In this document: in pieces, positions 1 through 10,084 of the stretch | How the letters are laid out: each line of letters opens with the position of its first letter | Numbering within the stretch: position 1 is the stretch's first letter | Source of the DNA: a virus | Virus genome (UHGV): UHGV-0216281 | Direction: 5' to 3' (one strand) | Length of the DNA: 10,084 bases | Program-made: the position numbers and the translations under genes | The notes under the pieces: generated by a model | The model's database searches: none | What the model was told of the DNA's origin: nothing | The model's input: the letters and a program-made list of their open reading frames with translations, nothing else

Positions 1-108
1 ACCCCCTTTTGATTTCTTGTTTGACACTTGCAGTTGCCAGACCGCAAGGTGTTTTAACAAATCAAAAGGGGTTTGAATAACTGGCTCAAAGCTGAAAGCT
101 TTCCGGAA

Positions 109-131
109 CCCCCAGCCTAGCTGGGGGTTTT
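109..131 (+). terminator. Intrinsic terminator-like hairpin on the plus strand (cccccagc-cta-gctggggg followed by tttt)
   Basis: 8-bp GC-rich perfect stem at 109-116/120-127 with a 3-nt loop, followed by TTTT at 128-131. No plus-strand ORF lies upstream inside the window, so the transcript it would terminate is unknown. Confidence 0.4.
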
Positions 132-140
132 CTGTGCACA

Positions 141-165
141 ATAAAAACCCGCTCAACAGCGGGTT
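141..165 (-). terminator. Intrinsic terminator for minus-strand transcription, tR'-like, about 60 nt downstream of the pR'-like start
   Basis: On the minus strand: stem aacccgct / agcgggtt (8 bp, 4-nt loop) followed by TTTTTATT. The A-run sits 5' of the hairpin on the plus strand, so it is unidirectional for minus-strand transcripts. Confidence 0.55.
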
Positions 166-196
166 CGTGAAAATTATCAACGGCAGACATACAAAG

Positions 197-240
197 CCCA
201 TCGTTGAGAAAATCTTATCCATATTTTTTGAAAAATGCAA
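197..240 (-). promoter_or_regulatory. pR'-like late promoter with a lambda-type promoter-proximal pause element (candidate qut region)
   Basis: Minus strand reads TTGCAT (-35, 240..235), a 17-nt spacer, TAAGAT (-10, 217..212), 6 nt, then CAACGATGGG (206..197). As I recall it, lambda pR' has the same layout (TAAATT, 6 nt, CAACGATGGG), with AACGAT acting as the -10-like sigma70 pause element. It lies immediately downstream of the Q-like gene. Confidence 0.5.
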
Positions 241-271
241 GCTTCATGTCGCCATCTTCGGCGAAAATCAC

Positions 272-1030
272 TTATCTCGTCACCTTTCTCAATTGTGTTT
301 CAGCATATGCTTCTTCCTGCCAGCACTTTGTTACCAGTTTATCAATGACGTCTGCATATCCTTTGTACCACTGATAATCAGTCAGGTCTGGAACCAGCTT
401 CTGGACATGACGTCGTGCCAGTGTAGTTGGTAAACGGCTAAACCGGTTTCCATTGCAACGCCCACAAATCTTATAAACAGGCGTGCCATGAAGCCGGGTC
501 CTTTTTTCATCCAGGACAATACCTTTACCCTTACACCCTCTGCACGCTGTGCTGACTTCTCCCTTACCATGACAATGCTGGCATAGTTCCTTCACCCACT
601 CTTCCTTGATAACAGATTCCCCGCTTCTGGAGTGTTTCACCACCTCGCGCAATACATTATGAAATCCAGTACCAGCACAATGCTCACAGCGAGCCTTACT
701 TGCCGCAGACCTGGAATAATCAGCAAAGGCAAAATTCACAAGGTAAGGAATGATCTGTAGCCGGGTTTCTTCACTCAATTTATTCAATGTCGGGTTATCC
801 AGTGCCATCGCGTAATTGAGCAGACCTTCAATCGCAAACTGAGGATCCTGAACACCAACTTTTGCCAGGAATAAGGCAAACCCAAGCGGTGCTTTCGACT
901 GCACCATCCCCTGCGCAGCCATCACATCCGTAATCGTTAAACCACCAGAGCCTGTCGCCGGTGCGTCATCGCTCAGTTTTGGAGATTTCGGGGAGTAATA
1001 TTTCGGTAAGGCTTCAAGGTTCATGCTCAT
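272..1030 (-). CDS. Late-gene antitermination protein Q-like (QuuQ-like), with four CxxC motifs of DnaJ-type zinc-finger pattern
   Basis: ORF of 252 aa. A GGAGA Shine-Dalgarno abuts the first ATG, so the second ATG at 1024 (250 aa) is the more likely start. Contains CEHCAGTG, CQHCHGKG, CRGCKGKG and CGRCNGNR (CxxCxGxG-like repeats). It is the last gene of the operon and sits directly upstream of a pR'-like promoter, pause element and terminator. The family assignment is from memory of Qin-type Q proteins and is not verified. Confidence 0.65.
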   Translation of the reverse strand: MSMNLEALPKYYSPKSPKLSDDAPATGSGGLTITDVMAAQGMVQSKAPLGFALFLAKVGVQDPQFAIEGLLNYAMALDNPTLNKLSEETRLQIIPYLVNFAFADYSRSAASKARCEHCAGTGFHNVLREVVKHSRSGESVIKEEWVKELCQHCHGKGEVSTACRGCKGKGIVLDEKRTRLHGTPVYKICGRCNGNRFSRLPTTLARRHVQKLVPDLTDYQWYKGYADVIDKLVTKCWQEEAYAETQLRKVTR

Positions 1031-1037
1031 TCTCCAC

Positions 1038-2033
1038 TTACGCCAGTACGCCTATTGCCAGCGCACGATCGATAAAACGAAATATCAGCTCCAGCTGGGA
1101 ACCATACTTCTCTTCAAATGCCACGGTATCCGCATGCAGCTCGTCGTGATGCTTTCTGCACAAAGGCAACACAAAGAGGTCATGCGCTTTTGTACCCATT
1201 CCCCCCTGACCGTGGCCTATCAGGTGGTGGGGATCATCAGCAGCCTTTCCACAACATGCACACGGCTGTGTCTTAACCCAGCGTGTGTACTTTTCATTAA
1301 CCCAGCGGCGACGTTTTGGGCGTAACATAAAAGACTCCGGCGACTCCGGATCCACTTTCAGCGCCAGCACCTTTTTCGCCTTATCCTGGATGATGCTGGT
1401 GGCAGGAACCGAAGGCACAAGGTCACTTTCCCGGGTGACAGACGGCACAACAGGCTTCGGTAATCTCAGTGCCTTACGGGCTGCACTTTCCGGTAAGGCA
1501 TCCGCCAGGTCATTACGAATCAGCCACCAGCACAGTTCCGGCATTGTCACAACGTGACTATCATCAAAACCGAGATCCCGACGCACAACAGACAACACCC
1601 AGCGGGCACAGTTATCCGTTGCCATTGATTCCAGCCGTTCCGTGAACTGATCGCGCAGCTGGTTATCGCAGTGCCAGCACAGACGGATTGCGCCCGGCGC
1701 GTGTCGCATTGTTGTCATGTTCTCGCTGTGCCAGTCGGAATGAGGCCACTGGCAGCCTTTTTCACGAAGTAACCAGCTTTCAAGACATTCCACGCCACCA
1801 GCACGACGGATCACTGCCTCATTGCGGAACACGGCCCGAACGTCAGGATCATCCGCCAGCGGTTGTGATGCCGCCGGAACAGCACCACTGGCGAAAGATG
1901 AATAACGTTCCGGCTCAGGCTCCAGCAGGACACGCCCCTGCATAAACAGGGGCATCAGCTCTGAACCTGGTCTGAACAATACGATCCCCATACGCGGGGC
2001 AATTTCAGGGGTCAGTAGTGCTCTCACGGTCAC
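1038..2033 (-). CDS. DUF968/YdfU-like prophage protein with a C-terminal Cys/His cluster (possible HNH-like zinc-binding module)
   Basis: ORF of 331 aa from a GTG at 2033; alternative starts are GTG 2027 and ATG 1991. The C-terminus carries CACCG...HHLIGHGQGG...CRKHHDELH. It sits immediately upstream of Q, as ydfU sits upstream of quuQ in the Qin prophage. The start codon is uncertain. Confidence 0.55.
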   Translation of the reverse strand: MTVRALLTPEIAPRMGIVLFRPGSELMPLFMQGRVLLEPEPERYSSFASGAVPAASQPLADDPDVRAVFRNEAVIRRAGGVECLESWLLREKGCQWPHSDWHSENMTTMRHAPGAIRLCWHCDNQLRDQFTERLESMATDNCARWVLSVVRRDLGFDDSHVVTMPELCWWLIRNDLADALPESAARKALRLPKPVVPSVTRESDLVPSVPATSIIQDKAKKVLALKVDPESPESFMLRPKRRRWVNEKYTRWVKTQPCACCGKAADDPHHLIGHGQGGMGTKAHDLFVLPLCRKHHDELHADTVAFEEKYGSQLELIFRFIDRALAIGVLA

Positions 2034-2034
2034 C

Positions 2035-2844
2035 TCAATGAACGGTATCGAGCAGCTTTAACAGCTCAGGGAATCGGGATTCGAAGAAATGCGGCTGCGT
2101 CTCACGCGGATTTGCGGGACTGGTGATGTTCTTGCCGAACATGCAGCCTTTCGCCGTCAGCGACCAGAATTTTTTGATGTTGTTAATCGCGGTACGGCTG
2201 TATCGTTCGCGCTGCTCGACGATCCCCAGTTTCACCATCTGGTGATATGCCTGATTAGCCGTCAGGCGGATACCATACTGCTTCAGCAGTGCACTCAGTG
2301 ACAGCGTGGGGCGGCTTGAGCCATCAGGCGCGTCAGCAGGAGCATCAATGGCATAGCGCGGTGCCAGATTCGGTAAGCCAACAGCCTCCTGGAGTTTCTG
2401 ACAGGCACCAAGCACTGAAGAGTTAGACAGGTTTAACTCCCGGCGCATAAAGTCCAGCAGGATCACGCCAGCCTGCATCTTGTCAGCAGCCTGCCCGGAT
2501 AATTTTTCCGGTGCGCTGGTTACCATATCGAAAGTACGGATCACCTTCAGATGGAATGACGGGCTGATCCACATTGCATAGGCATACACCAGTTCTTTGC
2601 AGACATACGTCCCCTGGTTATTTCCGCCATTAATGACGCTAACTGGTTGATTTTGTTCCAGAGGCGGAATTCCACCCTCGGTGAAAAGTTGTTCAATCAA
2701 TTCACAGGTTTGCTTATTGGAGAGCCAGTATTTCGGGCGGTTTTTTTGTTCTCCCCCGGCTGCCCTGTGCAGATCGTTCAGGCTGTAACGCCCATAAGCA
2801 TCACGACGAACTTCAATACCATCAATAACCATCAGATTATTCAT
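2035..2844 (-). CDS. KilA-N domain protein (antirepressor-like)
   Basis: ORF of 269 aa with an ATG start and a strong RBS (GAGGAGA, 8-nt spacer). The N-terminus MNNLMVIDGIEVRRDAYGRYSLNDLHRAAGG matches the KilA-N DNA-binding domain pattern. The stop lies 1 nt from the next gene. Confidence 0.7.
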   Translation of the reverse strand: MNNLMVIDGIEVRRDAYGRYSLNDLHRAAGGEQKNRPKYWLSNKQTCELIEQLFTEGGIPPLEQNQPVSVINGGNNQGTYVCKELVYAYAMWISPSFHLKVIRTFDMVTSAPEKLSGQAADKMQAGVILLDFMRRELNLSNSSVLGACQKLQEAVGLPNLAPRYAIDAPADAPDGSSRPTLSLSALLKQYGIRLTANQAYHQMVKLGIVEQRERYSRTAINNIKKFWSLTAKGCMFGKNITSPANPRETQPHFFESRFPELLKLLDTVH

Positions 2845-2863
2845 ACTTCGTTTCTCCTCTTAA

Positions 2864-3253
2864 TCAGGCGGCTGCACCCGCCGGTTTCTCATACTTACTG
2901 ATAGTGATCTCGACCTTCCCTTTCGGGATAACCGGTCCCCACTCCACCAGCATTCTTTTCACCTGTCTGTCGTCTTCCCACACACCCGCGTGGGTCAGGG
3001 CGTCAAACAGCGCCTTGTTATAGTTGTCCAGATCGCGGATCCGGTTATCCGGAGGAAACAACACGATCTCCACTGAAGCAGGTGCCGACGTTGGTTTTGG
3101 CAGACGACGTAACTGCTCAACTATTGCTGCGCACGCCGCGCTCTGAAATTTTCGCCCCGCCGCGCTTATCAGGCTCTTACCAGCAAATGCCCCTTTGTTG
3201 GGGTGTCGCCAGTAGGTGTTCACGCTGGGCGGGAAAGGCAGGATCAGCTTCAT
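2864..3253 (-). CDS. rusA: Holliday junction resolvase RusA (crossover junction endodeoxyribonuclease)
   Basis: 129 aa. PPDNRIRDLDNYNKALFDALTHAGVWEDDRQV corresponds to the RusA catalytic region (RRDLDN...FDALT...DD) as I recall it. The ATG overlaps the upstream stop in an ATGA junction. Confidence 0.88.
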   Translation of the reverse strand: MKLILPFPPSVNTYWRHPNKGAFAGKSLISAAGRKFQSAACAAIVEQLRRLPKPTSAPASVEIVLFPPDNRIRDLDNYNKALFDALTHAGVWEDDRQVKRMLVEWGPVIPKGKVEITISKYEKPAGAAA

Positions 3254-3576
3254 ACTTTCAGGCCCCTCTCATGTAACCAGTGGGCTGCACGCAGCCTGGC
3301 GTTTTCCTCACCGACAAGCAGTGAGCGGATAATCCCGACCGCCTCGCTGTCGTCGTCCTTCACCGCGGTATGAAGCGTGATCCCCCGGGCCACACCACGC
3401 TTTATCGTGATGACGCCTTTTTTCTCCAGTGCGCGAAGATGCTCCACCGCTGCATTCACCGAACGGTATCCCAGCATGGTTGCCACTTCCTGATTGGTTG
3501 GCGGGAAGCCACGCTCTTTCTGATAAGAAATCAGCATATCCAGCACCTGCTGCTGGCATTGAGTTAACGTCGTCAT
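3250..3576 (-). CDS. LexA N-terminal DNA-binding-domain protein lacking the S24 peptidase domain
   Basis: 108 aa. Residues 3-70 (LTQCQQQVLDMLISYQKERGFPPTNQEVATMLGYRSVNAAVEHLRALEKKGVITIKRGVARGITL) align closely with the E. coli LexA N-terminus ([65 protein letters not shown]). No Ser/Lys dyad region follows. ATGA overlaps occur on both sides. Confidence 0.8.
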   Translation of the reverse strand: MTTLTQCQQQVLDMLISYQKERGFPPTNQEVATMLGYRSVNAAVEHLRALEKKGVITIKRGVARGITLHTAVKDDDSEAVGIIRSLLVGEENARLRAAHWLHERGLKV

Positions 3577-4226
3577 GCCGCCATCTCCCTGACCAGCTTT
3601 TCCGCCTGCAGGCGAACCTGCGCCAGAAACGCCTCACCACATGCCTCAAGTTCATCGCGCCCGATGTAGCTGATTGCCGGTCCCTTCCAGGTCTTGTCGA
3701 AAACAGCAATAGCACCAGCGAAGAAAGCGCCTGTCGGCACCTGCTTCTCATCCTTCGGGATAAACCAGGCAGGCAGTTCAAAACCAATACGCCCGCGAAT
3801 AAAAGCAATATGATCTGCATCTTCCGGCCACCACACTTCGCTGGTGGCAGCTTTGATCAGGAAAACATAGCGCCCGCCCTTATCACGCATGGCACTGGCA
3901 TGCTTCATGATGTAACGCATGCCGGTGATGTATTGCCCCTCATGCTGACTGGCGCGGCTGTATGGGGGATTTCCAAAGGCAGCACCTTTAAGCTCCGCAA
4001 GGCGTTCTGACCAGTCATGCGCCAGCGCGTTGTCTTCCGCCGTGTAATACGCAGCACATTTGGCGTTATCACCGTCAGTGAACAGATCCAGAACAAACGG
4101 ACCAAACAGGGTGTTAATTCCCCAGAAAATGTTGTCCGGCGTGCGCCACTGATCGCCCACTTCCTTCAGTTCATGGGCTGGTTTGTTCCGCAGTTCCACC
4201 AGCTCCTGGCAATATTTATTACTCAT
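3573..4226 (-). CDS. Phage Dam-family DNA N6-adenine methyltransferase
   Basis: Contains the motif IV sequence GNPPYS (NPPY). The ORF track starts at a GTG at 4259 (228 aa), but the ATG at 4226 overlaps the upstream stop as TAATG, which suggests a coupled start giving a 217-aa product. It occupies the position of the yfdM-like methylase in CPS-53-type prophages. Confidence 0.85.
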   Translation of the reverse strand: MSNKYCQELVELRNKPAHELKEVGDQWRTPDNIFWGINTLFGPFVLDLFTDGDNAKCAAYYTAEDNALAHDWSERLAELKGAAFGNPPYSRASQHEGQYITGMRYIMKHASAMRDKGGRYVFLIKAATSEVWWPEDADHIAFIRGRIGFELPAWFIPKDEKQVPTGAFFAGAIAVFDKTWKGPAISYIGRDELEACGEAFLAQVRLQAEKLVREMAA

Positions 4227-4714
4227 TAAGCCCCCACGTAATTCCCTGACAGATACCACTCTTCACCTGATGCAGCCCGCTTACTGCTTTTCCGTAAACA
4301 CCGTTCACGACGCGCCAGAAAATTGTTTCGTTCTGGCTGGGAGTAGCTTTCACGGAATGCCGCCATCCACACCGTTGCAGCACGACGGTATAAGCCCCTG
4401 GACTCCAGTTCTTCCGCCTGGCGGGTCAGGCACAAAATCACCCGGGGATCGTTAGTGCCGACATAGAAATTGCGCACAGGTCTGGTTTCACGAACTGGTT
4501 GTGGTTCCGGCTCCTGCGCTCTCTCAGTCAGGCGTGGGAAATGTCTGCGTGTATCTCCTTCACAACGGTGAGCCACACGCCCACTCTGACGTAACTTGCT
4601 TGCTGACTGCAGAACGCGCTGCCGTGAGTAACCTGCAAAAGCATCCGCAATGTCTCCGGAAGTACAGCCCGGATGGGCTTCAATGAATTTCTGAACGTCA
4701 TTCAAAAGACTCAT
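4226..4714 (-). CDS. YfdN-like protein, possibly PerC-family (C-terminal EELESRGLYRRAATVWMAAF motif)
   Basis: The ORF track gives a GTG at 4720; the ATG at 4714 with a GGGGG RBS is the more likely start (162 aa). It is coupled to the replication gene stop. The PerC-like C-terminal motif is recalled from memory, so the family assignment is tentative. Confidence 0.55.
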   Translation of the reverse strand: MSLLNDVQKFIEAHPGCTSGDIADAFAGYSRQRVLQSASKLRQSGRVAHRCEGDTRRHFPRLTERAQEPEPQPVRETRPVRNFYVGTNDPRVILCLTRQAEELESRGLYRRAATVWMAAFRESYSQPERNNFLARRERCLRKSSKRAASGEEWYLSGNYVGA

Positions 4715-4716
4715 GA

Positions 4717-5658
4717 TCACCCCCTGAATCCTGCCGGGATCTGGCTGTAGTCCACGTTGTCGTAACTGGCTTTGAAGTACGGGTCTTCGCGTTTTTCGGT
4801 GTACGTGCTGACGGACGGCGATAAGCGCAGGGAAAGCTCATCCCATTTTTCCCGCAACTTCGACGGGCTGAGCACGTTACGGCACCAGAACGGATCGCGG
4901 CTGACGCGGCTGTACATCTCGCAGATTTGTTTGTGAGTACGACCATCCTGCACACACATCAGGCGAATTTCGTTTGCCCATGCTGTCCAGTTAGGTTCTT
5001 TGGGACGAACCACCTCGCCGTCACATTCGGCGGCCTGCTCGTACAGGGCGATGATTTTTTTCCAGAGCCACTGTGCGCAGGTCAAATCATCCTGCGTCCC
5101 CCACTGGCGCTTTTTAGGGCTGAATACAACCGCATCAGGATGGCGAGTTAAAAAATCCTGTTCATCCGTCTGCGTGTCCGGTTGCGAAGCGTCCGGACGA
5201 GAAGGTTTTTTATCTGACGGATCATGTTTTGATTTTACTGACGGATCCCCGCCAGATTCTGACGGGTGAAAACCCGCTTTTTTGCCAGATTTCGACGCAT
5301 CAAATTTTGACGGGTCAGATTTTGATGCGTCAGATTTTGACGGGTCAGAATCTGACAGTTGAGAAAATGCCGCTGCCTGAAGCTTCGCAACGTTAAGCTG
5401 ATAAACATTCGACGCATTGCGGTTACCCTGGCGACGCGCCTTACGCGTTAACCAGCCTTCTGCTTCCAGCCGTGCGATAGCCGTTCTGACGGTACTCATC
5501 CCCGCGCCAATCTGACGGGCAATAGTTTCAATTGATGGCCAGCACACACCTTCGTCATTACTGAAATCAGCCAGGCGGGCCATAATTGCCACGCTGGATA
5601 ATTTCATGCCTGACGCAGCGCAACCATCCCATACATAGCCGGTTAATTTAGTGCTCAT
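4717..5658 (-). CDS. Replication initiation protein, lambda O-like (N-terminal winged-helix/HTH, repeat linker, C-terminal domain)
   Basis: 313 aa. The N-terminus SSVAIMARLADFSNDEGVCWPSIETIARQIGAGMSTVRTAIARLEAEGWLTR is typical of phage and plasmid replication initiator HTH domains. The central low-complexity linker SDPSKSDASKSDPSKFDASKS is encoded by DNA tandem repeats. It sits in the O position after cro and cII. Confidence 0.8.
   Translation of the reverse strand: MSTKLTGYVWDGCAASGMKLSSVAIMARLADFSNDEGVCWPSIETIARQIGAGMSTVRTAIARLEAEGWLTRKARRQGNRNASNVYQLNVAKLQAAAFSQLSDSDPSKSDASKSDPSKFDASKSGKKAGFHPSESGGDPSVKSKHDPSDKKPSRPDASQPDTQTDEQDFLTRHPDAVVFSPKKRQWGTQDDLTCAQWLWKKIIALYEQAAECDGEVVRPKEPNWTAWANEIRLMCVQDGRTHKQICEMYSRVSRDPFWCRNVLSPSKLREKWDELSLRLSPSVSTYTEKREDPYFKASYDNVDYSQIPAGFRG
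5254..5358. repeat. Tandem 15-bp direct repeats (consensus AGATTTTGACGGGTC) inside the O-like gene; candidate origin iterons
   Basis: Units at 5254-5268, 5287-5301, 5302-5316, 5317-5331 and 5332-5346 (the last is a perfect match to the consensus), with a partial unit at 5347-5358 and a degenerate copy at 5231-5247. Four units are contiguous. This parallels the lambda ori iterons embedded in the O gene. Confidence 0.55.
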
Positions 5659-5827
5659 GACCGACCTCTATTTCCCTGAATTTACGACGAAACTGTTCGA
5701 GCGGGCTAAAGCACTCATGCTCATAGCCTTCACGGAGGTAGATAACCCGTTGTGTTTCCGGCTCCCAACGAATGACTCTGACGGGCACTCCGTAGTGATC
5801 TTTGAACCAGCGGTTAACTTGTCGCAA
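5648..5827 (-). CDS. Small hypothetical protein (about 60 aa, TTG start) in the alternative frame
   Basis: The frame is open from 5869; a TTG at 5827 is preceded by GGAGA with a 7-nt spacer. The product [59 protein letters not shown] has a globular-looking composition. It overlaps the 112-aa ORF by about 160 nt and the O start by 11 nt. Confidence 0.3.
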
Positions 5828-6006
5828 AGGACTGTCTCCTTCTGCCGGTTGAAATCCCCCACAGCCCACTCAGCAAAGCTGTGGGTTACAATTTCCCTGT
5901 CACCTGGTACATTTACTGCATAGCAATACTCCACCTTCGCTTTTCCACCCGGTACAGGAAGCGCAATCAGTTGCGAGCGACGGTAGTGTGTTGTTAAACT
6001 GTTCAT
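5668..6006 (-). CDS. Hypothetical protein (112-aa ORF), translationally coupled to the cII-like gene
   Basis: The ATG at 6006 overlaps the upstream stop in an ATGA junction, with a GGAGA RBS 9 nt upstream. The N-terminal half looks protein-like; the C-terminal half is Ser-rich and low in complexity. It conflicts with the 5648..5827 frame. Confidence 0.4.
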
Positions 6007-6560
6007 GCGTTAGTTTCTCCACAACCAGAAGCAATCGACGCCACGACGCCCGGAGCTGCACACTCGCGGGCGTCATTACTTTCTGAAACGCAAAAAATTT
6101 TGTAGACAAGTGCTGCATGCTCCTGCAGCTTCGAAATTGAGAGGTACAGCTCGTCGTTAATTGCTGTCTTCTCATGCGGTTCCACTACACCGTCTTCGAT
6201 TGCCGAACGAATCTGTTTTGAATAACTGCCGATCTGTTCAATGACTTCCAGTAAACGCTGGTTAATATCGGCATTGTCCACATCCTCGACGTCAGGAAGA
6301 GACACAAAGACGCCATTTGCAGACTGCGCCACAGCGTCAGCAATGAAGTGAGTGCCACCAGCACGTTGTAAAATCATTGCCCATCCCAGCGGGAAAATCT
6401 GATCGCCATCGGCACGAAGGCGGTTAAATAATGCGTTCTCTGTTACATCCAGCCACTCAGCAGCTTCAGCGTAACCCCCCGGCAACGCCGCGATAGTTTT
6501 TCTGACAGCTTTCACGTACCACTCAGGCTGTTTTTCCACTTTCCAGTGATGATTACCCAC
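6003..6560 (-). CDS. cII-position regulator (YdaT/CP76-like)
   Basis: 185 aa from a GTG start with a perfect AGGAGG RBS and 6-nt spacer. It overlaps the cro-like stop by 8 nt. It sits directly after cro, as ydaT follows ydaS in the Rac prophage. The family assignment rests on position and recollection. Confidence 0.55.
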
Positions 6561-6813
6561 GGCTTACCTCCTGTTCCTGTGGTTTAAACCCATTCTGGTT
6601 TTGGCTAGATTGAAAACGTGCCGGATAAAGAATCTGCATTTCGCTGATTTCACCCTTAAAAAAATTGGCCAGACGTTCTGCAAGATCGATAGATGGAATT
6701 TGTTCCAGTCTTTCAATACGACTCAGCGTCGCTGGATTGACCTGAACGCCAGCAGCAACATGCTGCAAAGTAAATCCGTGCGCCTTACGCACATTCCGTA
6801 ATGGTGATTGCAT
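6553..6813 (-). CDS. cro: Cro-like HTH regulator (YdaS-like)
   Basis: 86 aa, transcribed divergently from the repressor gene. HTH segment GFTLQHVAAGVQVNPATLSRIERL. GGAGG RBS with a short 4-nt spacer. Confidence 0.75.
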   Translation of the reverse strand: MQSPLRNVRKAHGFTLQHVAAGVQVNPATLSRIERLEQIPSIDLAERLANFFKGEISEMQILYPARFQSSQNQNGFKPQEQEVSRG

Positions 6814-6825
6814 ATGACCTCCACA

Positions 6826-6906
6826 TATTGCGTGATAAGCATATTATTTCACGCAAATATTTTGCGCAAGTTGATTTGCTTAACGCGCAATAAAGAAATG
6901 TAATAA
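6826..6906. promoter_or_regulatory. Divergent cI/cro control region: operator-like repeats and candidate pR and pRM promoters
   Basis: 15-bp motif TTGC(A/T)TA-N3-CGCAA at 6876-6890 (plus) and 6828-6842 (minus orientation, ATGCTTATCACGCAA). Extra half-sites TCACGCAA (6849-6856) and palindromic TTGCGCAA (6862-6869) give two TTGCG-N19-CGCAA symmetric units. Candidate pR on the minus strand: -35 TTGCGC (6869..6864), -10 TAATAT (6846..6841). Candidate pRM on the plus strand: -35 TTGCTT (6876-6881), -10 TGTAAT (6899-6904), giving a near-leaderless cI mRNA. Confidence 0.5.
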
Positions 6907-6910
6907 ACGC

Positions 6911-7603
6911 ATGAACATAGGAAACCGAGTCAGACAACTTCGCCAGGCGAAGAACATGAAAATCGCCGATCTCGCTGAAGCAATAGGAGTGGATGCGGCG
7001 AATATCTCACGCCTGGAAACAGGTAAGCAGAAACAATTCACTGAACAAGCCCTGAGTAATATTGCCAGGAGCTTAGGTGTTGATATTGCTGATCTCTTTA
7101 CCTCAGACTTCAAAAGTAATACTGTATGTAAAAACAGTATTAGTGAGGATGTTGCGCAGGTGAAGGATGTATTCCGTATTGAAATGCTGGATGTCAGTGC
7201 CAGTGCGGGAAATGGCCTTATCCAGGGCGGTGATGTCATTGATGTGATTCATGCCATTGAATACAGAACTGATAATGCTGTATCGATGTTTGGCGGACGG
7301 CCAGCCAATCACATTAAAGTTATCAACGTTCGTGGGGACAGTATGTGTCCAACCATTGAGCCAGGAGATCTCATCTTCGTTGATGTCAGTATCAATCAGT
7401 TTGATGGAGATGGTATCTATGTATTTGGTTTTGATGATAAAATTTATGTCAAACGACTGCAAATGATACCTGACAAACTACTGGTGATTTCTGATAACCA
7501 GATTTACCGTGAATGGGGAATTACCAGCGAAAATGAACACCGGTTTATGGTCTTTGGAAAGGTCTTAATCAGCCAGTCACAAACCCTTAAGCGACACAAT
7601 TAA
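6911..7603 (+). CDS. cI: cI-type prophage repressor (N-terminal HTH, C-terminal S24 LexA-like autopeptidase)
   Basis: 230 aa. The N-terminal HTH is IADLAEAIGVDAANISRLETGK. The C-terminus carries the S24 catalytic Ser motif GDSMCPT and the Lys in YVKRL. No Shine-Dalgarno precedes the ATG, consistent with a leaderless message. Confidence 0.9.
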   Translation: MNIGNRVRQLRQAKNMKIADLAEAIGVDAANISRLETGKQKQFTEQALSNIARSLGVDIADLFTSDFKSNTVCKNSISEDVAQVKDVFRIEMLDVSASAGNGLIQGGDVIDVIHAIEYRTDNAVSMFGGRPANHIKVINVRGDSMCPTIEPGDLIFVDVSINQFDGDGIYVFGFDDKIYVKRLQMIPDKLLVISDNQIYREWGITSENEHRFMVFGKVLISQSQTLKRHN

Positions 7604-7623
7604 CCCTTACCTCCTCATCAATT

Positions 7624-7648
7624 AGCCACCCAAAGGTGGCTTTTCATT
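7624..7648 (+). terminator. Intrinsic terminator downstream of the repressor gene
   Basis: Stem agccacc / ggtggct with loop caaa, followed by TTTT(C)ATT. It lies 20 bp after the cI stop. Confidence 0.6.
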
Positions 7649-7658
7649 ACCCTTTAAA

Positions 7659-7711
7659 TTGCATATCTCGCAACAAAAACACTTGCATAATGCGCAACTT
7701 CATTTTATCTT
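7659..7711 (+). promoter_or_regulatory. OL/pL-like region: two copies of the 15-bp operator motif plus a candidate leftward promoter
   Basis: TTGCATATCTCGCAA (7659-7673) and TTGCATAATGCGCAA (7683-7697) match the motif seen in the cI/cro region. Candidate -35 TTGCAT (7683-7688), 17-nt spacer, -10 TATCTT (7706-7711). Confidence 0.4.
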
Positions 7712-8121
7712 TCTTTCCAGACAAACAAACAAGGTACTAACAAAATTTGGTTGTAACACGGCGTATGGCACATGCGTCGTTAGCGGTCTGGGGACGTTAA
7801 AGGGGACAATCCACTCCTTGCTCGGGCAAACAAACCAGGTAGCCGGAATGTGCAAGTCAATGATGATGCTGATAAGACGCCTAACCAGCGTGGCGATTCG
7901 GTTTGACGCCTGGGAAGAGACCAGGGTGCAACGATGAGGGCATTTATGGAGCCGCGACAAAGTGTGGTGCTGTAACTGGCTAAGTGCTCTCAGCGTTGTG
8001 GTAATCCGCGAAATGGCGCGGCGGTAAGTATGGCGGGGTTACTCTTTCCCCGTTGAGGACACCGGATTGTCAGGTTGACCATACGCCTGAGTGACAAGCC
8101 CACCACAACAGCCACTGCTTT

Positions 8122-8168
8122 GGCGGTACCAGTTTGTACACTTGCTTCCGGCTGGTACCGCTCTTTTT
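8122..8168 (+). terminator. Terminator-like hairpin with a T-run (tL1-like), overlapping a boxA-like CGCTCTT core
   Basis: Stem ggcggtaccag (8122-8132) pairs with ctggtaccgc(t) (8152-8162) around a 19-nt loop, followed by CTCTTTTT. CGCTCTT at 8159-8165 matches the core of lambda nut boxA (CGCTCTTA). The loop is large for a canonical terminator. Confidence 0.4.
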
Positions 8169-8257
8169 ACAAAACAGAGAAGAGCATCACCGGACGACGG
8201 GCTCATAACCCAATCCATCCGGGCGGCTGCCACCGCAGGTGTTCTTCTCTGTTTTGT
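8169..8257 (+). repeat. Long-range inverted repeat (15 bp perfect, extendable to about 20 bp with G-U pairs) enclosing about 50 nt, immediately upstream of the yfdP-like start
   Basis: acaaaacagagaaga (8169-8183) is the exact reverse complement of tcttctctgttttgt (8243-8257). Pairing continues through 8188/8238 if G-U pairs are allowed. The interior contains a further small hairpin, gcgg-ctgcca-ccgc. Confidence 0.6.
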
Positions 8258-8305
8258 GGAGAAACCAACCGACCTTGCAGGGTCGATATGATGAGGAGCA
8301 GCAAA

Positions 8306-8668
8306 ATGGCTAGCGAACGCAGTACTGATGTGCAGGCATTTATCGGGGAGCTGGACGGCGGCGTATTTGAAACCAAAATCGGCGCAGTTCTCAGTGAAGT
8401 CGCTTCCGGTGTGATGAACACAAAAACCAAAGGTAAGGTCTCACTCAACCTGGAAATCGAACCATTTGATGAGAACCGTGTGAAAATCAAACACAAACTC
8501 TCATATGTTCGCCCGACTAACCGCGGGAAAATTTCCGAAGAAGACACCACCGAAACGCCGATGTATGTCAATCGCGGTGGTCGCCTGACTATTCTGCAGG
8601 AAGACCAGGGACAATTACTGACTCTTGCCGGTGAACCTGACGGAAAACTACGCGCAGCAGGTCATTAA
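8306..8668 (+). CDS. yfdP: YfdP-like protein (120 aa, unknown function)
   Basis: ATG at 8306 preceded by an AGGAG RBS with a 7-nt spacer. The ORF-track extension back to 8075 (TTG start) has non-protein-like composition and no RBS. The 120-aa size and the order with the following 274-aa and HD-domain genes match yfdP-yfdQ-yfdR of CPS-53 as I recall them. Confidence 0.65.
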   Translation: MASERSTDVQAFIGELDGGVFETKIGAVLSEVASGVMNTKTKGKVSLNLEIEPFDENRVKIKHKLSYVRPTNRGKISEEDTTETPMYVNRGGRLTILQEDQGQLLTLAGEPDGKLRAAGH

Positions 8669-8733
8669 TATCGTTCTTAATTAACTGATTATTTATCTCA
8701 TCACTGAATATCTTTATATAGTGAGGACTTATT

Positions 8734-9558
8734 ATGTCTCAGAACTTAGACGCAACCGCAATTAATCAAATCCATGCCCTTATTTCTGCTCAGGGTGTTA
8801 ATGAAATTATCAGTAAGATTGGTGCCGATGCTGTGGCATTGCCTGAGAATTTCCGCATTCATGATCTGGAAAAATTTAATTTAAATCGCTTCCGTTTCCG
8901 TGGCGCGCTTTCCACTGCCAGCATCGATGATTTTACCCGTTATTCTAAAGATCTTGCGGATGAAGGCACCCGCTGCTTTATCGATGCCGATAATATGCGT
9001 GCCGTCAGTGTGCTTAACCTGGGTACTATTGATGAGCCTGGTCACGCAGATAACACCGCCACTCTCAAACTGAAAAAGACAGCACCGTTCTCTGCTCTGT
9101 TGTCTGTTAACGGCGAGCGTAACTCCCAGAAGTCACTGGCAGAATGGATTGAAGACTGGGCCGACTACCTTGTGGGCTTTGATGCTAATGGTGATGCCAT
9201 TCAGGCAACAAAAGCGGCTGCGGCAGTCCGTAAAATCACGATTGAAGCAAACCAGACCGCTGATTTTGAAGACAATGACTTCAGCGGCAAACGCTCCCTG
9301 ATGGAGTCTGTCGAAGCGAAGACCAAAGATATTATGCCAGTGGCATTTGAATTTAAATGCGTTCCGTTTGAAGGCCTGAAAGAACGTCCGTTTAAATTAC
9401 GCCTCAGCATTATCACTGGCGATCGTCCTGTACTGGTTCTGCGCATTATTCAGCTGGAAGCAGTGCAGGAAGAAATGGCTAACGAATTTCGTGATCTGCT
9501 TGTTGAGAAATTCAAGGACAGCAAAGTAGAAACCTTTATTGGTACTTTTACCGCCTGA
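8734..9558 (+). CDS. yfdQ: YfdQ-like protein (274 aa, DUF2303-like, unknown function)
   Basis: ATG with a GAGGA RBS and 6-nt spacer. A clean 274-aa ORF with no competing frames. Identity is inferred from size and synteny. Confidence 0.7.
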
Positions 9559-9570
9559 TTTCATTACTGC

Positions 9571-9592
9571 AAATGCCCCTGCGGGGGCATTT
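9571..9592 (+). terminator. Palindromic hairpin after the yfdQ-like gene (weak terminator or attenuator)
   Basis: aaatgcccc - tgcg - ggggcattt, a 9-bp stem. The downstream U-tract is poor (TTTATGG), so termination is probably partial. Confidence 0.35.
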
Positions 9593-9685
9593 ATGGAAAC
9601 GTAATTGACTCAATAATCGCCGGATGGTGAGGGCTTTCTTTTACCAGAATTCAGCGCGGTGCAGCGCATATACGTGGAGAACAAA

Positions 9686-10084
9686 ATGTCATTTATTAAA
9701 ACTTTTTCCGGGAAGCATTTTTATTATGACAGGATAAATAAAGACGACATCGTTATTAACGATATCGCGGTTTCTCTTTCAAATATCTGTCGCTTTGCAG
9801 GACATCTTTCACATTTCTACAGCGTCGCCCAACATGCGGTGCTTTGCAGCCAACTGGTACCGCAGGAATTTGCTTTTGAAGCGTTAATGCATGATGCAAC
9901 AGAAGCGTATTGCCAGGACATCCCGGCGCCACTGAAACGCCTTCTTCCTGACTATAAACGGATGGAAGAAAAAATAGACGCCGTAATCCGTGAGAAATAC
10001 GGGTTACCCCCGGTTATGAGTACGCCCGTGAAATATGCCGATCTCATCATGCTGGCAACCGAACGCCGCGATCTCGGGCTTGAT
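9686..10084 (+). CDS. yfdR: HD-domain phosphohydrolase, YfdR-like 5'-deoxynucleotidase (3' end truncated by the window)
   Basis: My own translation from the ATG at 9686 (GGAGA RBS, 5-nt spacer) gives MSFIKTFSGKHFYYD... with an HD-domain His (SVAQHAVL) and HD motif (LMHDATEAY). The frame is open to the window end, 133 codons. Confidence 0.85.
   Translation, partial: MSFIKTFSGKHFYYDRINKDDIVINDIAVSLSNICRFAGHLSHFYSVAQHAVLCSQLVPQEFAFEALMHDATEAYCQDIPAPLKRLLPDYKRMEEKIDAVIREKYGLPPVMSTPVKYADLIMLATERRDLGLD

Follow-up and report, generated by a model that had tools for sequence, protein, structure and literature searches.

The closest described system is the PR'-qut-tR' region of phage lambda, which belongs to a type of Q-dependent cassette arranged in the order Q gene, PR', sigma-dependent pause element and terminator (PMC9388147). 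In lambda, the Q-binding element (QBE) sits between the −35 and −10 hexamers (PMC4914094, PMC9388147). Together with the sigma-dependent pause element, the QBE makes up qut. The role of the −10-like/discriminator-like sigma-dependent pause element has been described, and the scrunched sigma-dependent pause has the consensus T-N-Y-G, located at lambda +14 to +17 (PMC9191641). Three residues of lambda Q, G39, L202 and T206, are needed for antitermination (PMC9388147). The late promoters of lambda, 21, phi80, 82 and P22 are known to give short RNAs, and StxS is the PR'-tR' RNA of the Stx1 and Stx2a phages that carry a Q of 144 aa (PMC7547250).

We analysed a stretch of viral DNA of 10,084 nt, here called the window, whose positions 141–240 lie on the minus strand between a Q-like gene and a mobile element. 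With a probability of roughly 0.85, we read these positions as the Q-utilisation cassette of a lambdoid, mEp460/SfV-like prophage, consisting of PR', a sigma70-dependent pause element and tR' (Table 1). Read in this way, the cassette is an ordinary lambda-family late-gene switch, textbook biology for which no new mechanism is needed, and the allele would be a further example of it, its promoter activity, pausing and read-through being inferred from comparison with lambda.

Table 1 Coordinates of the cassette features and of the neighbouring elements in the window
Feature	Coordinates	Strand	Basis
Q antiterminator gene, Q-lambda family	272..1030	−	PF03589; ORF of 252 aa
Candidate −35, TTGCAT	235..240	−	Sequence; 3/6 match to consensus
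17-nt spacer TTTTCAAAAAATATGGA, presumed QBE	218..234	−	Position and clade conservation
Candidate −10, TAAGAT	212..217	−	Sequence; 4/6 match to consensus
Predicted +1 (205) and sigma-dependent pause element AACGATGGG	197..205	−	AACGAT 205–200 (+1 to +6), GGG 199–197 (+7 to +9)
Predicted pause/scrunching region, TTTG TATG, +11 to +18	188..195	−	Sequence only
Predicted 5'-terminal RNA hairpin, +1 to +27	179..205	−	Outer stem AACG/CGUU, inner UGGGC/GUCUG; in MFE and centroid fold
Predicted PR'-tR' transcript without Q, ~60–65 nt	141..205	−	Fold and terminator
Intrinsic terminator tR'	141..166	−	Hairpin 166–145 and U-tract to ~141
IS200 left end, abutting the cassette and not part of it	1..140	−	Rfam RF01405 STnc490

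Promoter layout and the upstream Q gene

A sequence-only reading of this DNA had proposed the minus-strand order TTGCAT, 17 nt, TAAGAT, 6 nt and pause element, and this order can be read directly at 240–197, with TTTCTC (211–206) separating the −10 from the pause element. The letters after the 6 nt had been given as CAACGATGGG; strictly they are AACGATGGG, a trivial difference. AACGAT is −10-like and GGG is discriminator-like, and both are in the initial transcribed region. The lambda layout given in that reading was checked by alignment and proved to be right: lambda 44553–44595 reads TTGACT-17 nt-TAAATT-TGACTC-AACGATGGG, with the same order and spacing as the window, and 32 of 44 aligned positions are identical, including a shared 12-mer, CTCAACGATGGG. 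At the sequence level the lambda-type pause element is present: as in lambda, it occupies +1 to +9 and begins 6 nt after the −10. Within the predicted pause region, T-N-Y-G is matched at +11 to +14 (TTTG), at +15 to +18 (TATG) and a third time at +19 to +22, the nearest match in the window being one base out of the lambda register.

Several differences from lambda were also seen. The −35 of the window is weaker (TTGCAT against TTGACT in lambda), and the spacer is identical to that of lambda at 11 of 17 positions and different at 6, a likeness that could be largely compositional in an A/T-rich sequence. An intrinsic terminator follows in both, but it ends at about +63 in the window and at +193/194 in lambda. 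After +9 the RNA of the window is unrelated to that of lambda, although both transcripts are complementary between +1 to +5 and about +19 to +25.

A generic promoter scanner made no call at the site, where the hexamers reach 7/12 against a threshold of 9/12, because the −35 is weak. Given the conservation described below, the missing call need not count against the candidate promoter, although the low match to consensus is a point against it. A search for the composite pattern TTG-N20-TA...T-N6-AACGATGGG gave a single match in the window and none in 200 dinucleotide shuffles, whereas in a chance test the bare 9-mer with one mismatch allowed was not rare. The signal is therefore carried by layout and position and not by the 9-mer alone.

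The assignment of the upstream gene to Q, also proposed in the sequence-only reading, is well supported. Pfam PF03589, the family to which lambda Q belongs as well, matches two stretches of the gene at 3.8e-54. Its N-terminal and C-terminal parts are both matched by the Q-lambda structure chains 7ubm, 4mo1 and 7ubj, at 1e-38 to 4e-23. In the alignment with 7ubm (1e-38), residues 3–122 correspond to lambda 1–125 and residues 162–252 to lambda 117–207, and residues 123–161 form an insertion with an extra CxxCxGxG pair. The CxxCxGxG repeats had been regarded as unusual for a Q, and the Pfam model DnaJ_CXXCXGXG matches the protein below its cutoff. Judged from the alignment, the repeats are an insertion of ~40 aa that duplicates the zinc-ribbon “arm” of Q-lambda, a common expansion that is no obstacle to the assignment. 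Both the 207-aa lambda/P22-type Q and a Q of ~250–275 aa occur among the listed, spread-sampled phage homologues of less than 60% identity, and these matches include Gifsy-2 and phages of Klebsiella, Erwinia and Yersinia.

The Q protein of the window is 99% identical to SfV Q and 43–44% identical to the Q of lambda (43%) and of CFT073, and in an alignment of four Q sequences the residues corresponding to lambda G39, L202 and T206 do not vary. On these alignments, the upstream gene is a genuine homologue of Q-lambda along its entire length. The probable start of the gene is the ATG at 1024, for a protein of 250 aa; homologues begin at MNLE. Its stop codon is at 274–272, and 31 nt lie between the stop and the −35. 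With an extra zinc-finger pair in the arm of Q, the geometry at the QBE may differ from that in lambda.

Conservation across Q-downstream regions

Conservation was followed in two sets of sequences, one of ~80 distinct Q-downstream regions (82 for the count of terminators) from many enterobacterial genera, and the other of 15 lineages of the window's clade from ~10 genera, whose Q is 64–100% identical to that of the window. In the ~80 regions, which span Q clades of 35–100% identity, AACGATGGG hardly varies and follows a TA...T hexamer at a distance of exactly 6 nt. In the 15 lineages, the mean frequency of the top base is 0.99 in AACGATGGG, 0.89 in the −35, 0.86 in the −10 and 0.83 in the spacer, falling to 0.61 further upstream. 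The −35 is kept as TTGCA(T/A) in these lineages, and the −10 of relatives is TAAGAT, TAGGAT, TAAAAT, TAGTAT or TAGCAT, so that TA...T is mostly kept.

Within the Q clade of the window, TTCAAAAA and the TGG of the spacer are conserved. From one Q clade to another the −35/spacer sequence changes, whereas the pause element and its 6-nt offset are constant. A clade-linked spacer beside a fixed pause element is what would be predicted if a binding site specific to Q lay beside a sigma site specific to the host. In one natural recombinant (L052), AACGATGGG is the exact point at which a window-type promoter is joined to the lambda 6S region. Beside any PF03589 Q gene, AACGATGGG placed 6 nt after TA...T and followed by a terminator at about +55–75 can serve as an annotation marker, giving a simple and reliable sign of the start of the late operon.

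The terminator had been placed about 60 nt after the predicted start, and the terminator scan agrees with this position. It calls GAACCCGCT-GTTG-AGCGGGTTT at 166–145, with 9 pairs, of which 5 are G-C, a 4-nt loop and the tail TTATTG; the U-tract TTTTTATT occupies 147–140. Counted from +1 at 205, the hairpin extends from +40 to +61 and the U-run stops at +63, predicting an RNA of ~60–65 nt. SfV and phage Ayreon carry a terminator annotation at the homologous site. As for the short 6S-like RNA that had been proposed, its length holds, but a terminator at “only” ~60 nt is not unusual: the hairpin and T-run end at +54 to +76 in 73 of the 82 family sequences, most often at +63 to +65. Therefore the short RNA is the norm of the family, and lambda is the outlier. 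In relatives, the terminator is kept through at least six different stem sequences.

By homology with lambda, taking the mechanism of Q-lambda from PMC9388147, the pause from PMC9191641 and the position of the QBE from PMC4914094, we can propose how the cassette would work. The sigma70 holoenzyme would start at A205, and sigma region 2 would then re-bind AACGAT(GGG) in the non-template strand, holding the complex at a predicted position of about +13 to +17. Without Q, the polymerase would escape, and the hairpin and U-tract would terminate it at about +60 to +65, so that a short RNA with two hairpins is released. When Q is present (gene at 1030–272), it would bind the DNA of the −35/−10 spacer, dock on the paused complex and make it termination-resistant. 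The Q-modified transcription would pass tR' and next enter IS200 rather than late genes directly.

The predicted short RNA

The unit may instead be primarily, or additionally, an sRNA gene, in which a constitutive promoter with a terminator close by would yield a stable regulatory RNA of ~63 nt in lysogens, like StxS, with the read-through by Q as one of two uses; we consider this possible but unlikely. The RNA has the usual build of an sRNA, being predicted to fold into a 5' stem-loop, a single-stranded, A/U-rich linker of 12 nt and a terminator with a U-tail, and the 65-nt form has an MFE of −21.3 kcal/mol (z-score −2.8 against 200 shuffles). The short RNAs from late promoters cited above, StxS among them, are precedents. 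The likely seed would be the linker, which is however the least conserved part of the predicted RNA. A search of Rfam with a permissive threshold found no family that matches the RNA, and positions 141–240 gave chance-level hits only (OmrA-B at 16 bits, Leu and Trp leaders at ~16 bits).

The 5' hairpin gives the sRNA reading its most specific form, in which the ~63-nt PR'-tR' RNA is a conserved prophage sRNA whose 5' hairpin is built from the pause element (AACG...CGUU) and is compensated where the pause element has mutated. This too we consider possible but unlikely. The hairpin is kept in at least 10 lineages with two compensatory changes, AACAA/UUGUU in L106 and AAUGA/UCAUU in L133, and a similar 5' fold is predicted in most lineages, with differing loops. 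Among 29 sequences, each of the four AACG/CGUU pairs is a standard pair in 27–29, and the fifth (A5 with U) in 9; taken together, the five pairs are formed in 82.6% of cells. On the other side, the hairpin could simply stabilise the RNA, or it could reflect constraints at the DNA level, and formal covariation is weak. Because both arms are nearly invariant, the covariation of the 5' stem falls short of significance, being reached in 51 of 500 shuffles. Shuffle tests of the stem gave P values of 0.01–0.4 per lineage, each weak alone, and a Fisher combined P of ~0.001 over 10 lineages that are not independent. RNAalifold returned no consensus structure for 29 representative transcripts, whose variable loops and terminator stems are beyond what MAFFT can align. 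If the RNA did act as an sRNA, the 5' hairpin would stabilise it as well as the 5' end of the antiterminated late mRNA, and the variable A/U-rich linker would be a lineage-specific seed acting in trans in lysogens, including those of Stx2c phages and K-12 (Qin).

StxS and the predicted RNA of the window are alike in that both are by-products of a constitutively active and constitutively terminated late promoter beside a Q gene. They differ in that the tR' of StxS is 258 nt from PR' and its RNA is processed to 74 nt (PMC7547250), compared with ~63 nt here. Moreover, StxS goes with the unrelated clade of 144-aa Q and is reported only there (PMC7547250), whereas the Q of the window is of the long PF03589 type; judged by Q clade, the window RNA falls outside StxS. 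We also considered HnrS, a 66-nt sRNA of an EHEC prophage (PMC13502914), as a PR'-tR' RNA of PF03589-Q cassettes, and claim no link; the CFT073-type cassette is present in at most two copies per genome, and its listed hosts are mostly not EHEC.

The prophage group and the adjoining IS200

Cassettes with a Q 94–99% identical to that of the window were found in SfV, mEp460, Stx2c phages and the Qin prophage of K-12 (ydfT/quuQ), the identity of Q being 99% in the Stx2c phages and SfV and 94% at the Qin-type E. coli locus. For the K-12 Qin copy, the equivalent +1 is predicted on the minus strand of NC_000913, at position 1,642,422. From the 3' end of Q through tR', the DNA is 91% identical in SfV, Ayreon, mEp460 and Stx2c phages. 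These phage modules are without IS200 and have same-strand ORFs downstream, which are phage or moron genes. In the Stx2c phages, tRNAs also lie downstream, together with unannotated ORFs that we presume to be stx2c, the cassette being ~2.5 kb upstream of them. Promoter strength, pausing and terminator efficiency would in this case bear on toxin output. More generally, the cassette would mark the start of late transcription, and the step at which it is gated, in a widespread group of E. coli/Shigella prophages.

The cassette had been described as the entry point of the late operon, but in the window it runs straight into IS200 and not into late genes: no late genes follow the terminator within the window, where the next 140 nt are IS200. 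Homology to phage genomes ends at about 136–140. At the junction, GGGTTTTTATT is followed by TACTTG in empty-site relatives and by GTGCACAG in the window, and for the window's Q allele the junction with IS200 was in no complete E. coli genome of the collection.

Given the IS200 after tR', the prophage may be defective. A further step would be to regard the cassette as a relic that is intact in sequence but belongs to a defective prophage whose late genes are no longer switched on, which seems to us rather improbable. IS200 comes right after tR' and the next 700 bp are not phage genes, the cassette persists in the cryptic Qin prophage of K-12 as well, and elements have decayed in some relatives (L138 has AACCATGGG and a weakened hairpin, and the terminators of L029 and L074 are broken). 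All elements of the window are nevertheless intact and 100% identical to the copies in several E. coli chromosomes, the insertion left the U-tract unchanged, and the Q ORF is of full length. Furthermore, viable phages, mEp460 for example, match ~86% of the 10-kb window at 96–97% identity, and a Q-modified polymerase would be expected to read through the terminator of IS200 too.

It is very improbable that the hairpin at 166–145 belongs to IS200, or only ends the early/Q transcript, and that the hexamers are fortuitous: many BLAST matches to IS200 in E. coli and plasmids do extend a few to ~30 nt upstream into a hairpin and T-run, and the hexamers score low, but IS-free relatives have the same hairpin, which makes it phage DNA, the extensions at other IS200 copies are different terminators that reflect an insertion preference (PMC13548323), and the promoter/spacer/pause block is conserved across genera in exactly the layout of lambda. 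The empty-site loci thus rule out the terminator hairpin as a part of IS200, an element that prefers to insert next to terminators (PMC13548323), and the lambda-type cassette ends where the element begins.

The sequence-only reading had overlooked the IS200 left end at 1–140, as well as the origin of the CxxCxGxG repeats and the conserved 5' hairpin. Compared with the published anatomy of IS200 (left-end palindrome at nt 12–34, 5'UTR stem-loop and Shine-Dalgarno; PMC4513863), positions 140–1 are the left end base for base, including the palindrome and the sequestered Shine-Dalgarno. Rfam RF01405 (STnc490), the one genuine hit of the Rfam search, matches at 129..6 and scores 143.9 bits, the gathering score being 56. 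Directly after the U-tract comes the boundary, at 139/140, and the left-end terminator hairpin is at 129–107. Only the first ~140 bp of IS200, the region of the art200/STnc490 antisense RNA, are inside the window; the Shine-Dalgarno of tnpA, AAGGGGGT, is at 9–2, and in otherwise identical IS200 copies tnpA starts 4–5 nt beyond window position 1.

The predicted late promoter and terminator behind Q

The sequence-only reading had proposed a pR'-like late promoter on the minus strand just past the Q gene, laid out as TTGCAT, 17 nt, TAAGAT, 6 nt and a pause element. This description was accurate, because every element is found in that order (see table) and the composite pattern TTG-N20-TA...T-N6-AACGATGGG occurred once in the window and in 0 of 200 dinucleotide-preserving shuffles. 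The 9-mer AACGATGGG alone, with one mismatch permitted, was not rare. With A205 as +1, the terminator hairpin runs from +40 to +61 and the last base of the U-run is +63. Only 7 of 12 positions in the two hexamers agree with the sigma70 consensus, and a generic promoter scan of the window did not call them.

Features of the late-gene module and the adjoining IS200 end, in window coordinates
Feature	Position	Strand	Basis or remark
Q ORF, 252 aa	1030-272	minus	stop TAA at 274-272
-35 candidate TTGCAT	240-235	minus	31 nt past Q stop
Spacer TTTTCAAAAAATATGGA, 17 nt	234-218	minus	read from sequence
-10 candidate TAAGAT	217-212	minus	read from sequence
TTTCTC	211-206	minus	between -10 and AACGAT
AACGAT	205-200	minus	predicted start at A205
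GGG	199-197	minus	directly after AACGAT
Terminator hairpin GAACCCGCT-GTTG-AGCGGGTTT	166-145	minus	terminator scan; 9 pairs, 5 G-C
Run TTTTTATT after hairpin	ends at 140	minus	read from sequence
IS200 left-end terminator	129-107	minus	mapped from PMC4513863 features
IS200 Shine-Dalgarno	9-2	minus	mapped from PMC4513863 features

The sequence-only reading had likened this layout to lambda PR', and rightly so. Within lambda 43800-45300, the PR' region reads TTGACT, TATTGAATAAAATTGGG (17 nt), TAAATT, TGACTC and AACGATGGG, the first A of AACGAT being lambda coordinate 44587. The layout is identical to that in the window, 32 of 44 aligned positions match and the 12-mer CTCAACGATGGG is common to both. 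The two transcripts show no relation beyond +9, and the lambda terminator sits near +193 (PMC4914094). Three T-N-Y-G tetramers (TTTG TATG TCTG) stand in tandem at window 184-195 on the minus strand (+11..14, +15..18 and +19..22); T-N-Y-G is the published consensus of the scrunched sigma-dependent pause and sets the lambda pause at +16/17 (PMC9191641).

Initiation, pausing, Q binding and read-through are what we infer from homology with lambda (PMC9388147, PMC9191641, PMC4914094). Sigma70 holoenzyme would start at A205, and sigma region 2 would re-bind the non-template AACGAT(GGG), anchoring the complex while the RNA grows by scrunching; a pause is predicted at about +13 to +17 because of where the three tetramers fall. 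Without Q, the complex would escape and terminate at about +60-65, and with Q on the spacer it would turn terminator-resistant.

Conservation and spread of the module

Two sets of loci were compared: 80 viral contigs with a Q at least 98% identical to that of the window, and 63 loci (Q identity 35-98%) drawn from one-genome-per-species contigs and spanning Escherichia, Shigella, Enterobacter, Kosakonia, Mangrovibacter, Phytobacter, Atlantibacter, Buttiauxella, Scandinavium, Edwardsiella, Erwinia, Pectobacterium and others. AACGATGGG or a variant differing by 1-2 bases lies downstream of nearly all Q genes compared, and the distance from the TA...T hexamer to it was always 6 nt. Across 15 lineages of the window's Q clade (Q identity 64-100%), the conservation was sharply localised: the top-base frequency was 0.99 at +1..+9, 0.89 in the -35, 0.86 in the -10 and 0.83 in the spacer, and 0.61 in the stretch from the stop codon to the promoter. 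What the sequences show directly is that each element is present, where it lies and how far evolution has constrained it, together with the family to which Q belongs.

Across Q clades the pause element is constant and the -35/spacer block switches as one unit, reading TTGCA(T/A)..TTCAAAAA..TGG in the window clade, TT(T/G)A(C/T)TTTTCC(C/G)GAA.CTGTG in the CFT073-like and Enterobacter-like clades and TTGAC.T.TTGAATAA..TTGGG in the lambda clade. This pattern fits a Q-specific DNA site beside a host sigma70 site. In contig IMGVR_UViG_2565956633_000004 (L052, about 3280-3450), a natural recombinant, a window-type Q and promoter are fused to the lambda 6S region exactly at AACGATGGG, which shows that window-type and lambda-type promoters are homologous and can be exchanged at this element.

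In 73 of 82 distinct sequences a hairpin and T-run end within +54 to +76 (mode +63-65), so the short distance is usual for the family and it is lambda that stands apart. The terminator had been placed about 60 nt from the start, which agrees with the window, but regarding this as notably short does not hold for the family. At least six different stem sequences occur among the relatives (e.g., CCCGCT/AGCGGG, CCTCGC/GCGGGG, CCTCGC/GCGAGG, ACTCGC/GCGAGT and ACCGCC/GGCGGT).

SfV, mEp460, Ayreon and fifteen Stx2c-converting phages carry the module, from the Q 3' end through tR' (the terminator after PR'), at 91% identity, and several E. coli chromosomes carry it at 100%; about 86% of the 10-kb window matches phiSTEC1575-Stx2k, PhiR47_1 and mEp460 at 96-97%, the match stopping at window 136. 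In a Stx2c phage, three ORFs and two tRNAs come after the module and then, ~2.5 kb downstream, ORFs of 366 and 89 aa, presumed from their expected position in the unannotated record to be stx2c A and B. E. coli K-12 Qin carries TTTGCAT-17-TAAAAT-6-AACGATGGG and then a terminator after ydfT (L153, the MG1655 Qin locus, 1860-1960), so that this cryptic prophage keeps promoter, pause element and terminator intact, with the predicted +1 at NC_000913 1,642,422, minus strand. Immediately past the Qin terminator comes the small gene ynfS, followed by cspF on the opposite strand.

The earlier finding is real and its interpretation correct: judged by homology, the cassette is a further lambda-type Q-dependent late-gene cassette and essentially the SfV/mEp460/Stx2c-phage/Qin allele. 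Its kind is textbook; the homologous hairpin is already annotated as a terminator in the SfV and Ayreon records, and the phage and E. coli records examined also carry an annotated Q gene. Only the short terminator distance across the family, the candidate conserved 5' hairpin, Q's enlarged zinc arm and the IS200 against tR' go past the textbook.

Lambda Q itself is encoded in contigs of ~25 assemblies of unrelated taxa (L116-L148), including Pseudomonas, Shewanella, Oceanobacillus, Bradyrhizobium, Kitasatospora and Segatella MAGs. Where sampled, the DNA downstream is identical to that of lambda, and several contigs are ~48.4 kb, which suggests contamination with lambda DNA. An Escherichia-type prophage with a window-type Q (95% identity) is present in a "Veillonella parvula" MAG (L092).

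The predicted short RNA and the Q protein

Three parts make up the predicted fold of the 65-nt transcript (MFE -21.3 kcal/mol, z-score -2.8): a hairpin at the 5' end (+1..+27), an A/U-rich linker of 12 nt and the terminator. In the predicted 5' hairpin (window 179-205, minus strand), AACG of the pause element is paired with a conserved CGUU located near +23..+27. In every one of ~10 lineages, whose loops are otherwise unalignable, a sequence within +19..+29 was Watson-Crick complementary to nt 1-4 or 2-5, and lambda also carries such complementarity (AACGA/UCGUU). Altered pause elements come with matching partner changes in two relatives (AACAA/UUGUU in L106 and AAUGA/UCAUU in L133). Shuffle tests of the stem gave P of 0.01-0.4 per lineage and a combined P of ~0.001 over lineages that are not independent; formal covariation of the stem was not significant because both arms are nearly invariant, and RNAalifold on a MAFFT alignment returned no consensus structure. 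We regard a conserved 5' hairpin in the late transcripts as a lead with modest support. A stem starting at nt 1 is the classical arrangement that protects an RNA 5' end, and here the short RNA and the long late mRNA would both benefit from it. In an unrelated short-Q clade, the PR'-tR' RNA StxS acts as a trans regulator (PMC7547250).

The Q ORF matched PF03589 (Antiterm) at 3.8e-54, the Q-lambda family among three unrelated Q families (PMC9388147), with DnaJ_CXXCXGXG under its cutoff, and its best solved-structure matches were Q-lambda chains (7ubm at 1e-38, 4mo1 and 7ubj). The structure match falls in two pieces (query 3-122 on lambda 1-125; query 162-252 on lambda 117-207), flanking a ~40-aa insertion at about residues 122-161 (window 548-667) that bears an extra pair of CxxCxGxG motifs. 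By this alignment the insertion lies within the region corresponding to the lambda zinc-ribbon arm, residues 114-152, which touches the Q-binding element and sigma region 4 (PMC9388147). In the 273-aa CFT073 homologue the insertion at this site is longer still. A promoter spacer of the same 17-nt length goes with the longer Q arm.

Phage homologues of <60% identity, sampled for spread, comprised 207-aa lambda/P22-type and roughly 250-275-aa proteins among the matches listed, which include Gifsy-2 and phages of Klebsiella, Erwinia and Yersinia. Since long-type homologues occur among the sampled phages, the DnaJ-like repeats, which had been called unusual, are a common variant and no bar to the Q assignment, which itself stood. 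The N-terminal segment, the RNA-exit "nozzle" in lambda, is well conserved, and the residues matching lambda G39, L202 and T206 do not vary in a four-sequence alignment. The ORF as listed opens MSMNLE (1030), but all homologues open MNLE, so the true start is probably the second ATG, at 1024.

IS200 adjoining the terminator

Rfam STnc490 matched window 129..6 at 143.9 bits (gathering score 56); this family is art200, the antisense RNA to the 5'UTR of the IS200 transposase. At the IS200 left end, nt 12-34 form a bidirectional terminator and the Shine-Dalgarno is AAGGGGGU (PMC4513863); the mapped positions of both therefore place IS200 nt 1 at window 140/139. Window 1-140, minus strand, is thus the IS200 left end, inserted directly past the tR' U-tract so that tnpA and late transcription run the same way. 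Polymerase modified by Q should pass both tR' and the IS200 left-end terminator, which could, speculatively, couple tnpA transcription to induction of the prophage.

The empty site is represented by five contigs whose cassette is identical; at the junction they have GGGTTTTTATT|TACTTG, against GGGTTTTTATT|GTGCACAG in the window. Both hairpin and U-tract are therefore phage DNA that the insertion left unchanged, and with the IS200 boundary at 139/140, 141-240 are almost precisely the last native phage bases. The cassette/IS200 junction was absent from the complete E. coli genomes of the collection searched. In CFT073 (L003), IS200 occupies the equivalent position behind the tR' of a different Q allele, and unrelated IS200/IS1541 copies on plasmids likewise adjoin a hairpin and T-run. 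Terminators thus appear to be a preferred landing site of IS200/IS1541, in agreement with their reported enrichment upstream of IS200/IS605 elements (PMC13548323). In five different contexts (loci L003, L005, L006 and L009, and window 141-166) independent copies of the element lie directly 3' of a G+C-rich hairpin and T-run, and these insertions adjoin ...TTT(T)(A)T|TGTGCACAG.

Follow-up and report, generated by a model that had tools for sequence, protein, structure and literature searches.

Phage-encoded truncations of LexA already have a characterised precedent, gp6 of the Betatectivirus GIL01. This truncated LexA homologue of 66 aa is 44% identical to the N-terminal domain (NTD) of the host LexA, activates the late promoter P3 and binds GACACA-N2-TGTGAC, not the host LexA box (PMC6182141). 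In E. coli LexA, the residues of helix 3 that contact the DNA are S39, N41, A42, E44 and E45 (PMC3091678). Contacts between NTDs on the DNA stabilise LexA dimers on operators, and LexA that cannot be cleaved holds the SOS genes off after damage (PMC3159453).

We analysed a stretch of 10,084 nucleotides of the virus genome UHGV-0216281, referred to here as the window. It covers the immunity and early-right region of a prophage of the SfV/mEp460/cdtI/Stx2c type and is 96–97% identical to several sequenced phages over 75–86% of its length. On its minus strand (3250..3576) lies a gene with an ATG start, encoding a protein of 108 aa that we call LexN (MTTLTQCQQQVLDMLISYQKERGFPPTNQEVATMLGYRSVNAAVEHLRALEKKGVITIKRGVARGITLHTAVKDDDSEAVGIIRSLLVGEENARLRAAHWLHERGLKV, translated from the open reading frame). 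LexN consists of a LexA-type winged-helix domain and a C-terminal helical hairpin, without an S24 domain.

The gene is widespread. Using tblastn it was found in 61 deposited phage genomes, among them SfV (orf42), SfII, SfIV, mEp460, cdtI, 1720a-02 and Stx2a and Stx2c phages, and SfV orf42, mEp460_046 and the others are the same protein (94–99% identity), likewise encoded between dam and rusA. Of 5426 complete E. coli genomes, 2233 (approximately 41%) also carry it, at 95–99% nucleotide identity and in up to four copies; in IMG/VR it is found on at least 587 contigs. Frameshifted or truncated copies (e.g. P0024 and P0030) are numerous in the databases. The family is already annotated: the labels in phages are "LexA DNA binding domain protein" (mEp460_046), "LexA-like protein" and "transcriptional repressor", and PGAP names the E. 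coli copies "LexA family transcriptional regulator". PHROG 362 ("transcriptional repressor") covers the full protein (E=5.4e-59, residues 1–108 against profile positions 1–106 of 106). In a comparative study of Stx phages the family appears only as a pham (pham 237) in a table (PMC8136144). A full-text search of the literature outside subscription journals returned no functional study of the enterobacterial family.

Domain structure and conservation of LexN

The first 69 residues of LexN (3370..3576, minus strand) form a winged helix-turn-helix domain, as indicated by Pfam, the AlphaFold model, superposition on the LexA-DNA complex 3jso and the ratio of nonsynonymous to synonymous polymorphism (pN/pS). 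The Pfam profile PF01726 (LexA_DNA_bind) matched at E=2.9e-19 with a score of 69 bits (gathering cut-off 23.7 bits), and residues 1–65 of LexN aligned to positions 1–65 of the 65 in the profile. A phmmer search of the PDB matched residues 2–69/70 to structures of the E. coli LexA NTD with E values around 1e-15 (7e-16 for 1lea). When the LexN family was compared to 12 bona fide LexA proteins by hhalign, the probability was 99.9% and the identity 54%, with the alignment ending at approximately residue 76. The AlphaFold model (pLDDT 83.7) contains helices at residues 6–22, 28–35 and 40–52 and strands at 56–58 and 66–68; Foldseek superimposed it on chain B of 3jso with an rmsd of 0.9 A over 68 columns and 50% identity. 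A preliminary description of this gene had proposed a LexA NTD over about 65 residues, followed by a divergent end without the S24 Ser/Lys region, and had named a profile search and a structural comparison with the LexA NTD as ways to check it. Both were positive.

The second half of that proposal was borne out as well. A profile search with PF00717 (S24) gave no match in LexN, which stops at residue 108; the neighbouring cI does match (E=6.5e-19). With hhalign the similarity to LexA runs only to about residue 76, so that neither an S24 domain nor a cleavage region is present. The lexA equivalog model of NCBIfam (TIGR00498) scored LexN at 67.8 bits, below its cut-off of 110.95, and covered only model positions 1–91 of 203. 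LexN is thus a LexA DNA-binding domain without the S24 protease domain. A connection with defence systems was considered and rejected, as PADLOC returned only generic winged-helix noise.

The recognition helix (residues 40–52; 3421..3459, minus strand) was compared to that of E. coli LexA by alignment, using the contact residues mentioned above. The helix 3 sequences SVNAAVEHL (LexN) and SPNAAEEHL (LexA) are identical at seven of nine positions, and by sequence the helix of LexN is of the gammaproteobacterial (CTGT) type. Four of the five base contacts are kept in LexN (S39, N41, A42 and E45), whereas E44 is replaced by V; further changes relative to LexA are R28 to N and R7 to C. Within the LexN family S39 is invariant and N41 nearly so. 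E44 is at least 90% conserved among the 12 true LexA proteins, whereas position 44 is variable in the LexN family. Because S39 and N41 are retained but E44 is replaced and variable, binding of LexN to CTGT-type half-sites is likely but not certain. Judged from the sequence, a role as a non-cleavable occupant of SOS boxes, as put forward in the preliminary description, is plausible.

The remainder of the protein, a tail of approximately 35 aa ending in GLKV, could not be aligned to LexA by hhalign. AlphaFold predicts a low-confidence acidic linker (residues 71–75) and then a two-helix hairpin (residues 75–103, with helices 75–88 and 93–103; 3268..3354, minus strand) with a pLDDT of approximately 90, which we propose as a dimerisation module. 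Full-length relatives of 106–135 aa with 38–51% identity were found in an exhaustive HMMER search, the distant homologues being sampled opportunistically. In these distant relatives the tail has the consensus EAxxxIRALLAGEENARxRAxxWLxxRG, with A97 and L101 almost invariant. As the tail is common to relatives with only 38–51% identity, LexN belongs to a conserved family of its own, built of two modules, rather than being a broken lexA. We considered whether the tail could be left over from the cleavage region of LexA, given the resemblance of LLAGEE to VAAGEP, and rejected this because the hhalign alignment has ended by then and the segment is predicted as helical with high confidence; the V/A-G-E tripeptide at residues 88–90 lies in a predicted helix and does not align to Ala84-Gly85 of LexA.

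Among 80 distinct LexN alleles of 327 nt, pN/pS was 0.09 for residues 1–69 and 0.38 for residues 70–108. Strong purifying selection on the DNA-binding domain, and weaker selection on the tail, is evident from these values. A truncation artefact, a chance open reading frame or a pseudogene was rejected on the low NTD ratio and on the existence of the distant relatives of the same length (106–108 aa).

The early operon and the SOS boxes

The cI gene (6911..7603, plus strand) encodes a repressor with an HTH and an S24 autoprotease domain, in line with the cI-S24 repressor to which the earlier description had referred. Next to it are the operator palindromes for cI and Cro (TTGCG...CGCAA, 6826–6892) and cro (6553..6813), with which the rightward pR operon begins. 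LexN belongs to this operon, whose genes are on the minus strand: a cII-like gene (CP76, 6560–6003), a gene for a replication protein (4717–5658, read from 5658), a PerC-like gene (4720–4226), the phage Dam N6-adenine methyltransferase (3573..4259, with ATG 4226 as the likely start, as in SfV), LexN, the Holliday-junction resolvase RusA (2864..3253), KilA-N (2844–2035), DUF968/HNH (2033–1038) and finally antiterminator Q (272..1030) at the end of the delayed-early operon, with a terminator at 166–145. Of the genes next to LexN, RusA is the one kept most consistently across lineages.

Overlapping stop and start codons link the PerC-like gene, Dam, LexN and RusA. The stop of Dam and the start of LexN share an ATGA (3573–3576), as do the stop of LexN and the start of RusA (3250–3253), and a Shine-Dalgarno sequence read from the sequence (GGGAGA, 3584..3589, minus strand) precedes the LexN ATG by 7 nt and is located within the 3' end of dam. 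The coupled block with Dam and RusA that had been described is therefore real in the window, but it does not hold for the family as a whole, as Dam is absent at 11 or more related LexN loci.

A simple scan for sigma-70 promoters found no separate promoter for dam-lexN. The dam promoter annotated in SfV (TTGCGC-N15-TACGGA) was rejected as the driver of LexN; it is a poor match and its -35 is further degraded in the window. The simple scan thus gave LexN no promoter of its own, and the gene lies deep in the pR operon; from this we infer that LexN is one of the delayed-early products and is made only once repression by CI has been lifted. This timing is a caveat to the idea that LexN retunes the SOS response, and with it the decision to induce the prophage: by the time it is expressed CI would already be lost.

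SOS boxes were scored with a position weight matrix built for this purpose from 21 E. coli boxes, and not with a curated matrix. With this matrix a single site of 10 bits or more was found in the window, a near-consensus SOS (LexA) box (TACTGTATGTAAAAACAGTA, 7120..7139) within the coding region of cI, where it falls in the linker that joins the HTH domain to the S24 domain. It is a candidate target of both host LexA and LexN. Its score of 25.8 bits is within the top three of the boxes used to build the matrix, it differs by one base from the umuDC box, and the chance expectation for a box of this grade is approximately 4e-6 per 10 kb. Across phages carrying LexN the box in cI scores 25.8–27 bits, and the boxed cI allele is present in 1040 of the 5426 E. 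coli genomes (19%).

In a diverged phage (L160), in which cI is 68% identical at the DNA level and 72% at the protein level, the box is kept at 19 of 20 positions. The 15 nt on either side match at 5 and 3 positions, respectively, and contain indels. Conservation of the box amid flanks that cannot be aligned marks it, from the sequences compared, as a selected DNA element. The lead that emerges from the present analysis is this box inside cI, kept in a diverged allele of the gene. A strict scan for a promoter overlapping it was negative, with a weak TTTACC-17-TACTGT remaining.

Relatives of the prophage carry a second strong box (TACTGTAAAAATAAACAGTG, 22.3 bits) downstream of Q and tR', in codons 3–9 of a gene for a DNA methylase. 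It is located at 34170–34189 in SfV and at 41021–41040 in mEp460, which corresponds to a position approximately 1.2 kb outside the window, on the side of its start. In mEp460 there are two more boxes upstream of a dinI-like gene, and ACTGT-N8-ACAGT occurs 4 times in this phage where 0.04 are expected. Altered half-site spacing was also considered: spacers of 0 to 20 nt between CTGT and ACAG were counted in mEp460, SfV and the window, and the idea was discarded because N8 alone is enriched. The operators at 6826–6892 are unlike SOS boxes, and besides them no notable non-SOS palindrome was seen in the window.

To see how often LexN and the boxes occur together, 80 IMG/VR loci centred on LexN were surveyed. 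The box in cI was present in 27 of the 80, at 2.9–5.3 kb upstream and at six or more different distances, which indicates that the replication module between the two has been exchanged. The methylase box was found in 19 loci, and three more had variant boxes downstream. No site of 15 bits or more was present in 35 loci in the sequence covered, some of the loci being short.

Counted from the side of the boxes, the loci with a boxed cI and enough flanking sequence comprised 20 with LexN and two others, L160, which has a homologue with 51% identity, and L189, which lacks the gene. The homologue in L160 lies between Dam and RusA, with the start of RusA approximately 680 nt downstream. In L189 Dam abuts RusA and LexN is cleanly missing, with the boxed cI kept. 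Of 39 loci that have the methylase box and 6.3 kb or more of upstream sequence, 34 contain LexN, among them the lineage of L297 with a 43%-identical homologue. The diverged lineages L160 and L297 thus each retain a LexN homologue and a box. Phage mEp390 has a homologue with 47% identity and the overlap with rusA, and no SOS box within the 14 kb around it; one further locus (L243) has LexN without RusA. The association of LexN with SOS boxes is therefore frequent but not obligatory. We do not take it as proof of functional coupling, given L189 and mEp390 as counter-examples; RusA, DUF968 and other modules are found alongside with the same frequency, which leaves the association indistinguishable from linkage.

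Possible functions of LexN

The reading that we tentatively prefer is that LexN is a delayed-early, uncleavable paralogue of LexA which acts as a RecA-insensitive substitute for it on SOS boxes. LexN would dimerise via the hairpin, via NTD-NTD contacts on the DNA as in LexA, or both, and the dimer would bind canonical boxes (CTGT-N8-ACAG). From the position of its gene in the operon, it would accumulate after induction, when host LexA is depleted. Because RecA* would be unable to inactivate it, LexN could then take the place of the cleaved host LexA and again repress promoters under LexA control, whether these belong to the host, to co-resident elements or to the phage. Within the phage it would act on the box inside cI here and, in relatives, on the one in the methylase gene. 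That the same phages bear strong boxes (25.8–27 bits in cI, 22.3 in the methylase gene) speaks for this reading, as do the LexA fold and helix 3, the conserved hairpin, the selection on the NTD, the enrichment of N8 spacing alone and the frequent joint occurrence of LexN and boxes, although the last of these may reflect linkage. Against it are the changes E44V, R28N and R7C, the drift of gp6 as a precedent, the 35 of 80 loci and the early region of mEp390 that are boxless, and the boxed cI without LexN in L189.

Several of these points would fit equally if LexN were a regulator of the gp6 type, with drifted specificity for a site specific to the phage, from which it would activate or repress a phage promoter, serving as a timing device without action on the host SOS response. 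We regard this as possible but rather doubtful. GIL01 gp6 provides the precedent, with its different palindrome and its activation of P3; the three substitutions, the variability of position 44 in the family and the many LexN loci (and mEp390) without a nearby SOS box are in agreement with it. However, helix 3 of LexN is far nearer to that of E. coli LexA than the SHKTAHRYL of gp6 is, no alternative spacing of CTGT half-sites is enriched, no palindrome in the window stands out besides the cI/Cro operators, and Q is already present for late activation.

Instead of replacing LexA, LexN could compete with it in a dominant-negative manner, occupying half-sites alone or together with one LexA subunit, which would weaken the hold of dimeric LexA and so boost or prolong the SOS response. 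The preliminary description had included heterodimers with host LexA among its options. By the normal interface such heterodimers can be dismissed, as this interface is in the C-terminal domain (CTD) that LexN lacks. By analogy with LexA, pairing of the N-terminal domains of LexN and LexA on the DNA is conceivable, and mixed occupancy through the NTD-NTD interface with it. The missing CTD interface and the weak DNA binding expected of an isolated NTD would suit a competitor; the conserved C-terminal hairpin is hard to account for in such a protein, and LexN would be expressed after inactivation of CI, when LexA is already depleted. Overproduced NTD fragments of LexA repress weakly and do not derepress, which also counts against competition. 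Altogether we think it improbable.

We likewise give little credence to LexN being a DNA-binding accessory of recombination or replication, for example one that targets or modulates RusA, rather than a transcription factor. The 4-nt overlap of LexN and RusA in most of the loci examined, including the 47%-identical homologue of mEp390, would fit such a role, as would weak matches to winged helices of replication proteins (the O-like phrog_678, E=0.009, and DnaD_N, E=0.16). These matches, however, reflect generic winged-helix similarity, and linkage of modules alone predicts the adjacency, which moreover is broken in both directions (LexN without RusA in L243, RusA without LexN in L189). In addition, the recognition helix under strong purifying selection is specific to LexA. 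That LexN is merely a functionless, decaying remnant of a captured lexA, as the many frameshifted and truncated database copies might suggest, is hardly tenable in view of the NTD pN/pS of 0.09, the length kept in homologues down to 38% identity, the presence in 2233 of 5426 E. coli genomes and at least 587 IMG/VR contigs, and the translational coupling to the neighbouring genes.

If LexN does act as a substitute for LexA, a more elaborate scheme can be drawn, which we consider speculative and on the whole unlikely: a relay from LexA to LexN, forming a RecA-proof second layer of the SOS response that is built by the phage and present in approximately 20–40% of E. coli strains. In the lysogen, host LexA would sit on the box inside cI and, in relatives, also on the methylase box. 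Upon damage LexA would be removed and pR would fire, after which the uncleavable LexN would take over the phage boxes together with the host SOS boxes. Renewed transcription of cI, or an SOS-controlled promoter inside cI, would then be blocked, locking the commitment to lysis. At the same time the host SOS regulon and LexA-controlled competitors, such as colicins and prophages of the antirepressor type, would be silenced.

The box inside cI suggests that host LexA or LexN may have a direct input into a lambdoid immunity gene, an input that lies outside the textbook lambda switch. Taken together with the abundance of LexN, it would suggest a circuit linking LexA, LexN and CI. If LexN binds SOS boxes, approximately 41% of the sequenced E. 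coli hold one to four copies of a RecA-proof repressor of the LexA type; the strains that carry it include ExPEC and hosts of Shigella-converting and Stx2-converting prophages. During prophage induction LexN could then make the SOS response shorter or change its course. It could likewise influence mutagenesis, persistence and the induction of Shiga toxin phages under antibiotics, and mediate rivalry among co-resident elements under SOS control.

LexN compared with LexA and gp6

Compared to E. coli LexA (structures 1lea, 1jhh and 3jso; TIGR00498), LexN shares the winged helix, with 50% identity, 0.9 A and the motif SxNAAxEHL. In contrast to LexA, it lacks the S24 Ser/Lys domain for proteolysis and dimerisation as well as an alignable Ala-Gly cleavage region, it has the E44V change, and a non-homologous hairpin of 35 aa replaces the CTD. 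Moreover, it is encoded by a phage, in a lytic operon.

Like the fragment of LexA residues 1–84 and LexA(Ind-) proteins such as G85D, LexN is a DNA-binding module that RecA* cannot inactivate any further. The natural cleavage fragment of LexA is a weak binder and is rapidly degraded by ClpXP via its new C-terminus. LexN differs from this fragment in having a conserved tail of its own, with GLKV at the end, and in being a selected gene product.

With GIL01 gp6, LexN has in common that it is a phage-encoded LexA DNA-binding domain without the protease, expressed from an early operon. The two differ in helix 3, which is SHKTAHRYL in gp6 and of the host type (SVNAAVEHL) in LexN, and in the C-terminal hairpin, which gp6 does not have. 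Comparison of gp6, taken from the GIL01 genome, with LexN gave no alignment by BLASTP; hhalign gave a probability of 96.8% with 32% identity over 63 columns, restricted to the winged helix. Gammaproteobacterial LexA, at 54% by the same method, is a far closer match to LexN than gp6 is (32%). The lack of a BLASTP match and the restriction of the homology to the winged helix indicate that LexN and gp6 derive from independent captures and truncations of LexA, in phages of Gram-negative and Gram-positive bacteria, respectively. By analogy with gp6, both the specificity and the regulatory sign of a truncated LexA may change after such a capture.

SOS boxes within cI and at other phage genes

A near-consensus SOS box, TACTGTATGTAAAAACAGTA, was found at 7120-7139 of the window, inside the repressor gene cI (6911-7603, plus strand), in the part that encodes the linker. 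It scored 25.8 bits with a non-curated matrix built from 21 E. coli SOS boxes, and its chance expectation was 4e-6 per 10 kb. In L160, a diverged phage with a LexN homologue, 19 of the 20 positions of the box are kept (2812-2831), in a cI allele that is 68% identical and in which the flanks of the box cannot be aligned. The boxed allele is carried by 1040 of 5426 complete E. coli genomes. The weak promoter-like sequence TTTACC-17-TACTGT lies at 7097-7125 on the plus strand, with the same spacing in L160. It is followed on its 3' side, in the window and L160 alike, by an in-frame GTG preceded by a purine-rich, SD-like run. Together, the promoter-like element and this GTG raise two possibilities: that a C-terminal fragment of CI is SOS-induced, or that LexA acts as a roadblock at the box.

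Another strong SOS box, TACTGTAAAAATAAACAGTG (22.3 bits), is present in SfV (34170-34189), mEp460 (41021-41040) and the related phage locus L001 (325-344), the last copy being located about 1.2 kb past window position 1. The box spans codons 3-9 of a DNA methylase gene situated between Q/tR' and the lysis genes, and the exact 28-mer comprising the box and the ATG was found in at least 120 IMG/VR contigs. Possible roles are LexA control of the methylase or a roadblock to the late transcript.

mEp460 also has a further SOS-wired accessory gene, a prophage dinI-like gene adjoining the integrase, with two tandem predicted SOS boxes upstream (23255-23274 and 23283-23302; 23.4 and 21.3 bits, respectively).

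Module order around LexN

A natural variant without LexN was found in the phage locus L189 (an IMGVR_UViG_2778261...-type contig), where Dam directly adjoins RusA (2155-3188) and LexN is cleanly absent. Its cI is the same boxed allele as that of the window, and its KilA-N gene is 67% identical. An extra SOS box between RusA and the KilA-N gene (CACTGTTCATAAATACAGTA, 2063-2082, 21.7 bits) suggests that this KilA-N or antirepressor-like gene is LexA-controlled.

In the window, the dam ORF (3573-4259, minus strand) was mechanically called from a GTG at 4259. Two observations, the alignment with SfV and a TAATG overlap that couples translation of dam to that of the upstream ORF, point to the ATG at 4226 as the true start, with a product of 217 aa. 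This upstream ORF (4226-4720, minus strand) encodes a PerC transcriptional-activator domain (PF06069, E=1.7e-8); regulators of the PerC/Pch type are known from EPEC and EHEC, where they control virulence loci. The PerC-like ORF directly precedes LexN, without a dam gene, in at least 11 related phages (L287, L227, L245, L232, L286, L299, L220, L265, L259, L217 and L309). The modules are thus arranged in several ways, of which the Dam-LexN coupling of the window is one, and RusA is a more constant partner of LexN than Dam.

Tandem LexA-type proteins and repeats in the replication gene

Two LexA_DNA_bind stretches in tandem, with no obvious S24 domain, occur in many metagenomic proteins about 140-350 aa long (P0130, P0132, P0148, P0151, P0152, P0154, P0158, P0161, P0162 and P0166). 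Such proteins may be pseudo-dimers in which a single chain carries the LexA winged helix twice, which would be another route to a protease-free LexA-type binder.

Within the replication gene of the window (4717-5658, minus strand), a 15-bp unit, CAGATTTTGACGGGT, is repeated 4.3 times in tandem at 5286-5349. These repeats are probably iterons of the origin that lie inside the initiator gene, like those within lambda O.

Follow-up and report, generated by a model that had tools for sequence, protein, structure and literature searches.

An O-like initiator with a DnaT-type C-terminal tail in a lambdoid replication module that lacks a helicase loader gene

The window analyzed here, the whole stretch of 10,084 nucleotides of the virus genome UHGV-0216281, contains a replication module of the lambdoid type, in which the genes for the O-like initiator, the YfdN-like protein and the Dam methylase all lie on the minus strand. 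The features of the window are as follows.

272-1030: Q-like gene
3573-4226, minus strand: phage Dam (N6-adenine) methyltransferase, 217 aa from ATG (Pfam Dam, E=1e-45)
4226-4714 from ATG, minus strand: YfdN-like protein, 162 aa (Pfam PerC, PHROG 1324)
4717-5658 (stop codon included), minus strand: O-like replication initiator, 313 aa (ORF list, HTH_36, PHROG 391)
4720-4791, minus strand: DnaT-type tail of the initiator, REDPYFKASYDNVDYSQIPAGFRG (translation, low pLDDT, comparison with DnaT)
4822-5106, minus strand: O_C, lambda-O-type C-terminal helical domain of the initiator (translation, lambda O alignment, AF2 model)
5200-5360, no strand assigned: presumed origin inside the initiator gene (repeats, composition, GATC positions)
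5449-5592, minus strand: N-terminal winged-helix (HTH_36) domain of the initiator (Pfam HTH_36, aa 23-70, E=4e-11)
5648-5869, minus strand: small DUF4222 protein, immediately upstream of the initiator gene (Pfam DUF4222, E=3e-19)
6003-6560, minus strand: CII-like regulator, YmfL / Phage_CP76 (Pfam PF06892, E=8e-14; PHROG 101)
6553-6813: cro

The TGA stop codon of the initiator gene and the ATG of yfdN are separated by 2 nt, with an AGGGGG upstream of this ATG, and the stop codon of yfdN overlaps the start of the Dam gene in the sequence TAATG. Counted from a GTG upstream, the YfdN-like protein has 164 instead of 162 aa. Coordinates and junctions agree with the layout in the preliminary description of this DNA, in which the O-like gene is followed by a coupled 162-aa YfdN/PerC-like gene and then by Dam. 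The true start of the DUF4222 protein is probably internal, giving a product of ~59 aa; its frame is the better conserved one, and gene calls in Salmonella and Hafnia prophages give it 59 aa. The gene for the CII-like regulator forms the upstream context of the early-right operon.

A first scan of viral contigs yielded near-identical copies only, and was replaced by a species-level genome scan and by motif scans. The module is present in 2789 of 5426 complete E. coli genomes (about half), and occurs at 95-98% nucleotide identity in SfII, SfIV, mEp460, the PhiR phages and Stx2-converting phages. These are named phages with complete genome deposits, and for some of the PhiR phages the host is E. 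coli C. The copy in K-12 (CPS-53 yfdO-yfdN) is a remnant. The module also resembles the ‘Eru’ regions, non-lambdoid replication regions of Stx phages, which have been classified with the statement that nothing is known of their replication proteins (Llarena, 2021; Fagerlund, 2022): it is cI-proximal, encodes an HTH_36 protein and is without an O/P pair. Equating the module with ‘Eru6’ proved only partly right. Of a 3.4-kb query (window 3500-6900), 65% is matched by the Eru6 reference, Stx2a_WGPS2, with 94.7% identity, but both Eru6 and mEp460 differ from the window in the body of the initiator, possess Rha as an additional gene, and have only the block of tail, YfdN and Dam in common with the window.

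The initiator belongs to PHROG 391 (‘replication initiation O-like’, E=1e-135). Its HTH_36 domain is presumably the part that binds iterons; weaker Pfam matches at the N-terminus are to GntR, DnaD_N and RP-C, and the Phage_rep_O origin-binding domain was not found there with Pfam. In BLASTP the initiator matches lambda O in the C-terminal half (E=7e-26, 31% identity over 216 aa), and between O_C and the lambda O C-terminal region (~180-270) the identity is 42% over the aligned part. These alignments make O_C a homolog of the half of lambda O that binds P. The AF2 model of O_C (pLDDT 81) has its helices at model residues 25-114, and the domain has neither a Pfam family nor a fold match in the PDB (Foldseek).

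The region at 5200-5360 is a candidate origin. Four tandem iterons with a 15-bp spacing occupy 5286-5360 and more copies are located at 5215-5267, as seen from the repeat families D1/D2 and the inverted repeats I3, I5 and I7. The A + T-rich stretch at ~5200-5240 contains a GATC at 5220, and a second GATC lies nearby at 5244. As in lambda, where ori is situated in O, the presumed iteron origin lies within the initiator gene, between the DNA-binding N-terminal and the homologous C-terminal domains, and the module likewise comes behind cro and cII in the early-right operon. In contrast to lambda O, the N-terminal domain is of the HTH_36 and not of the Phage_rep_O type. DnaA boxes were considered as an alternative recruitment route and rejected: 13 one-mismatch matches were counted vs 8.3 expected, and the ori region has none.

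A further difference from lambda is that the module has no P gene. The window ORFs scanned, from cro to the Q-like gene and on the cI side, gave no match to P, DnaC/IstB, DnaB or primase families, and none of these families was present in a Pfam scan of 26 non-structural SfII proteins. Using lambda P, three other P homologs, E. coli DnaC and one phage DnaC as queries, tblastn retrieved nothing from the window, nor from the whole genomes of SfII, mEp460 and the Klebsiella phage Kp4872-1, which carry this module or an initiator closely related to that of the window. A DnaC/IstB-type AAA+ gene directly 3' of the initiator, which is present in relatives, is absent from the module in the window. 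The preliminary description had noted that no helicase loader or helicase lies beside the O-like initiator, and the Pfam, PHROG and tblastn results for the window, SfII, mEp460 and Kp4872-1 confirm this. It had named a P, DnaC or DnaB homolog elsewhere in the prophage early region as a finding that would speak against it; none was found by tblastn in the window or the three whole phage genomes, nor by Pfam among the window ORFs and SfII proteins scanned.

The C-terminus of the initiator is of the DnaT type (IPAGFRG), whereas lambda and its P-linked relatives have a W-rich tail in common (TDWIYGVDL / GGHWNSPEAWENTL). The protein ends in ...VDYSQIPAGFRG, and its last ~24 residues match the conserved flexible tail of DnaT (...EPDSQIPPGFRG). 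At the exact C-terminus, 8 of 9 residues are identical to those of E. coli DnaT, which ends in ...SEPDSQIPPGFRG; initiators of relatives terminate in ...SEPDTEIPPGFRG or ...RDINQISRPDNTVPPGFRG. The tail region has low pLDDT in the AF2 model and is predicted to be disordered. Its residues P144, G146, F147 and R148 are conserved, and the linker that precedes them is variable. Among 120 listed DnaT orthologs, all those of near-full length (~170-185 aa) keep the motif RD.N..S.PD..IP.GFRG, bar single-residue variants. Compared with the canonical EPD..IPPGFRG, the window tail (VDYSQIPAGFRG) is a variant.

The likeness to the host dnaT-dnaC pair lies in the last ~10-20 residues of the initiator, which match the flexible DnaT tail. 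The DnaT three-helix DNA-binding domain (PF17948) and the N-terminal trimerization domain are absent from the initiator according to Pfam, NCBIfam, hhalign and Foldseek. The two proteins would also differ in how they are localized, the initiator through sequence-specific origin binding and DnaT via PriA/PriB at forks. We considered whether the entire C-terminal half corresponds to the DnaT C-terminal domain and rejected this: in the hhalign profile comparison the tail alone aligns, with DnaT 156-179 (E=3.5e-6), and nothing came out of Pfam, Foldseek or a PDB profile search. The same tail ends three initiator bodies, namely the lambda-O_C type, mEp460 gp43 (where the 24 aa are identical) and Rac YdaU (DUF1376). 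In some records the initiator gene is named DnaT (primosomal protein I). In the accessible literature no partner is given for the DnaT tail and no DnaT-DnaC contact is documented (PMC5778457), and preprimosome structures from 2026 suggest the DnaT N-terminal domain as the recruiter of DnaB/DnaC (PMC13377028). The tail is not discussed in the literature that we found on YfdN, YdaU/YdaV and DnaT-like phage proteins.

Among relatives, the type of tail strictly tracks the type of loader. After clustering at 90% identity, a P homolog is the next gene in each of the 12 clusters whose tail is W..AWENTL, compared to 0 of ~22 with a GFRG (DnaT-type) tail (Fisher p about 2e-9, with the GFRG count set at 22). 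P-linked and non-P initiators are interspersed in a neighbor-joining tree of the O_C cores, and between cores that are 86% identical the tails switch right behind ...ELSLKLS, and whether P is present changes with them. Viral contigs were scanned independently for the canonical tail, which gave 90 tail-bearing ORFs with enough downstream sequence; the next gene encodes a DnaC homolog in 57, DUF977 in 25, a methylase in 2 and YfdN in 1, is an unidentified ORF in 5, and is P in none of the 90. Upon dereplication, 18 of 24 canonical-tail clusters include DnaC-linked members. With E. coli DnaC the phage homologs share 48-50% identity over their full length, and the order of a tail-bearing gene followed by dnaC mirrors that of the host, where dnaT is directly upstream of dnaC. 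The phage dnaC is facultative, since initiators that are 92.6% identical occur with (L171) and without (L096) it. In the samples examined, a phage DnaC never directly follows the tail variant of the window, so that the link between this variant and DnaC is made by extension.

Modules with such a DnaC homolog, i.e., Rac ydaU-ydaV-ydaW and the O'-DnaC-DUF977 type, are similar to that of the window in the DnaT-type tail of the initiator, the absence of P and the small wHTH genes downstream. In contrast to the window module, they have their own DnaC homolog right after the initiator (YdaV after YdaU in Rac), and the downstream gene is DUF977 or YdaW and not YfdN. The Rac initiator also differs in its body, which is DUF1376 in YdaU and HTH_36 plus O_C in the window.

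We consider it about an even chance (probability around 0.5) that this is an initiator-only lambdoid module which recruits host DnaB-DnaC via its DnaT-like tail, YfdN having an accessory regulatory role. The O-like protein would bind the iterons within its own gene through the N-terminal winged helix, and the flexible ~24-residue tail that follows O_C, as a copy or mimic of the host DnaT tail, would bring the host DnaB-DnaC complex to the phage origin. The physical partner of the tail would then be DnaB-DnaC, and the contact would be the one that DnaT uses in replication restart and that related initiators use with their own DnaC homolog. A phage P, DnaC or DnaB would not be needed. The yfdN gene would fill the post-replication (nin-like) slot as an accessory and probably regulatory gene, and would not encode a loader. 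Direct recruitment of host DnaB/DnaC by the initiator C-terminus had been among the options offered in the preliminary description, and it is the one that the comparative evidence favors, in the specific form of a DnaT-type tail.

The preliminary description had also suggested that the 162-aa protein is an unrecognized helicase-recruitment factor. As an adaptor and P analog, YfdN would bridge the O C-terminus, whether domain or tail, to host DnaB or DnaB-DnaC and be needed for replication. It sits in the P position, tightly coupled to O. The adjacency is kept across divergence, in Citrobacter (L090, with a YfdN of 47% identity), in Salmonella and Hafnia prophages, and in L097, where the initiator is followed by a wHTH-PerC protein whose PerC domain is 35% identical; mEp460, despite its other initiator body, retains the same tail together with YfdN. 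Furthermore, the YfdN/PerC-like genes in our samples are almost confined to positions after GFRG-tail initiators without DnaC and P, and this near-confinement to loader-less modules would fit a replication role of YfdN too. Nevertheless, no likeness to the known loaders, a class with lambda P, DnaC and DciA/DopE, emerged in sequence or fold. BLASTP against lambda P gave E=0.21 over 8 residues and the best value for DnaC was E=0.76. Structure prediction, which the preliminary description had put forward as a check, gave a wHTH and a PerC/ANR-like helical domain: the AF2 model (pLDDT 78) consists of a winged helix (aa 1-60), a disordered linker (63-83) and a three-helix PerC-like domain (90-149). 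In a Foldseek search of the PDB, loader complexes included, the model matched wHTH repressors only, none at E<=0.001. The PerC domain scores 35.1 bits in Pfam (aa 100-151), against a gathering cut-off of 22.6, and there is a weak match to the ANR family; both assignments point to small transcription-factor-like proteins. YfdN has the small helical fold of the PerC/Pch and ANR proteins, but differs from them in the extra N-terminal winged helix and in its location in a replication region.

The adaptor role is also at odds with the distribution of the gene. In Kp4872-1 (O 72.7% identical, whole genome searched), L095 and L103 the initiator is kept and the methylase follows it directly, and in some E. 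coli contigs an identical tail is followed by Dam directly. A 100-aa wHTH gene related to the YfdN N-domain (E=8e-5) comes after P in Kp4864-1, and so coexists with it, and small wHTH genes of other kinds (DUF977, YdaW) fill the YfdN slot in loader-containing modules. Kinship of the YfdN N-domain to DUF977/LygF (E=0.16) or YdaW (E=0.021) was not supported. We found no paper on the function of YfdN. With its absence from close relatives added to the lack of P/DnaC likeness, the recruitment-factor proposal is left without support; we regard an adaptor role as unlikely, and YfdN may well be dispensable in the phage of the window.

It is likewise doubtful that the tail docks the initiator on the PriA/PriB preprimosome, or replaces DnaT there, such that DnaB is loaded via the restart pathway. 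The tail is common to DnaT, which is a preprimosome subunit, the site at which DnaT contacts PriA was still given as unknown in 2018, and the 2026 structures place the DnaT C-terminal domain on PriA without discussing residues 154-179. However, in the genomes the tail is linked most strongly to the DnaC homolog immediately downstream (57 of the 90 ORFs) and not to a PriA or PriB homolog, and the O_C core is unlike the DnaT three-helix DNA-binding domain by Pfam, hhalign and Foldseek.

Iteron plasmids offer a different precedent: winged-helix initiators such as pSC101 RepA, R6K pi and RK2 TrfA bind iterons and use host DnaB-DnaC, and DnaB is recruited without a dedicated loader. O_C might bind host DnaB in the same manner, the tail having an unrelated role in ssDNA binding, oligomerization or turnover. 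Origins of the pSC101, R6K and RK2 type usually use DnaA boxes too, in contrast to the window with its lack of DnaA-box enrichment and of any box in the ori region, and we know of no DnaT-type tail in these plasmid initiators. Lambda genetics has established that the same core family, in lambda O, binds P. Cores that are 86% identical occur both with P and without it, and it is the tail that tracks the loader, with no exception. In vitro, deletion of DnaT residues 154-179 chiefly reduced the affinity and cooperativity of ssDNA binding (PMC4132743), and the tail might therefore serve another function. We nonetheless judge binding of DnaB by the O_C core to be quite improbable.

Finally, that the module is defective, as the preliminary description had allowed, or that it relies on another resident prophage to provide P, DnaC or DnaB in trans, is extremely improbable, even though E. 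coli strains often harbor several lambdoid prophages and the K-12 copy is a remnant, because the genes of the module are all intact and tightly packed in the window, and the same module is found in the named phages with complete genomes (some with E. coli C as host) and in the 2789 complete E. coli genomes.

The recruitment of host DnaB-DnaC via the tail invites a broader proposal, which we put forward tentatively and at rather less than even odds: the DnaT tail may be an element of the restart primosome that engages DnaC or DnaB-DnaC, temperate phages of enterobacteria may repeatedly have grafted it onto unrelated origin-binding initiators, and a short peptide may set whether P or a DnaC-type loader, of the phage or of the host, is used. 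The tail could instead be a passenger from the capture of a host dnaT'-dnaC segment by a phage, but this is disfavored because the tail is conserved after the loss of dnaC. If the peptide does set the loader in this way, it would explain how loader-less modules such as that of the window work.

Modules of this type are very common: about half of the complete E. coli genomes have one, as do the serotype-converting Shigella phages and some Stx phages. According to the accessible literature, nothing is known on how they replicate. If the tail acts as proposed, a peptide of ~10-20 residues would predict the helicase-loading route of a lambdoid replicon, and it would become clear why phage initiators so often bear the label ‘primosomal protein I / DnaT’. 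For E. coli replication restart, the phage data would speak to the question of how DnaT hands DnaB-DnaC to the fork; they point to a specific and easily mutated element for this handover. Unlike lambda, these phages would depend on host DnaC, which would matter for induction and for the dosage of toxin or serotype-conversion genes.

The window comes from a lambdoid prophage and holds its immunity and early-right region, which reads on the minus strand according to the ORF list and the Pfam and PHROG assignments:

6911-7603, plus strand, cI-like repressor
6553-6813, minus strand, cro-like HTH protein
6003-6560, minus strand, CII-like YmfL (Phage_CP76)
5648-5869, minus strand, DUF4222 small protein
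4717-5658, minus strand, O-like initiator, 313 aa
4226-4714, minus strand, YfdN/PerC protein, 162 aa from its ATG
3573-4226, minus strand, Dam methylase
3250-3576, minus strand, protein with only the LexA DNA-binding domain
2864-3253, minus strand, RusA
2035-2844, minus strand, KilA-N protein
1038-2033, minus strand, DUF968/HNH protein
272-1030, minus strand, Q-type antiterminator

The stop codon of the initiator (O) and the ATG of YfdN are separated by 2 nt, with a Shine-Dalgarno-like AGGGGG upstream, and the Dam start overlaps the YfdN stop as TAATG. The preliminary description of a coupled series from O through the 162-aa YfdN/PerC protein to Dam was therefore correct. Two overlapping minus-strand ORFs in different frames occupy 5648-6006, each annotated in some records: RefSeq has the DUF4222 protein (5648-5869; called as 59 aa in other genomes), and the record of Shigella phage SfII and PHROG 1170 have a 112-aa ORF (5668-6006). 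Across relatives, protein-level conservation is 75-86% for the DUF4222 frame versus 38-56% for its rival. The 108-aa LexA-domain protein (Pfam E=3e-19) lacks a peptidase domain and is kept downstream of Dam in many relatives, and the antiterminator (Pfam Antiterm E=4e-54) has DnaJ-like CXXCXGXG zinc-finger repeats. On the cI side, a 197-aa ORF (8075-8668, plus strand) with no match in Pfam lies in a G+C-rich patch (~0.55) adjoining the A+T-rich immunity region (~0.40).

The ORFs scanned in the window gave no match to the families of P (the lambda-type helicase loader), DnaC/IstB, DnaB or primase. No helicase or loader is annotated in the complete SfII genome or in phage mEp460, and a Pfam scan of 26 non-structural SfII proteins returned no helicase or loader family. 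Queried by tblastn, the window, SfII, mEp460 and the Klebsiella phage Kp4872-1 gave no match to E. coli DnaC, a phage DnaC, lambda P or three other P homologs. The loader gap noticed beside O thus also holds when P, DnaC and DnaB are sought elsewhere in the prophage and in these three phage genomes. Fagerlund et al. (2022; PMC8951638) class related regions of Stx phages as non-lambdoid "Eru" types and state that their replication proteins are uncharacterised.

The N-terminus of O is an HTH_36 winged helix (Pfam), and its C-terminal half is homologous to that of lambda O: BLASTP gives E=7e-26, and the aligned C-terminal region is 42% identical. In lambda, P binds to the C-terminal half of O. 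Residues 165-313, modelled with AlphaFold (pLDDT 81), are predicted to form a helical domain, which matched neither a Pfam family nor a PDB fold, and then an unstructured tail of ~35 residues. In the middle of the gene, the position equivalent to that of ori in lambda O, four tandem iteron copies are spaced at 15 bp (5286-5360); more lie at 5215-5267, and a stretch beside them (~5200-5240) is A+T-rich. The iterons double as coding sequence for a DPSKSDASKS-type peptide repeat in the initiator linker. This presumed origin (5200-5360) has two GATC sites within or next to its A+T-rich part, at 5220 and 5244, and the phage encodes a Dam methylase of its own, two genes after O.

The last ~24 residues of O resemble the C-terminus of the host protein DnaT. 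E. coli DnaT ends in ...RDVNTVSEPDSQIPPGFRG and O in ...SYDNVDYSQIPAGFRG, and related initiators ending in ...NHISEPDTEIPPGFRG and ...RDINQISRPDNTVPPGFRG come nearer to DnaT. When a profile of eleven O C-termini was compared with DnaT, the alignment was limited to DnaT residues 156-179 (E=3.5e-6). Among 120 listed DnaT orthologs, all near-full-length ones (~170-185 aa) keep (K/R)RD.N..S.PD..IP.GFRG, apart from single-residue variants; among the aligned O proteins the terminal P..GFR shows little or no variation, unlike the linker before it. This shared tail accounts for the name "primosomal protein I" on some phage records. In mEp460 the initiator (gp43, L235 34466-35281) has another body, HTH_36 with an unrelated C-terminal domain, and yet exactly the last 24 residues of O, and the YfdN and Dam genes come after it as in the window; the joint of the mosaic falls within the initiator gene, immediately before the tail. 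In the CPS-53-like E. coli loci L087/L088 (4567-5426), the K-12-type yfdO is a 122-aa C-terminal remnant of a window-type initiator that retains the tail, and an intact yfdN comes after it.

The type of tail goes with the type of loader. We classified the initiator tail and the genes after it in 222 loci with an O-type C-terminal domain (one genome per species and a motif scan of viral contigs), clustered at 90% identity. A P homolog follows in 12/12 clusters with the O terminus GGHWN(S/T).EAWENTL or a near variant of it, and in 0 of ~22 with the DnaT-type tail (Fisher p ~2e-9, taking the latter count as 22). The genes after DnaT-type tails are YfdN, a methylase directly (Klebsiella phages, Citrobacter, an Enterobacteriaceae MAG), DUF977/LygF, a YdaW-like double-wHTH gene or a DnaC homolog. 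The core of the C-terminal domain does not correlate with the partner: cores of Klebsiella L121 (methylase directly downstream) and Mixta L091 (P downstream) are 86% identical, and the proteins diverge completely just past ...ELSLKLS. Likewise, P-linked and other initiators are interspersed in a neighbour-joining tree of the cores, built without bootstrap support. The conserved extreme C-terminus of the P-linked proteins (loci L091, L092, L094, L100-L102, L118, L136, L184 and others; TDWIYGVDL in lambda, L002) is a candidate P-binding peptide. After P, some loci carry a conserved ~114-aa protein with no detected family (L100 5612-5956, L108 5049-5396, L102, L153, L192, L226); it occurs in Serratia and Sodalis-type modules, in Sodalis after O and followed by an 81-aa PerC-only protein.

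Independently, viral contigs were scanned for ORFs that end in the canonical tail (PD..IP.GFRG before the stop codon), whatever the rest of the protein; 90 of those found had 900 bp or more of sequence downstream. The next gene was a DnaC homolog in 57, DUF977 in 25, a methylase in two, YfdN in one and unclassified in five; none was a P homolog. After dereplication, 18/24 clusters had DnaC-linked members, and the carriers span at least three initiator types. Among them, Rac YdaU (DUF1376) ends in LRQVNTVSLPDSAIPPGFRG, and the next gene encodes the DnaC homolog YdaV. The phage DnaC proteins align colinearly with that of E. coli, at 48-50% identity. Phage dnaC is dispensable for one initiator, since 92.6% identical initiators occur with it (L171) and without it (L096), which is most simply read as host DnaC being able to serve the latter. 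In these loci the dnaC homolog either lies between the initiator and the downstream DUF977 gene or is missing there (see also L162, L134, L145 and L191); in this set dnaC is often accompanied by a YdaW-like double-wHTH gene.

We propose that O would bind the iterons in its own gene and, as in lambda, open the adjacent A+T-rich stretch; its DnaT-type tail may then engage DnaC or the DnaB6-DnaC6 complex, after which host DnaB would be loaded and replication would pass to the host replisome. Engagement of DnaC is suggested by the exclusive and repeated genomic association of the tail with DnaC homologs, by a gene order that mirrors the host operon, where dnaT lies directly upstream of dnaC, and by the anticorrelation of the tail with P.

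The main alternative is that YfdN acts as the adaptor for helicase recruitment. Its position beside GFRG-tail initiators persists down to 35-47% identity, and in the loci sampled it is almost confined to loader-less modules. However, it is missing from Kp4872-1 (O 72.7% identical; whole genome searched), from loci L095 and L103, and also from those E. coli contigs that have the identical tail directly before Dam; moreover, a gene after P in Kp4864-1 encodes a homolog of the YfdN N-terminal domain, and other small wHTH genes take the same slot behind DnaC. For these reasons, we rate YfdN as an accessory gene, probably regulatory. Its AlphaFold model (pLDDT 78) has a winged helix (1-60) joined by a disordered linker to a three-helix PerC domain (90-149); Foldseek returned wHTH repressors only, none at E<=0.001, NCBIfam gave a weak ANR-family match, and comparison with lambda P and DnaC showed no similarity. 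Among 1.84 billion proteins this small family accounts for 97 clusters at 50% identity, of which ~25 are full length.

Alternatively, the tail could dock on PriA/PriB, or serve ssDNA binding or oligomerisation, a role to which DnaT truncations point in vitro (PMC4132743). In the accessible literature on the DnaT tail (PMC5778457, PMC4132743, PMC13377028), no DnaT-DnaC interaction is documented (PMC5778457). For a DnaA-assisted route, no DnaA-box support was found in the window. A defective module, also offered in the preliminary description, is rejected because the module is widespread: a 3.4-kb block of the window is 97% identical in SfII and recurs, whole or in part, at 95-98% identity in SfIV, mEp460, PhiR phages (some with E. 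coli C as host), phage 1720a-02 and Stx2-converting phages, and the module is present in 2789/5426 complete E. coli genomes.

In where its origin lies and in its C-terminal domain the module resembles the lambda O replicon, but it has neither the Phage_rep_O N-domain nor the P partner, two features that define such a replicon. The nearest known systems are the Rac-type initiator-DnaC modules, from which it differs by the missing DnaC gene. Loader-less "non-lambdoid" regions had already been catalogued; in the accessible literature we found no mention of a DnaT tail on such initiators, or of the tail as a predictor of the loader type. The finding is of interest in that it opens two questions to direct testing, namely how DnaB is loaded by lambdoid phages without P and what function the DnaT tail has.

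Follow-up and report, generated by a model that had tools for sequence, protein, structure and literature searches.

A probable replication origin within the initiator gene of SfII/SfIV/CPS-53-like lambdoid prophages

The element and its setting

The segment between positions 5203 and 5357 of the window, a stretch of 10,084 nucleotides from UHGV virus genome UHGV-0216281, is probably the replication origin of a lambdoid prophage of the SfII/SfIV/CPS-53 type, embedded in the gene for its own initiator. A sequence-only reading had proposed that initiator-binding iterons lie within an O-like gene as a candidate origin similar to ori-lambda. This proposal is supported by the constraint on codons, by the co-inheritance of the repeats with the N-terminal domain of the initiator, and by the homology of its C-terminal domain to that of lambda O. 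Drawing origins from repeats within a gene is established practice for lambda, P22 and L (PMC8022706), and a Stx-phage plasmid no longer replicates once its iterons carry synonymous mutations (PMC7466680). Among the database records matched, none annotates an origin at the element. The SfIV genome paper makes no mention of an origin, origins are not a subject of the Eru papers, and searching full-text literature for the core sequences returned unrelated primer matches only.

The initiator gene (4717–5658, minus strand) encodes an analogue of lambda O of 313 amino acids, as judged from the open reading frame list and the translation, and is 98.9% identical at the nucleotide level to gene 41 of SfII and SfIV. 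The protein matches PHROG 391 ('replication initiation O-like', E 1e-135). A winged-helix domain at its N-terminus is followed by a long linker, whose coding part contains the repeats, and by a lambda-O-like C-terminal domain. The coding part of the N-terminal DNA-binding domain (amino acids ~1–95) covers 5374–5658 on the minus strand and gives matches of the HTH_36, GntR and MarR types, including Pfam HTH_36 at amino acids 23–70 (E 4e-11), with no Pfam match to Phage_rep_O. A search of PDB sequences returned generic MarR/PaaX winged helices only and gave no match to the DnaT implied by the annotation 'primosomal protein I'. An AlphaFold (AF2) model of low confidence (pLDDT 50), used for the outline of helices and coil only, shows helices at amino acids 2–99 and the linker as coil. 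In BLASTP the initiator aligns with lambda O from amino acid 70 on, and the identity is mostly in the C-terminal domain (amino acids ~165–277, encoded at 4828–5166, minus strand), where amino acids 172–277 match 177–270 of lambda O (E 7e-26). In lambda O, the C-terminal domain contacts P.

Within the pR operon the element comes after cro and cII, and no promoter-like sites were found in 4600–6000. The next gene downstream (4226–4720, minus strand) belongs to the PerC family, and its start overlaps the stop of the initiator gene (GTGA). This PerC-like protein was considered as a hidden analogue of P and rejected, being without similarity to lambda P. It is followed by a gene for a phage Dam-type N6-adenine methyltransferase (3573–4259, minus strand; Pfam PF05869, E 1e-45), and 32 of 54 homologous loci likewise have an adenine methyltransferase gene at most 3 kb downstream. 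The module contains no gene for a helicase, loader or primase, nor is one annotated in the complete genome of SfII. P- or DnaC-like genes were found at three of the 54 loci, the helicase queries being partial.

The repeat array and its core

Both the repeats and the gene are read on the minus strand, a correction to the sequence-only reading. Tandem Repeats Finder reports an array at 5286–5349 with a period of 15, 4.3 copies and 81% matches, as well as a period of 30. The 15-mer of the sequence-only reading, AGATTTTGACGGGTC, matches the plus strand with up to three mismatches at 5254, 5287, 5302, 5317 and 5332, only one of these five places being exact. Its total on both strands is six, against 0.24 by chance, and was reached in none of 200 shuffles. 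The 15-bp tandem repeats noticed in the linker-coding part of the O-like gene are real.

The unit consists of an 11-bp palindromic core, TCA(A/G)A(A/T)TCTGA, and a free spacer of 3–4 nucleotides. With at most one mismatch, TCARAWTCTGA occurs at 5252–5262, 5300–5310, 5315–5325, 5330–5340 and 5345–5355 and nowhere else in the 10-kb window (expectation 0.74; no shuffle of 200 as high); the unit at 5285–5295, read off the sequence, has two mismatches. The cluster is unique in the window, and likewise in the complete genome (41.5 kb) of the near-identical phage SfII. Five units follow head to tail (5283–5357, minus strand), a C and a free triplet coming after each core; the cores are, in gene sense, 5345–5355 (TCAGATTCTGA), 5330–5340, 5315–5325, 5300–5310 and 5285–5295. 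An A-tract spacer, GGCAAAAAAGCGGGTTTTCAC in sense (5263–5282, minus strand), separates them from a sixth, isolated iteron, TCAGAATCTGG (5252–5262, minus strand), whose centre is 33 bp from that of unit 5. The five contiguous units and the isolated one together cover 5252–5357, or amino acids 101–136 of the initiator. The dyad TCAGA-W-TCTGA is perfect in 5345–5355 and has one mismatch in the other units, except that 5285–5295 is degenerate. The statement that the repeats are not internally symmetric was mistaken, since each unit has such a palindromic core. With its single central base, the palindrome would suit a dimeric binder of duplex DNA. Two further copies of CCGTCAGA at 5485–5518, in the winged-helix coding part, were excluded from the element because the codons of homologues vary freely there.

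The number of copies, which the sequence-only reading had suggested comparing across relatives, ranges from three to nine among homologues, and E. coli carries clean variants of +15 and +30 bp. SfIV, which has been isolated and propagated as a phage (PMC3851460), has an array identical to that of the window.

Conservation at the DNA level

The homologue set comprises 54 dereplicated, diverged enterobacterial loci recruited by a genome scan via peptide patterns of the N-terminal domain alone. The scan took the place of a protein search with this domain, which gave mostly truncated fragments and fusions of at most 174 amino acids. Pairwise synonymous codon identity among these loci averages 0.89 in the hinge versus 0.40 in the N-terminal domain (Mann–Whitney p = 4e-8), where synonymous sites are saturated. 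Near-invariant codons make up the repeats and the ~65 bp that follow them. The units encode a pentapeptide repeat, D-x-S-K-S (amino acids ~101–125), in which Ser is TCA in 256 of 277 cases and TCG in 21, the other four Ser codons being absent, and Lys is always AAA (172/172). The second codon of each pentad varies freely. The Asp codon is GAC in 81% of units, and GAT in 100% where GATC results. Where Ser is replaced by Pro, Ala or Thr, or Lys by Glu or Asn, the core nucleotides NCA and RAW are still retained. Position weights from 263 units of the 54 loci amount to 1.0–2.0 bits per position in the core and 0.4–0.7 bits in the spacer, and the sixth iteron is nearly invariant, as [T/C]CAGAATCTGG. 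Purifying selection acts on the DNA of the repeats and the adjoining stretch. Free third-codon variation, named in the sequence-only reading as an observation against its proposal, was looked for and the opposite was seen, the codons being almost invariant at the 54 loci.

It is very improbable, given this pattern, that the array is a peptide repeat made by slippage in a flexible linker and has no function at the DNA level. Such a repeat would be consistent with a period that is a multiple of three, with copy number varying by whole units, and with the linker being predicted as coil, if in a low-confidence model. However, synonymous positions hardly vary from genus to genus, whereas the second codon is wholly free, and the core is palindromic and keeps its nucleotides when the amino acid changes. 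Slippage or gene conversion would account for likeness within an array, but not for identity across Shigella, Providencia, Yersinia and Pantoea.

Read on the plus strand, the A-tract spacer contains a small hairpin followed by T6 (5263–5284; 5-bp stem, 4-nt loop). In homologues the spacer (5263–5282) is poorly conserved except for TTT and A-runs, and the stem is intact at one of the 54 loci. The hairpin is thus present as noted earlier, but not conserved among relatives; it is peculiar to the lineage of the window and probably incidental, and its candidacy as a functional element or intrinsic terminator was rejected. The same count makes it hard to credit the conservation to an RNA element, namely this hairpin with T6 as an antisense terminator, and the core itself cannot form an RNA hairpin because an 11-nucleotide palindrome has a centre of one nucleotide. 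Rfam has no match at the element. A peptide in an alternative frame might be considered instead, as two other frames are open across the array, but these open frames result from the composition of the repeats. Furthermore, the ATG of the alternative minus-strand reading frame (5415–5417) overlaps Asn84, and this start is not conserved because about half of the loci have AAC as the Asn84 codon. Selection on RNA or on another frame is accordingly as remote an explanation as the peptide repeat.

Repeats and N-terminal domain as a module

The same core repeats occur with N-terminal domains down to 60–66% identity. In Kp4866-6, where this domain is 59% identical, the repeat is TCAAAATTTGA, and the O protein of phi24B (43% identical) comes with 24-bp GGGCAG..CTGCCC repeats. 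In mEp460_4F5 an unrelated N-terminal domain and its own 23-bp repeats are joined to the same C-terminal domain; this phage shares only 4717–5216 with the window, and the mosaic junction at ~5216 marks the end of the element. The array lies at amino acids ~100–147 in the initiators of the window, Kp4866-6, phi24B, mEp460_4F5 and lambda. The repeats are inherited together with the N-terminal DNA-binding domain, which is presumably their reader.

The same module of N-terminal domain and repeats is joined to at least three kinds of C-terminal domain. Together with the mosaic junction, this diversity could indicate that the block is a recombination linker, recently spread horizontally between phages, with no selection on specific sites. 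This explanation is improbable. Invariant positions alternate with free triplets inside the block and the copy number is far from fixed, whereas recent transfer would keep the spacers and flanks as well. A favoured crossover point is moreover compatible with an origin, as in lambda O.

The adjoining A+T-rich stretch

Beyond the array in gene sense, positions 5203–5247 form a conserved, moderately A+T-rich stretch (~64% in the window), contrary to the earlier statement that no obvious AT-rich unwinding stretch adjoins the repeats. The mean A+T content of these 45 nucleotides is 66% in homologues versus 46% in the coding part of the N-terminal domain. The stretch consists of two GATC boxes 24 bp apart, each made up of GATCC(G/A)TCAG and an A-run. 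Box 1, GATCCGTCAGTAAAATCAAAACAT (5224–5247, minus strand), has an invariant GATC at 5244–5247, the iteron half-site TCAG and an A-rich run. Its Asp codon is GAT at all 54 loci, and Val and Ser, where present, are always GTA and TCA. Box 2, GATCCGTCAGATAAAAAACCT (5203–5223, minus strand), has the second invariant GATC at 5220–5223. The pair at 24-bp spacing is found at 44 of the 54 loci, and at least one GATC site at all of them. No DnaA box (TTWTNCACA, at most one mismatch) occurs within 5203–5357, and the 27 in the window against 19.7 expected are not an enrichment. The conserved stretch at 5203–5247 is a candidate region for unwinding or for control by methylation.

Plasmid iterons have roles in control as well as in initiation. 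The array could likewise be bound by the initiator yet serve mainly in regulation or copy control, for instance in autorepression, in handcuffing, or in titrating and excluding related phages, with the true origin elsewhere. The weakness of the A+T-rich part fits this explanation, as does the retention of the array in defective prophages such as K-12 CPS-53, where the initiator lacks its first ~78 codons. In addition, ectopic copies of the lambda ori arrest the cognate phage (PMC4488673). However, the complete SfII genome has no second cluster of the motif, and the position and polarity, with iterons and then an A-rich stretch within the initiator gene, are those of ori-lambda. A mere operator would also poorly explain the conserved GATC/A-rich boxes next to it. 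A mainly regulatory array is thus unlikely, though less so than a recombination linker.

Proposed mechanism and significance

For the segment acting as an origin, the sequence comparisons suggest the following route. Winged-helix dimers of the initiator would bind the six TCA(A/G)A(A/T)TCTGA cores, and the five cores at 15-bp phasing with the one 33 bp on would build a nucleoprotein complex similar to an O-some. This complex would destabilise the adjacent ~65% A+T stretch with its two GATC boxes, after which the lambda-O-like C-terminal domain would recruit the replicative helicase. The helicase presumably comes from host DnaB–DnaC, because a phage P, DnaC or DnaB gene is absent. Core binding, unwinding of the GATC boxes, the helicase-loading route and origin activity are all what we infer from these comparisons. 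The 15-bp phasing (~1.4 helical turns) would put neighbouring dimers on nearly opposite faces; because it differs from the 20–24 bp of the lambda iterons, a wrapped O-some like that of lambda is not guaranteed. A more speculative and rather doubtful version is an origin gated by methylation and working with no phage loader, in which Dam or SeqA, and often the phage methylase encoded nearby, would time firing via the invariant GATC pair inside the unwinding region, and an initiator filament on the six palindromic sites, closely packed at 15 bp, would load host DnaB directly by means of the lambda-O-like C-terminal domain. If true, this would be a start of lambdoid replication not yet described.

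Of 5426 complete E. coli genomes, 2060 contain the segment. Besides the CPS-53/KpLE1 remnant of K-12 (yfdO region), its carriers include SfII and SfIV, which are serotype-converting phages of Shigella, and many other members of the Enterobacterales. A likely origin and an iteron consensus are now defined for a very common, uncharacterised initiator family, and may be of use in annotating prophage origins, in constructing mini-replicons, and in predicting incompatibility or exclusion at the level of replication between resident defective prophages and incoming phages. A mapped candidate with a clear predicted binding motif also makes the mechanism of O-only replication directly testable. Iterons inside the initiator gene are a textbook principle, so their occurrence here should not surprise a specialist.

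Comparison with known systems

Among origins controlled by Dam and SeqA, E. coli oriC has GATC-led 13-mers (GATCTnTTnTTTT) and P1 oriR has GATC heptamers. The element resembles both in its GATC-led, A/T-rich boxes adjoining initiator sites, in Dam+ enterobacterial hosts and with a phage Dam gene nearby; this likeness is offered as a lead. Unlike these origins, it has two GATC sites only and DnaA boxes are absent from 5203–5357.

The 'O' of phi24B has an N-terminal domain of the same Pfam family, HTH_36 (43% identity over amino acids 25–94), and a palindromic array at amino acids 98–118. However, its units are of 24 bp (GGGCAGGAGCTGCCC), its C-terminal domain is of another kind and a helicase gene comes next, all unlike the present case. 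HTH_36 proteins, with the same Pfam N-domain family as here, are also encoded in the Eru5, Eru6, Eru8, Eru11 and Eru13 replication regions (PMC8951638). In gene content the module corresponds to the 'O-only' lambdoid modules of phage LLS and 34 of 314 lambdoid phages (PMC12315714), which as here have a single O homologue and no helicase or loader. The authors of that study regard O-only replication as not understood, none of the 34 phages having been studied, and do not describe the origin.

P22 gene 18, gene 18 of phage L (PMC8022706) and the six-iteron origins of Stx phages 933W and P27 (PMC7466680) follow the arrangement found here, with a repeat family proper to each initiator, located within its gene and varying in number between relatives. 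For the P27 plasmid, iteron function was demonstrated by synonymous mutations (PMC7466680). The repeats of this group differ in sequence and spacing, e.g. the 11-mer TGTCCAACGGA of L. P22 and L also encode a helicase beside the initiator, and Stx phages and lambda the loader P, while neither is encoded here.

The closest parallels are with ori-lambda, which likewise lies inside the initiator gene (gene O) and consists of four 18-bp iterons, an A+T-rich region and an inverted repeat. In both, the array directly follows the coding part of the DNA-binding domain (amino acids 117–145 in lambda, 101–125 here), the iterons are dyad-symmetric with an A-rich centre (TCCCTCAAAACGAGGGA in lambda), and an A-rich stretch lies on their promoter-distal side. 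The C-terminal domains are homologous (E 7e-26), and both elements follow cro and cII in the pR operon. However, the N-terminal domain is HTH_36 rather than the Phage_rep_O of lambda and cannot be aligned to lambda O. There are six sites instead of four, with an 11-bp core at 15-bp head-to-tail phasing instead of 18 bp at 20–24 bp. The A+T-rich part (~65% over ~45 bp) is much weaker than that of lambda and made of two GATC-led boxes, and the lambda P gene has no counterpart after the initiator. On this comparison the element would join the known lambda-type class of origins inside initiator genes, in a common but unstudied initiator family.

Repeat array within the initiator gene

The candidate element lies in the linker-coding part of the gene for the initiator, an O-like replication protein with an HTH_36 winged-helix N-terminal domain (N-domain). 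The array, at 5283–5357, has a period of 15 (4.3 copies at 5286–5349 by Tandem Repeats Finder), and the 15-mer noted in the sequence-only reading has five plus-strand matches at 5254–5346 where 0.24 are expected, confirming that the repeats are real. That reading placed the array correctly inside the O-like gene, but both the gene and the sense of the units belong to the minus strand. In gene sense the units read GAC-nnn-TCA-AAA-TCT, encoding D-x-S-K-S at approximately amino acids 101–125. They had been described as direct and not internally symmetric; this is incorrect, since an 11-bp palindrome, TCA(A/G)A(A/T)TCTGA, makes up the conserved portion of every unit. The core at 5345–5355 is a perfect palindrome, those at 5330–5340, 5315–5325 and 5300–5310 carry one mismatch each, and that at 5285–5295 carries two. 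A sixth, isolated copy (TCAGAATCTGG) is found at 5252–5262. There are no core matches elsewhere in the 10-kb window (0.74 expected), and the cluster is also the only one in the complete 41.5-kb genome of Shigella phage SfII. Two other short tandem repeats occur in the window, TGATGTCAT (3.3 copies, 7231–7260), within the cI coding region, and TCAATAACCA (2.3 copies, 2813–2834), at the 5' end of the KilA-N gene.

Codon conservation

One genome from each bacterial species was scanned with N-domain peptide patterns only, which identified 78 loci in Shigella, Pantoea, Providencia, Proteus, Yersinia, Serratia, Rahnella, Enterobacter, Kluyvera and others, of which 54 remained after dereplication and were compared codon by codon. 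Synonymous sites in the N-domain are saturated, with every synonymous codon used and the commonest typically at a frequency of 0.3–0.6. Codon choice in the repeats and the hinge that follows them is nearly fixed. The serine codon of the unit is TCA (256 cases) or TCG (21), the remaining four serine codons being absent, and lysine is AAA in 172 of 172 cases. Where the hinge retains the consensus residue, Phe is always TTT, Val GTA, Ser TCA and Asp GAT. Synonymous codon identity between pairs of loci averages 0.89 in the hinge and 0.40 in the N-domain (p = 4e-8). The sequence-only reading had set free third-codon variation against its candidate iterons, and the opposite is observed. Codon 2 of the pentad is unconstrained at all three positions. 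Residue substitutions within units leave the core nucleotides unchanged. Across 263 units, core positions carry 1.0–2.0 bits each and spacer positions 0.4–0.7 bits. Judged from these alignments, the pattern is that of a duplex-DNA binding site plus spacer. Constraint acting through the protein, an RNA or an overlapping frame was considered and rejected, as the codon and position-weight pattern fits a duplex-DNA site instead.

GATC boxes downstream of the array

In gene sense the array is followed by a poorly conserved A-tract spacer (5263–5282), the isolated sixth core, and two GATC boxes 24 bp apart, box 1 (GATCCGTCAGTAAAATCAAAACAT) at 5224–5247 and box 2 (GATCCGTCAGATAAAAAACCT) at 5203–5223. 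The pair occurs at this spacing in 44 of the 54 loci, and all 54 have at least one GATC. Aspartate is encoded by GAT in 100% of cases where GATC results, and by GAC in 81% of repeat units. Phage phiP27 has 2.5 such 24-bp boxes, and Klebsiella phage Kp4866-6 has 2.8 copies of GATCCGTCATTA. The GATC-box region is 66% A+T versus 46% in the N-domain, a modest but conserved enrichment, so the earlier statement that no obvious AT-rich stretch is present needs qualifying. We infer that this region is a candidate unwinding region. It may also be a target of Dam/SeqA control, given the GATC pair and the frequency of a neighbouring adenine methylase. In 32 of 54 loci (among them L006, L013, L017, L026, L045 and L052), the 3 kb downstream of the initiator include a gene for an N6-adenine DNA methyltransferase, of either the Dam PF05869 type or the MT-A70-like DPPW type; the window copy is at 3573–4259 (minus strand). 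The plus-strand hairpin and T6 noted earlier at 5263–5284 are present, but with an intact stem in just 1 of the 54 loci the hairpin is treated as incidental.

N-domain and repeats as a module

The same core is found with N-domains as low as 60–66% identity, and more distant or unrelated initiators have different repeats in the same position. The N-domain of Kp4866-6 (59% identical) is accompanied by TCAAAATTTGA with a 15-bp period, that of the phi24B 'O' (HTH_36, 43%) by 24-bp GGGCAGGAGCTGCCC units, the unrelated one of mEp460_4F5 by 23-bp repeats and then an A-rich run, and that of lambda, which is not alignable, by 18-bp iterons. In all four the array falls at amino acids ~100–147. The initiator gene of mEp460_4F5 has the same C-terminal half as that of the window, at 96% nucleotide identity, and the junction (~5216) is exactly where the conserved element ends. 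Among the 54 loci the same module is joined to at least three kinds of C-terminal domain; that of the window is homologous to the lambda O C-domain (E 7e-26). Together, these pairings of core and N-domain, the mEp460_4F5 junction and the varied C-domains show that N-domain and repeats travel jointly as a specificity unit.

Gene neighbourhood and helicase loading

The window, read on its minus strand, corresponds to the early-right part of a lambdoid prophage. The plus-strand cI (6911–7603) is followed on the minus strand by cro (6553–6813), a cII-like gene (6003–6560), a small gene (5668–6006), the initiator gene (4717–5658; 313 amino acids, 'replication initiation O-like'), a PerC-family gene (4226–4720) and a Dam-type methylase gene (3573–4259). 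Beyond these lie a small repressor-like gene and RusA, a KilA-N regulator, a DUF968/HNH protein and Q. Just downstream of Q, 6–129 (minus strand) matches Rfam RF01405 (STnc490 Hfq-binding sRNA) over its full length (143.9 bits). Gene 41 of Shigella phages SfII and SfIV is 98.9% identical to the initiator gene, and a Shigella flexneri chromosome encodes a 100% identical protein. The initiator stop TGA overlaps the PerC-family GTG start (GTGA, 4717–4720), an arrangement suggestive of translational coupling. At its N-terminus the PerC-like protein carries ~100 additional amino acids that match the MarR type weakly. The final 76 nt of the initiator gene (4717–4792) are shared at 97–99% with many phages that otherwise differ, including SfV, mEp460, cdtI, and Stx2a and Stx2c phages, and mark a mosaic joint at the 3' end.

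No P-like gene was found directly after the initiator, the following gene showing no P similarity. The window encodes neither P, DnaC, DnaB nor a primase, its replication module (272–5658, minus strand) consisting of the O-like initiator alone, and the annotation of the complete SfII genome (L089) lists no helicase, loader or primase. With partial helicase queries, a P- or DnaC-like gene was detected within 3 kb in just 3 of the 54 loci. According to the literature, 'O-only' lambdoid modules have yet to be studied or understood (PMC12315714); the window and SfII agree with this type, having an initiator without helicase or loader. In such a module the lambda-O-like C-domain would have to recruit DnaB without P.

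Distribution and variants

Of 5426 complete E. coli genomes, 2060 carry the 301-bp segment. In K-12 it lies within the cryptic CPS-53/KpLE1 remnant, adjoining yfdN and yfdM (L086 2068–2775, yfdO region), where the array and GATC boxes are nearly unchanged and the initiator N-terminus is lost. When a related phage enters the cell, array-bearing remnants of this kind could titrate its initiator. E. coli variants carry one or two additional units, cleanly inserted, and unit number across genera ranges from 3 to 9.

Many E. coli genomes encode fusions of initiator residues 1 to ~79–80 with RusA (138 amino acids; P0047–P0059, P0066), and L070 and L076 join the same piece to a 455-amino-acid ORF, terminase-like by eye; these fusions suggest recurrent deletions sharing one N-domain endpoint. 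The best 120 database proteins are all of at most 174 amino acids; most are marked as partial and many stop within or close to the repeats, and in P0035 the repeats are translated in a different frame (QNLTRQNLMHQNLTR). The array seems to disrupt assemblies or gene calls. Copies of the enterobacterial-type module in Chryseobacterium, Vagococcus, Martelella and Pseudomonas lundensis assemblies (L030, L037, L055, L067, L079) are probably contamination or mislabelling.

Comparison with known origins

The proposal that iteron-like repeats in the O-like gene form a candidate phage origin is supported, with corrections to strand, symmetry, A+T-rich region and hairpin. A limited literature search returned no description of this iteron family, an absence that is not proof. 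The candidate origin makes the replication mechanism of O-only lambdoid phages approachable by experiment.

In lambda, as is textbook knowledge, the origin is made of iterons within the initiator gene. Origins of this kind have also been inferred, and accepted as such, for P22 and L (PMC8022706), and those of Stx phages have been dissected (PMC7466680). The comparisons support the present element as a further example, a result whose surprise is moderate to low. It is characterised by an HTH_36-type reader domain, the 11-bp palindromic core and the lack of a partner loader. It resembles lambda O and ori-lambda in that the DNA-binding domain and repeats are inherited as one specificity unit. It differs in its unusually tight phasing of 15 bp, compared with 20–24 bp in lambda, and in having the GATC-box region where a plain A+T-rich tract would be.

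Follow-up and report, generated by a model that had tools for sequence, protein, structure and literature searches.

Overlapping ymfM and DUF4222 reading frames in an e14-like prophage: evidence for two probable genes in one early operon

The 10,084-nucleotide stretch of UHGV virus genome UHGV-0216281 analyzed here (the window) is an e14/SfII-like lambdoid prophage of E. coli. Its early-right operon probably holds a genuine out-of-frame overlap of two translated genes, maintained by selection; we put the probability of this reading, which draws on comparative sequence evidence, at about 75%. The upstream gene (frame A, ymfM) would start at ATG 6006, coupled to the ymfL stop, and the second (frame B, a DUF4222 gene) would start independently at TTG 5827 from its own Shine-Dalgarno (SD) element. 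The division-inhibiting activity reported for SfiC/YmfM may reside in the first ~55 residues of A, a small conserved module; the last ~50 would form an unstructured tail that crosses B in the +1 register. Selection would keep the amino-acid sequence of B, the N-terminal sequence of A and the absence of stops in the A tail; it would also keep the position of the A stop, 9 nt before the ATG of the replication gene.

Two gene models for one locus

The operon that contains frames A and B is divergent from a cI-like repressor. A lies directly 3' of its upstream partner ymfL, which encodes a cII-like regulator (6003..6560, minus strand; Phage_CP76; NCBIfam YmfL); downstream is an O-like replication initiator gene (4717..5658, minus strand; HTH_36; phrog_391) with its ATG at 5658. 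Annotations of this locus conflict: the K-12 RefSeq record has A only (ymfM), PGAP has B only (DUF4222). Two major sources thus give incompatible gene models at a locus that matches about half of the complete E. coli genomes: a 701-nt stretch is matched in 2685 of 5426, 1908 of them covering at least 80%, and two complete genomes show the two-frame layout at 100% identity. Recurrence on this scale excludes an assembly artefact. The first-pass annotation described the frames as mutually exclusive, but this holds for gene callers only; biologically it is wrong because homologs keep both frames at intact length, with A followed down to 42% identity and B to 38%. Loss of one frame in homologs, which would have reduced the other to noise, is not what the relatives show, and the idea that one frame is spurious gives way to comparative evidence for both. 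Nested coding, proposed as one option at first pass, is supported by intact frames in divergent relatives. On the evidence presented here, both annotation models are correct and each is incomplete.

The K-12 e14 copy of ymfM (b1148, locus L002), annotated as "cell division inhibitor YmfM", is the closest known system: its 112-aa product is near-identical to that of frame A, from which it differs in a few tail residues, and the gene likewise lies between ymfL and a replication gene. K-12 also holds an intact frame B, though only a single gene is recognized there in the published work and in the K-12 annotation; its downstream replication gene is the disrupted ymfN/oweE, while the copy in the window is intact. 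A literature search, including the published ymfM work, found no mention of the A/B overlap, no direct sign of translation for either frame and no ribosome-profiling paper mentioning ymfM. One transcriptome paper mentions ymfM, at the level of RNA only. For the comparisons below, a scan of genome contigs supplied 6 loci, and near-identical copies from a viral-contig scan were the material for population SNP analysis; E. coli consensus and allele counts refer to 85 near-identical loci.

Two frames with different coding signatures

Frame A (5668..6006, minus strand) runs for 112 codons from ATG 6006 to a TAG at 5670-5668 and matches phrog_1170 over residues 1-112 (E = 7e-69). The start signals proposed at first pass are in place: an SD element, GGAG, lies at 6020-6017 (minus strand), and the ATG (6006-6004) overlaps the ymfL stop TGA (6005-6003) to form ATGA at 6006-6003. 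The GTGGAGAAACTAACGC-ATG motif at this start is kept across lineages, and its homologs, 111-117 aa at full length, span 11-12 lineages and reach down to 42% protein identity. Searches for remote homology to A gave no match in Pfam or NCBIfam and no PDB sequence match with E < 0.9.

Constraint on A is unevenly distributed. In its conserved N-terminal module (codons 1-54; 5845..6006, minus strand), with a motif that includes ...YAV..PG...FAEWxVGD, substitutions fall on the three codon positions in the ratio 703:672:1377, and the median pN/pS is 0.44 in frame A vs 0.98 and 1.18 in the other two frames; within E. coli, 14 synonymous alleles contrast with 1 nonsynonymous allele. AlphaFold gives this module a weak beta-beta-beta-alpha-alpha model (pLDDT 54-66). 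To judge by these substitution patterns, the module of ~55 codons is the only part of A under selection at the amino-acid level. The C-terminal half, described at first pass as low in complexity, scores pLDDT 31-37 over residues 71-112 and falls below 50 from residue 67; pN/pS in the A frame is 1.28 over the overlap with B, vs 1.12 in the unused third frame, and a V92A polymorphism is present in 37 of 85 loci. By these measures this half of A is free of amino-acid constraint and is predicted to be disordered. A is retained where B has been lost: L011 and L012 keep only a remnant of the B C-terminus, and in these loci the A product is only 75-78 aa long, with its end at the downstream ATG or 8 nt past it.

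Frame B (5648..5827, minus strand) encodes 59 aa from a TTG start to a TAA at 5650-5648. Its product is identical to PGAP WP_001250269.1, belongs to phrog_1343 and matches Pfam PF13973 at positions 1-52 of the 53-position profile (E = 3.2e-19; 68.7 bits, cut-off 27), which makes it a full-length member of this small phage protein family; nearly all of its 139 homologs are PF13973 proteins. The coordinates given for this frame at first pass are correct: it is open from 5869, where a GTG is found, and TTG 5827 is preceded by an SD element, AGGAG (5836..5840, minus strand), at a spacing of 8 nt. Which of the two is the start? A T at 5857, present in K-12 and in the consensus of 85 loci, makes an in-frame TGA upstream of TTG 5827, and other lineages place ATG or GTG exactly where the window has this TTG; the start is therefore TTG 5827, not GTG 5869. 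All 15 loci have ATG, GTG or TTG at this position, with a purine-rich SD-like motif before it, spaced by 5-9 nt in most lineages and by 13 nt in L100.

Between lineages, the median pN/pS of B is 0.36; for the window and a Klebsiella phage the two rates are 0.05 and 0.67, and synonymous sites are saturated between lineages (pS 0.55-0.82). These rates indicate that B is under strong purifying selection. The earlier impression of a compact, globular protein agrees with AlphaFold, which confidently models B as a compact SH3/Tudor-like barrel of five strands with a short helix (pLDDT 83 overall). The family description of DUF4222 is silent on overprinting, whereas the gene here is wholly contained in another ORF or extends 20 nt past it; distant members, such as those of phiNP and EKP1, are free-standing, unlike B.

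An open frame across B

The overlap, estimated at about 160 nt at first pass, measures 160 nt (5668..5827, minus strand) and comprises A codons ~61-112, a hypervariable, S/T-rich stretch, and B codons 1-53, with B at +2/-1 relative to A. Wherever an A-type ORF reads into B, both frames are full-length and B is always +2 relative to A; this read-through is seen in the window, K-12, L003, L004, L005, L010, L093, L094, L095, L097, L098, L100, L101, L102, L103, L105, L106, L112 and L113. The dual layout persists even where B is only 38-45% identical to that of the window.

How surprising is an open frame here? A null model for stop codons, calibrated on 12 real genes of the window, predicts 114.6 stops in the +1 frame (101 observed) and 190.6 in the +2 frame (203 observed). 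Across the 53-codon DUF4222 core, ~2 stops are expected per locus in the A frame and 15 of 15 loci, drawn from 11-12 lineages, have none, while the third frame over B contains 2-7, as expected. The probability that the A tail is open is 0.02-0.2 per locus; combined, it is ~1e-6 with an ultra-conservative 5 clusters and ~1e-14 when multiplied over 11 clusters, in both cases for lineages that are not strictly independent. The two controls that lack a read-through A do have stops there (five in phiNP, one in EKP1). In Yersinia YeP2 and Providencia PSTCR8lys, the A-like ORF ends before or at the start of B, yet the stretch over B has no stop in the +1 frame (P = 0.13 and 0.009), which may reflect a recent loss of read-through or a weakness of the null. 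Stop avoidance indicates that frame A is read, not why it is read.

The A stop TAG (5670-5668) is made of the B isoleucine codon ATA (5671-5669) and the next G (together 5668..5671, minus strand). This rare codon, which accounts for 6 of 91 isoleucine codons in the genes of the window, supplies the A stop in every one of the 8 loci with this arrangement; TTA and GTA take its part in L095 and L112. The stop is separated by 9 nt from the downstream O-like ATG, with which it shares a frame, and TAG-N9-ATG is found at the A/O junction in most lineages, with an overlap in the others. In SfV/ST64B-type lineages, frame A continues in frame, with no stop, into a Rha/Ash gene; this arrangement fits a rule that the frame must stay open, not a rule that it must stop just before the next gene. 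An antisense ORF (5651..5923, plus strand), annotated in some Klebsiella phage records, lacks stops in 11 of 12 lineages, where a total of 7.8 would be expected; we estimate that its openness is largely a by-product because the codon restrictions that keep A open also remove TTA and CTA.

Could B be the only real gene, with A a chance ORF or a short upstream peptide whose openness follows from the composition of B? This view would explain why PGAP annotates only B among the E. coli genomes listed, why A has no Pfam or NCBIfam match and no amino-acid conservation in its tail, and why the +1 frame is open in YeP2 and PSTCR8lys though neither has a read-through A, but we consider it very unlikely: comparisons between lineages and within E. 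coli clearly mark the A N-terminus as coding, A is kept where B is deleted, its frame has 0 stops in 15 loci for which the null, in agreement with 12 real genes, predicts ~30, and its stop is conserved through the rare ATA codon. Scarcely credible is the proposal, raised at first pass, of a single frameshifted gene (by sequencing error or pseudogenization) or, in a related form, of programmed -1 frameshifting that joins the A N-terminus to DUF4222. Part of it stands, in that rare indel fusions exist: databases hold a few fusion proteins of 102-119 aa (P0030, P0053, P0059 and P0065), and a G5 run (5856..5860, minus strand), the only homopolymer of at least five bases, is suitably placed, since one more G fuses the A N-terminus to DUF4222 and yields the 119-aa P0065. 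Each fusion, however, is a 1-nt insertion or a 2-nt deletion, in clusters of 1-14 members vs 1295 for P0003; the fusion proteins are minor variants, not the ancestral state. As an explanation of the locus, sequencing error or a pseudogene is ruled out by the prevalence of the layout, which matches ~2700 complete genomes, and by its conservation in lineages whose B is only 38-45% identical. Every lineage provides B with an SD and a start codon of its own; the B frame is closed one codon before this start in L095 and L098, and in K-12 and the E. coli consensus by a TGA nine codons before it, so that a shift site could not be accommodated. Frame A contains no slippery heptamer of the X_XXY_YYZ type, as noted at first pass, and RNAalifold finds 0 conserved pairs on 13 lineages, so programmed -1 frameshifting is rejected as well. 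A hairpin that hides the SD and start of B has a single-sequence z of -1.9, but no consensus structure in 13 lineages, and was likewise discarded; Rfam holds no RNA family that matches the region.

If the tail of A is unconstrained, why does it stay open? One answer is that the disordered S/T-rich tail is needed as protein, for the activity, stability, localization or turnover of YmfM, with only its composition and length constrained and coupling irrelevant. This answer is possible, though doubtful. It accounts for the tight length of A (111-117 aa wherever a read-through A terminates ahead of the next gene), for the exclusion of stops from the tail, for the activity of the sole construct tested, the full 112-aa ORF, and for the SfV/ST64B-type lineages, in which the tail stretch serves as an in-frame linker into Rha/Ash. 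It is harder to square with a tail pN/pS of 1.28, similar to that of the unused third frame, with V92A in 37 of 85 loci, and with a composition dictated by the sequence of B in another frame; moreover, B-deleted lineages keep A with a product of only 75-78 aa, and the Yersinia and Providencia relatives end A before B. The explanation that we favor, drawn only from the geometry of the locus, is delivery of ribosomes to the replication-gene start: what counts in the tail may be less its sequence than its openness, which would let ribosomes travel across B, and ribosomes from A would be released at the ribosome-binding site (RBS) of the O-like gene, coupling the translation of this gene to the upstream operon. 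The precisely placed A stop would also prevent an in-frame A-O fusion. B alone could provide the coupling because its stop codon (5650-5648), which ends 8 nt beyond the O-like ATG, also adjoins that start. At the RBS of the O-like gene, the RNA folds no better than shuffled sequence (z = 0.05).

Known overlaps and the SfiC phenotype

Out-of-frame embedded genes are familiar in phages: lambda Rz/Rz1, the overlapping genes of phiX174 and the MS2 lysis gene, which lies over coat and replicase. As in these pairs, A and B share a strand, the embedded gene is preceded by an RBS of its own and one frame bears the bulk of the amino-acid constraint. In Rz/Rz1, however, both products are sequence-constrained and serve one function, while in the window the A tail appears unconstrained and only its openness selected. 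Termination-reinitiation coupling at ATGA or stop-N(<10)-ATG junctions is common in phage and bacterial operons, and the ymfL-A (ATGA) and A-O (stop, 9 nt, ATG) junctions show its typical geometry. Coupling normally joins adjacent genes; here, the upstream ORF would cross a whole independent gene. The pair would offer a clean, sequence-rich case of overprinting, with openness and stop position, not amino-acid sequence, as the targets of selection, and would be useful for studies of the origin of overlapping genes and of translational coupling in phage early operons.

SfiC is an SOS-inducible division inhibitor mapped to e14, and ymfM has been reported to be SfiC: when the K-12 ymfM ORF is expressed from pBAD24, Z rings fail to form and the cells filament (Ansari et al., bioRxiv 10.1101/2020.11.19.390815). 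The action of YmfM does not depend on SulA, SlmA or MinC, and other prophage inhibitors of the FtsZ ring are lambda Kil, Rac KilR and Qin DicB (bioRxiv 10.1101/2020.11.19.390815). YmfM resembles these three in that it is a small protein of a prophage early operon whose expression leads to filamentation; it has no detected sequence or profile similarity to them (Pfam, NCBIfam, PDB sequences).

Which product inhibits division? The published ymfM experiments do not tell, because ymfM is read across B in another frame: the cloned ORF contains the RBS and TTG of B and, if it ends at the ymfM stop, 53 of the 59 B codons as well. The claim that ymfM is SfiC was based on clones of the ORF, which also carry the embedded gene, and on deletions, which remove it too, so the assignment to the 112-aa protein is not frame-specific. 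The DUF4222 protein might then cause the SfiC phenotype partly or wholly, with A in another role. This is unlikely on balance, even though a pBAD24 insert that ends at the ymfM stop holds the whole PF13973 domain, neither the original library clone D1-8E nor the ymfM deletion separates the two genes, the preprint (10.1101/2020.11.19.390815) reports no frame-specific mutant, tag or western blot, and B is the better-conserved protein and is predicted to be folded. In pBAD24, A is driven by the strong RBS of the vector and an ATG, while B depends on its TTG; B would miss its last 6 residues in such an insert, and the predicted fold of B has no specific link to FtsZ. A broader proposal is tentative: the SfiC locus would be dual-coding, with the ymfM tail purely a ribosome track and the DUF4222 barrel, alone or together with YmfM, acting in the FtsZ-ring block or in the control of replication-gene expression. 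On that reading, the functional annotation of b1148 would be incomplete or misassigned. A natural variant, C5821T, affects the two frames differently: in A it changes GAC to GAT and is silent, and in B it converts Gln3 to a stop.

Two annotations of one locus

The window carries the immunity/replication region of a lambdoid E. coli prophage resembling e14, SfII and SfIV. Two complete genomes match the window at 100% identity, and a 701-nt stretch around the two overlapping frames has matches in 2685 of 5426 complete E. coli genomes. On the minus strand, a cro-like gene (6813..6553) and ymfL (6560..6003), a cII/CP76-like regulator, are followed by frames A and B, an O-like HTH replication initiator (5658..4717), and, beyond it, genes that include a PerC-like one and a methylase. 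Frame A (112 aa) runs from ATG 6006, which overlaps the ymfL stop as ATGA and has GGAG 10 nt upstream, to TAG 5670-5668. Frame B, open from 5869, starts at TTG 5827, with AGGAG 8 nt 5′ of it, and reads to 5648. B is in the +2/-1 register relative to A, and the two share 160 nt; the only homopolymer is a G5 run at 5860-5856. On re-check, the first-pass annotation had placed both frames correctly.

The K-12 ortholog of frame A is b1148, which NC_000913.3 lists as “cell division inhibitor YmfM”. Read from TTG 5827, frame B coincides exactly with the PGAP CDS “DUF4222 domain-containing protein” (WP_001250269.1) in an identical genome, and PGAP calls a DUF4222 CDS in all other E. coli entries among the matches listed. 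B matches Pfam PF13973 with 68.7 bits; A has no match in Pfam or NCBIfam. Their PHROGs families are also distinct (phrog_1170 and phrog_20047, N-terminal only, for A; phrog_1343 for B). Given these separate identities, the “two frames” are competing annotations of one locus. With family alignments, AlphaFold predicts B as a confident five-stranded barrel with a short helix (pLDDT 83) and the N-terminal module of A as a weak β-β-β-α-α model (pLDDT 54-66); the tail of A is predicted to be disordered (pLDDT <50 from residue 67; 31-37 over residues 71-112). A sequence relative was found in the PDB for neither protein.

Conservation of the overlap

A protein search with A finds 94 relatives, among them full-length ORFs (112-117 aa) with identities as low as 42%; a search with B finds 139 DUF4222 proteins. 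DNA was compared across divergent lineages: Klebsiella phages, Phytobacter, Pantoea phage AH07, several metagenomic contigs, and SfV/ST64B/Stx-type phages. In every case in which an A-type ORF runs on into DUF4222, these lineages share one layout: A starts directly 3′ of the cII-like gene; B lies at +2, preceded by an SD-like motif of its own, and starts with ATG, GTG or TTG at the identical position; and frame A is open across the whole of B, including cases with no more than 38-45% identity to the B of the window. The first-pass annotation envisaged that one frame alone might be conserved at intact length; relatives retain both. Variants exist: in two lineages B is internally deleted, with C-terminal remnants visible, and A is kept at 75-78 aa, ending at the downstream ATG or 8 nt past it, and 6 of 85 near-identical E. 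coli loci have a recombinant 3′ end that extends B (…GHEPV…). Phage EKP1, whose host is given as Elizabethkingia anophelis, carries a DUF4222 gene with an HTH replication-gene module arranged as in enterobacterial lambdoid phages, which is unexpected for a Bacteroidota host.

Could frame A be open across B by chance? The null expectation was a count of off-frame stops computed from the individual B protein sequences and the codon usage of the window; on 12 real window genes, it is well calibrated (114.6 expected vs 101 observed in the +1 frame, 190.6 vs 203 in +2). Over the 53-codon DUF4222 core it predicts 1.2-2.5 frame-A stops per locus, with P(open) of 0.02-0.2; none is present in 15 of 15 loci, and the third frame has 2-7 stops, matching prediction. 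Codon identity at shared residues between lineages is mostly 0.3-0.6, near a rough estimate for codon bias alone, so that at synonymous sites the lineages are nearly independent. The combined probability of openness is ~1e-6 in an over-merged 5-cluster grouping and ~1e-14 when per-locus values are multiplied over 11 clusters. Free-standing DUF4222 genes without a read-through A do have stops in this frame (five in phiNP, one in EKP1). There are two exceptions, Providencia phage PSTCR8lys (locus L108, 981-1362) and Yersinia phage YeP2 (locus L110, 1000-1453), whose A-like ORF goes no further than the start of DUF4222; no stop interrupts their +1 frame across DUF4222 (P = 0.009 and P = 0.13, respectively, under the null), and a recent loss of read-through or an indel error may be responsible. 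A 90-aa antisense ORF over DUF4222 (5651-5923, plus strand, in the window; 1709-1996, minus strand, in loci L003 and L005), annotated “hypothetical protein” in some Klebsiella phage records and open in 11 of 12 lineages, seems to arise mostly as a side effect of the TTA/CTA avoidance imposed by frame A.

Selection on each frame and on the stop

Differences in the A-only region (codons 2-54) are distributed 703:672:1377 over codon positions 1, 2 and 3. Frame A has a median pN/pS of 0.44 there, vs 0.98 and 1.18 for the other frames, and 85 near-identical E. coli loci hold 14 synonymous alleles vs 1 nonsynonymous; on these patterns, the N terminus of A is coding. In the overlap, median pN/pS in the B frame is 0.36 (0.05/0.67 for the window vs a Klebsiella phage), with B synonymous sites near saturation between lineages (pS 0.55-0.82). 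The A frame there gives 1.28, similar to the unused third frame (1.12), and by this measure the tail of A is without amino-acid constraint. Common polymorphisms in the tail are B-synonymous, e.g., V92A in 37 of the 85 loci, and B-nonsynonymous ones are rare. One IMG/VR locus carries C>T at 5821, silent in ymfM (Asp62) and turning DUF4222 Gln3 into a stop: a ready-made allele for separating the two genes.

The position of the A stop is also selected, to judge from the loci compared. In 8 of 8 loci of the window’s type, TAG or TAA is formed by a B Ile codon, ATA, followed by G or A, and ATA makes up only 6 of 91 Ile codons in the window’s genes; TTA or GTA takes this role in two other lineages. 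The stop lies 9 nt 5′ of the replication-gene ATG and in frame with it, so that its loss would fuse A to the O-like protein: the two starts (6006 and 5658) are 348 nt apart in one reading frame, only TAG and three codons separate the two genes, and read-through of the TAG would yield a YmfM-O fusion. SfV/ST64B/Stx-type lineages have no such stop. In E. coli O121, ETEC-2265, Salmonella phage ST64B and SfV/mEp460/Stx phages, a frame-A ORF with a different N terminus (MNSLTANNRLSQQ…) spans DUF4222 and extends, still in frame, into the Rha/Ash/antirepressor gene; phage records show one long protein and omit DUF4222 (e.g., ST64B Sb41, 385 aa), and PGAP places the Rha start inside DUF4222. A 15-bp unit repeated in tandem 4.3 times within the O-like gene (5286-5349; consensus CAGATTTTGACGGGT) encodes a repeated DPSKSDASKS stretch; it is iteron-like, in line with an origin embedded in a lambda-O-type gene.

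Nested coding and the identity of SfiC

The first-pass annotation left open a frameshift, by sequencing error or pseudogenisation; the error and a recent pseudogenisation are both excluded by the prevalence and deep conservation of the two-frame layout. Programmed frameshifting, which would join the two frames, is excluded as well: frame A lacks a slippery site (the absence of an X_XXY_YYZ heptamer had been noticed at the outset), conserved RNA structure is absent, B possesses its own start signals, and a stop closes the B frame one codon 5′ of the B start in two lineages (L095 and L098) and nine codons 5′ of it in the E. coli consensus and K-12. Databases do hold fusions of the A N terminus to DUF4222 (102-119 aa), but these are minor clusters accounted for by one nucleotide gained in the G5 run or by deletions of 2 nt. 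What stands is the remaining early suggestion, real nested coding, with both frames kept in relatives and each under selection: the locus is a conserved case and adds a new example of overprinting among phage genes, without being a novel type of system.

Comparison of these loci shows, at the level of sequence, that both frames are maintained by selection, that B initiates from conserved signals, and that frame A has to remain open over the length of B and end just ahead of the next gene. In the proposed mechanism, A would be translated from 6006, coupled to ymfL, with the N-terminal ~55 residues as its functional module; the tail would be a spacer whose translation carries ribosomes to the RBS and start of the O-like gene, the link being termination-reinitiation coupling, and the stop would prevent an A-O fusion. 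The main rival, plausible though less favored, holds that the disordered tail is needed as a protein, with constraint on composition only.

The consequences of nested coding are practical, touching the annotation and functional assignment of a known E. coli gene, ymfM. The ymfM “open reading frame” cloned in pBAD24 is reported to cause filamentation without Z rings, independently of SulA, SlmA and MinC, and ymfM was equated with SfiC (Ansari et al., bioRxiv 10.1101/2020.11.19.390815); that preprint contains no frame-specific mutant, tag or western blot. In an earlier library clone, both the ymfM and DUF4222 genes were complete. If the pBAD24 insert ended at the ymfM stop, it holds the B SD, TTG and 53 of 59 codons. 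We favor A over B as SfiC because the vector’s RBS drives A in the active construct. In the literature searched, “DUF4222” is mentioned in only five papers, once or twice per paper, the ymfM papers treat the locus as one gene, and the overlap appears to be unreported. At the edge of the prophage segment (6-129, minus strand) lies a full-length match to Rfam RF01405, the STnc490 Hfq-binding sRNA (143.9 bits vs a gathering score of 56).

What the first reader, a model, noticed from the sequence alone, without database searches (positions are those of the whole stretch)
6826..7711. Shared 15-bp operator motif at both the cI/cro and the post-cI (pL-like) regions, with additional TTGCG-N19-CGCAA symmetry at OR
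The motif TTGC(A/T)TA-N3-CGCAA occurs four times: 6828-6842 (inverted), 6876-6890, 7659-7673 and 7683-7697. These are the positions expected for OR and OL operators of a cI-type repressor, and they overlap the candidate -35 and -10 elements of pR, pRM and pL. The OR region also has two 29-bp units with TTGCG...CGCAA ends, which could be separate Cro or cI sites. The number and spacing differ from lambda's three 17-bp sites per operator.
Basis: seen in the sequence. Interest (0 to 1): 0.45.

Follow-up and report, generated by a model that had tools for sequence, protein, structure and literature searches.

The report
Repressor operators of a lambdoid prophage
The four repeated 15-bp motifs are real and are almost certainly the binding sites through which this common E. 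coli prophage's cI repressor, and probably its Cro protein, control the three early promoters; this is an ordinary kind of phage switch whose operators had not been written down.

Summary
In detail: four copies at 6828-6842, 6876-6890, 7659-7673 and 7683-7697, against 0.14 expected by chance.

The window is the immunity region of a common E. coli lambdoid prophage (about 97% identical to phage mEp460 and to some Stx2a phages).

In 27 distinct homologous immunity regions from about a dozen enterobacterial genera, the cro-cI spacer aligns without gaps. The same near-palindrome, TTGCG-N5-CGCA(A/T), sits at the same four places. A matrix built only from distant relatives finds exactly these four sites in the window, and only these four in the whole 44.5-kb mEp460 genome.

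The motif follows the repressor allele. Phage cdtI has the same flanks but a different cI/cro, and it lacks the motif.

The sites overlap conserved promoter elements:
- pRM -35, giving a predicted leaderless cI mRNA
- the pR -10 edge and start
- pL -35

No experimental description was found in the library searched. This is a new member of a known kind, of modest interest.

In passing: pL drives a roughly 590-nt non-coding leader. It contains a structured RNA of about 260 nt, absent from Rfam and shared with P1-like and epsilon15-like phages, where it abuts tRNA genes.

The parts
6553..6813 (-). cro-like gene (86 aa, HTH_3)
   Evidence: ORF list. Pfam HTH_3, E 5.8e-10. Annotated Cro in mEp460, SfII and the PhiR phages. 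Its helix 3, PATLSRIER, resembles that of cI.
6828..6842 (.). OR1-type operator TTGCGTGATAAGCAT. It spans -8 to +7 of the predicted pR.
   Evidence: (18.3 bits). Present at -83 from the cI ATG in nearly all of the 27 aligned regions; both half-sites are close to 2 bits per column.
6841..6846 (-). predicted pR -10 (TAATAT on the minus strand); predicted start near 6834
   Evidence: Conserved ATTA block in the gapless alignment. It lies 17 bp from the -35. Inferred; no transcription-start data.
6852..6856 (.). extra CGCAA half-site, specific to this clade; the inner end of the first 29-bp unit
   Evidence: Present in the window, SfII, mEp460 and L007-L009 only; absent from the other lineages.
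6855..6869 (.). degenerate middle site (AAATATTTTGCGCAA), occupying -35 to -21 of pR
   Evidence: The equivalent position (-56 from the cI ATG) scores 8 bits or more in 12 of 28 related loci. The window's own 15-mer here is not among the two best middle windows; the best anywhere in the window's middle region is -2.3 bits, at -49.
6862..6870 (.). family-invariant TTGCGCAAG. It is the pR -35 (TTGCGC on the minus strand, 6869-6864) and consists of two overlapping operator half-sites.
   Evidence: About 2 bits per column over 9 columns in 27 sequences.
6876..6890 (.). OR3-type operator TTGCTTAACGCGCAA. It spans -35 to -21 of the predicted pRM.
   Evidence: (18.1 bits).
6876..6904 (+). predicted pRM: -35 TTGCTT (6876-6881), 17-bp spacer, -10 TGTAAT (6899-6904). 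The predicted start is the A of the cI ATG at 6911, so the mRNA would be leaderless.
   Evidence: TGTAAT (TTAAAT in some lineages) is conserved at a fixed distance from the ATG. There is no Shine-Dalgarno sequence upstream. Inferred.
6911..7603 (+). cI repressor (230 aa): N-terminal HTH_3 and C-terminal Peptidase_S24
   Evidence: Pfam. PDB matches to a 434-type HTH and to UmuD. The positions equivalent to the LexA-type Ala-Gly cleavage site (A99-G100), Ser (S144) and Lys (K181) are invariant in alignment A1.
7624..7646 (+). intrinsic terminator after cI
   Evidence: 7-bp stem, 5 G-C pairs, T-rich tail. Conserved in position in relatives.
7659..7673 (.). OL2-type operator TTGCATATCTCGCAA. It spans -59 to -45 of the predicted pL.
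   Evidence: (17.8 bits).
7683..7697 (.). OL1-type operator TTGCATAATGCGCAA. It spans -35 to -21 of the predicted pL.
   Evidence: (18.8 bits). The two OL sites lie 22-24 bp apart in the related regions.
7683..7711 (+). predicted pL: -35 TTGCAT (7683-7688), 17-bp spacer, -10 TATCTT (7706-7711); predicted start near 7718
   Evidence: TATCTT, or a close variant, follows at the same 17-bp spacing in most lineages. Inferred.
7718..8305 (+). long non-coding leader of the early-left operon, upstream of yfdP
   Evidence: No credible ORF. Conserved non-coding modules. Structured RNA.

Best explanation
The four 15-bp near-palindromes (family consensus TTGCG-TAWTA-CGCAA) are the operators of this prophage's genetic switch.

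Who binds. Dimers of the cI repressor (HTH plus an S24 self-cleaving domain) bind them in the lysogen.

What each site does (inferred from position):
- 6828-6842 covers the -10 edge and the start of pR, so it shuts off cro and the early-right operon.
- 7683-7697 is the -35 region of pL. With its neighbour 24 bp upstream (7659-7673), it shuts off the early-left operon.
- 6876-6890 is the -35 region of pRM, so it gives negative autoregulation of the cI mRNA, which is predicted to be leaderless.

Shared design. All three promoters use the operator half-site TTGC(G/A)N as their -35 hexamer, so an operator or operator remnant occupies -35 to -21 of each.

Cro. Its recognition helix resembles that of cI. 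It is inferred to bind the same sites and to turn off pRM after SOS-induced cI cleavage.

Shown here: the motif, its statistics, its positional conservation, its uniqueness in the genome, and its linkage to the repressor allele. Inferred: binding, promoter starts, order of occupancy, cooperativity and the role of Cro.
For: - Four matches against 0.14 expected.
- The cro-cI spacer aligns without gaps in 27 distinct sequences from Escherichia, Shigella, Salmonella, Citrobacter, Klebsiella, Kluyvera, Buttiauxella, Trabulsiella, Pantoea, Mixta, Dryocola, Proteus, Serratia and Phaseolibacter. The conserved blocks are exactly the two 15-mers, TTGCGCAAG and two -10-like hexamers; the rest is unconserved.
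- OL has two sites 22-24 bp apart, and the proximal TTGC lies 17 bp from a conserved TATCTT.
- A weight matrix built from 66 sites of relatives with less than 90% cI identity scores the four window sites at 17.8-18.8 bits, with the next best at 7.5. In the complete mEp460 genome it scores only the four equivalent sites at 16 or more, with the next best at 9.8.
- Two of the four sites (6828-6842 and 7659-7673) do not overlap a -35 element, so the motif is not merely a promoter element.
- Natural allele swaps: phage cdtI has near-identical ymfL and leader flanks but a different cI/cro, lacks the motif and carries other palindromes (GTACC, GATACAT). A 32%-identical Acinetobacter homologue has TTTAAACC...GGTTTAAA repeats in the same two places.
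- Helix 3 of cI (AANISRLE) and of Cro (PATLSRIE) share N/T-(I/L)-S-R-(L/I)-E and are conserved along with the operator core.
- cI has HTH_3 plus Peptidase_S24; Cro has HTH_3.
Against: - There are no binding or transcription-start data.
- The three promoters match the sigma-70 consensus at only about 7 of 12 positions, and the consensus scan did not list them. It listed a different plus-strand candidate (TCCACA-16-TATTAT, 6820-6847), which is not conserved in relatives.
- A site at -35 to -21 of pRM predicts repression only. How cI synthesis is sustained, or whether it is ever activated as in lambda, is unexplained.
- The window's clade lacks the full middle OR site that 12 of 28 related loci have. 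The invariance of TTGCGCAAG goes beyond what a -35 hexamer needs.
- Selection of the matrix's training sites used the TTGC-N7-GCAW core, so the matrix is not a fully blind motif discovery.
Confidence: 0.8

Rival explanations
1. The repeats are promoter architecture only (-35-like TTGC plus AT-rich spacers) and are conserved because the promoters are conserved. They are not protein-binding operators.
For: Three of the TTGC elements coincide with predicted -35 hexamers (6876, 7683, and 6869 on the minus strand). TTG is the best-conserved part of a -35 element.
Against: Both half-sites are conserved symmetrically, including the GCAA arm, which has no promoter role. Sites 6828-6842 and 7659-7673 overlap no -35 element. 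The motif is replaced wholesale when cI/cro is exchanged between the same flanks.
Confidence: 0.05
2. The sites are bound by a regulator other than cI or Cro: the CII-like YmfL protein (Pfam Phage_CP76), the small protein with a LexA DNA-binding domain at 3250-3576, or a host factor.
For: YmfL is a predicted transcription regulator encoded next to cro. No binding data exclude it.
Against: cdtI and the Stx2c phages keep a near-identical ymfL (98% DNA identity in the flank) but lack the motif, so the motif follows cI/cro and not ymfL. The sites are the only ones in the whole phage genome, and they bracket cI.
Confidence: 0.04
3. The functional units at OR in this clade are the two 29-bp TTGCG-N19-CGCAA elements, or the everted CGCAA-N5-TTGCG at 6852-6866. 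Examples would be a Cro-specific site, or a tetramer that contacts half-sites 24 bp apart.
For: Two exact copies against 0.03 expected. The inner ACGCAA (6851-6856) is kept in the window, SfII, L008 and L009 although the bases on both sides of it differ among them.
Against: The inner CGCAA is absent from the other lineages, which keep the same cI and Cro recognition helices. The outer ends are already explained as halves of the 15-mers. OL has no such unit. Only four distinct sequences support the clade-specific conservation.
Confidence: 0.1
4. Chance clustering of a short GC-containing word in AT-rich intergenic DNA.
For: The 8-base core with one mismatch is not enriched in the window.
Against: and positional conservation in 27 regions.
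Confidence: 0.01

Closest known systems
Phage lambda OR/OL with cI and Cro (textbook knowledge, not tested here)
   Same: Divergent cI and cro genes with shared, partly palindromic operators in the spacer. A second operator cluster at the early-left promoter downstream of cI. A repressor with an HTH plus a RecA-dependent self-cleaving S24 domain. pR and pRM starts about 77 bp apart here (82 bp in lambda). A leaderless cI mRNA from pRM (predicted here). Adjacent operator centres 22-24 bp apart at OL.
   Different: The operators are 15 bp (up to 19 bp with flanks), not 17 bp, and the sequence is unrelated. The window has two full sites per operator region instead of three. The OR sites are 48 bp apart, with only half-sites between them. 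The pRM-proximal site sits on the -35 (centre -28), so there is no site at the lambda OR2 activating position (-42). The HTH is of the HTH_3 (434/P22) type. There is no N gene downstream of pL.
Phage 434 and P22 repressor/Cro operators (HTH_3 type; own knowledge)
   Same: The HTH domain family is the same: Pfam HTH_3, and the best PDB match is a designed 434 repressor domain, E 2e-4. The half-sites are short 4-5 bp words about 10 bp apart, with an AT-rich, non-contacted centre. Cro and the repressor share a similar recognition helix.
   Different: The half-site is TTGC(G), not ACAA (434) or ATTTAAG (P22). The sites are 15 bp, against 14 and 18 bp. Sequence identity to the solved domains is low.
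Stx phage 933W operators (Tyler, Mills and Friedman 2004, listed in the references of bioRxiv 10.1101/348706; content recalled from memory)
   Same: A lambdoid switch in which OL has only two repressor sites. This immunity type is also carried by Stx2a phages (Stx2a_1447, Stx2a_WGPS2).
   Different: 933W OR is reported to have three sites, and its repressor and operator sequences are unrelated. Not compared directly here.

Membership tests
Lambdoid cI/Cro immunity switch (OR/OL operators) | Divergently transcribed repressor and cro genes separated by a short spacer that holds repeated, partly palindromic sites | tested here: met
   cro 6813-6553 (minus strand) and cI 6911-7603 (plus strand), with a 97-bp spacer holding two full sites and extra half-sites.
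Lambdoid cI/Cro immunity switch (OR/OL operators) | The same motif recurs at the early-left promoter, on the far side of the repressor gene (OL) | tested here: met
   7659-7673 and 7683-7697, directly after the cI terminator and before a conserved -10 element.
Lambdoid cI/Cro immunity switch (OR/OL operators) | Operators overlap the -35, -10 or start of pR, pRM and pL | tested here: inconclusive
   The geometry is conserved in 27 regions: an operator at -35 to -21 of pRM and pL, and at -8 to +7 of pR. However, the promoters are predicted only, match the consensus weakly, and were not reported by the scan.
Lambdoid cI/Cro immunity switch (OR/OL operators) | The repressor has an N-terminal HTH and a C-terminal LexA/S24 self-cleavage domain with Ala-Gly, Ser and Lys | tested here: met
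   Pfam HTH_3 plus Peptidase_S24. A99-G100, S144 and K181 are invariant in A1. The assignment of these residues is by analogy with LexA.
Lambdoid cI/Cro immunity switch (OR/OL operators) | Operator sequence co-varies with the repressor allele (immunity specificity) | tested here: met
   cdtI has the same flanks, another cI/cro and another motif. The Acinetobacter homologue L030 has another motif at the same places.
Lambdoid cI/Cro immunity switch (OR/OL operators) | Physical binding of the repressor and Cro to the sites | not testable with these tools
   Needs gel shifts or footprinting.
Lambda-type tripartite operator (three sites per operator, OR2-dependent activation of pRM) | Three full sites at OR and at OL, with the middle OR site at about -42 of pRM | tested here: not met
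   The window has two full sites in each region. The best middle-site score is -2.3 bits. 12 of 28 related loci do have a third OR site, but it lies on the pR -35 (centre at -49 from the cI start), not at -42.

The most novel reading that the evidence does not exclude
The switch is a distinct architecture rather than a lambda copy.

- Each of the three early promoters uses an operator half-site as its -35, so an operator or operator remnant occupies -35 to -21 of pR, pRM and pL.
- This clade has reduced OR to two full sites plus an invariant compressed palindrome, TTGCGCAA.
- The early-left promoter that the operators gate drives no N-type antiterminator gene. It drives a structured non-coding leader of about 450-590 nt. 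The core of that leader, about 260 nt, is absent from Rfam. It is shared with P1-like and epsilon15-like phages, where tRNA genes directly flank it, as would be expected of a stable RNA that is processed out of its transcript.
Probability: 0.35. Interest if true: 0.6.

Novelty: new member of a known kind. Interest (0 to 1): 0.3.

Why it matters
- This immunity type is common. A place covering at least 80% of window 6400-8400 is found in 911 of 5,426 complete E. coli genomes.
- It occurs in Stx2a-converting phages and in Shigella serotype-converting phage SfII. There, repressor-operator strength sets spontaneous induction and toxin or antigen expression.
- A defined operator consensus gives direct targets for reporter, footprint and mutational work.
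- It predicts cross-immunity among phages from several genera, because they keep the same recognition helix and operator core.
- As a kind of system it is ordinary. The value lies in annotation and in the comparison with lambda: two-site operators, and a -35 element embedded in each operator.

Tried and rejected
- Rfam at gathering threshold on the whole window, and at E up to 5 on 7600-8400, found nothing in the finding's region.
- The consensus promoter scan did not return pR, pRM or pL. Its only plus-strand hit at OR (6820-6847) was rejected because its -35 is not conserved in relatives.
- Literal searches of the paper library for six operator strings found nothing relevant. Searches for ST64B or mEp460 together with operator found no description of these operators.
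- PDB sequence searches with cI and Cro gave only distant HTH and UmuD matches, so there is no structurally characterised close relative.
- A lambda-like OR2 was looked for at every offset between the two OR sites. None exists in this clade.
- The idea that the pL leader element is HK022 put RNA was considered. put is about 70 nt with two stem-loops (PMC9378689), whereas this element is about 260 nt with at least nine helices. Homology was not tested, for lack of put sequences.
- The idea that the CACAACA-plus-terminator segment is the anti-sRNA AgvB was rejected. AgvB lies at the PR' moron site and is 51-60 nt long (PMC4104026).
- ARAGORN finds no tRNA in the window.

Full report
**What is in the sequence.**

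The motif TTGCWTANNNCGCAA (one mismatch allowed) occurs four times in the window: 6828-6842 (minus strand, one mismatch), 6876-6890, 7659-7673 and 7683-7697. Chance would give 0.14, and none of 200 shuffles reached four.

The pentamer TTGCG/CGCAA is not over-represented in the window as a whole (29 found, 33 expected). But five of the 29 copies lie in the 63 bp between 6828 and 6890, and two lie in 7669-7697.

**Context.**

The window is part of an E. coli lambdoid prophage. The stretch 6400-8400 is:
- 97-98% identical to phages mEp460 and PhiR47_1, about 97% to the Stx2a phages 1447 and WGPS2 and to 1720a-02, and 92% to Shigella phage SfII;
- present at 80% coverage or more in 911 of 5,426 complete E. 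coli genomes.

The genes are:
- a Cro-like HTH protein, 6813-6553 (minus strand);
- YmfL, 6560-6003 (minus strand), Pfam Phage_CP76, the CII family of phage 186;
- a cI repressor, 6911-7603 (plus strand), with HTH_3 and Peptidase_S24 domains;
- an intrinsic terminator at 7624-7646;
- after a long ORF-free stretch, yfdP (from about 8306) and yfdQ/DUF2303 (8734-9558).

A paper on the related phage SfIV states that SfII, SfV and SfIV lack lambda-type cII, cIII and N homologues (PMC3851460).

**Comparative test.**

I collected homologous immunity regions from two sources:
- the phage collection: SfII, mEp460, ST64B, Eeyore, Klebsiella phage 1 LV-2017 and Citrobacter phiNP;
- species-representative genomes, using a cI alignment as query: 24 loci, with cI identity from 97% down to 32%.

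For 27 distinct sequences, the roughly 100 bp between cro and cI align without a single gap.

The information profile has sharp blocks and is flat elsewhere. The blocks are:
- TTGCG-N5-CGCAT at -83 from the cI ATG (window 6828-6842);
- ATTA just after it;
- TTGCGCAAG (window 6862-6870);
- TTGC-N7-CGCAA at -35 (window 6876-6890);
- TGTAAT, whose last base lies 7 nt before the ATG.

Downstream of the cI terminator, most lineages carry two further copies 22-24 bp apart. The second copy is followed, 17 bp after its TTGCNN, by TATCTT or a close variant.

**An independent matrix.**

I built a symmetrised weight matrix from 66 distinct sites, all from relatives whose cI is less than 90% identical to the window's.
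- In the window it scores the four sites at 17.8-18.8 bits; the next best is 7.5.
- In the complete 44.5-kb mEp460 genome only the four equivalent sites score 16 or more; the next best is 9.8.
- The consensus is ATTTGCGTAWTACGCAAAT, and the central base is never G or C.

One caveat applies: the training sites were picked by the TTGC-N7-GCAW core.

**Which protein binds.**

Three observations tie the motif to the cI/cro allele.
1. Phage cdtI and the Stx2c phages share near-identical flanks (ymfL on one side, the leader on the other) but carry a different cI/cro pair. In cdtI the motif is absent from both regulatory regions, and other palindromes (TTGTACCC...GGTACAA, GATACAT) take its place.
2. 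A 32%-identical Acinetobacter homologue has TTTAAACC...GGTTTAAA repeats both upstream and downstream of its repressor gene.
3. Helix 3 of cI (D-A-A-N-I-S-R-L-E) and of Cro (N-P-A-T-L-S-R-I-E) share the pattern N/T-(I/L)-S-R-(L/I)-E. Both stay nearly constant across the lineages that keep the TTGC...GCAA core. In phage 434 the repressor and Cro likewise share a recognition helix and operators (own knowledge).

These points argue against YmfL or a host factor. They make cI, and by inference Cro, the binding proteins.

**Promoter geometry (inferred).**

On the plus strand:
- TTGCTT (6876-6881), 17 bp, TGTAAT (6899-6904) places a start on the A of the cI ATG at 6911. No Shine-Dalgarno sequence precedes it. 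This implies a leaderless cI mRNA, as from lambda pRM (own knowledge for lambda).
- TTGCAT (7683-7688), 17 bp, TATCTT (7706-7711) gives pL, starting near 7718.

On the minus strand:
- TTGCGC (6869-6864), 17 bp, TAATAT (6846-6841) gives pR, starting near 6834. That is 21 nt before the cro ATG and upstream of its GGAGG.

So an operator, or an operator remnant, occupies -35 to -21 of all three promoters:
- 6876-6890 for pRM;
- 7683-7697 for pL;
- 6869-6855 for pR.

pR has a further full site at -8 to +7 (6828-6842). pL has one at -59 to -45 (7659-7673).

The hexamers match the consensus at only about 7 of 12 positions, and the consensus scan did not report them. The assignment rests on their invariance and fixed spacing.

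**The middle of OR and the 29-bp units.**

At -56 from the cI ATG (the pR -35 position), a third site scores 8 bits or more in 12 of 28 related loci. An example is TAGCGAATTGCGCAA in the Klebsiella phage, at 13 bits.

The window's clade has only the right half there (6855-6869, AAATATTTTGCGCAA). The best score anywhere in the window's middle region is -2.3 bits.

The clade instead has an extra CGCAA at 6852-6856. The other lineages lack it.

The 29-bp units are therefore composites, made of:
- the outer halves of the two full operators;
- the invariant TTGCGCAA;
- a clade-specific half-site.

They are not conserved as units. I cannot say whether the inner half-sites are filled cooperatively. 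The nine-column invariance of TTGCGCAAG goes beyond what a -35 hexamer needs and remains unexplained.

**Mechanism proposed.**

In the lysogen, cI dimers occupy all four sites.
- OR1 blocks pR at its start.
- OL1 and OL2, whose centres are 24 bp apart (about the spacing that allows pairwise cooperativity in lambda; own knowledge), block pL.
- The pRM-proximal site limits cI synthesis by negative autoregulation.

RecA-stimulated self-cleavage is predicted from the invariant Ala-Gly, Ser and Lys positions and the S24 domain. It would free pR and pL.

Cro would then bind the same sites and silence pRM.

A lambda-like activating contact is unlikely with this geometry, because no site is centred near -42 of pRM in this clade.

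Confidence that these are the repressor operators is about 0.8. The finer steps are inference.

**Comparison and novelty.**

This is a standard lambdoid switch in kind. It fails the narrower lambda-type test of three sites per operator with OR2 activation.

No paper in the searchable library contains these operator sequences or describes operators for mEp460, SfII or ST64B. The library misses most subscription journals, so prior description cannot be excluded. [quoted passage not shown]

I class the finding as a new member of a known kind, of modest interest.

**Seen in passing: the pL leader.**

The roughly 590 nt from pL to yfdP have no credible ORF and are a mosaic of conserved non-coding modules.

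*Module A (about 7745-8001).*
- It is 79-83% identical to unannotated DNA in unrelated phages: P1/P7, where it lies directly after tRNA-Ile and before ban, and phiV10 and other epsilon15-like phages, where it lies directly before tRNA-Arg.
- A 20-nt core word found more than 120 viral contigs.
- Of 128 copies held, 54 abut a tRNA gene, and in every case the tRNA is on the same strand: 27 copies lie just 3' of a tRNA with a CAU anticodon, and 27 lie just 5' of tRNA-Arg.
- On 17 sequences, a 46-pair structure is 94.3% paired, against 33-38% when the partners are slid. It has 18 pairs with changes on both sides, against 2-6 when slid. None of 500 shuffles reaches any measure. Several conserved G-U pairs make the structure strand-specific.
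- Rfam 15 has no match.

*Downstream of module A.*
- A CACAACA motif at 8104-8110. This is the GcvB target consensus quoted in PMC4104026.
- A strong terminator hairpin at 8123-8161, followed by a T tract.
- A hairpin at 8169-8257 with arms of about 20 bp. It shows compensatory differences in ST64B and Eeyore.

The function of the leader is unknown. I did not pursue it beyond this.

Noticed in passing
window 7745-8001 (+): A structured RNA element of about 260 nt in the pL leader. It is absent from Rfam. DNA 79-83% identical to it occurs in P1/P7 (between tRNA-Ile and ban), in epsilon15-like phages (directly 5' of tRNA-Arg) and in more than 120 viral contigs. 54 of 128 copies abut a same-strand tRNA. 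The proposed structure is 94% paired, and 18 of its 46 pairs have compensatory changes, against 2-6 in slid controls. Function unknown. The flanking tRNAs suggest a stable RNA that is processed out of its transcript.
   Followed up: partly
window 7718-8305 (+): The whole stretch from the predicted pL start to yfdP has no credible ORF. Relatives of the ST64B, Eeyore, phiNP and Pantoea types share its 3' two-thirds but carry a different conserved 5' part (CAGCGAACAGGCAGGACGCCCACGAAGTAGCCGCC). This phage family is reported to lack N (PMC3851460), so an RNA-based read-through or processing role is conceivable.
   Followed up: partly
window 8104-8168 (+): A CACAACA motif (8104-8110; the GcvB target consensus according to PMC4104026) lies 12 nt before a strong terminator hairpin (8123-8161, GCGGTACCAG...CTGGTACCGC) with a T tract (8164-8168). 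This is the layout of the 3' end of an Hfq-type sRNA or sponge. The CA-rich motif is kept in the ST64B and Eeyore leaders. The overlapping stretch 7995-8117 matches unannotated DNA in many of the E. coli genomes listed.
   Followed up: no
window 8169-8257 (+): A long hairpin (arms ACAAAACAGAGAAGAGCATCACC and GGTGTTCTTCTCTGTTTTGT) just upstream of the yfdP ribosome-binding site. It is conserved, with compensatory differences, in ST64B, Eeyore and phiNP.
   Followed up: no
window 6-129 (-): A full-length Rfam match to STnc490, an Hfq-binding sRNA (143.9 bits, E 4e-30). It lies downstream of the Q-like antiterminator gene (272-1030, minus strand), at the late-promoter or moron position.
   Followed up: no
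window 6899-6913 (+): The cI mRNA is predicted to be leaderless: -10 TGTAAT ends 7 nt before the ATG and there is no Shine-Dalgarno sequence. CGC directly before the ATG is conserved in many lineages. With the ATG it forms a CGCAT half-site, and 6898-6912 is the fifth-best matrix hit in the window (7.5 bits).
   Followed up: partly
window 6862-6870: TTGCGCAAG is invariant over nine columns in 27 regions from many genera. This is more than a -35 hexamer needs. It is an 8-bp perfect palindrome made of two overlapping operator half-sites. Unexplained.
   Followed up: partly
window 5962-5975: CGCAA-TCAG-TTGCG, an everted pair of operator half-sites like the one at 6852-6866, lies inside the ORF 5668-6006. 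It may be chance.
   Followed up: no
L007-L029 (cI homologues) and window 6911-7603: The cI recognition helix and the operator core are nearly the same from Escherichia to Proteus and Serratia, at 54-97% overall cI identity. This predicts unusually broad cross-immunity, unless the centre or flank bases set specificity.
   Followed up: no

Follow-up and report, generated by a model that had tools for sequence, protein, structure and literature searches.

What does a lambdoid phage transcribe first from its leftward promoter when it has no N gene? The DNA analyzed here, a 10,084-nucleotide stretch of the virus genome UHGV-0216281 (hereafter the window), raises this question at positions 7700–8305, between the operators downstream of cI and the start of yfdP. 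The preliminary description of this interval, made from the letters alone, called it ORF-poor, found no N-like gene, and offered a nut- or put-like cis-acting RNA, an RNase III-processed leader or an sRNA as candidate contents.

An interval without genes downstream of pL

The landmarks that bound the interval are as follows:
7624–7641, plus strand: terminator-like hairpin that would end the cI transcript (scan; 7 pairs, then TTTTC)
7659–7697, no strand: two OL operators, TTGCATATCTCGCAA (7659–7673) and TTGCATAATGCGCAA (7683–7697), each an exact TTGC-N7-GCAA
7683–7711, plus strand: putative pL as read from the sequence, with −35 TTGCAT (7683–7688), 17-nt spacer, −10 TATCTT (7706–7711) and a start near 7719
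8293–8308, plus strand: start of yfdP, with ribosome-binding site GAGGAG (8293–8298) and ATG at 8306, from the sequence; the product matches phrog_204

The exact operator-type palindrome TTGC-N7-GCAA occurs at only three places, 6876 in the cro–cI gap and 7659 and 7683 downstream of cI. The putative pL (7683–7711) was not picked up by a consensus promoter scan. The window encodes Q (272–1030, minus strand), cI, Cro and CII and nothing resembling N; in the complete phage PhiR47_1 (97.5% identity in this part), Q is present and N is not annotated among 62 features. The absence of an N-like gene is thereby confirmed.

The scarcity of coding sequence was likewise borne out. PGAP annotation of 20 near-identical E. 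coli genomes left the interval between the XRE/cI repressor and yfdP without a gene call, and a Pfam search of the leader ORFs returned zero matches. The single ORF annotated here in phage records, 64 codons at 8039–8233 on the minus strand, is interrupted, by frameshift or by an in-frame stop, in five sequence types related to this one (L128, L345, Qin, L321 and L336). A search of positions 7550–8400 against Rfam 15 at E ≤ 10, a check proposed in the preliminary description, gave no credible match; the sole match at gathering score in the entire window is STnc490 at 6–129. A tRNA/tmRNA search of the window was negative. The view that 7700–8305 is noncoding and makes structured regulatory RNA is supported.

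A conserved structured RNA at the head of the transcript

Positions 7758–7998, overlooked in the preliminary description, hold a conserved structured RNA that we term RNA A:
7758–7998, plus strand: RNA A, comprising a core of P1–P5 (7758–7932) and the closing hairpin P6 (model R1, alignment)
7759–7779, plus strand: helix P1, CGGCGUAUG-GCA-CAUGCGUCG; at pair 6:18, 36 of 77 distinct copies have GC and 40 have AU
7787–7839, plus strand: helix P2, UCUGG/CCAGG around a variable domain (covarying pairs)
7838–7858, plus strand: near-invariant 21-nt segment GGUAGCCGGAAUGUGCAAGUC (entropy near zero, 77 distinct copies)
7877–7903, plus strand: helix P4, ACGC/GCGU with loop CUAACCA, and a pseudoknot of AACC (7883–7886) with GGUU (7900–7903) (covariation)
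7909–7925, plus strand: helix P5, CCUGG-GAAGAGA-CCAGG (four of five pairs with changes on both sides)
7929–7998, plus strand: helix P6, forming a long hairpin of which the tip is variable, with a putative RNase III site (fold)

RNA A spans about 240 nt (range 170–240 nt) and combines five covarying helices, a pseudoknot and the 21-nt invariant segment. Our covariance model, R1, finds a single copy in the window (137 bits, E = 4e-39); the full set comprises 105 distinct cores, which fall into 42 clusters at 93% identity. In a 28-sequence alignment, 94.9% of cells are paired, versus 25–55% with the partners slid; both sides have changed in 12 pairs and in 69 cells, and none of 500 shuffles reached the observed value. 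Among 77 distinct copies, the strongest mutual-information pairs are those of the proposed helices and the pseudoknot. Covariation is seen in P2 both at its outer pairs (32:86, CG 21/UA 7; 33:85, GC 26/AU 2; 28-sequence alignment) and at the inner pair 39:84 (GC 41/AU 25; 77 distinct copies), in P4 (pair 141:149, AU 14/UG 7/CG 6) and in the pseudoknot, where one pair is CG in 69 copies and AU in 7, the window carrying the AU form. Because G–U pairs in P1 fix the strand, the RNA is assigned to the plus strand. Across GGUAGCCGGAAUGUGCAAGUC, only the third-last base has nonzero entropy (U in the window, C in most copies), and the segment is nearly invariant also in copies retrieved via another motif.

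Several further pairings were considered and set aside. RNAalifold paired GCACAU (7768–7773) with AUGUGC (7848–7853), a pairing that has both sides invariant and conflicts with the covarying P1 hairpin. For a P3 helix, GUGC/GCAC, no pair was changed on both sides, and the window, phage P1 and D6 lack it; a kissing contact of the P2 loop (UUCC) with the P5 loop (GGAA) showed no covariation when the alignments were inspected. Against the E. coli rRNAs (16S, 23S and 5S), RNA A has complementary runs of no more than 9 nt, as expected by chance, and no host target for a role in trans was found.

RNA A itself is noncoding, as its conserved blocks are spaced in every one of the three phases (29/24/22 and 39/20/16) and its open frames change strand and phase from copy to copy. 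These observations bear on the notion, reflected in the annotation of several phage records, that the interval encodes small proteins, for instance the 64-residue product of 8039–8233 (minus strand), that of a 29-codon ORF at 7848–7937, or mEp460 gp36 and gp37. Two of the ORFs have PHROGs families, phrog_3651 (E = 2e-37) and phrog_33599, and most copies of RNA A do have some stop-free frame. Against this stand the inconstant strand and phase of those frames, block spacings that are not multiples of 3, the broken 64-aa ORF in the five types named above, and the empty Pfam and PGAP results; we regard a coding function as very improbable. The PHROG families here are probably repeated ORF calls on conserved noncoding DNA, which flags some such families as probable artifacts of ORF calling on ncRNA genes.

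RNA A behaves as a stand-alone gene

Of 5426 complete E. coli genomes, 1833 contain RNA A, which is unannotated there; it also occurs in 593 plasmids and in 23 contigs from about 18 Enterobacterales species. In lambdoid phages, many of them N-less, it without exception heads the transcribed elements that follow the repressor gene, lying directly 3′ of the repressor in at least 10 immunity types; the upstream ORFs were HTH repressors in all eight cases tested, five of them S24 cI-like. The first ORFs past RNA A in other phages are not Arg-rich.

Elsewhere the neighbors are tRNA genes, which abut RNA A on the same strand in 41 of 120 loci. RNA A lies between trnI and ban in phage P1, where it is unannotated, and next to tRNAs in P1-like phage-plasmids. 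Uetakeviruses carry RNA A, tRNA-Arg and a DicF-like terminator, in this order, in an accessory island opposite the late genes. One locus holds two copies in tandem. With its tRNA neighbors, its settings in phage P1 and the Uetakeviruses and its tandem copies, RNA A behaves like a stand-alone gene within ncRNA clusters. A full-text literature search with 13–19-mers of RNA A returned a CRISPR-spacer table as the only match, and the RNA is apparently undescribed so far.

The 3′ part of the interval is a DicF-type locus

[quoted passage not shown] We recognize four elements:
7994–8168, plus strand: counterpart of both sRNA-17 and the 190-nt DicF species, composed of element B and the sRNA hairpin (primer mapping, identity with Qin)
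8004–8100, plus strand: element B, a conserved dicF-precursor structure (comparison of loci)
8122–8168, plus strand: DicF-type sRNA hairpin and intrinsic terminator with a diverged head (fold)
8164–8262, plus strand: long-range stem of about 25 bp, 8164–8188 with 8238–8262, a putative RNase III site for read-through transcripts (fold, comparison)

The dicF precursor of Qin and window positions 7994–8100 are identical at 98 of 107 positions. Element B is found upstream of canonical DicF and of at least six other sRNA heads, with compensatory changes in its own P1 (GUAAGCAUGG/CCAUGC). The same region corresponds to sRNA-17 of E. coli K1 RS218, established as a 193-nt RNA by RACE and Northern blot (PMC7719688); the RACE-based primers for full-length sRNA-17 map to the window from 7994 onward and to 8135–8166. 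The 5′ end of sRNA-17 (CGTTGTGG, position 7994), which is consistent with the processing known from Qin, lies in the 3′ strand of P6, as does that of the 190-nt DicF species, whose position in Qin is deduced from its length; the tRNA-Arg of Uetakeviruses begins at the matching point. Of the options raised previously, an RNase III-processed leader and an sRNA both fit this 3′ part of the interval, given its homology to Qin dicF and its match to sRNA-17.

Folding bore out the terminator-like hairpin proposed at 8122–8168: positions 8122–8162 form 13 pairs and are followed by CUUUUU (8163–8168). The hairpin reads UUUGGCGGUACCAGUUUGUAC, as compared to UUUGGCGGUAUCAGUUUUAC in DicF. The Rfam DicF model (RF00039), which scores 76.7 bits on the Qin control against a threshold of 48, gave no match in window positions 7550–8400 even at E ≤ 10, nor in phage P1, phiV10 or mEp460. 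The 5′ 19 nt of DicF, which carry its seed, are absent from the window, and the loop and 3′ arm are diverged (35 of 47 identical). DicF regulates xylR and pykA through its 5′ seed region UUUCUGGUGACG and ftsZ through its 3′ part, neither of which the window reproduces; manX is a further canonical DicF target. The variant head carries UUUGUACACUUGCUUCCGG as its seed. What the window does share with DicF loci is a precursor element directly 5′, a GGCGG...CCGCC-type hairpin with a U-run, and the long duplex architecture. Since the Rfam DicF model fails and the 5′ seed is absent, the designation DicF-type rests on homology of the locus, not on the mature sRNA.

An inverted repeat of 15–20 bp previously noted at 8169–8188 and 8238–8257 is real and proved to be longer, extending over about 25 bp (8164–8188 with 8238–8262). 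The fold of 8115–8262 has an energy of −71.5 kcal/mol, versus −43.0 ± 3.4 for shuffled sequences (z = −8.4; none of 200 shuffles as good). The long-stem architecture is common to the window and the Qin, L128 and L345 types, and the compensatory changes sought in this stem were found across those types.

The heptamer CGCTCTT, taken in the preliminary description as the core of a lambda nut boxA, is indeed present in the 3′ arm of the hairpin (8159–8165), where it is composed of the end of the terminator stem and the start of the U-run. Sister sequences read CCGCCCTTTTT, CCGACCTTTTT or CCGTCCTTTTT at this position and, because they differ there, the heptamer is not a conserved boxA; the role assigned to it falls away. 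Classical Nus-dependent antitermination, through a lambda-type nut at this heptamer or through an rrn-type boxA, could point to the heptamer's presence and to true boxA sequences in this leader in some relatives: an exact rrn boxA was recovered in L091 and L182, and otherwise only in the rrnB control. With the heptamer an accident of sequence that varies among sisters, no rrn-type boxA (TGCTCTTTAACAA; UGCUCUUUAACAA) anywhere in the window at up to three mismatches, and no N, we consider this mechanism highly unlikely and the nut reading not upheld.

A processing model and the case for antitermination

A model for the interval emerges, towards which we lean with some reserve: it is the untranslated head of the pL operon, an array of ncRNAs cut from one transcript, namely RNA A, the DicF-type module and the long stem. 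RNase III would cut P6 and release RNA A as a stable RNA; in other phages, flanking tRNAs would bring about this release in place of P6. The released RNA A may then act in trans on a conserved host component, and a processed, stable, trans-acting RNA is the reading of RNA A that we favor. By homology with Qin dicF and sRNA-17, the DicF-type module would yield a species of about 175 nt with a 5′ end made by RNase III, which RNase E may trim to a short, presumably Hfq-binding sRNA; since its seed differs, its targets should differ from those of DicF. The 3′ end of 72-nt DicF is made by RNase III (PMC5069750). In read-through transcripts from the window, the U-run and the next 20 nt would pair with 8238–8262, upstream of the yfdP ribosome-binding site, and the resulting duplex of about 25 bp may be the counterpart of the site that gives rise to 72-nt DicF, separating the sRNA from the yfdP mRNA. 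Homology and length are the basis on which we place the putative RNase III cuts in P6 and the long stem.

P6 also invites the reading that RNA A has no function of its own and serves as a cis-acting platform, made up of a 5′ structure and an RNase III hairpin, for the processing and stability of the adjacent tRNA, sRNA or mRNA. RNA A is always flanked by processing sites, be they tRNA ends or P6, and P6 is homologous to the Qin remnant that bears the RNase III cut. A mere platform would not require a single strand with 21 invariant nucleotides, a pseudoknot that is conserved and unchanging helix bases, all maintained across about 18 species and three phage groups, and Qin retains only P6 yet processes DicF; we judge this explanation improbable.

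The position of RNA A, first after the repressor in lambdoid phages, fits a role in cis at least as well as one in trans. RNA A could modify RNA polymerase or block Rho as an analogue of put that replaces N and lets pL transcription cross the leader and the sRNA terminator. RNA A begins about 40 nt past the putative pL start of an N-less phage, a likeness to put in position only, and occupies the putL place, first after pL, in at least 10 immunity types. An intrinsic terminator separates it from the first gene here, and two precede the ORF in Uetakeviruses. Its P1 resembles put stem I, ACGGCG...CAUGCGUCG, including CAUG with the equivalent of U28 (PMC9378689). An exact rrn boxA follows RNA A in the L091 leader, and a boxA follows put stem I in L257.

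Membership in the put family, prompted by the resemblance ACGGCG..CATGCGTCG and implicit in the earlier suggestion of a put-like element, was examined in both directions and did not hold. A put model, R2, built from 19 of 61 distinct put-like sequences collected, recovered its controls HK022 putL (95.5 bits) and putR (51.7 bits); with filters off and at E ≤ 10, it found nothing in the leaders of the window, mEp460, SfII, Ayreon, P1, phiV10 and L091. In reverse, R1 did not match the put sequences of HK022 and HK639. This failure of the two models to cross-detect counts against a cis-acting antiterminator, as does the size of RNA A, about 2.5–3.5 times that of put and of another architecture. 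The dicF-like terminator of phage P1 precedes RNA A instead of following it; processive antitermination in Uetakeviruses would push antisense transcription into the terminase gene; Qin dicB is expressed past the DicF terminator without the RNA A core; and each phage has one copy of RNA A, with none in the pR operon. On balance, we hold antitermination in cis to be possible but doubtful. More tentative still is a broader proposal, in which RNA A would represent a new class of phage RNA whose direct target is the transcription machinery of the host. Such an antiterminator or anti-Rho element, consisting of RNA only and with no sequence relation to put, would replace N at pL in a large fraction of the lambdoid prophages of enterobacteria and would also protect untranslated tRNA and sRNA units in P1-like phages and Uetakeviruses.

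Implications and comparison with known systems

The preferred reading of RNA A as a processed, trans-acting RNA and its rivals concern an unannotated RNA outside Rfam, with riboswitch-grade conservation and covariation, that one in three complete E. coli genomes and about 600 phage-plasmids carry. In many N-less lambdoid phages it takes up the first transcribed pL position, and it is a concrete, testable candidate for the means by which such phages pass their early terminators. DicF-type loci appear as a conserved processing platform with interchangeable sRNA heads, which predicts distinct host targets for each prophage type. The virulence-linked sRNA-17 is now tied to this system.

The dicBF operon of Qin in E. 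coli K-12 is, as in the window, a pL-equivalent operon with a cI/DicA-type repressor. Both hairpins start with UUUGGCGGUA.CAGUUU and end in an intrinsic terminator, both loci have a long-range stem running from the U-run to just before the ribosome-binding site of the next gene, and both have an RNase III hairpin 5′ of the precursor, that of the window being predicted. They differ in the next gene, dicB in Qin and yfdP in the window, and upstream of the precursor, where Qin has ydfABC and a P6 remnant whereas the window has a complete RNA A. The sRNA-17 locus, in an mEp460-like prophage, agrees with the window in locus, strand and ends (5′ CGTTGTGG, 3′ ...GGTACCGCTCTTTT), although mEp460/RS218 has an element B of different sequence, longer by about 20 nt. 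The authors of the sRNA-17 study drew no relation to DicF, and the fragment that they used as the sRNA-17 promoter for ArcA binding is the DNA of RNA A, window positions 7745–7996 (PMC7719688).

The put elements of HK022 and HK639 and RNA A alike lie directly downstream of pL in N-less lambdoid phages, are structured and have invariant unpaired bases; they also have in common a local helix, CGGCG/CGUCG, preceded by CAUG. While put is about 70 nt long with two stems, RNA A has 170–240 nt, five helices and a pseudoknot, and it also occurs outside pL leaders, beside tRNAs. Phage structured RNAs beside tRNA genes are a known pattern; the tRNA-linked phage ncRNAs GOLLD and ROOL are far larger than RNA A and unrelated to it. 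The noncoding region of the phage P1 ban operon has all three modules, namely element B with its dicF-like hairpin behind P_ban, the tRNAs, and RNA A, in an order that differs from that of the window.

A leader without genes downstream of OL/pL

The leader contains a noncoding array of the dicBF type with a different sRNA head; 5' of this array lies a structured RNA that is very widespread and apparently undescribed so far. The following features frame the leader:

6-129, - strand: Rfam STnc490, an Hfq-binding sRNA, matched over its full length at 143.9 bits, just 3' of Q
272-1030, - strand: Q
minus strand: cro, a CII-like gene and replication genes
6911-7603, + strand: cI-type repressor (HTH plus Peptidase_S24)
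7624-7641, + strand: terminator-like hairpin after the cI-type repressor
8306-8668, + strand: yfdP
8734-9558, + strand: yfdQ/DUF2303

With the cI-type repressor, the leader, yfdP and yfdQ on the + strand and cro, the CII-like gene and Q on the - strand, the + strand is the lambdoid 'leftward' direction; on it, about 700 nt lack an annotated gene between the 7624-7641 hairpin and yfdP. Exact TTGC-N7-GCAA palindromes occur at 6876 (in the cro-cI gap), 7659 and 7683 and nowhere else in the window, which supports the OL/pL assignment of the preliminary description. The predicted pL reads TTGCAT-17 nt-TATCTT (7683-7711) and would start near 7719. A mosaic boundary lies at ~7730-7739. The cdtI, Ayreon and Stx2c phages differ in cI and operators but are 99% identical to the window from 7739 on; the RNA array therefore moves as a module separate from immunity.

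The preliminary description had read 7700-8305 as an ORF-poor, structured leader without an N gene and a candidate for RNA-based antitermination or a regulatory RNA; its observation is confirmed and its interpretation partly supported. PGAP calls no gene in this interval in near-identical genomes, and the complete phage PhiR47_1, with the same immunity region, has Q and no N. Two protein families, phrog_3651 and phrog_33599, match ORFs at 8039-8233 (-) and 8091-8291 (+), both of which overlap the DicF-type RNA. Because the antisense ORF at 8039-8233 is disrupted in relatives, the two families were probably built on spurious ORF calls.

Elsewhere in the window, the STnc490 match is probably the pR'-tR' late-leader transcript, an analogue of StxS. 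In its antirepressor region, mEp460 (L001, 865-1053, - strand) carries adjacent Rfam matches to C4 antisense RNA (83.6 bits) and isrK (67 bits); no counterpart of either reached the Rfam gathering score in the window.

A conserved structured RNA in the 5' part of the leader

The 5' part of the leader is formed by a new structured RNA, RNA A (7758-7998). BLAST with the leader matched noncoding gaps in unrelated phages, namely P1 (between trnI and ban), D6, phiV10/TL-2011b/SPN1S (Uetakevirus) and a Klebsiella phage, and the aligned copies show variable hairpins between invariant blocks. The 19-mer GGTAGCCGGAATGTGCAAG is present in at least 120 viral contigs; these yielded 105 distinct cores, which group into 42 clusters when 93% identity is required. 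The structure of a 28-sequence alignment comprises helices P1, P2, P4 and P5 and a pseudoknot of loop CACC with GGUG (AACC with GGUU in the window); 94.9% of cells are paired, compared to 25-55% with partners slid, and 12 pairs carry changes on both sides. As an independent check, mutual information across 77 distinct model-aligned copies recovered the same helices. G-U pairs assign the RNA to the + strand, and a closing hairpin with a variable tip, P6, occupies 7929-7998. RNA A is noncoding: the spacings between blocks fall in each of the three phases, and the copies share no reading frame. Rfam returned no match, and a full-text literature search with its 13-19-mers found no description.

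The covariance model of RNA A, R1, detects a single copy in the window, at 7758-7932 (137 bits). Of 5426 complete E. coli genomes, 1833 contain RNA A, unannotated; it also occurs in 593 plasmids and, on 23 contigs, in ~18 species of Enterobacterales. One viral contig (L029) holds two copies about 650 nt apart, at 3993-4153 and 4800-4958 (-), scoring 134 and 171 bits. The Enterobacter cloacae DSM 16690 CRISPR spacer ATCGTGGCGATCAGGTGTGACACCTCGGAAGA (listed in PMC5888411) agrees base for base with common variants of RNA A in the region of window 7889-7920; hosts therefore target this conserved element.

Genomic context and possible role of RNA A

In lambdoid phages of at least ten immunity types, RNA A directly follows the repressor gene and has the same orientation; the upstream ORF is an HTH repressor at all eight loci tested, and varied early-left genes follow, none of them N-like. 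The order in P1-like phages is tRNA(CAT), RNA A, ban. In Uetakevirus, an island opposite the late genes comprises RNA A, tRNA-Arg, a DicF-like terminator hairpin, a second terminator and a small ORF. The phiV10-type group has a tRNA in the place of element B, the dicF-precursor structure (window 8004-8100); in one such phage (L008, 2862-2902) the terminator hairpin GGCGGTGATGG...CTATCACCGCCCTTTTT 3' of tRNA-Arg resembles DicF-type heads. A same-strand tRNA abuts RNA A at 41 of 120 loci.

We favour a role for RNA A as a stable, processed RNA that would act in trans, because it behaves as a portable gene inside tRNA/sRNA clusters, because it does not keep a fixed place with respect to the DicF-type terminator (in P1 it is found 3' of this terminator), and because a 21-nt invariant single strand is kept across hosts. 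The main rival is a cis-acting antiterminator or anti-Rho element akin to put, the antiterminator RNAs of HK022 and HK639; the strict 'first after pL' position, the lack of N, the terminators downstream, a local similarity between helix P1 and put stem I, and relatives whose leaders have a true boxA in this slot all speak for it. Membership of RNA A in the put family itself was ruled out by two covariance-model tests.

RNA A, put and boxA seem to be combined as modules in the leader slot after pL. In L091, RNA A and a hairpin are immediately followed by an exact rrn-type boxA, TGCTCTTTAACAA (3364-3375); L182 also has an exact copy, at 6806-6817; and at the put-like locus of L257, CGCTCTTTAACAATCTGG comes after put stem I. 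putL-like elements are common, with at least 120 viral contigs (L200-L319) matching GAACGGCNCG..CATGCGTCGG; they comprise 61 distinct sequences, among which stem II shows clear compensatory changes.

Comparison with the dicF locus and sRNA-17

Window 7994-8100 agrees at 98 of 107 positions with the sequence immediately 5' of dicF in prophage Qin of K-12, and the hairpin that follows starts as DicF does, UUUGGCGGUA.CAGUUU in both. Element B also precedes the annotated 'dicF-like region' of the P1 ban operon, with compensatory changes. In a scan of viral contigs, element B was followed either by canonical DicF or by one of at least six other hairpin heads, the window type among them, so element B is a conserved platform for exchangeable sRNA heads. 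Compared with DicF, the window head is missing the 19-nt stretch with the 5' seed, and its loop and 3' arm are different; the Rfam DicF model does not match it and scores 76.7 bits on Qin.

A counterpart exists in sRNA-17 of E. coli K1 RS218, encoded by an mEp460-like prophage and 193 nt long by RACE and Northern blot (PMC7719688). Its 'full-length' primers, CGTTGTGG... and the reverse complement of ...GTACACTTGCTTCCGGCTGGTACCGCTCTTTT (PMC7719688), map to window 7994 and 8135-8166, giving a window counterpart of about 173 nt; element B of mEp460 differs from that of the window and is about 20 nt longer. The relationship to DicF was not noted by its authors (PMC7719688). The 'sRNA-17 promoter' fragment used there in ArcA gel shifts equals window 7745-7996, that is, RNA A itself, and the qRT-PCR amplicon spans RNA A to element B, so pL read-through transcripts were measured.

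In Qin, RNase E makes the 5' end of the 53-nt DicF and RNase III that of the 190-nt species; the 53-nt form ends at the terminator, and a 72-nt form owes its 3' end to RNase III cleavage of read-through RNA (PMC5069750; PMC10448788). Judged by its length, the 190-nt form should begin on the 3' side of what remains of P6 in Qin, GTGCGCTTCCGGTTGTGG. In Uetakevirus, tRNA-Arg begins only a few nucleotides from the position of the sRNA-17 5' end, at the GUGG of ...GCGUUGUGG. Since all three ends fall near the P6 3' strand, P6 is the likely RNase III release site.

At the 3' side, the terminator-like hairpin of the preliminary description is real (8122-8162 plus a U-run), as is its inverted repeat, which at about 25 bp (8164-8188 with 8238-8262) is longer than the 15-20 bp proposed; the 8115-8262 fold is 8.4 standard deviations better than shuffles. 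Qin shares this long-range stem, AGUGAAUUUUGUGAUG...CAUCACAAAAUUCAUU, from the U-run to before the dicB ribosome-binding site, and other types show compensatory changes (L345, ACACAACAGAC/CUCUGUUGUGU). By homology of architecture, the window stem is thus the putative counterpart of the Qin RNase III site.

Follow-up and report, generated by a model that had tools for sequence, protein, structure and literature searches.

The yfdP-yfdQ-yfdR module as the apparent opening of the early-left operon in an SfV/SfII/CPS-53-type lambdoid prophage

What do the genes that follow the repressor of a lambdoid prophage contribute to the phage, and do they bear on the replication of its host? The question arises at the end of the window analysed here (the whole 10,084-nt stretch, from virus genome UHGV-0216281), where three co-oriented open reading frames were found on the + strand: yfdP (8306-8668, 120 aa), with the Shine-Dalgarno sequence GAGGAG 7 nt 5' of its start; yfdQ (8734-9558, 274 aa); and yfdR (9686-10084), the 5' 133 of 178 codons of a gene for an HD-domain phosphohydrolase with DnaA binding predicted by K-12 homology. 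The yfdR frame is open to the window end at codon 133, and the later genes—yfdS/yfdT or others—lie outside the window; the full-length protein has 178 aa (F200) or 174 aa (H1) in the closest relatives. The original prediction that these are homologs of YfdP, YfdQ and YfdR was borne out by 99% identity to all three K-12 proteins. In a protein sequence comparison, YfdP was identical to its K-12 counterpart at 119 of 120 positions (E 3e-90), YfdQ at 272 of 274, and the yfdR frame at 132 of the first 133 residues of the 178-aa K-12 YfdR, the one change being K16R. A PHROG profile search assigned YfdP to phrog_204 (1.2e-49), a family of no assigned function; the Pfam release used was without the PF27127 model, and placement in that family comes via the homologues, all of which carry it. 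YfdQ belongs to phrog_210 and matches DUF2303 (PF10065) over residues 7-272 with 309.7 bits (2e-92), the cut-off being 26.6. Moreover, in more than 1,100 complete E. coli genomes the matching DNA bears RefSeq annotations for these three genes. Judged by these alignments, the likeness is one of homology and not of chance, and the identity of the module as yfdP-yfdQ-yfdR is essentially certain. The cluster, its early-left location in lambdoid phages and the link between YfdR and DnaA have all been published already.

YfdP and YfdQ had been described as functionally uncharacterized, which agrees with the literature, where neither has a known function (PMC12315714); structurally, however, a homologue of YfdQ exists as PDB entry 9O7M ('YfdQ Protein', 36 chains), 38% identical at E 1.2e-44 in the PDB sequence file. 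A literature search found no paper citing 9O7M. Structure prediction, proposed in the original prediction for both proteins, was carried out and gave a fold match for neither: the AlphaFold2 model of YfdQ reached a moderate pLDDT of 72.6 and returned nothing at E ≤ 0.001 in a Foldseek search against the PDB, and the model of YfdP (pLDDT 67.4), again with no match, combines one long helix with a sheet of three strands and leaves the C-terminus disordered.

Upstream of the three genes, the repressor, the divergent cro and cII genes and the operator copies support the claim of an apparently intact immunity context in which the cluster lies downstream of pL. A cI-type prophage repressor with HTH and S24 peptidase domains (6911-7603, +) was recognized on the strand of yfdPQR by Pfam matches to Peptidase_S24 (6.5e-19) and HTH_3/HTH_26/HTH_31; in RefSeq, its counterparts in relatives are named 'XRE family transcriptional regulator'. 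A terminator scan placed an intrinsic-terminator-like hairpin, which would end the cI transcript, at 7624-7641 (+; fold -11.8 kcal/mol, z -4.7, followed by UUUUC)—a position at which a putative terminator is annotated in SfV and SfII. The ORF map and Pfam place cro and a cII-like gene in divergent orientation from the cI/yfdPQR strand. The operator motif TTGCN7GCAA has three matches in the window (6876, 7659 and 7683) against 0.38 expected, and five against 0.56 when mismatches are allowed; one copy lies between cI and cro (6876) and two lie just past cI, where a motif search delimits putative OL copies (7659-7697, +) as TTGCATATCTCGCAA (7659-7673) and TTGCATAATGCGCAA (7683-7697). A weak candidate for pL, TTGCAT-17 nt-TATCTT (7683-7711, +), was read by eye, with its -35 element inside the second operator; a consensus promoter scan called no + strand promoter at 7683-7711, and the -35 element matches at 3 of 6 positions. 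Transcription from this candidate would start near 7718. Phages with other immunity types are homologous from about 7739 on, just 3' of it, and the pL leader spans about 600 nt. The operon thus shares the repressor strand, runs divergently from cro, cII and the replication genes, and is preceded by operators, a layout from which the yfdP-yfdQ-yfdR module is read as the opening of the early-left (pL) operon of an SfV/SfII/CPS-53-type lambdoid prophage. Its resemblance to the lambda early-left operon lies in repressor control, leftward orientation on the cI strand, early terminators and, in relatives, a xis-int end. Lambda differs in carrying N, nut and exo/bet/gam; here, a long structured leader stands where lambda has N, no convincing ORF for an N-like antiterminator was found in 7604-8305, and no nut-like site was recognized in the early-left operon.

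An intact immunity context around the trio is not new, being already present in SfV (2002 record), SfII, mEp460 and cdtI and explicit in PMC12315714, which also finds the trio gene types fairly common in the lambdoid early-left operon. SfV (orf32-orf31-orf30), SfII, SfIV, mEp460, cdtI and Stx2c-converting phages are viable and carry the same trio on the cI strand past cI, with 97.6-98.4% DNA identity across the trio in these Shigella and E. coli phages. In SfV the order is cI, terminator, orf32/31/30 (yfdP/Q/R), orf29/28 (yfdS/T), xis and int, and SfII and mEp460 are arranged likewise; the cI, cro and cII of SfII are equal in length to those of the window. The SfV leader differs, with orf33 and another annotated terminator in place of a 176-nt RNA element, whereas cdtI and Stx2c phages have the leader in common from 7739 onward but possess other immunity regions. 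The last 185 nt of the leader are common to SfIV/SfV-type phages. More distantly, the three gene types occur in the early-left operon of ST64B (gp35-37) and LLS (gp37-39), members of the 'no Rec module' group of PMC12315714; the ST64B YfdR is 67% identical, and the ST64B and LLS proteins are more divergent.

The order yfdP>yfdQ>yfdR was kept in all 80 viral contigs whose sequence extended far enough, in a census that drew on 100%-identical E. coli prophage copies, the only ones that a related-locus search for distant DUF2303 contexts returned. Prophages of Yersinia ruckeri maintain the trio order at 57-60% identity, and in Xenorhabdus the yfdP-yfdQ pair directly follows an S24 repressor. Downstream of yfdR, relatives that share this cI and leader carry yfdS plus a DUF551 protein, yfdS alone or yfdS plus yfdT, and others of this group carry the DUF551 protein alone, an unknown 288-aa protein or nothing recognized. 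The trio is invariant where sequence suffices; what is swapped around it is the immunity region, the leader and whatever genes come after yfdR.

What the module does is less settled, and we give about even chances to a mechanism of host takeover. In a lysogen, the cI-type repressor would keep pL off; upon induction or infection, the pL transcript would run through the structured leader (600 nt) and past one or more terminator-like hairpins, and YfdP, YfdQ, YfdR and their downstream partners would then be expressed as an early host-takeover set. This set would damp initiation on the host chromosome and/or reshape the dNMP pool, while the phage O-type initiator fires at its own iteron origin. 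The mechanism draws on experiments in K-12, and the original account of them was correct: multicopy yfdQ-yfdR-yfdS-yfdT inhibits initiation at oriC, and YfdR binds DnaA domain I with purified proteins, DnaA Phe46 being important (Noguchi & Katayama 2016, PMC4776307). A requirement is to be added to that account, as inhibition needs yfdQ and yfdR plus yfdS or yfdT, with yfdP dispensable (PMC4776307); of this set, yfdQ and yfdR are present in the window. The literature further describes moderate competition from K-12 YfdR with DiaA and DnaB at DnaA. If confirmed in a real induction, a phage-borne inhibitor of the DnaA-DnaB/DiaA contacts would be a simple means of host takeover. Several points speak against it, however: the K-12 effect is limited to multicopy or overexpressed genes, deletion of yfdQRST in K-12 has no phenotype, and purified YfdR alone gave no inhibition in an in vitro unwinding assay (all PMC4776307). 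Moreover, yfdS and yfdT are variable in relatives, the pL hexamers are weak, an N-like gene was not found, and phages of very distant hosts also possess YfdR-type HD proteins.

That last observation makes nucleotide-pool manipulation a serious rival role, if one still on the unlikely side: YfdR would act enzymatically, as an HD-domain dNMP phosphatase that alters the deoxynucleotide pool in the early phase of infection, its binding to DnaA would be a by-product of overproduction peculiar to E. coli, and YfdP and YfdQ would be either accessory factors or neighbours with no relation to it. The pre-early deoxynucleoside monophosphatase of phage T5 offers a model for such manipulation. By tblastn, relatives of YfdR were found in 333 phage records with hosts including Bacillus, Caulobacter, Rhizobium, Vibrio, Pseudomonas and Stenotrophomonas; large virulent phages are among the carriers, and many of the proteins are annotated as deoxyribonucleoside 5'-monophosphate phosphatase. 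It is unlikely that binding to DnaA domain I is conserved in the Bacillus, Caulobacter, Rhizobium, Vibrio and Pseudomonas hosts. Aligned to the HD protein Atu1052 (PDB 2GZ4; E 1.3e-13, residues 18-175), the yfdR frame retains all four HD metal ligands (His50, His69-Asp70 and Asp119), in the H...HD...D arrangement of the fold family to which E. coli YfbR and Atu1052 belong. Additionally, phrog_318, 'deoxyribonucleoside 5' monophosphate phosphatase', matches YfdR at 1.5e-109, the RefSeq gene name is 5'-deoxynucleotidase, K-12 YfdR is described as an HD phosphohydrolase whose 5'-deoxynucleotidase activity is weak, and the inactivity of the purified protein in the unwinding assay fits an enzymatic role as well.

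The view of YfdR as an HD-type 5'-deoxynucleotidase holds for the ligands and the phrog_318 match but is weakened by the models for YfbR, both of which score below their cut-offs: 24.3 bits against 25.9 for the Pfam YfbR-like family PF12917, and 19.9 against 122 for the NCBIfam 5'-deoxynucleotidase equivalog NF003009. By these profile scores YfdR is to be read as a related HD protein and not as the YfbR equivalog—and DnaA binding is known for YfdR only. Its nucleotide affinities are also far below YfbR's (Zimmerman 2008, as cited in PMC4776307), and the interaction with DnaA is specific, in that it depends on Phe46 and is seen with purified proteins (PMC4776307). Finally, conservation of the yfdP-yfdQ-yfdR order down to about 60% identity in Yersinia suggests that the three proteins act together, contrary to a purely enzymatic role of YfdR.

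A further rival, which we regard as quite improbable, holds that yfdP, yfdQ and yfdR are moron-like genes expressed from the prophage for the stress tolerance of the lysogen and not for lytic growth. In its favour, deletions of CPS-53, of yfdQ alone or of yfdS alone raise H2O2 sensitivity in K-12 (cited in PMC4776307), and SrsR, a stationary-phase regulator, binds to the spacer between yfdO and yfdP and acts as an activator of yfdPQ (PMC9181523), two genes treated as one operon in the K-12 literature (PMC9181523). The K-12 prophage CPS-53 (KpLE1) resembles the window closely, with YfdP, YfdQ and YfdR(1-133) 99% identical, the same gene order and spacing, and 97% DNA identity over window positions 8287-10084. 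It corresponds, however, to the module of the window minus a clean 2,861-bp deletion (window 5426-8286), by which the 5' part of the O-like gene, a DUF4222 gene, the cII-like gene, cro, cI, OL/pL and the whole leader are missing. The phage origin iterons, TCAGATTTTGA, at window 5252-5355 are the SrsR boxes, and the deletion lands them beside yfdP in K-12—so that the K-12 regulation is an accident of the deletion. Because K-12 lacks cI, OL/pL and the leader, SrsR control of expression at the iterons does not apply here; in the intact layout, cI, the operators, the cI terminator and a terminator-containing leader stand between such sites and the genes, and a promoter scan found no + strand promoter-like site in 7712-8305. 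Since the genes of an intact phage are under cI/pL control and the K-12 results were obtained with a prophage that bears a deletion, neither the K-12 regulation nor its 'stress-tolerance' reading should be transferred; beyond this, the finding adds little.

The weakest rival, a cryptic recombination or repair module in place of lambda exo-bet-gam, is highly improbable: the trio does occupy the early-left position of the lambda recombination genes, and a yfdQ deletion is mildly sensitive to both MMS and H2O2 (cited in PMC4776307), but the cluster is also carried by phages, such as ArgO145, whose Rec module is complete and separate (PMC12315714), shows no Pfam, PHROG or fold similarity to a recombinase, exonuclease or Gam, and was judged unlikely to encode unrecognized recombination proteins by PMC12315714, which examined the trio for possible recombination functions and not for replication control; this role was rejected. 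A defence or anti-defence role was likewise set aside, with no PADLOC match for YfdP, Q, R, S or T.

The undescribed part of the operon is its leader, not its genes, and the widespread structured RNA in it may be the more useful lead. Three hairpins were identified by folding on the + strand. The first (8122-8168) is terminator-like, with a 13-bp stem, GGCGGUACCAGUU/GGCUGGUACCGCU, followed by UCUUUUU (fold -21.2 kcal/mol, z -4.3), and was missed by the terminator scan because its loop exceeds 8 nt. The second (8168-8258) is long and near-perfect, with a 21-bp stem, and lies 48 nt 5' of the yfdP start (-47.3 kcal/mol, z -6.8), and is possibly an RNase III-type processing site. The third, GC-rich and located between yfdQ and yfdR (9571-9592; -16.5 kcal/mol, z -3.4), is a candidate attenuator or RNA-stabilizer.

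Further upstream, the leader contains a 176-nt element (7757-7932, +) with strong covariation and no annotation or Rfam family, which is very probably a genuine structured RNA. Its covariance model (R1) scores 183 bits at a single copy in the window, and the share of cells that pair in the alignment (A5) is 94.3%, as opposed to 32-47% in slid controls, with 10 pairs showing changes on both sides. Two covarying helices pair 7882-7885 with 7893-7896 and 7914-7918 with 7926-7930, and a GCACA/UGUGC pseudoknot is proposed. The support for a structure comes from this covariation and not from folding energy, the single-sequence MFE being unexceptional (z -1.2). An Rfam 15 cmscan of the whole window and of 7640-8310 gave nothing but spurious hits, none in the latter better than E 0.034 (11.6 bits) and those to unrelated eukaryotic families; ARAGORN found no tRNA or tmRNA in the leader; the model found no copy in the HK022 immunity region, SfV, SfII or K-12 CPS-53; and a literature search found no paper printing the conserved sequence blocks. 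A new cis-acting phage RNA with a regulatory role, e.g., a processive antiterminator, is an unlikely proposal. Such an antiterminator might work on the principle of HK022 put or Bacillus EAR, with a sequence unrelated to both—a parallel we consider doubtful. It would, on the same slender expectation, let pL transcripts pass the 8122-8168 and 9571-9592 hairpins into yfdPQR, and it would have been put to use again ahead of ban in P1 and next to the tRNA genes of other phages. About one in three complete E. coli genomes contains the element itself; it also adjoins tRNAs in P1/P7 and Uetakevirus phages, and in P1 it lies in the ban leader.

The window represents a lambdoid prophage's early region. 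Its minus strand carries a Q-type antiterminator gene (272-1030; ORF map and Pfam), genes for DUF968, KilA-N, RusA, LexA-like, Dam methylase and YfdN/PerC-like proteins, an O-type replication gene (4717-5658), a cII-like gene (6003-6560) and a cro-like gene (6553-6813). Directly downstream of the antiterminator gene, we observed a full-length match to STnc490—an Hfq-binding sRNA in Rfam—at 6-129 on the minus strand (143.9 bits; gathering score 56), the position expected for a late-promoter leader transcript. The plus strand encodes a cI-type repressor with HTH and S24 domains (6911-7603), followed by the cluster at 8306-10084 that the original prediction had described as yfdP-, yfdQ- and yfdR-like. 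Comparison with the K-12 proteins confirmed this observation: YfdP (8306-8668, 120 aa) is identical at 119 of 120 positions and YfdQ (8734-9558, 274 aa) at 272 of 274, while YfdR (9686-10084), which is open at the window end, matches residues 1-133 of the 178-aa K-12 protein at 132 of 133 positions. A good Shine-Dalgarno sequence can be read before each of the three ORFs, and RefSeq places yfdP, yfdQ and yfdR beneath the match in over 1,100 complete E. coli genomes with at least 80% of window 7600-10084. What the genes are, where they lie in the operon and that the cluster is conserved are all shown.

We also found yfdP-yfdQ-yfdR, at 97.6-98.4% DNA identity, in the viable phages SfV (orf32/31/30), SfII, SfIV, mEp460 and cdtI, as well as in many Stx2c-converting phages and others, and in every case downstream of cI. 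The SfV order runs cI, terminator, orf33, terminator, yfdP, yfdQ, yfdR, yfdS, yfdT, xis and int. Among 80 viral contigs with identical YfdQ, the three genes keep the order yfdP>yfdQ>yfdR without exception wherever sequence suffices. Around the three genes, the repressor type varies, as do the leader (the 176-nt RNA element described below, SfV orf33 or neither) and the genes after yfdR (yfdS, yfdT, another DUF551 protein, a 288-aa unknown or none recognised). Over the whole window, the nearest relative (98.3%) is a complete HK97-like prophage of strain F200, where downstream of yfdR stand a yfdS-like gene, a DUF551 gene, a gene annotated as 'anti-phage dCTP deaminase' and the integrase. At 20794-22389 of the F200 record (L129), past the point that corresponds to the window end, the early-left operon closes with the deaminase gene beside the integrase, so that this prophage type also has a nucleotide-depletion defence gene near the HD phosphatase. 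In strain H1, the 288-aa unknown and xis-int come after yfdR. More distantly, at 57-60% identity, Yersinia ruckeri has an S24 repressor, YfdP and DUF2303 followed by a 60%-identical YfdR, and Xenorhabdus likewise carries a yfdP-yfdQ pair after a repressor. A published survey describes the three gene types as fairly common in early-left operons and yfdQ and yfdP as without known function (PMC12315714). The finding of the cluster is therefore already known.

The proposed placement of the cluster in an intact immunity context, downstream of pL, also held. The cI gene ends with a terminator hairpin (7624-7641), and a motif scan found three copies of the near-palindrome TTGCN7GCAA in the window, where 0.38 would be expected. 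One (6876) lies in the gap between cI and cro, and the other two (7659 and 7683) follow cI closely. The second post-cI copy overlaps a weak promoter-like pair, TTGCAT-17-TATCTT (7683-7711), which was read by eye as the candidate pL; a consensus promoter scan did not report it. From pL to yfdP, an ORF search revealed nothing convincing, and the region 7695-8310 folds strongly (z -5.3) and contains three elements. The first is a 176-nt RNA, and between it and yfdP lie a terminator-like hairpin (8122-8162 within 8122-8168; -21.2 kcal/mol, its 13-bp stem running into UCUUUUU) and, just upstream of yfdP, a long hairpin with a near-perfect 21-bp stem (8168-8258; -47.3 kcal/mol, z -6.8) that could serve as an RNase III site, all on the plus strand. 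The last 185 nt of the leader also occur in SfIV/SfV-type phages.

The 176-nt element (7757-7932, plus strand) is a conserved structured RNA supported by strong covariation. Across 15 diverse copies, 94.3% of cells pair in a six-helix structure, compared with 32-47% with slid partners, and changes on both sides affect 10 pairs (37 cells), compared with 1-4 pairs (2-7 cells) in the slid controls. The clearest helices are a 4-bp stem with the loop (C)U(A/C)ACCA and a 5-bp stem with the loop GAAGAG(A/U), and the plus strand is the one favoured by G-U pairs. An invariant GCACA/UGUGC pairing, which shows no covariation, could form a pseudoknot. The covariance model built on the element (R1) finds a single copy in the window (183 bits) and none in K-12 CPS-53, SfV, SfII or the HK022 immunity region. 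Rfam 15 returned no match for the RNA and ARAGORN no tRNA, and no annotation lies beneath the core match in the 12 records listed; the core turned up in 1,833 out of 5,426 complete E. coli genomes. Related copies (76-83% identity) occur in other phage contexts: in P1/P7-type phages the element follows a tRNA by 13-15 nt and precedes ban by about 94 nt, and in Uetakevirus-type phages it precedes tRNA-Arg by about 67 nt. Further related copies follow cI-type repressors in other prophages, e.g., before xis-int in Citrobacter. Since there is no evident N-like gene and the genes are preceded by terminators, the element may, as an attractive possibility, act in cis in antitermination; equally possible is a stable RNA freed by tRNA-type processing.

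CPS-53, the cryptic prophage of K-12, matches window 3960-5425 and 8287-10084 contiguously, which corresponds to a clean 2,861-bp deletion of 5426-8286 (junction 7586/7587 in the K-12 record, L002) that removed the 5' part of the O-like gene, the cII-like gene, cro, cI, the operators and pL, and the whole leader. The yfdP start lies 18 nt past the junction. Within the O-like gene, at 5252-5355, the phage origin iterons (TCAGATTTTGA repeats with 15-nt spacing at 5285-5355) are exactly the 'SrsR boxes' published for, and footprinted within, the K-12 yfdO/yfdP spacer (PMC9181523). They also produced a spurious Rfam match to mir-5880. As the deletion brought these iterons adjacent to yfdP, the way K-12 regulates yfdPQ follows from that loss of DNA and should not be assumed for the intact phage. 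A GC-rich hairpin in the 127-nt yfdQ-yfdR gap (9571-9592, plus strand; -16.5 kcal/mol) agrees with work in K-12 that treats yfdPQ as a separate transcription unit (PMC9181523) and forms a second obstacle before yfdR for pL transcripts.

In a lysogen, the repressor would keep pL off; after induction, the transcript would cross the 600-nt structured leader into yfdP-yfdQ, pass the 9571-9592 hairpin and continue through yfdR to xis-int, and the products would act early on the host. What the original prediction says of the literature is accurate (PMC4776307), although the label of initiation inhibitor for YfdR abbreviates what is an overexpression phenotype of several genes together. Noguchi and Katayama (2016) isolated the yfd cluster because in multicopy it suppressed hda-185 over-initiation, with yfdQ and yfdR together with yfdS or yfdT as the minimal set and yfdP dispensable; part of this set falls outside the window. 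In the same study, DnaA pulled down YfdR only, purified YfdR bound DnaA (an interaction in which DnaA Phe46 was important), open-complex formation in vitro was inhibited by YfdQRST extracts but not by purified YfdR alone, and deletion of yfdQRST had no initiation effect (PMC4776307). With these caveats, the interpretation is supported, and we consider the chances about even that the cluster takes over the host by interfering with DnaA (YfdQ and a DUF551 partner taking part), by dNMP dephosphorylation, or by both.

The main alternative to the DnaA model is manipulation of the nucleotide pool. YfdR retains the HD ligands His50, His69-Asp70 and Asp119 and matches the HD protein Atu1052 (PDB 2GZ4, E 1.3e-13) and phrog_318, 'deoxyribonucleoside 5' monophosphate phosphatase'; it falls under the cut-offs of both the YfbR-like Pfam model and the NCBIfam equivalog, and its nucleotide affinities lie far below YfbR's (PMC4776307). 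The breadth of its relatives—333 phage records, with hosts including Bacillus, Caulobacter, Rhizobium, Vibrio, Pseudomonas and Stenotrophomonas—argues that its ancestral and conserved role is an enzymatic one, and a purely enzymatic function is a possible, if doubtful, account of the protein. A benefit of yfdPQR to the lysogen appears unlikely. A recombination role is highly improbable, as yfdQ and yfdP are considered unlikely to be hidden recombination genes (PMC12315714).

Host takeover through DnaA would involve YfdQ as well. The predicted model of YfdP (PF27127/phrog_204) combines a single long helix with a three-stranded sheet and a tail that is disordered, and has no structural match. 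PADLOC gave no match for YfdP, YfdQ, YfdR, YfdS or YfdT. YfdQ belongs to DUF2303/phrog_210 and is 38% identical over 255 positions to PDB 9O7M, 'YfdQ Protein', for which we found no citing paper in the literature searched. According to the PDB sequence file, this entry holds 36 chains of a single 274-aa sequence, which suggests a large homo-oligomer. This unexplained structure and the unannotated leader RNA are the leads worth passing on.
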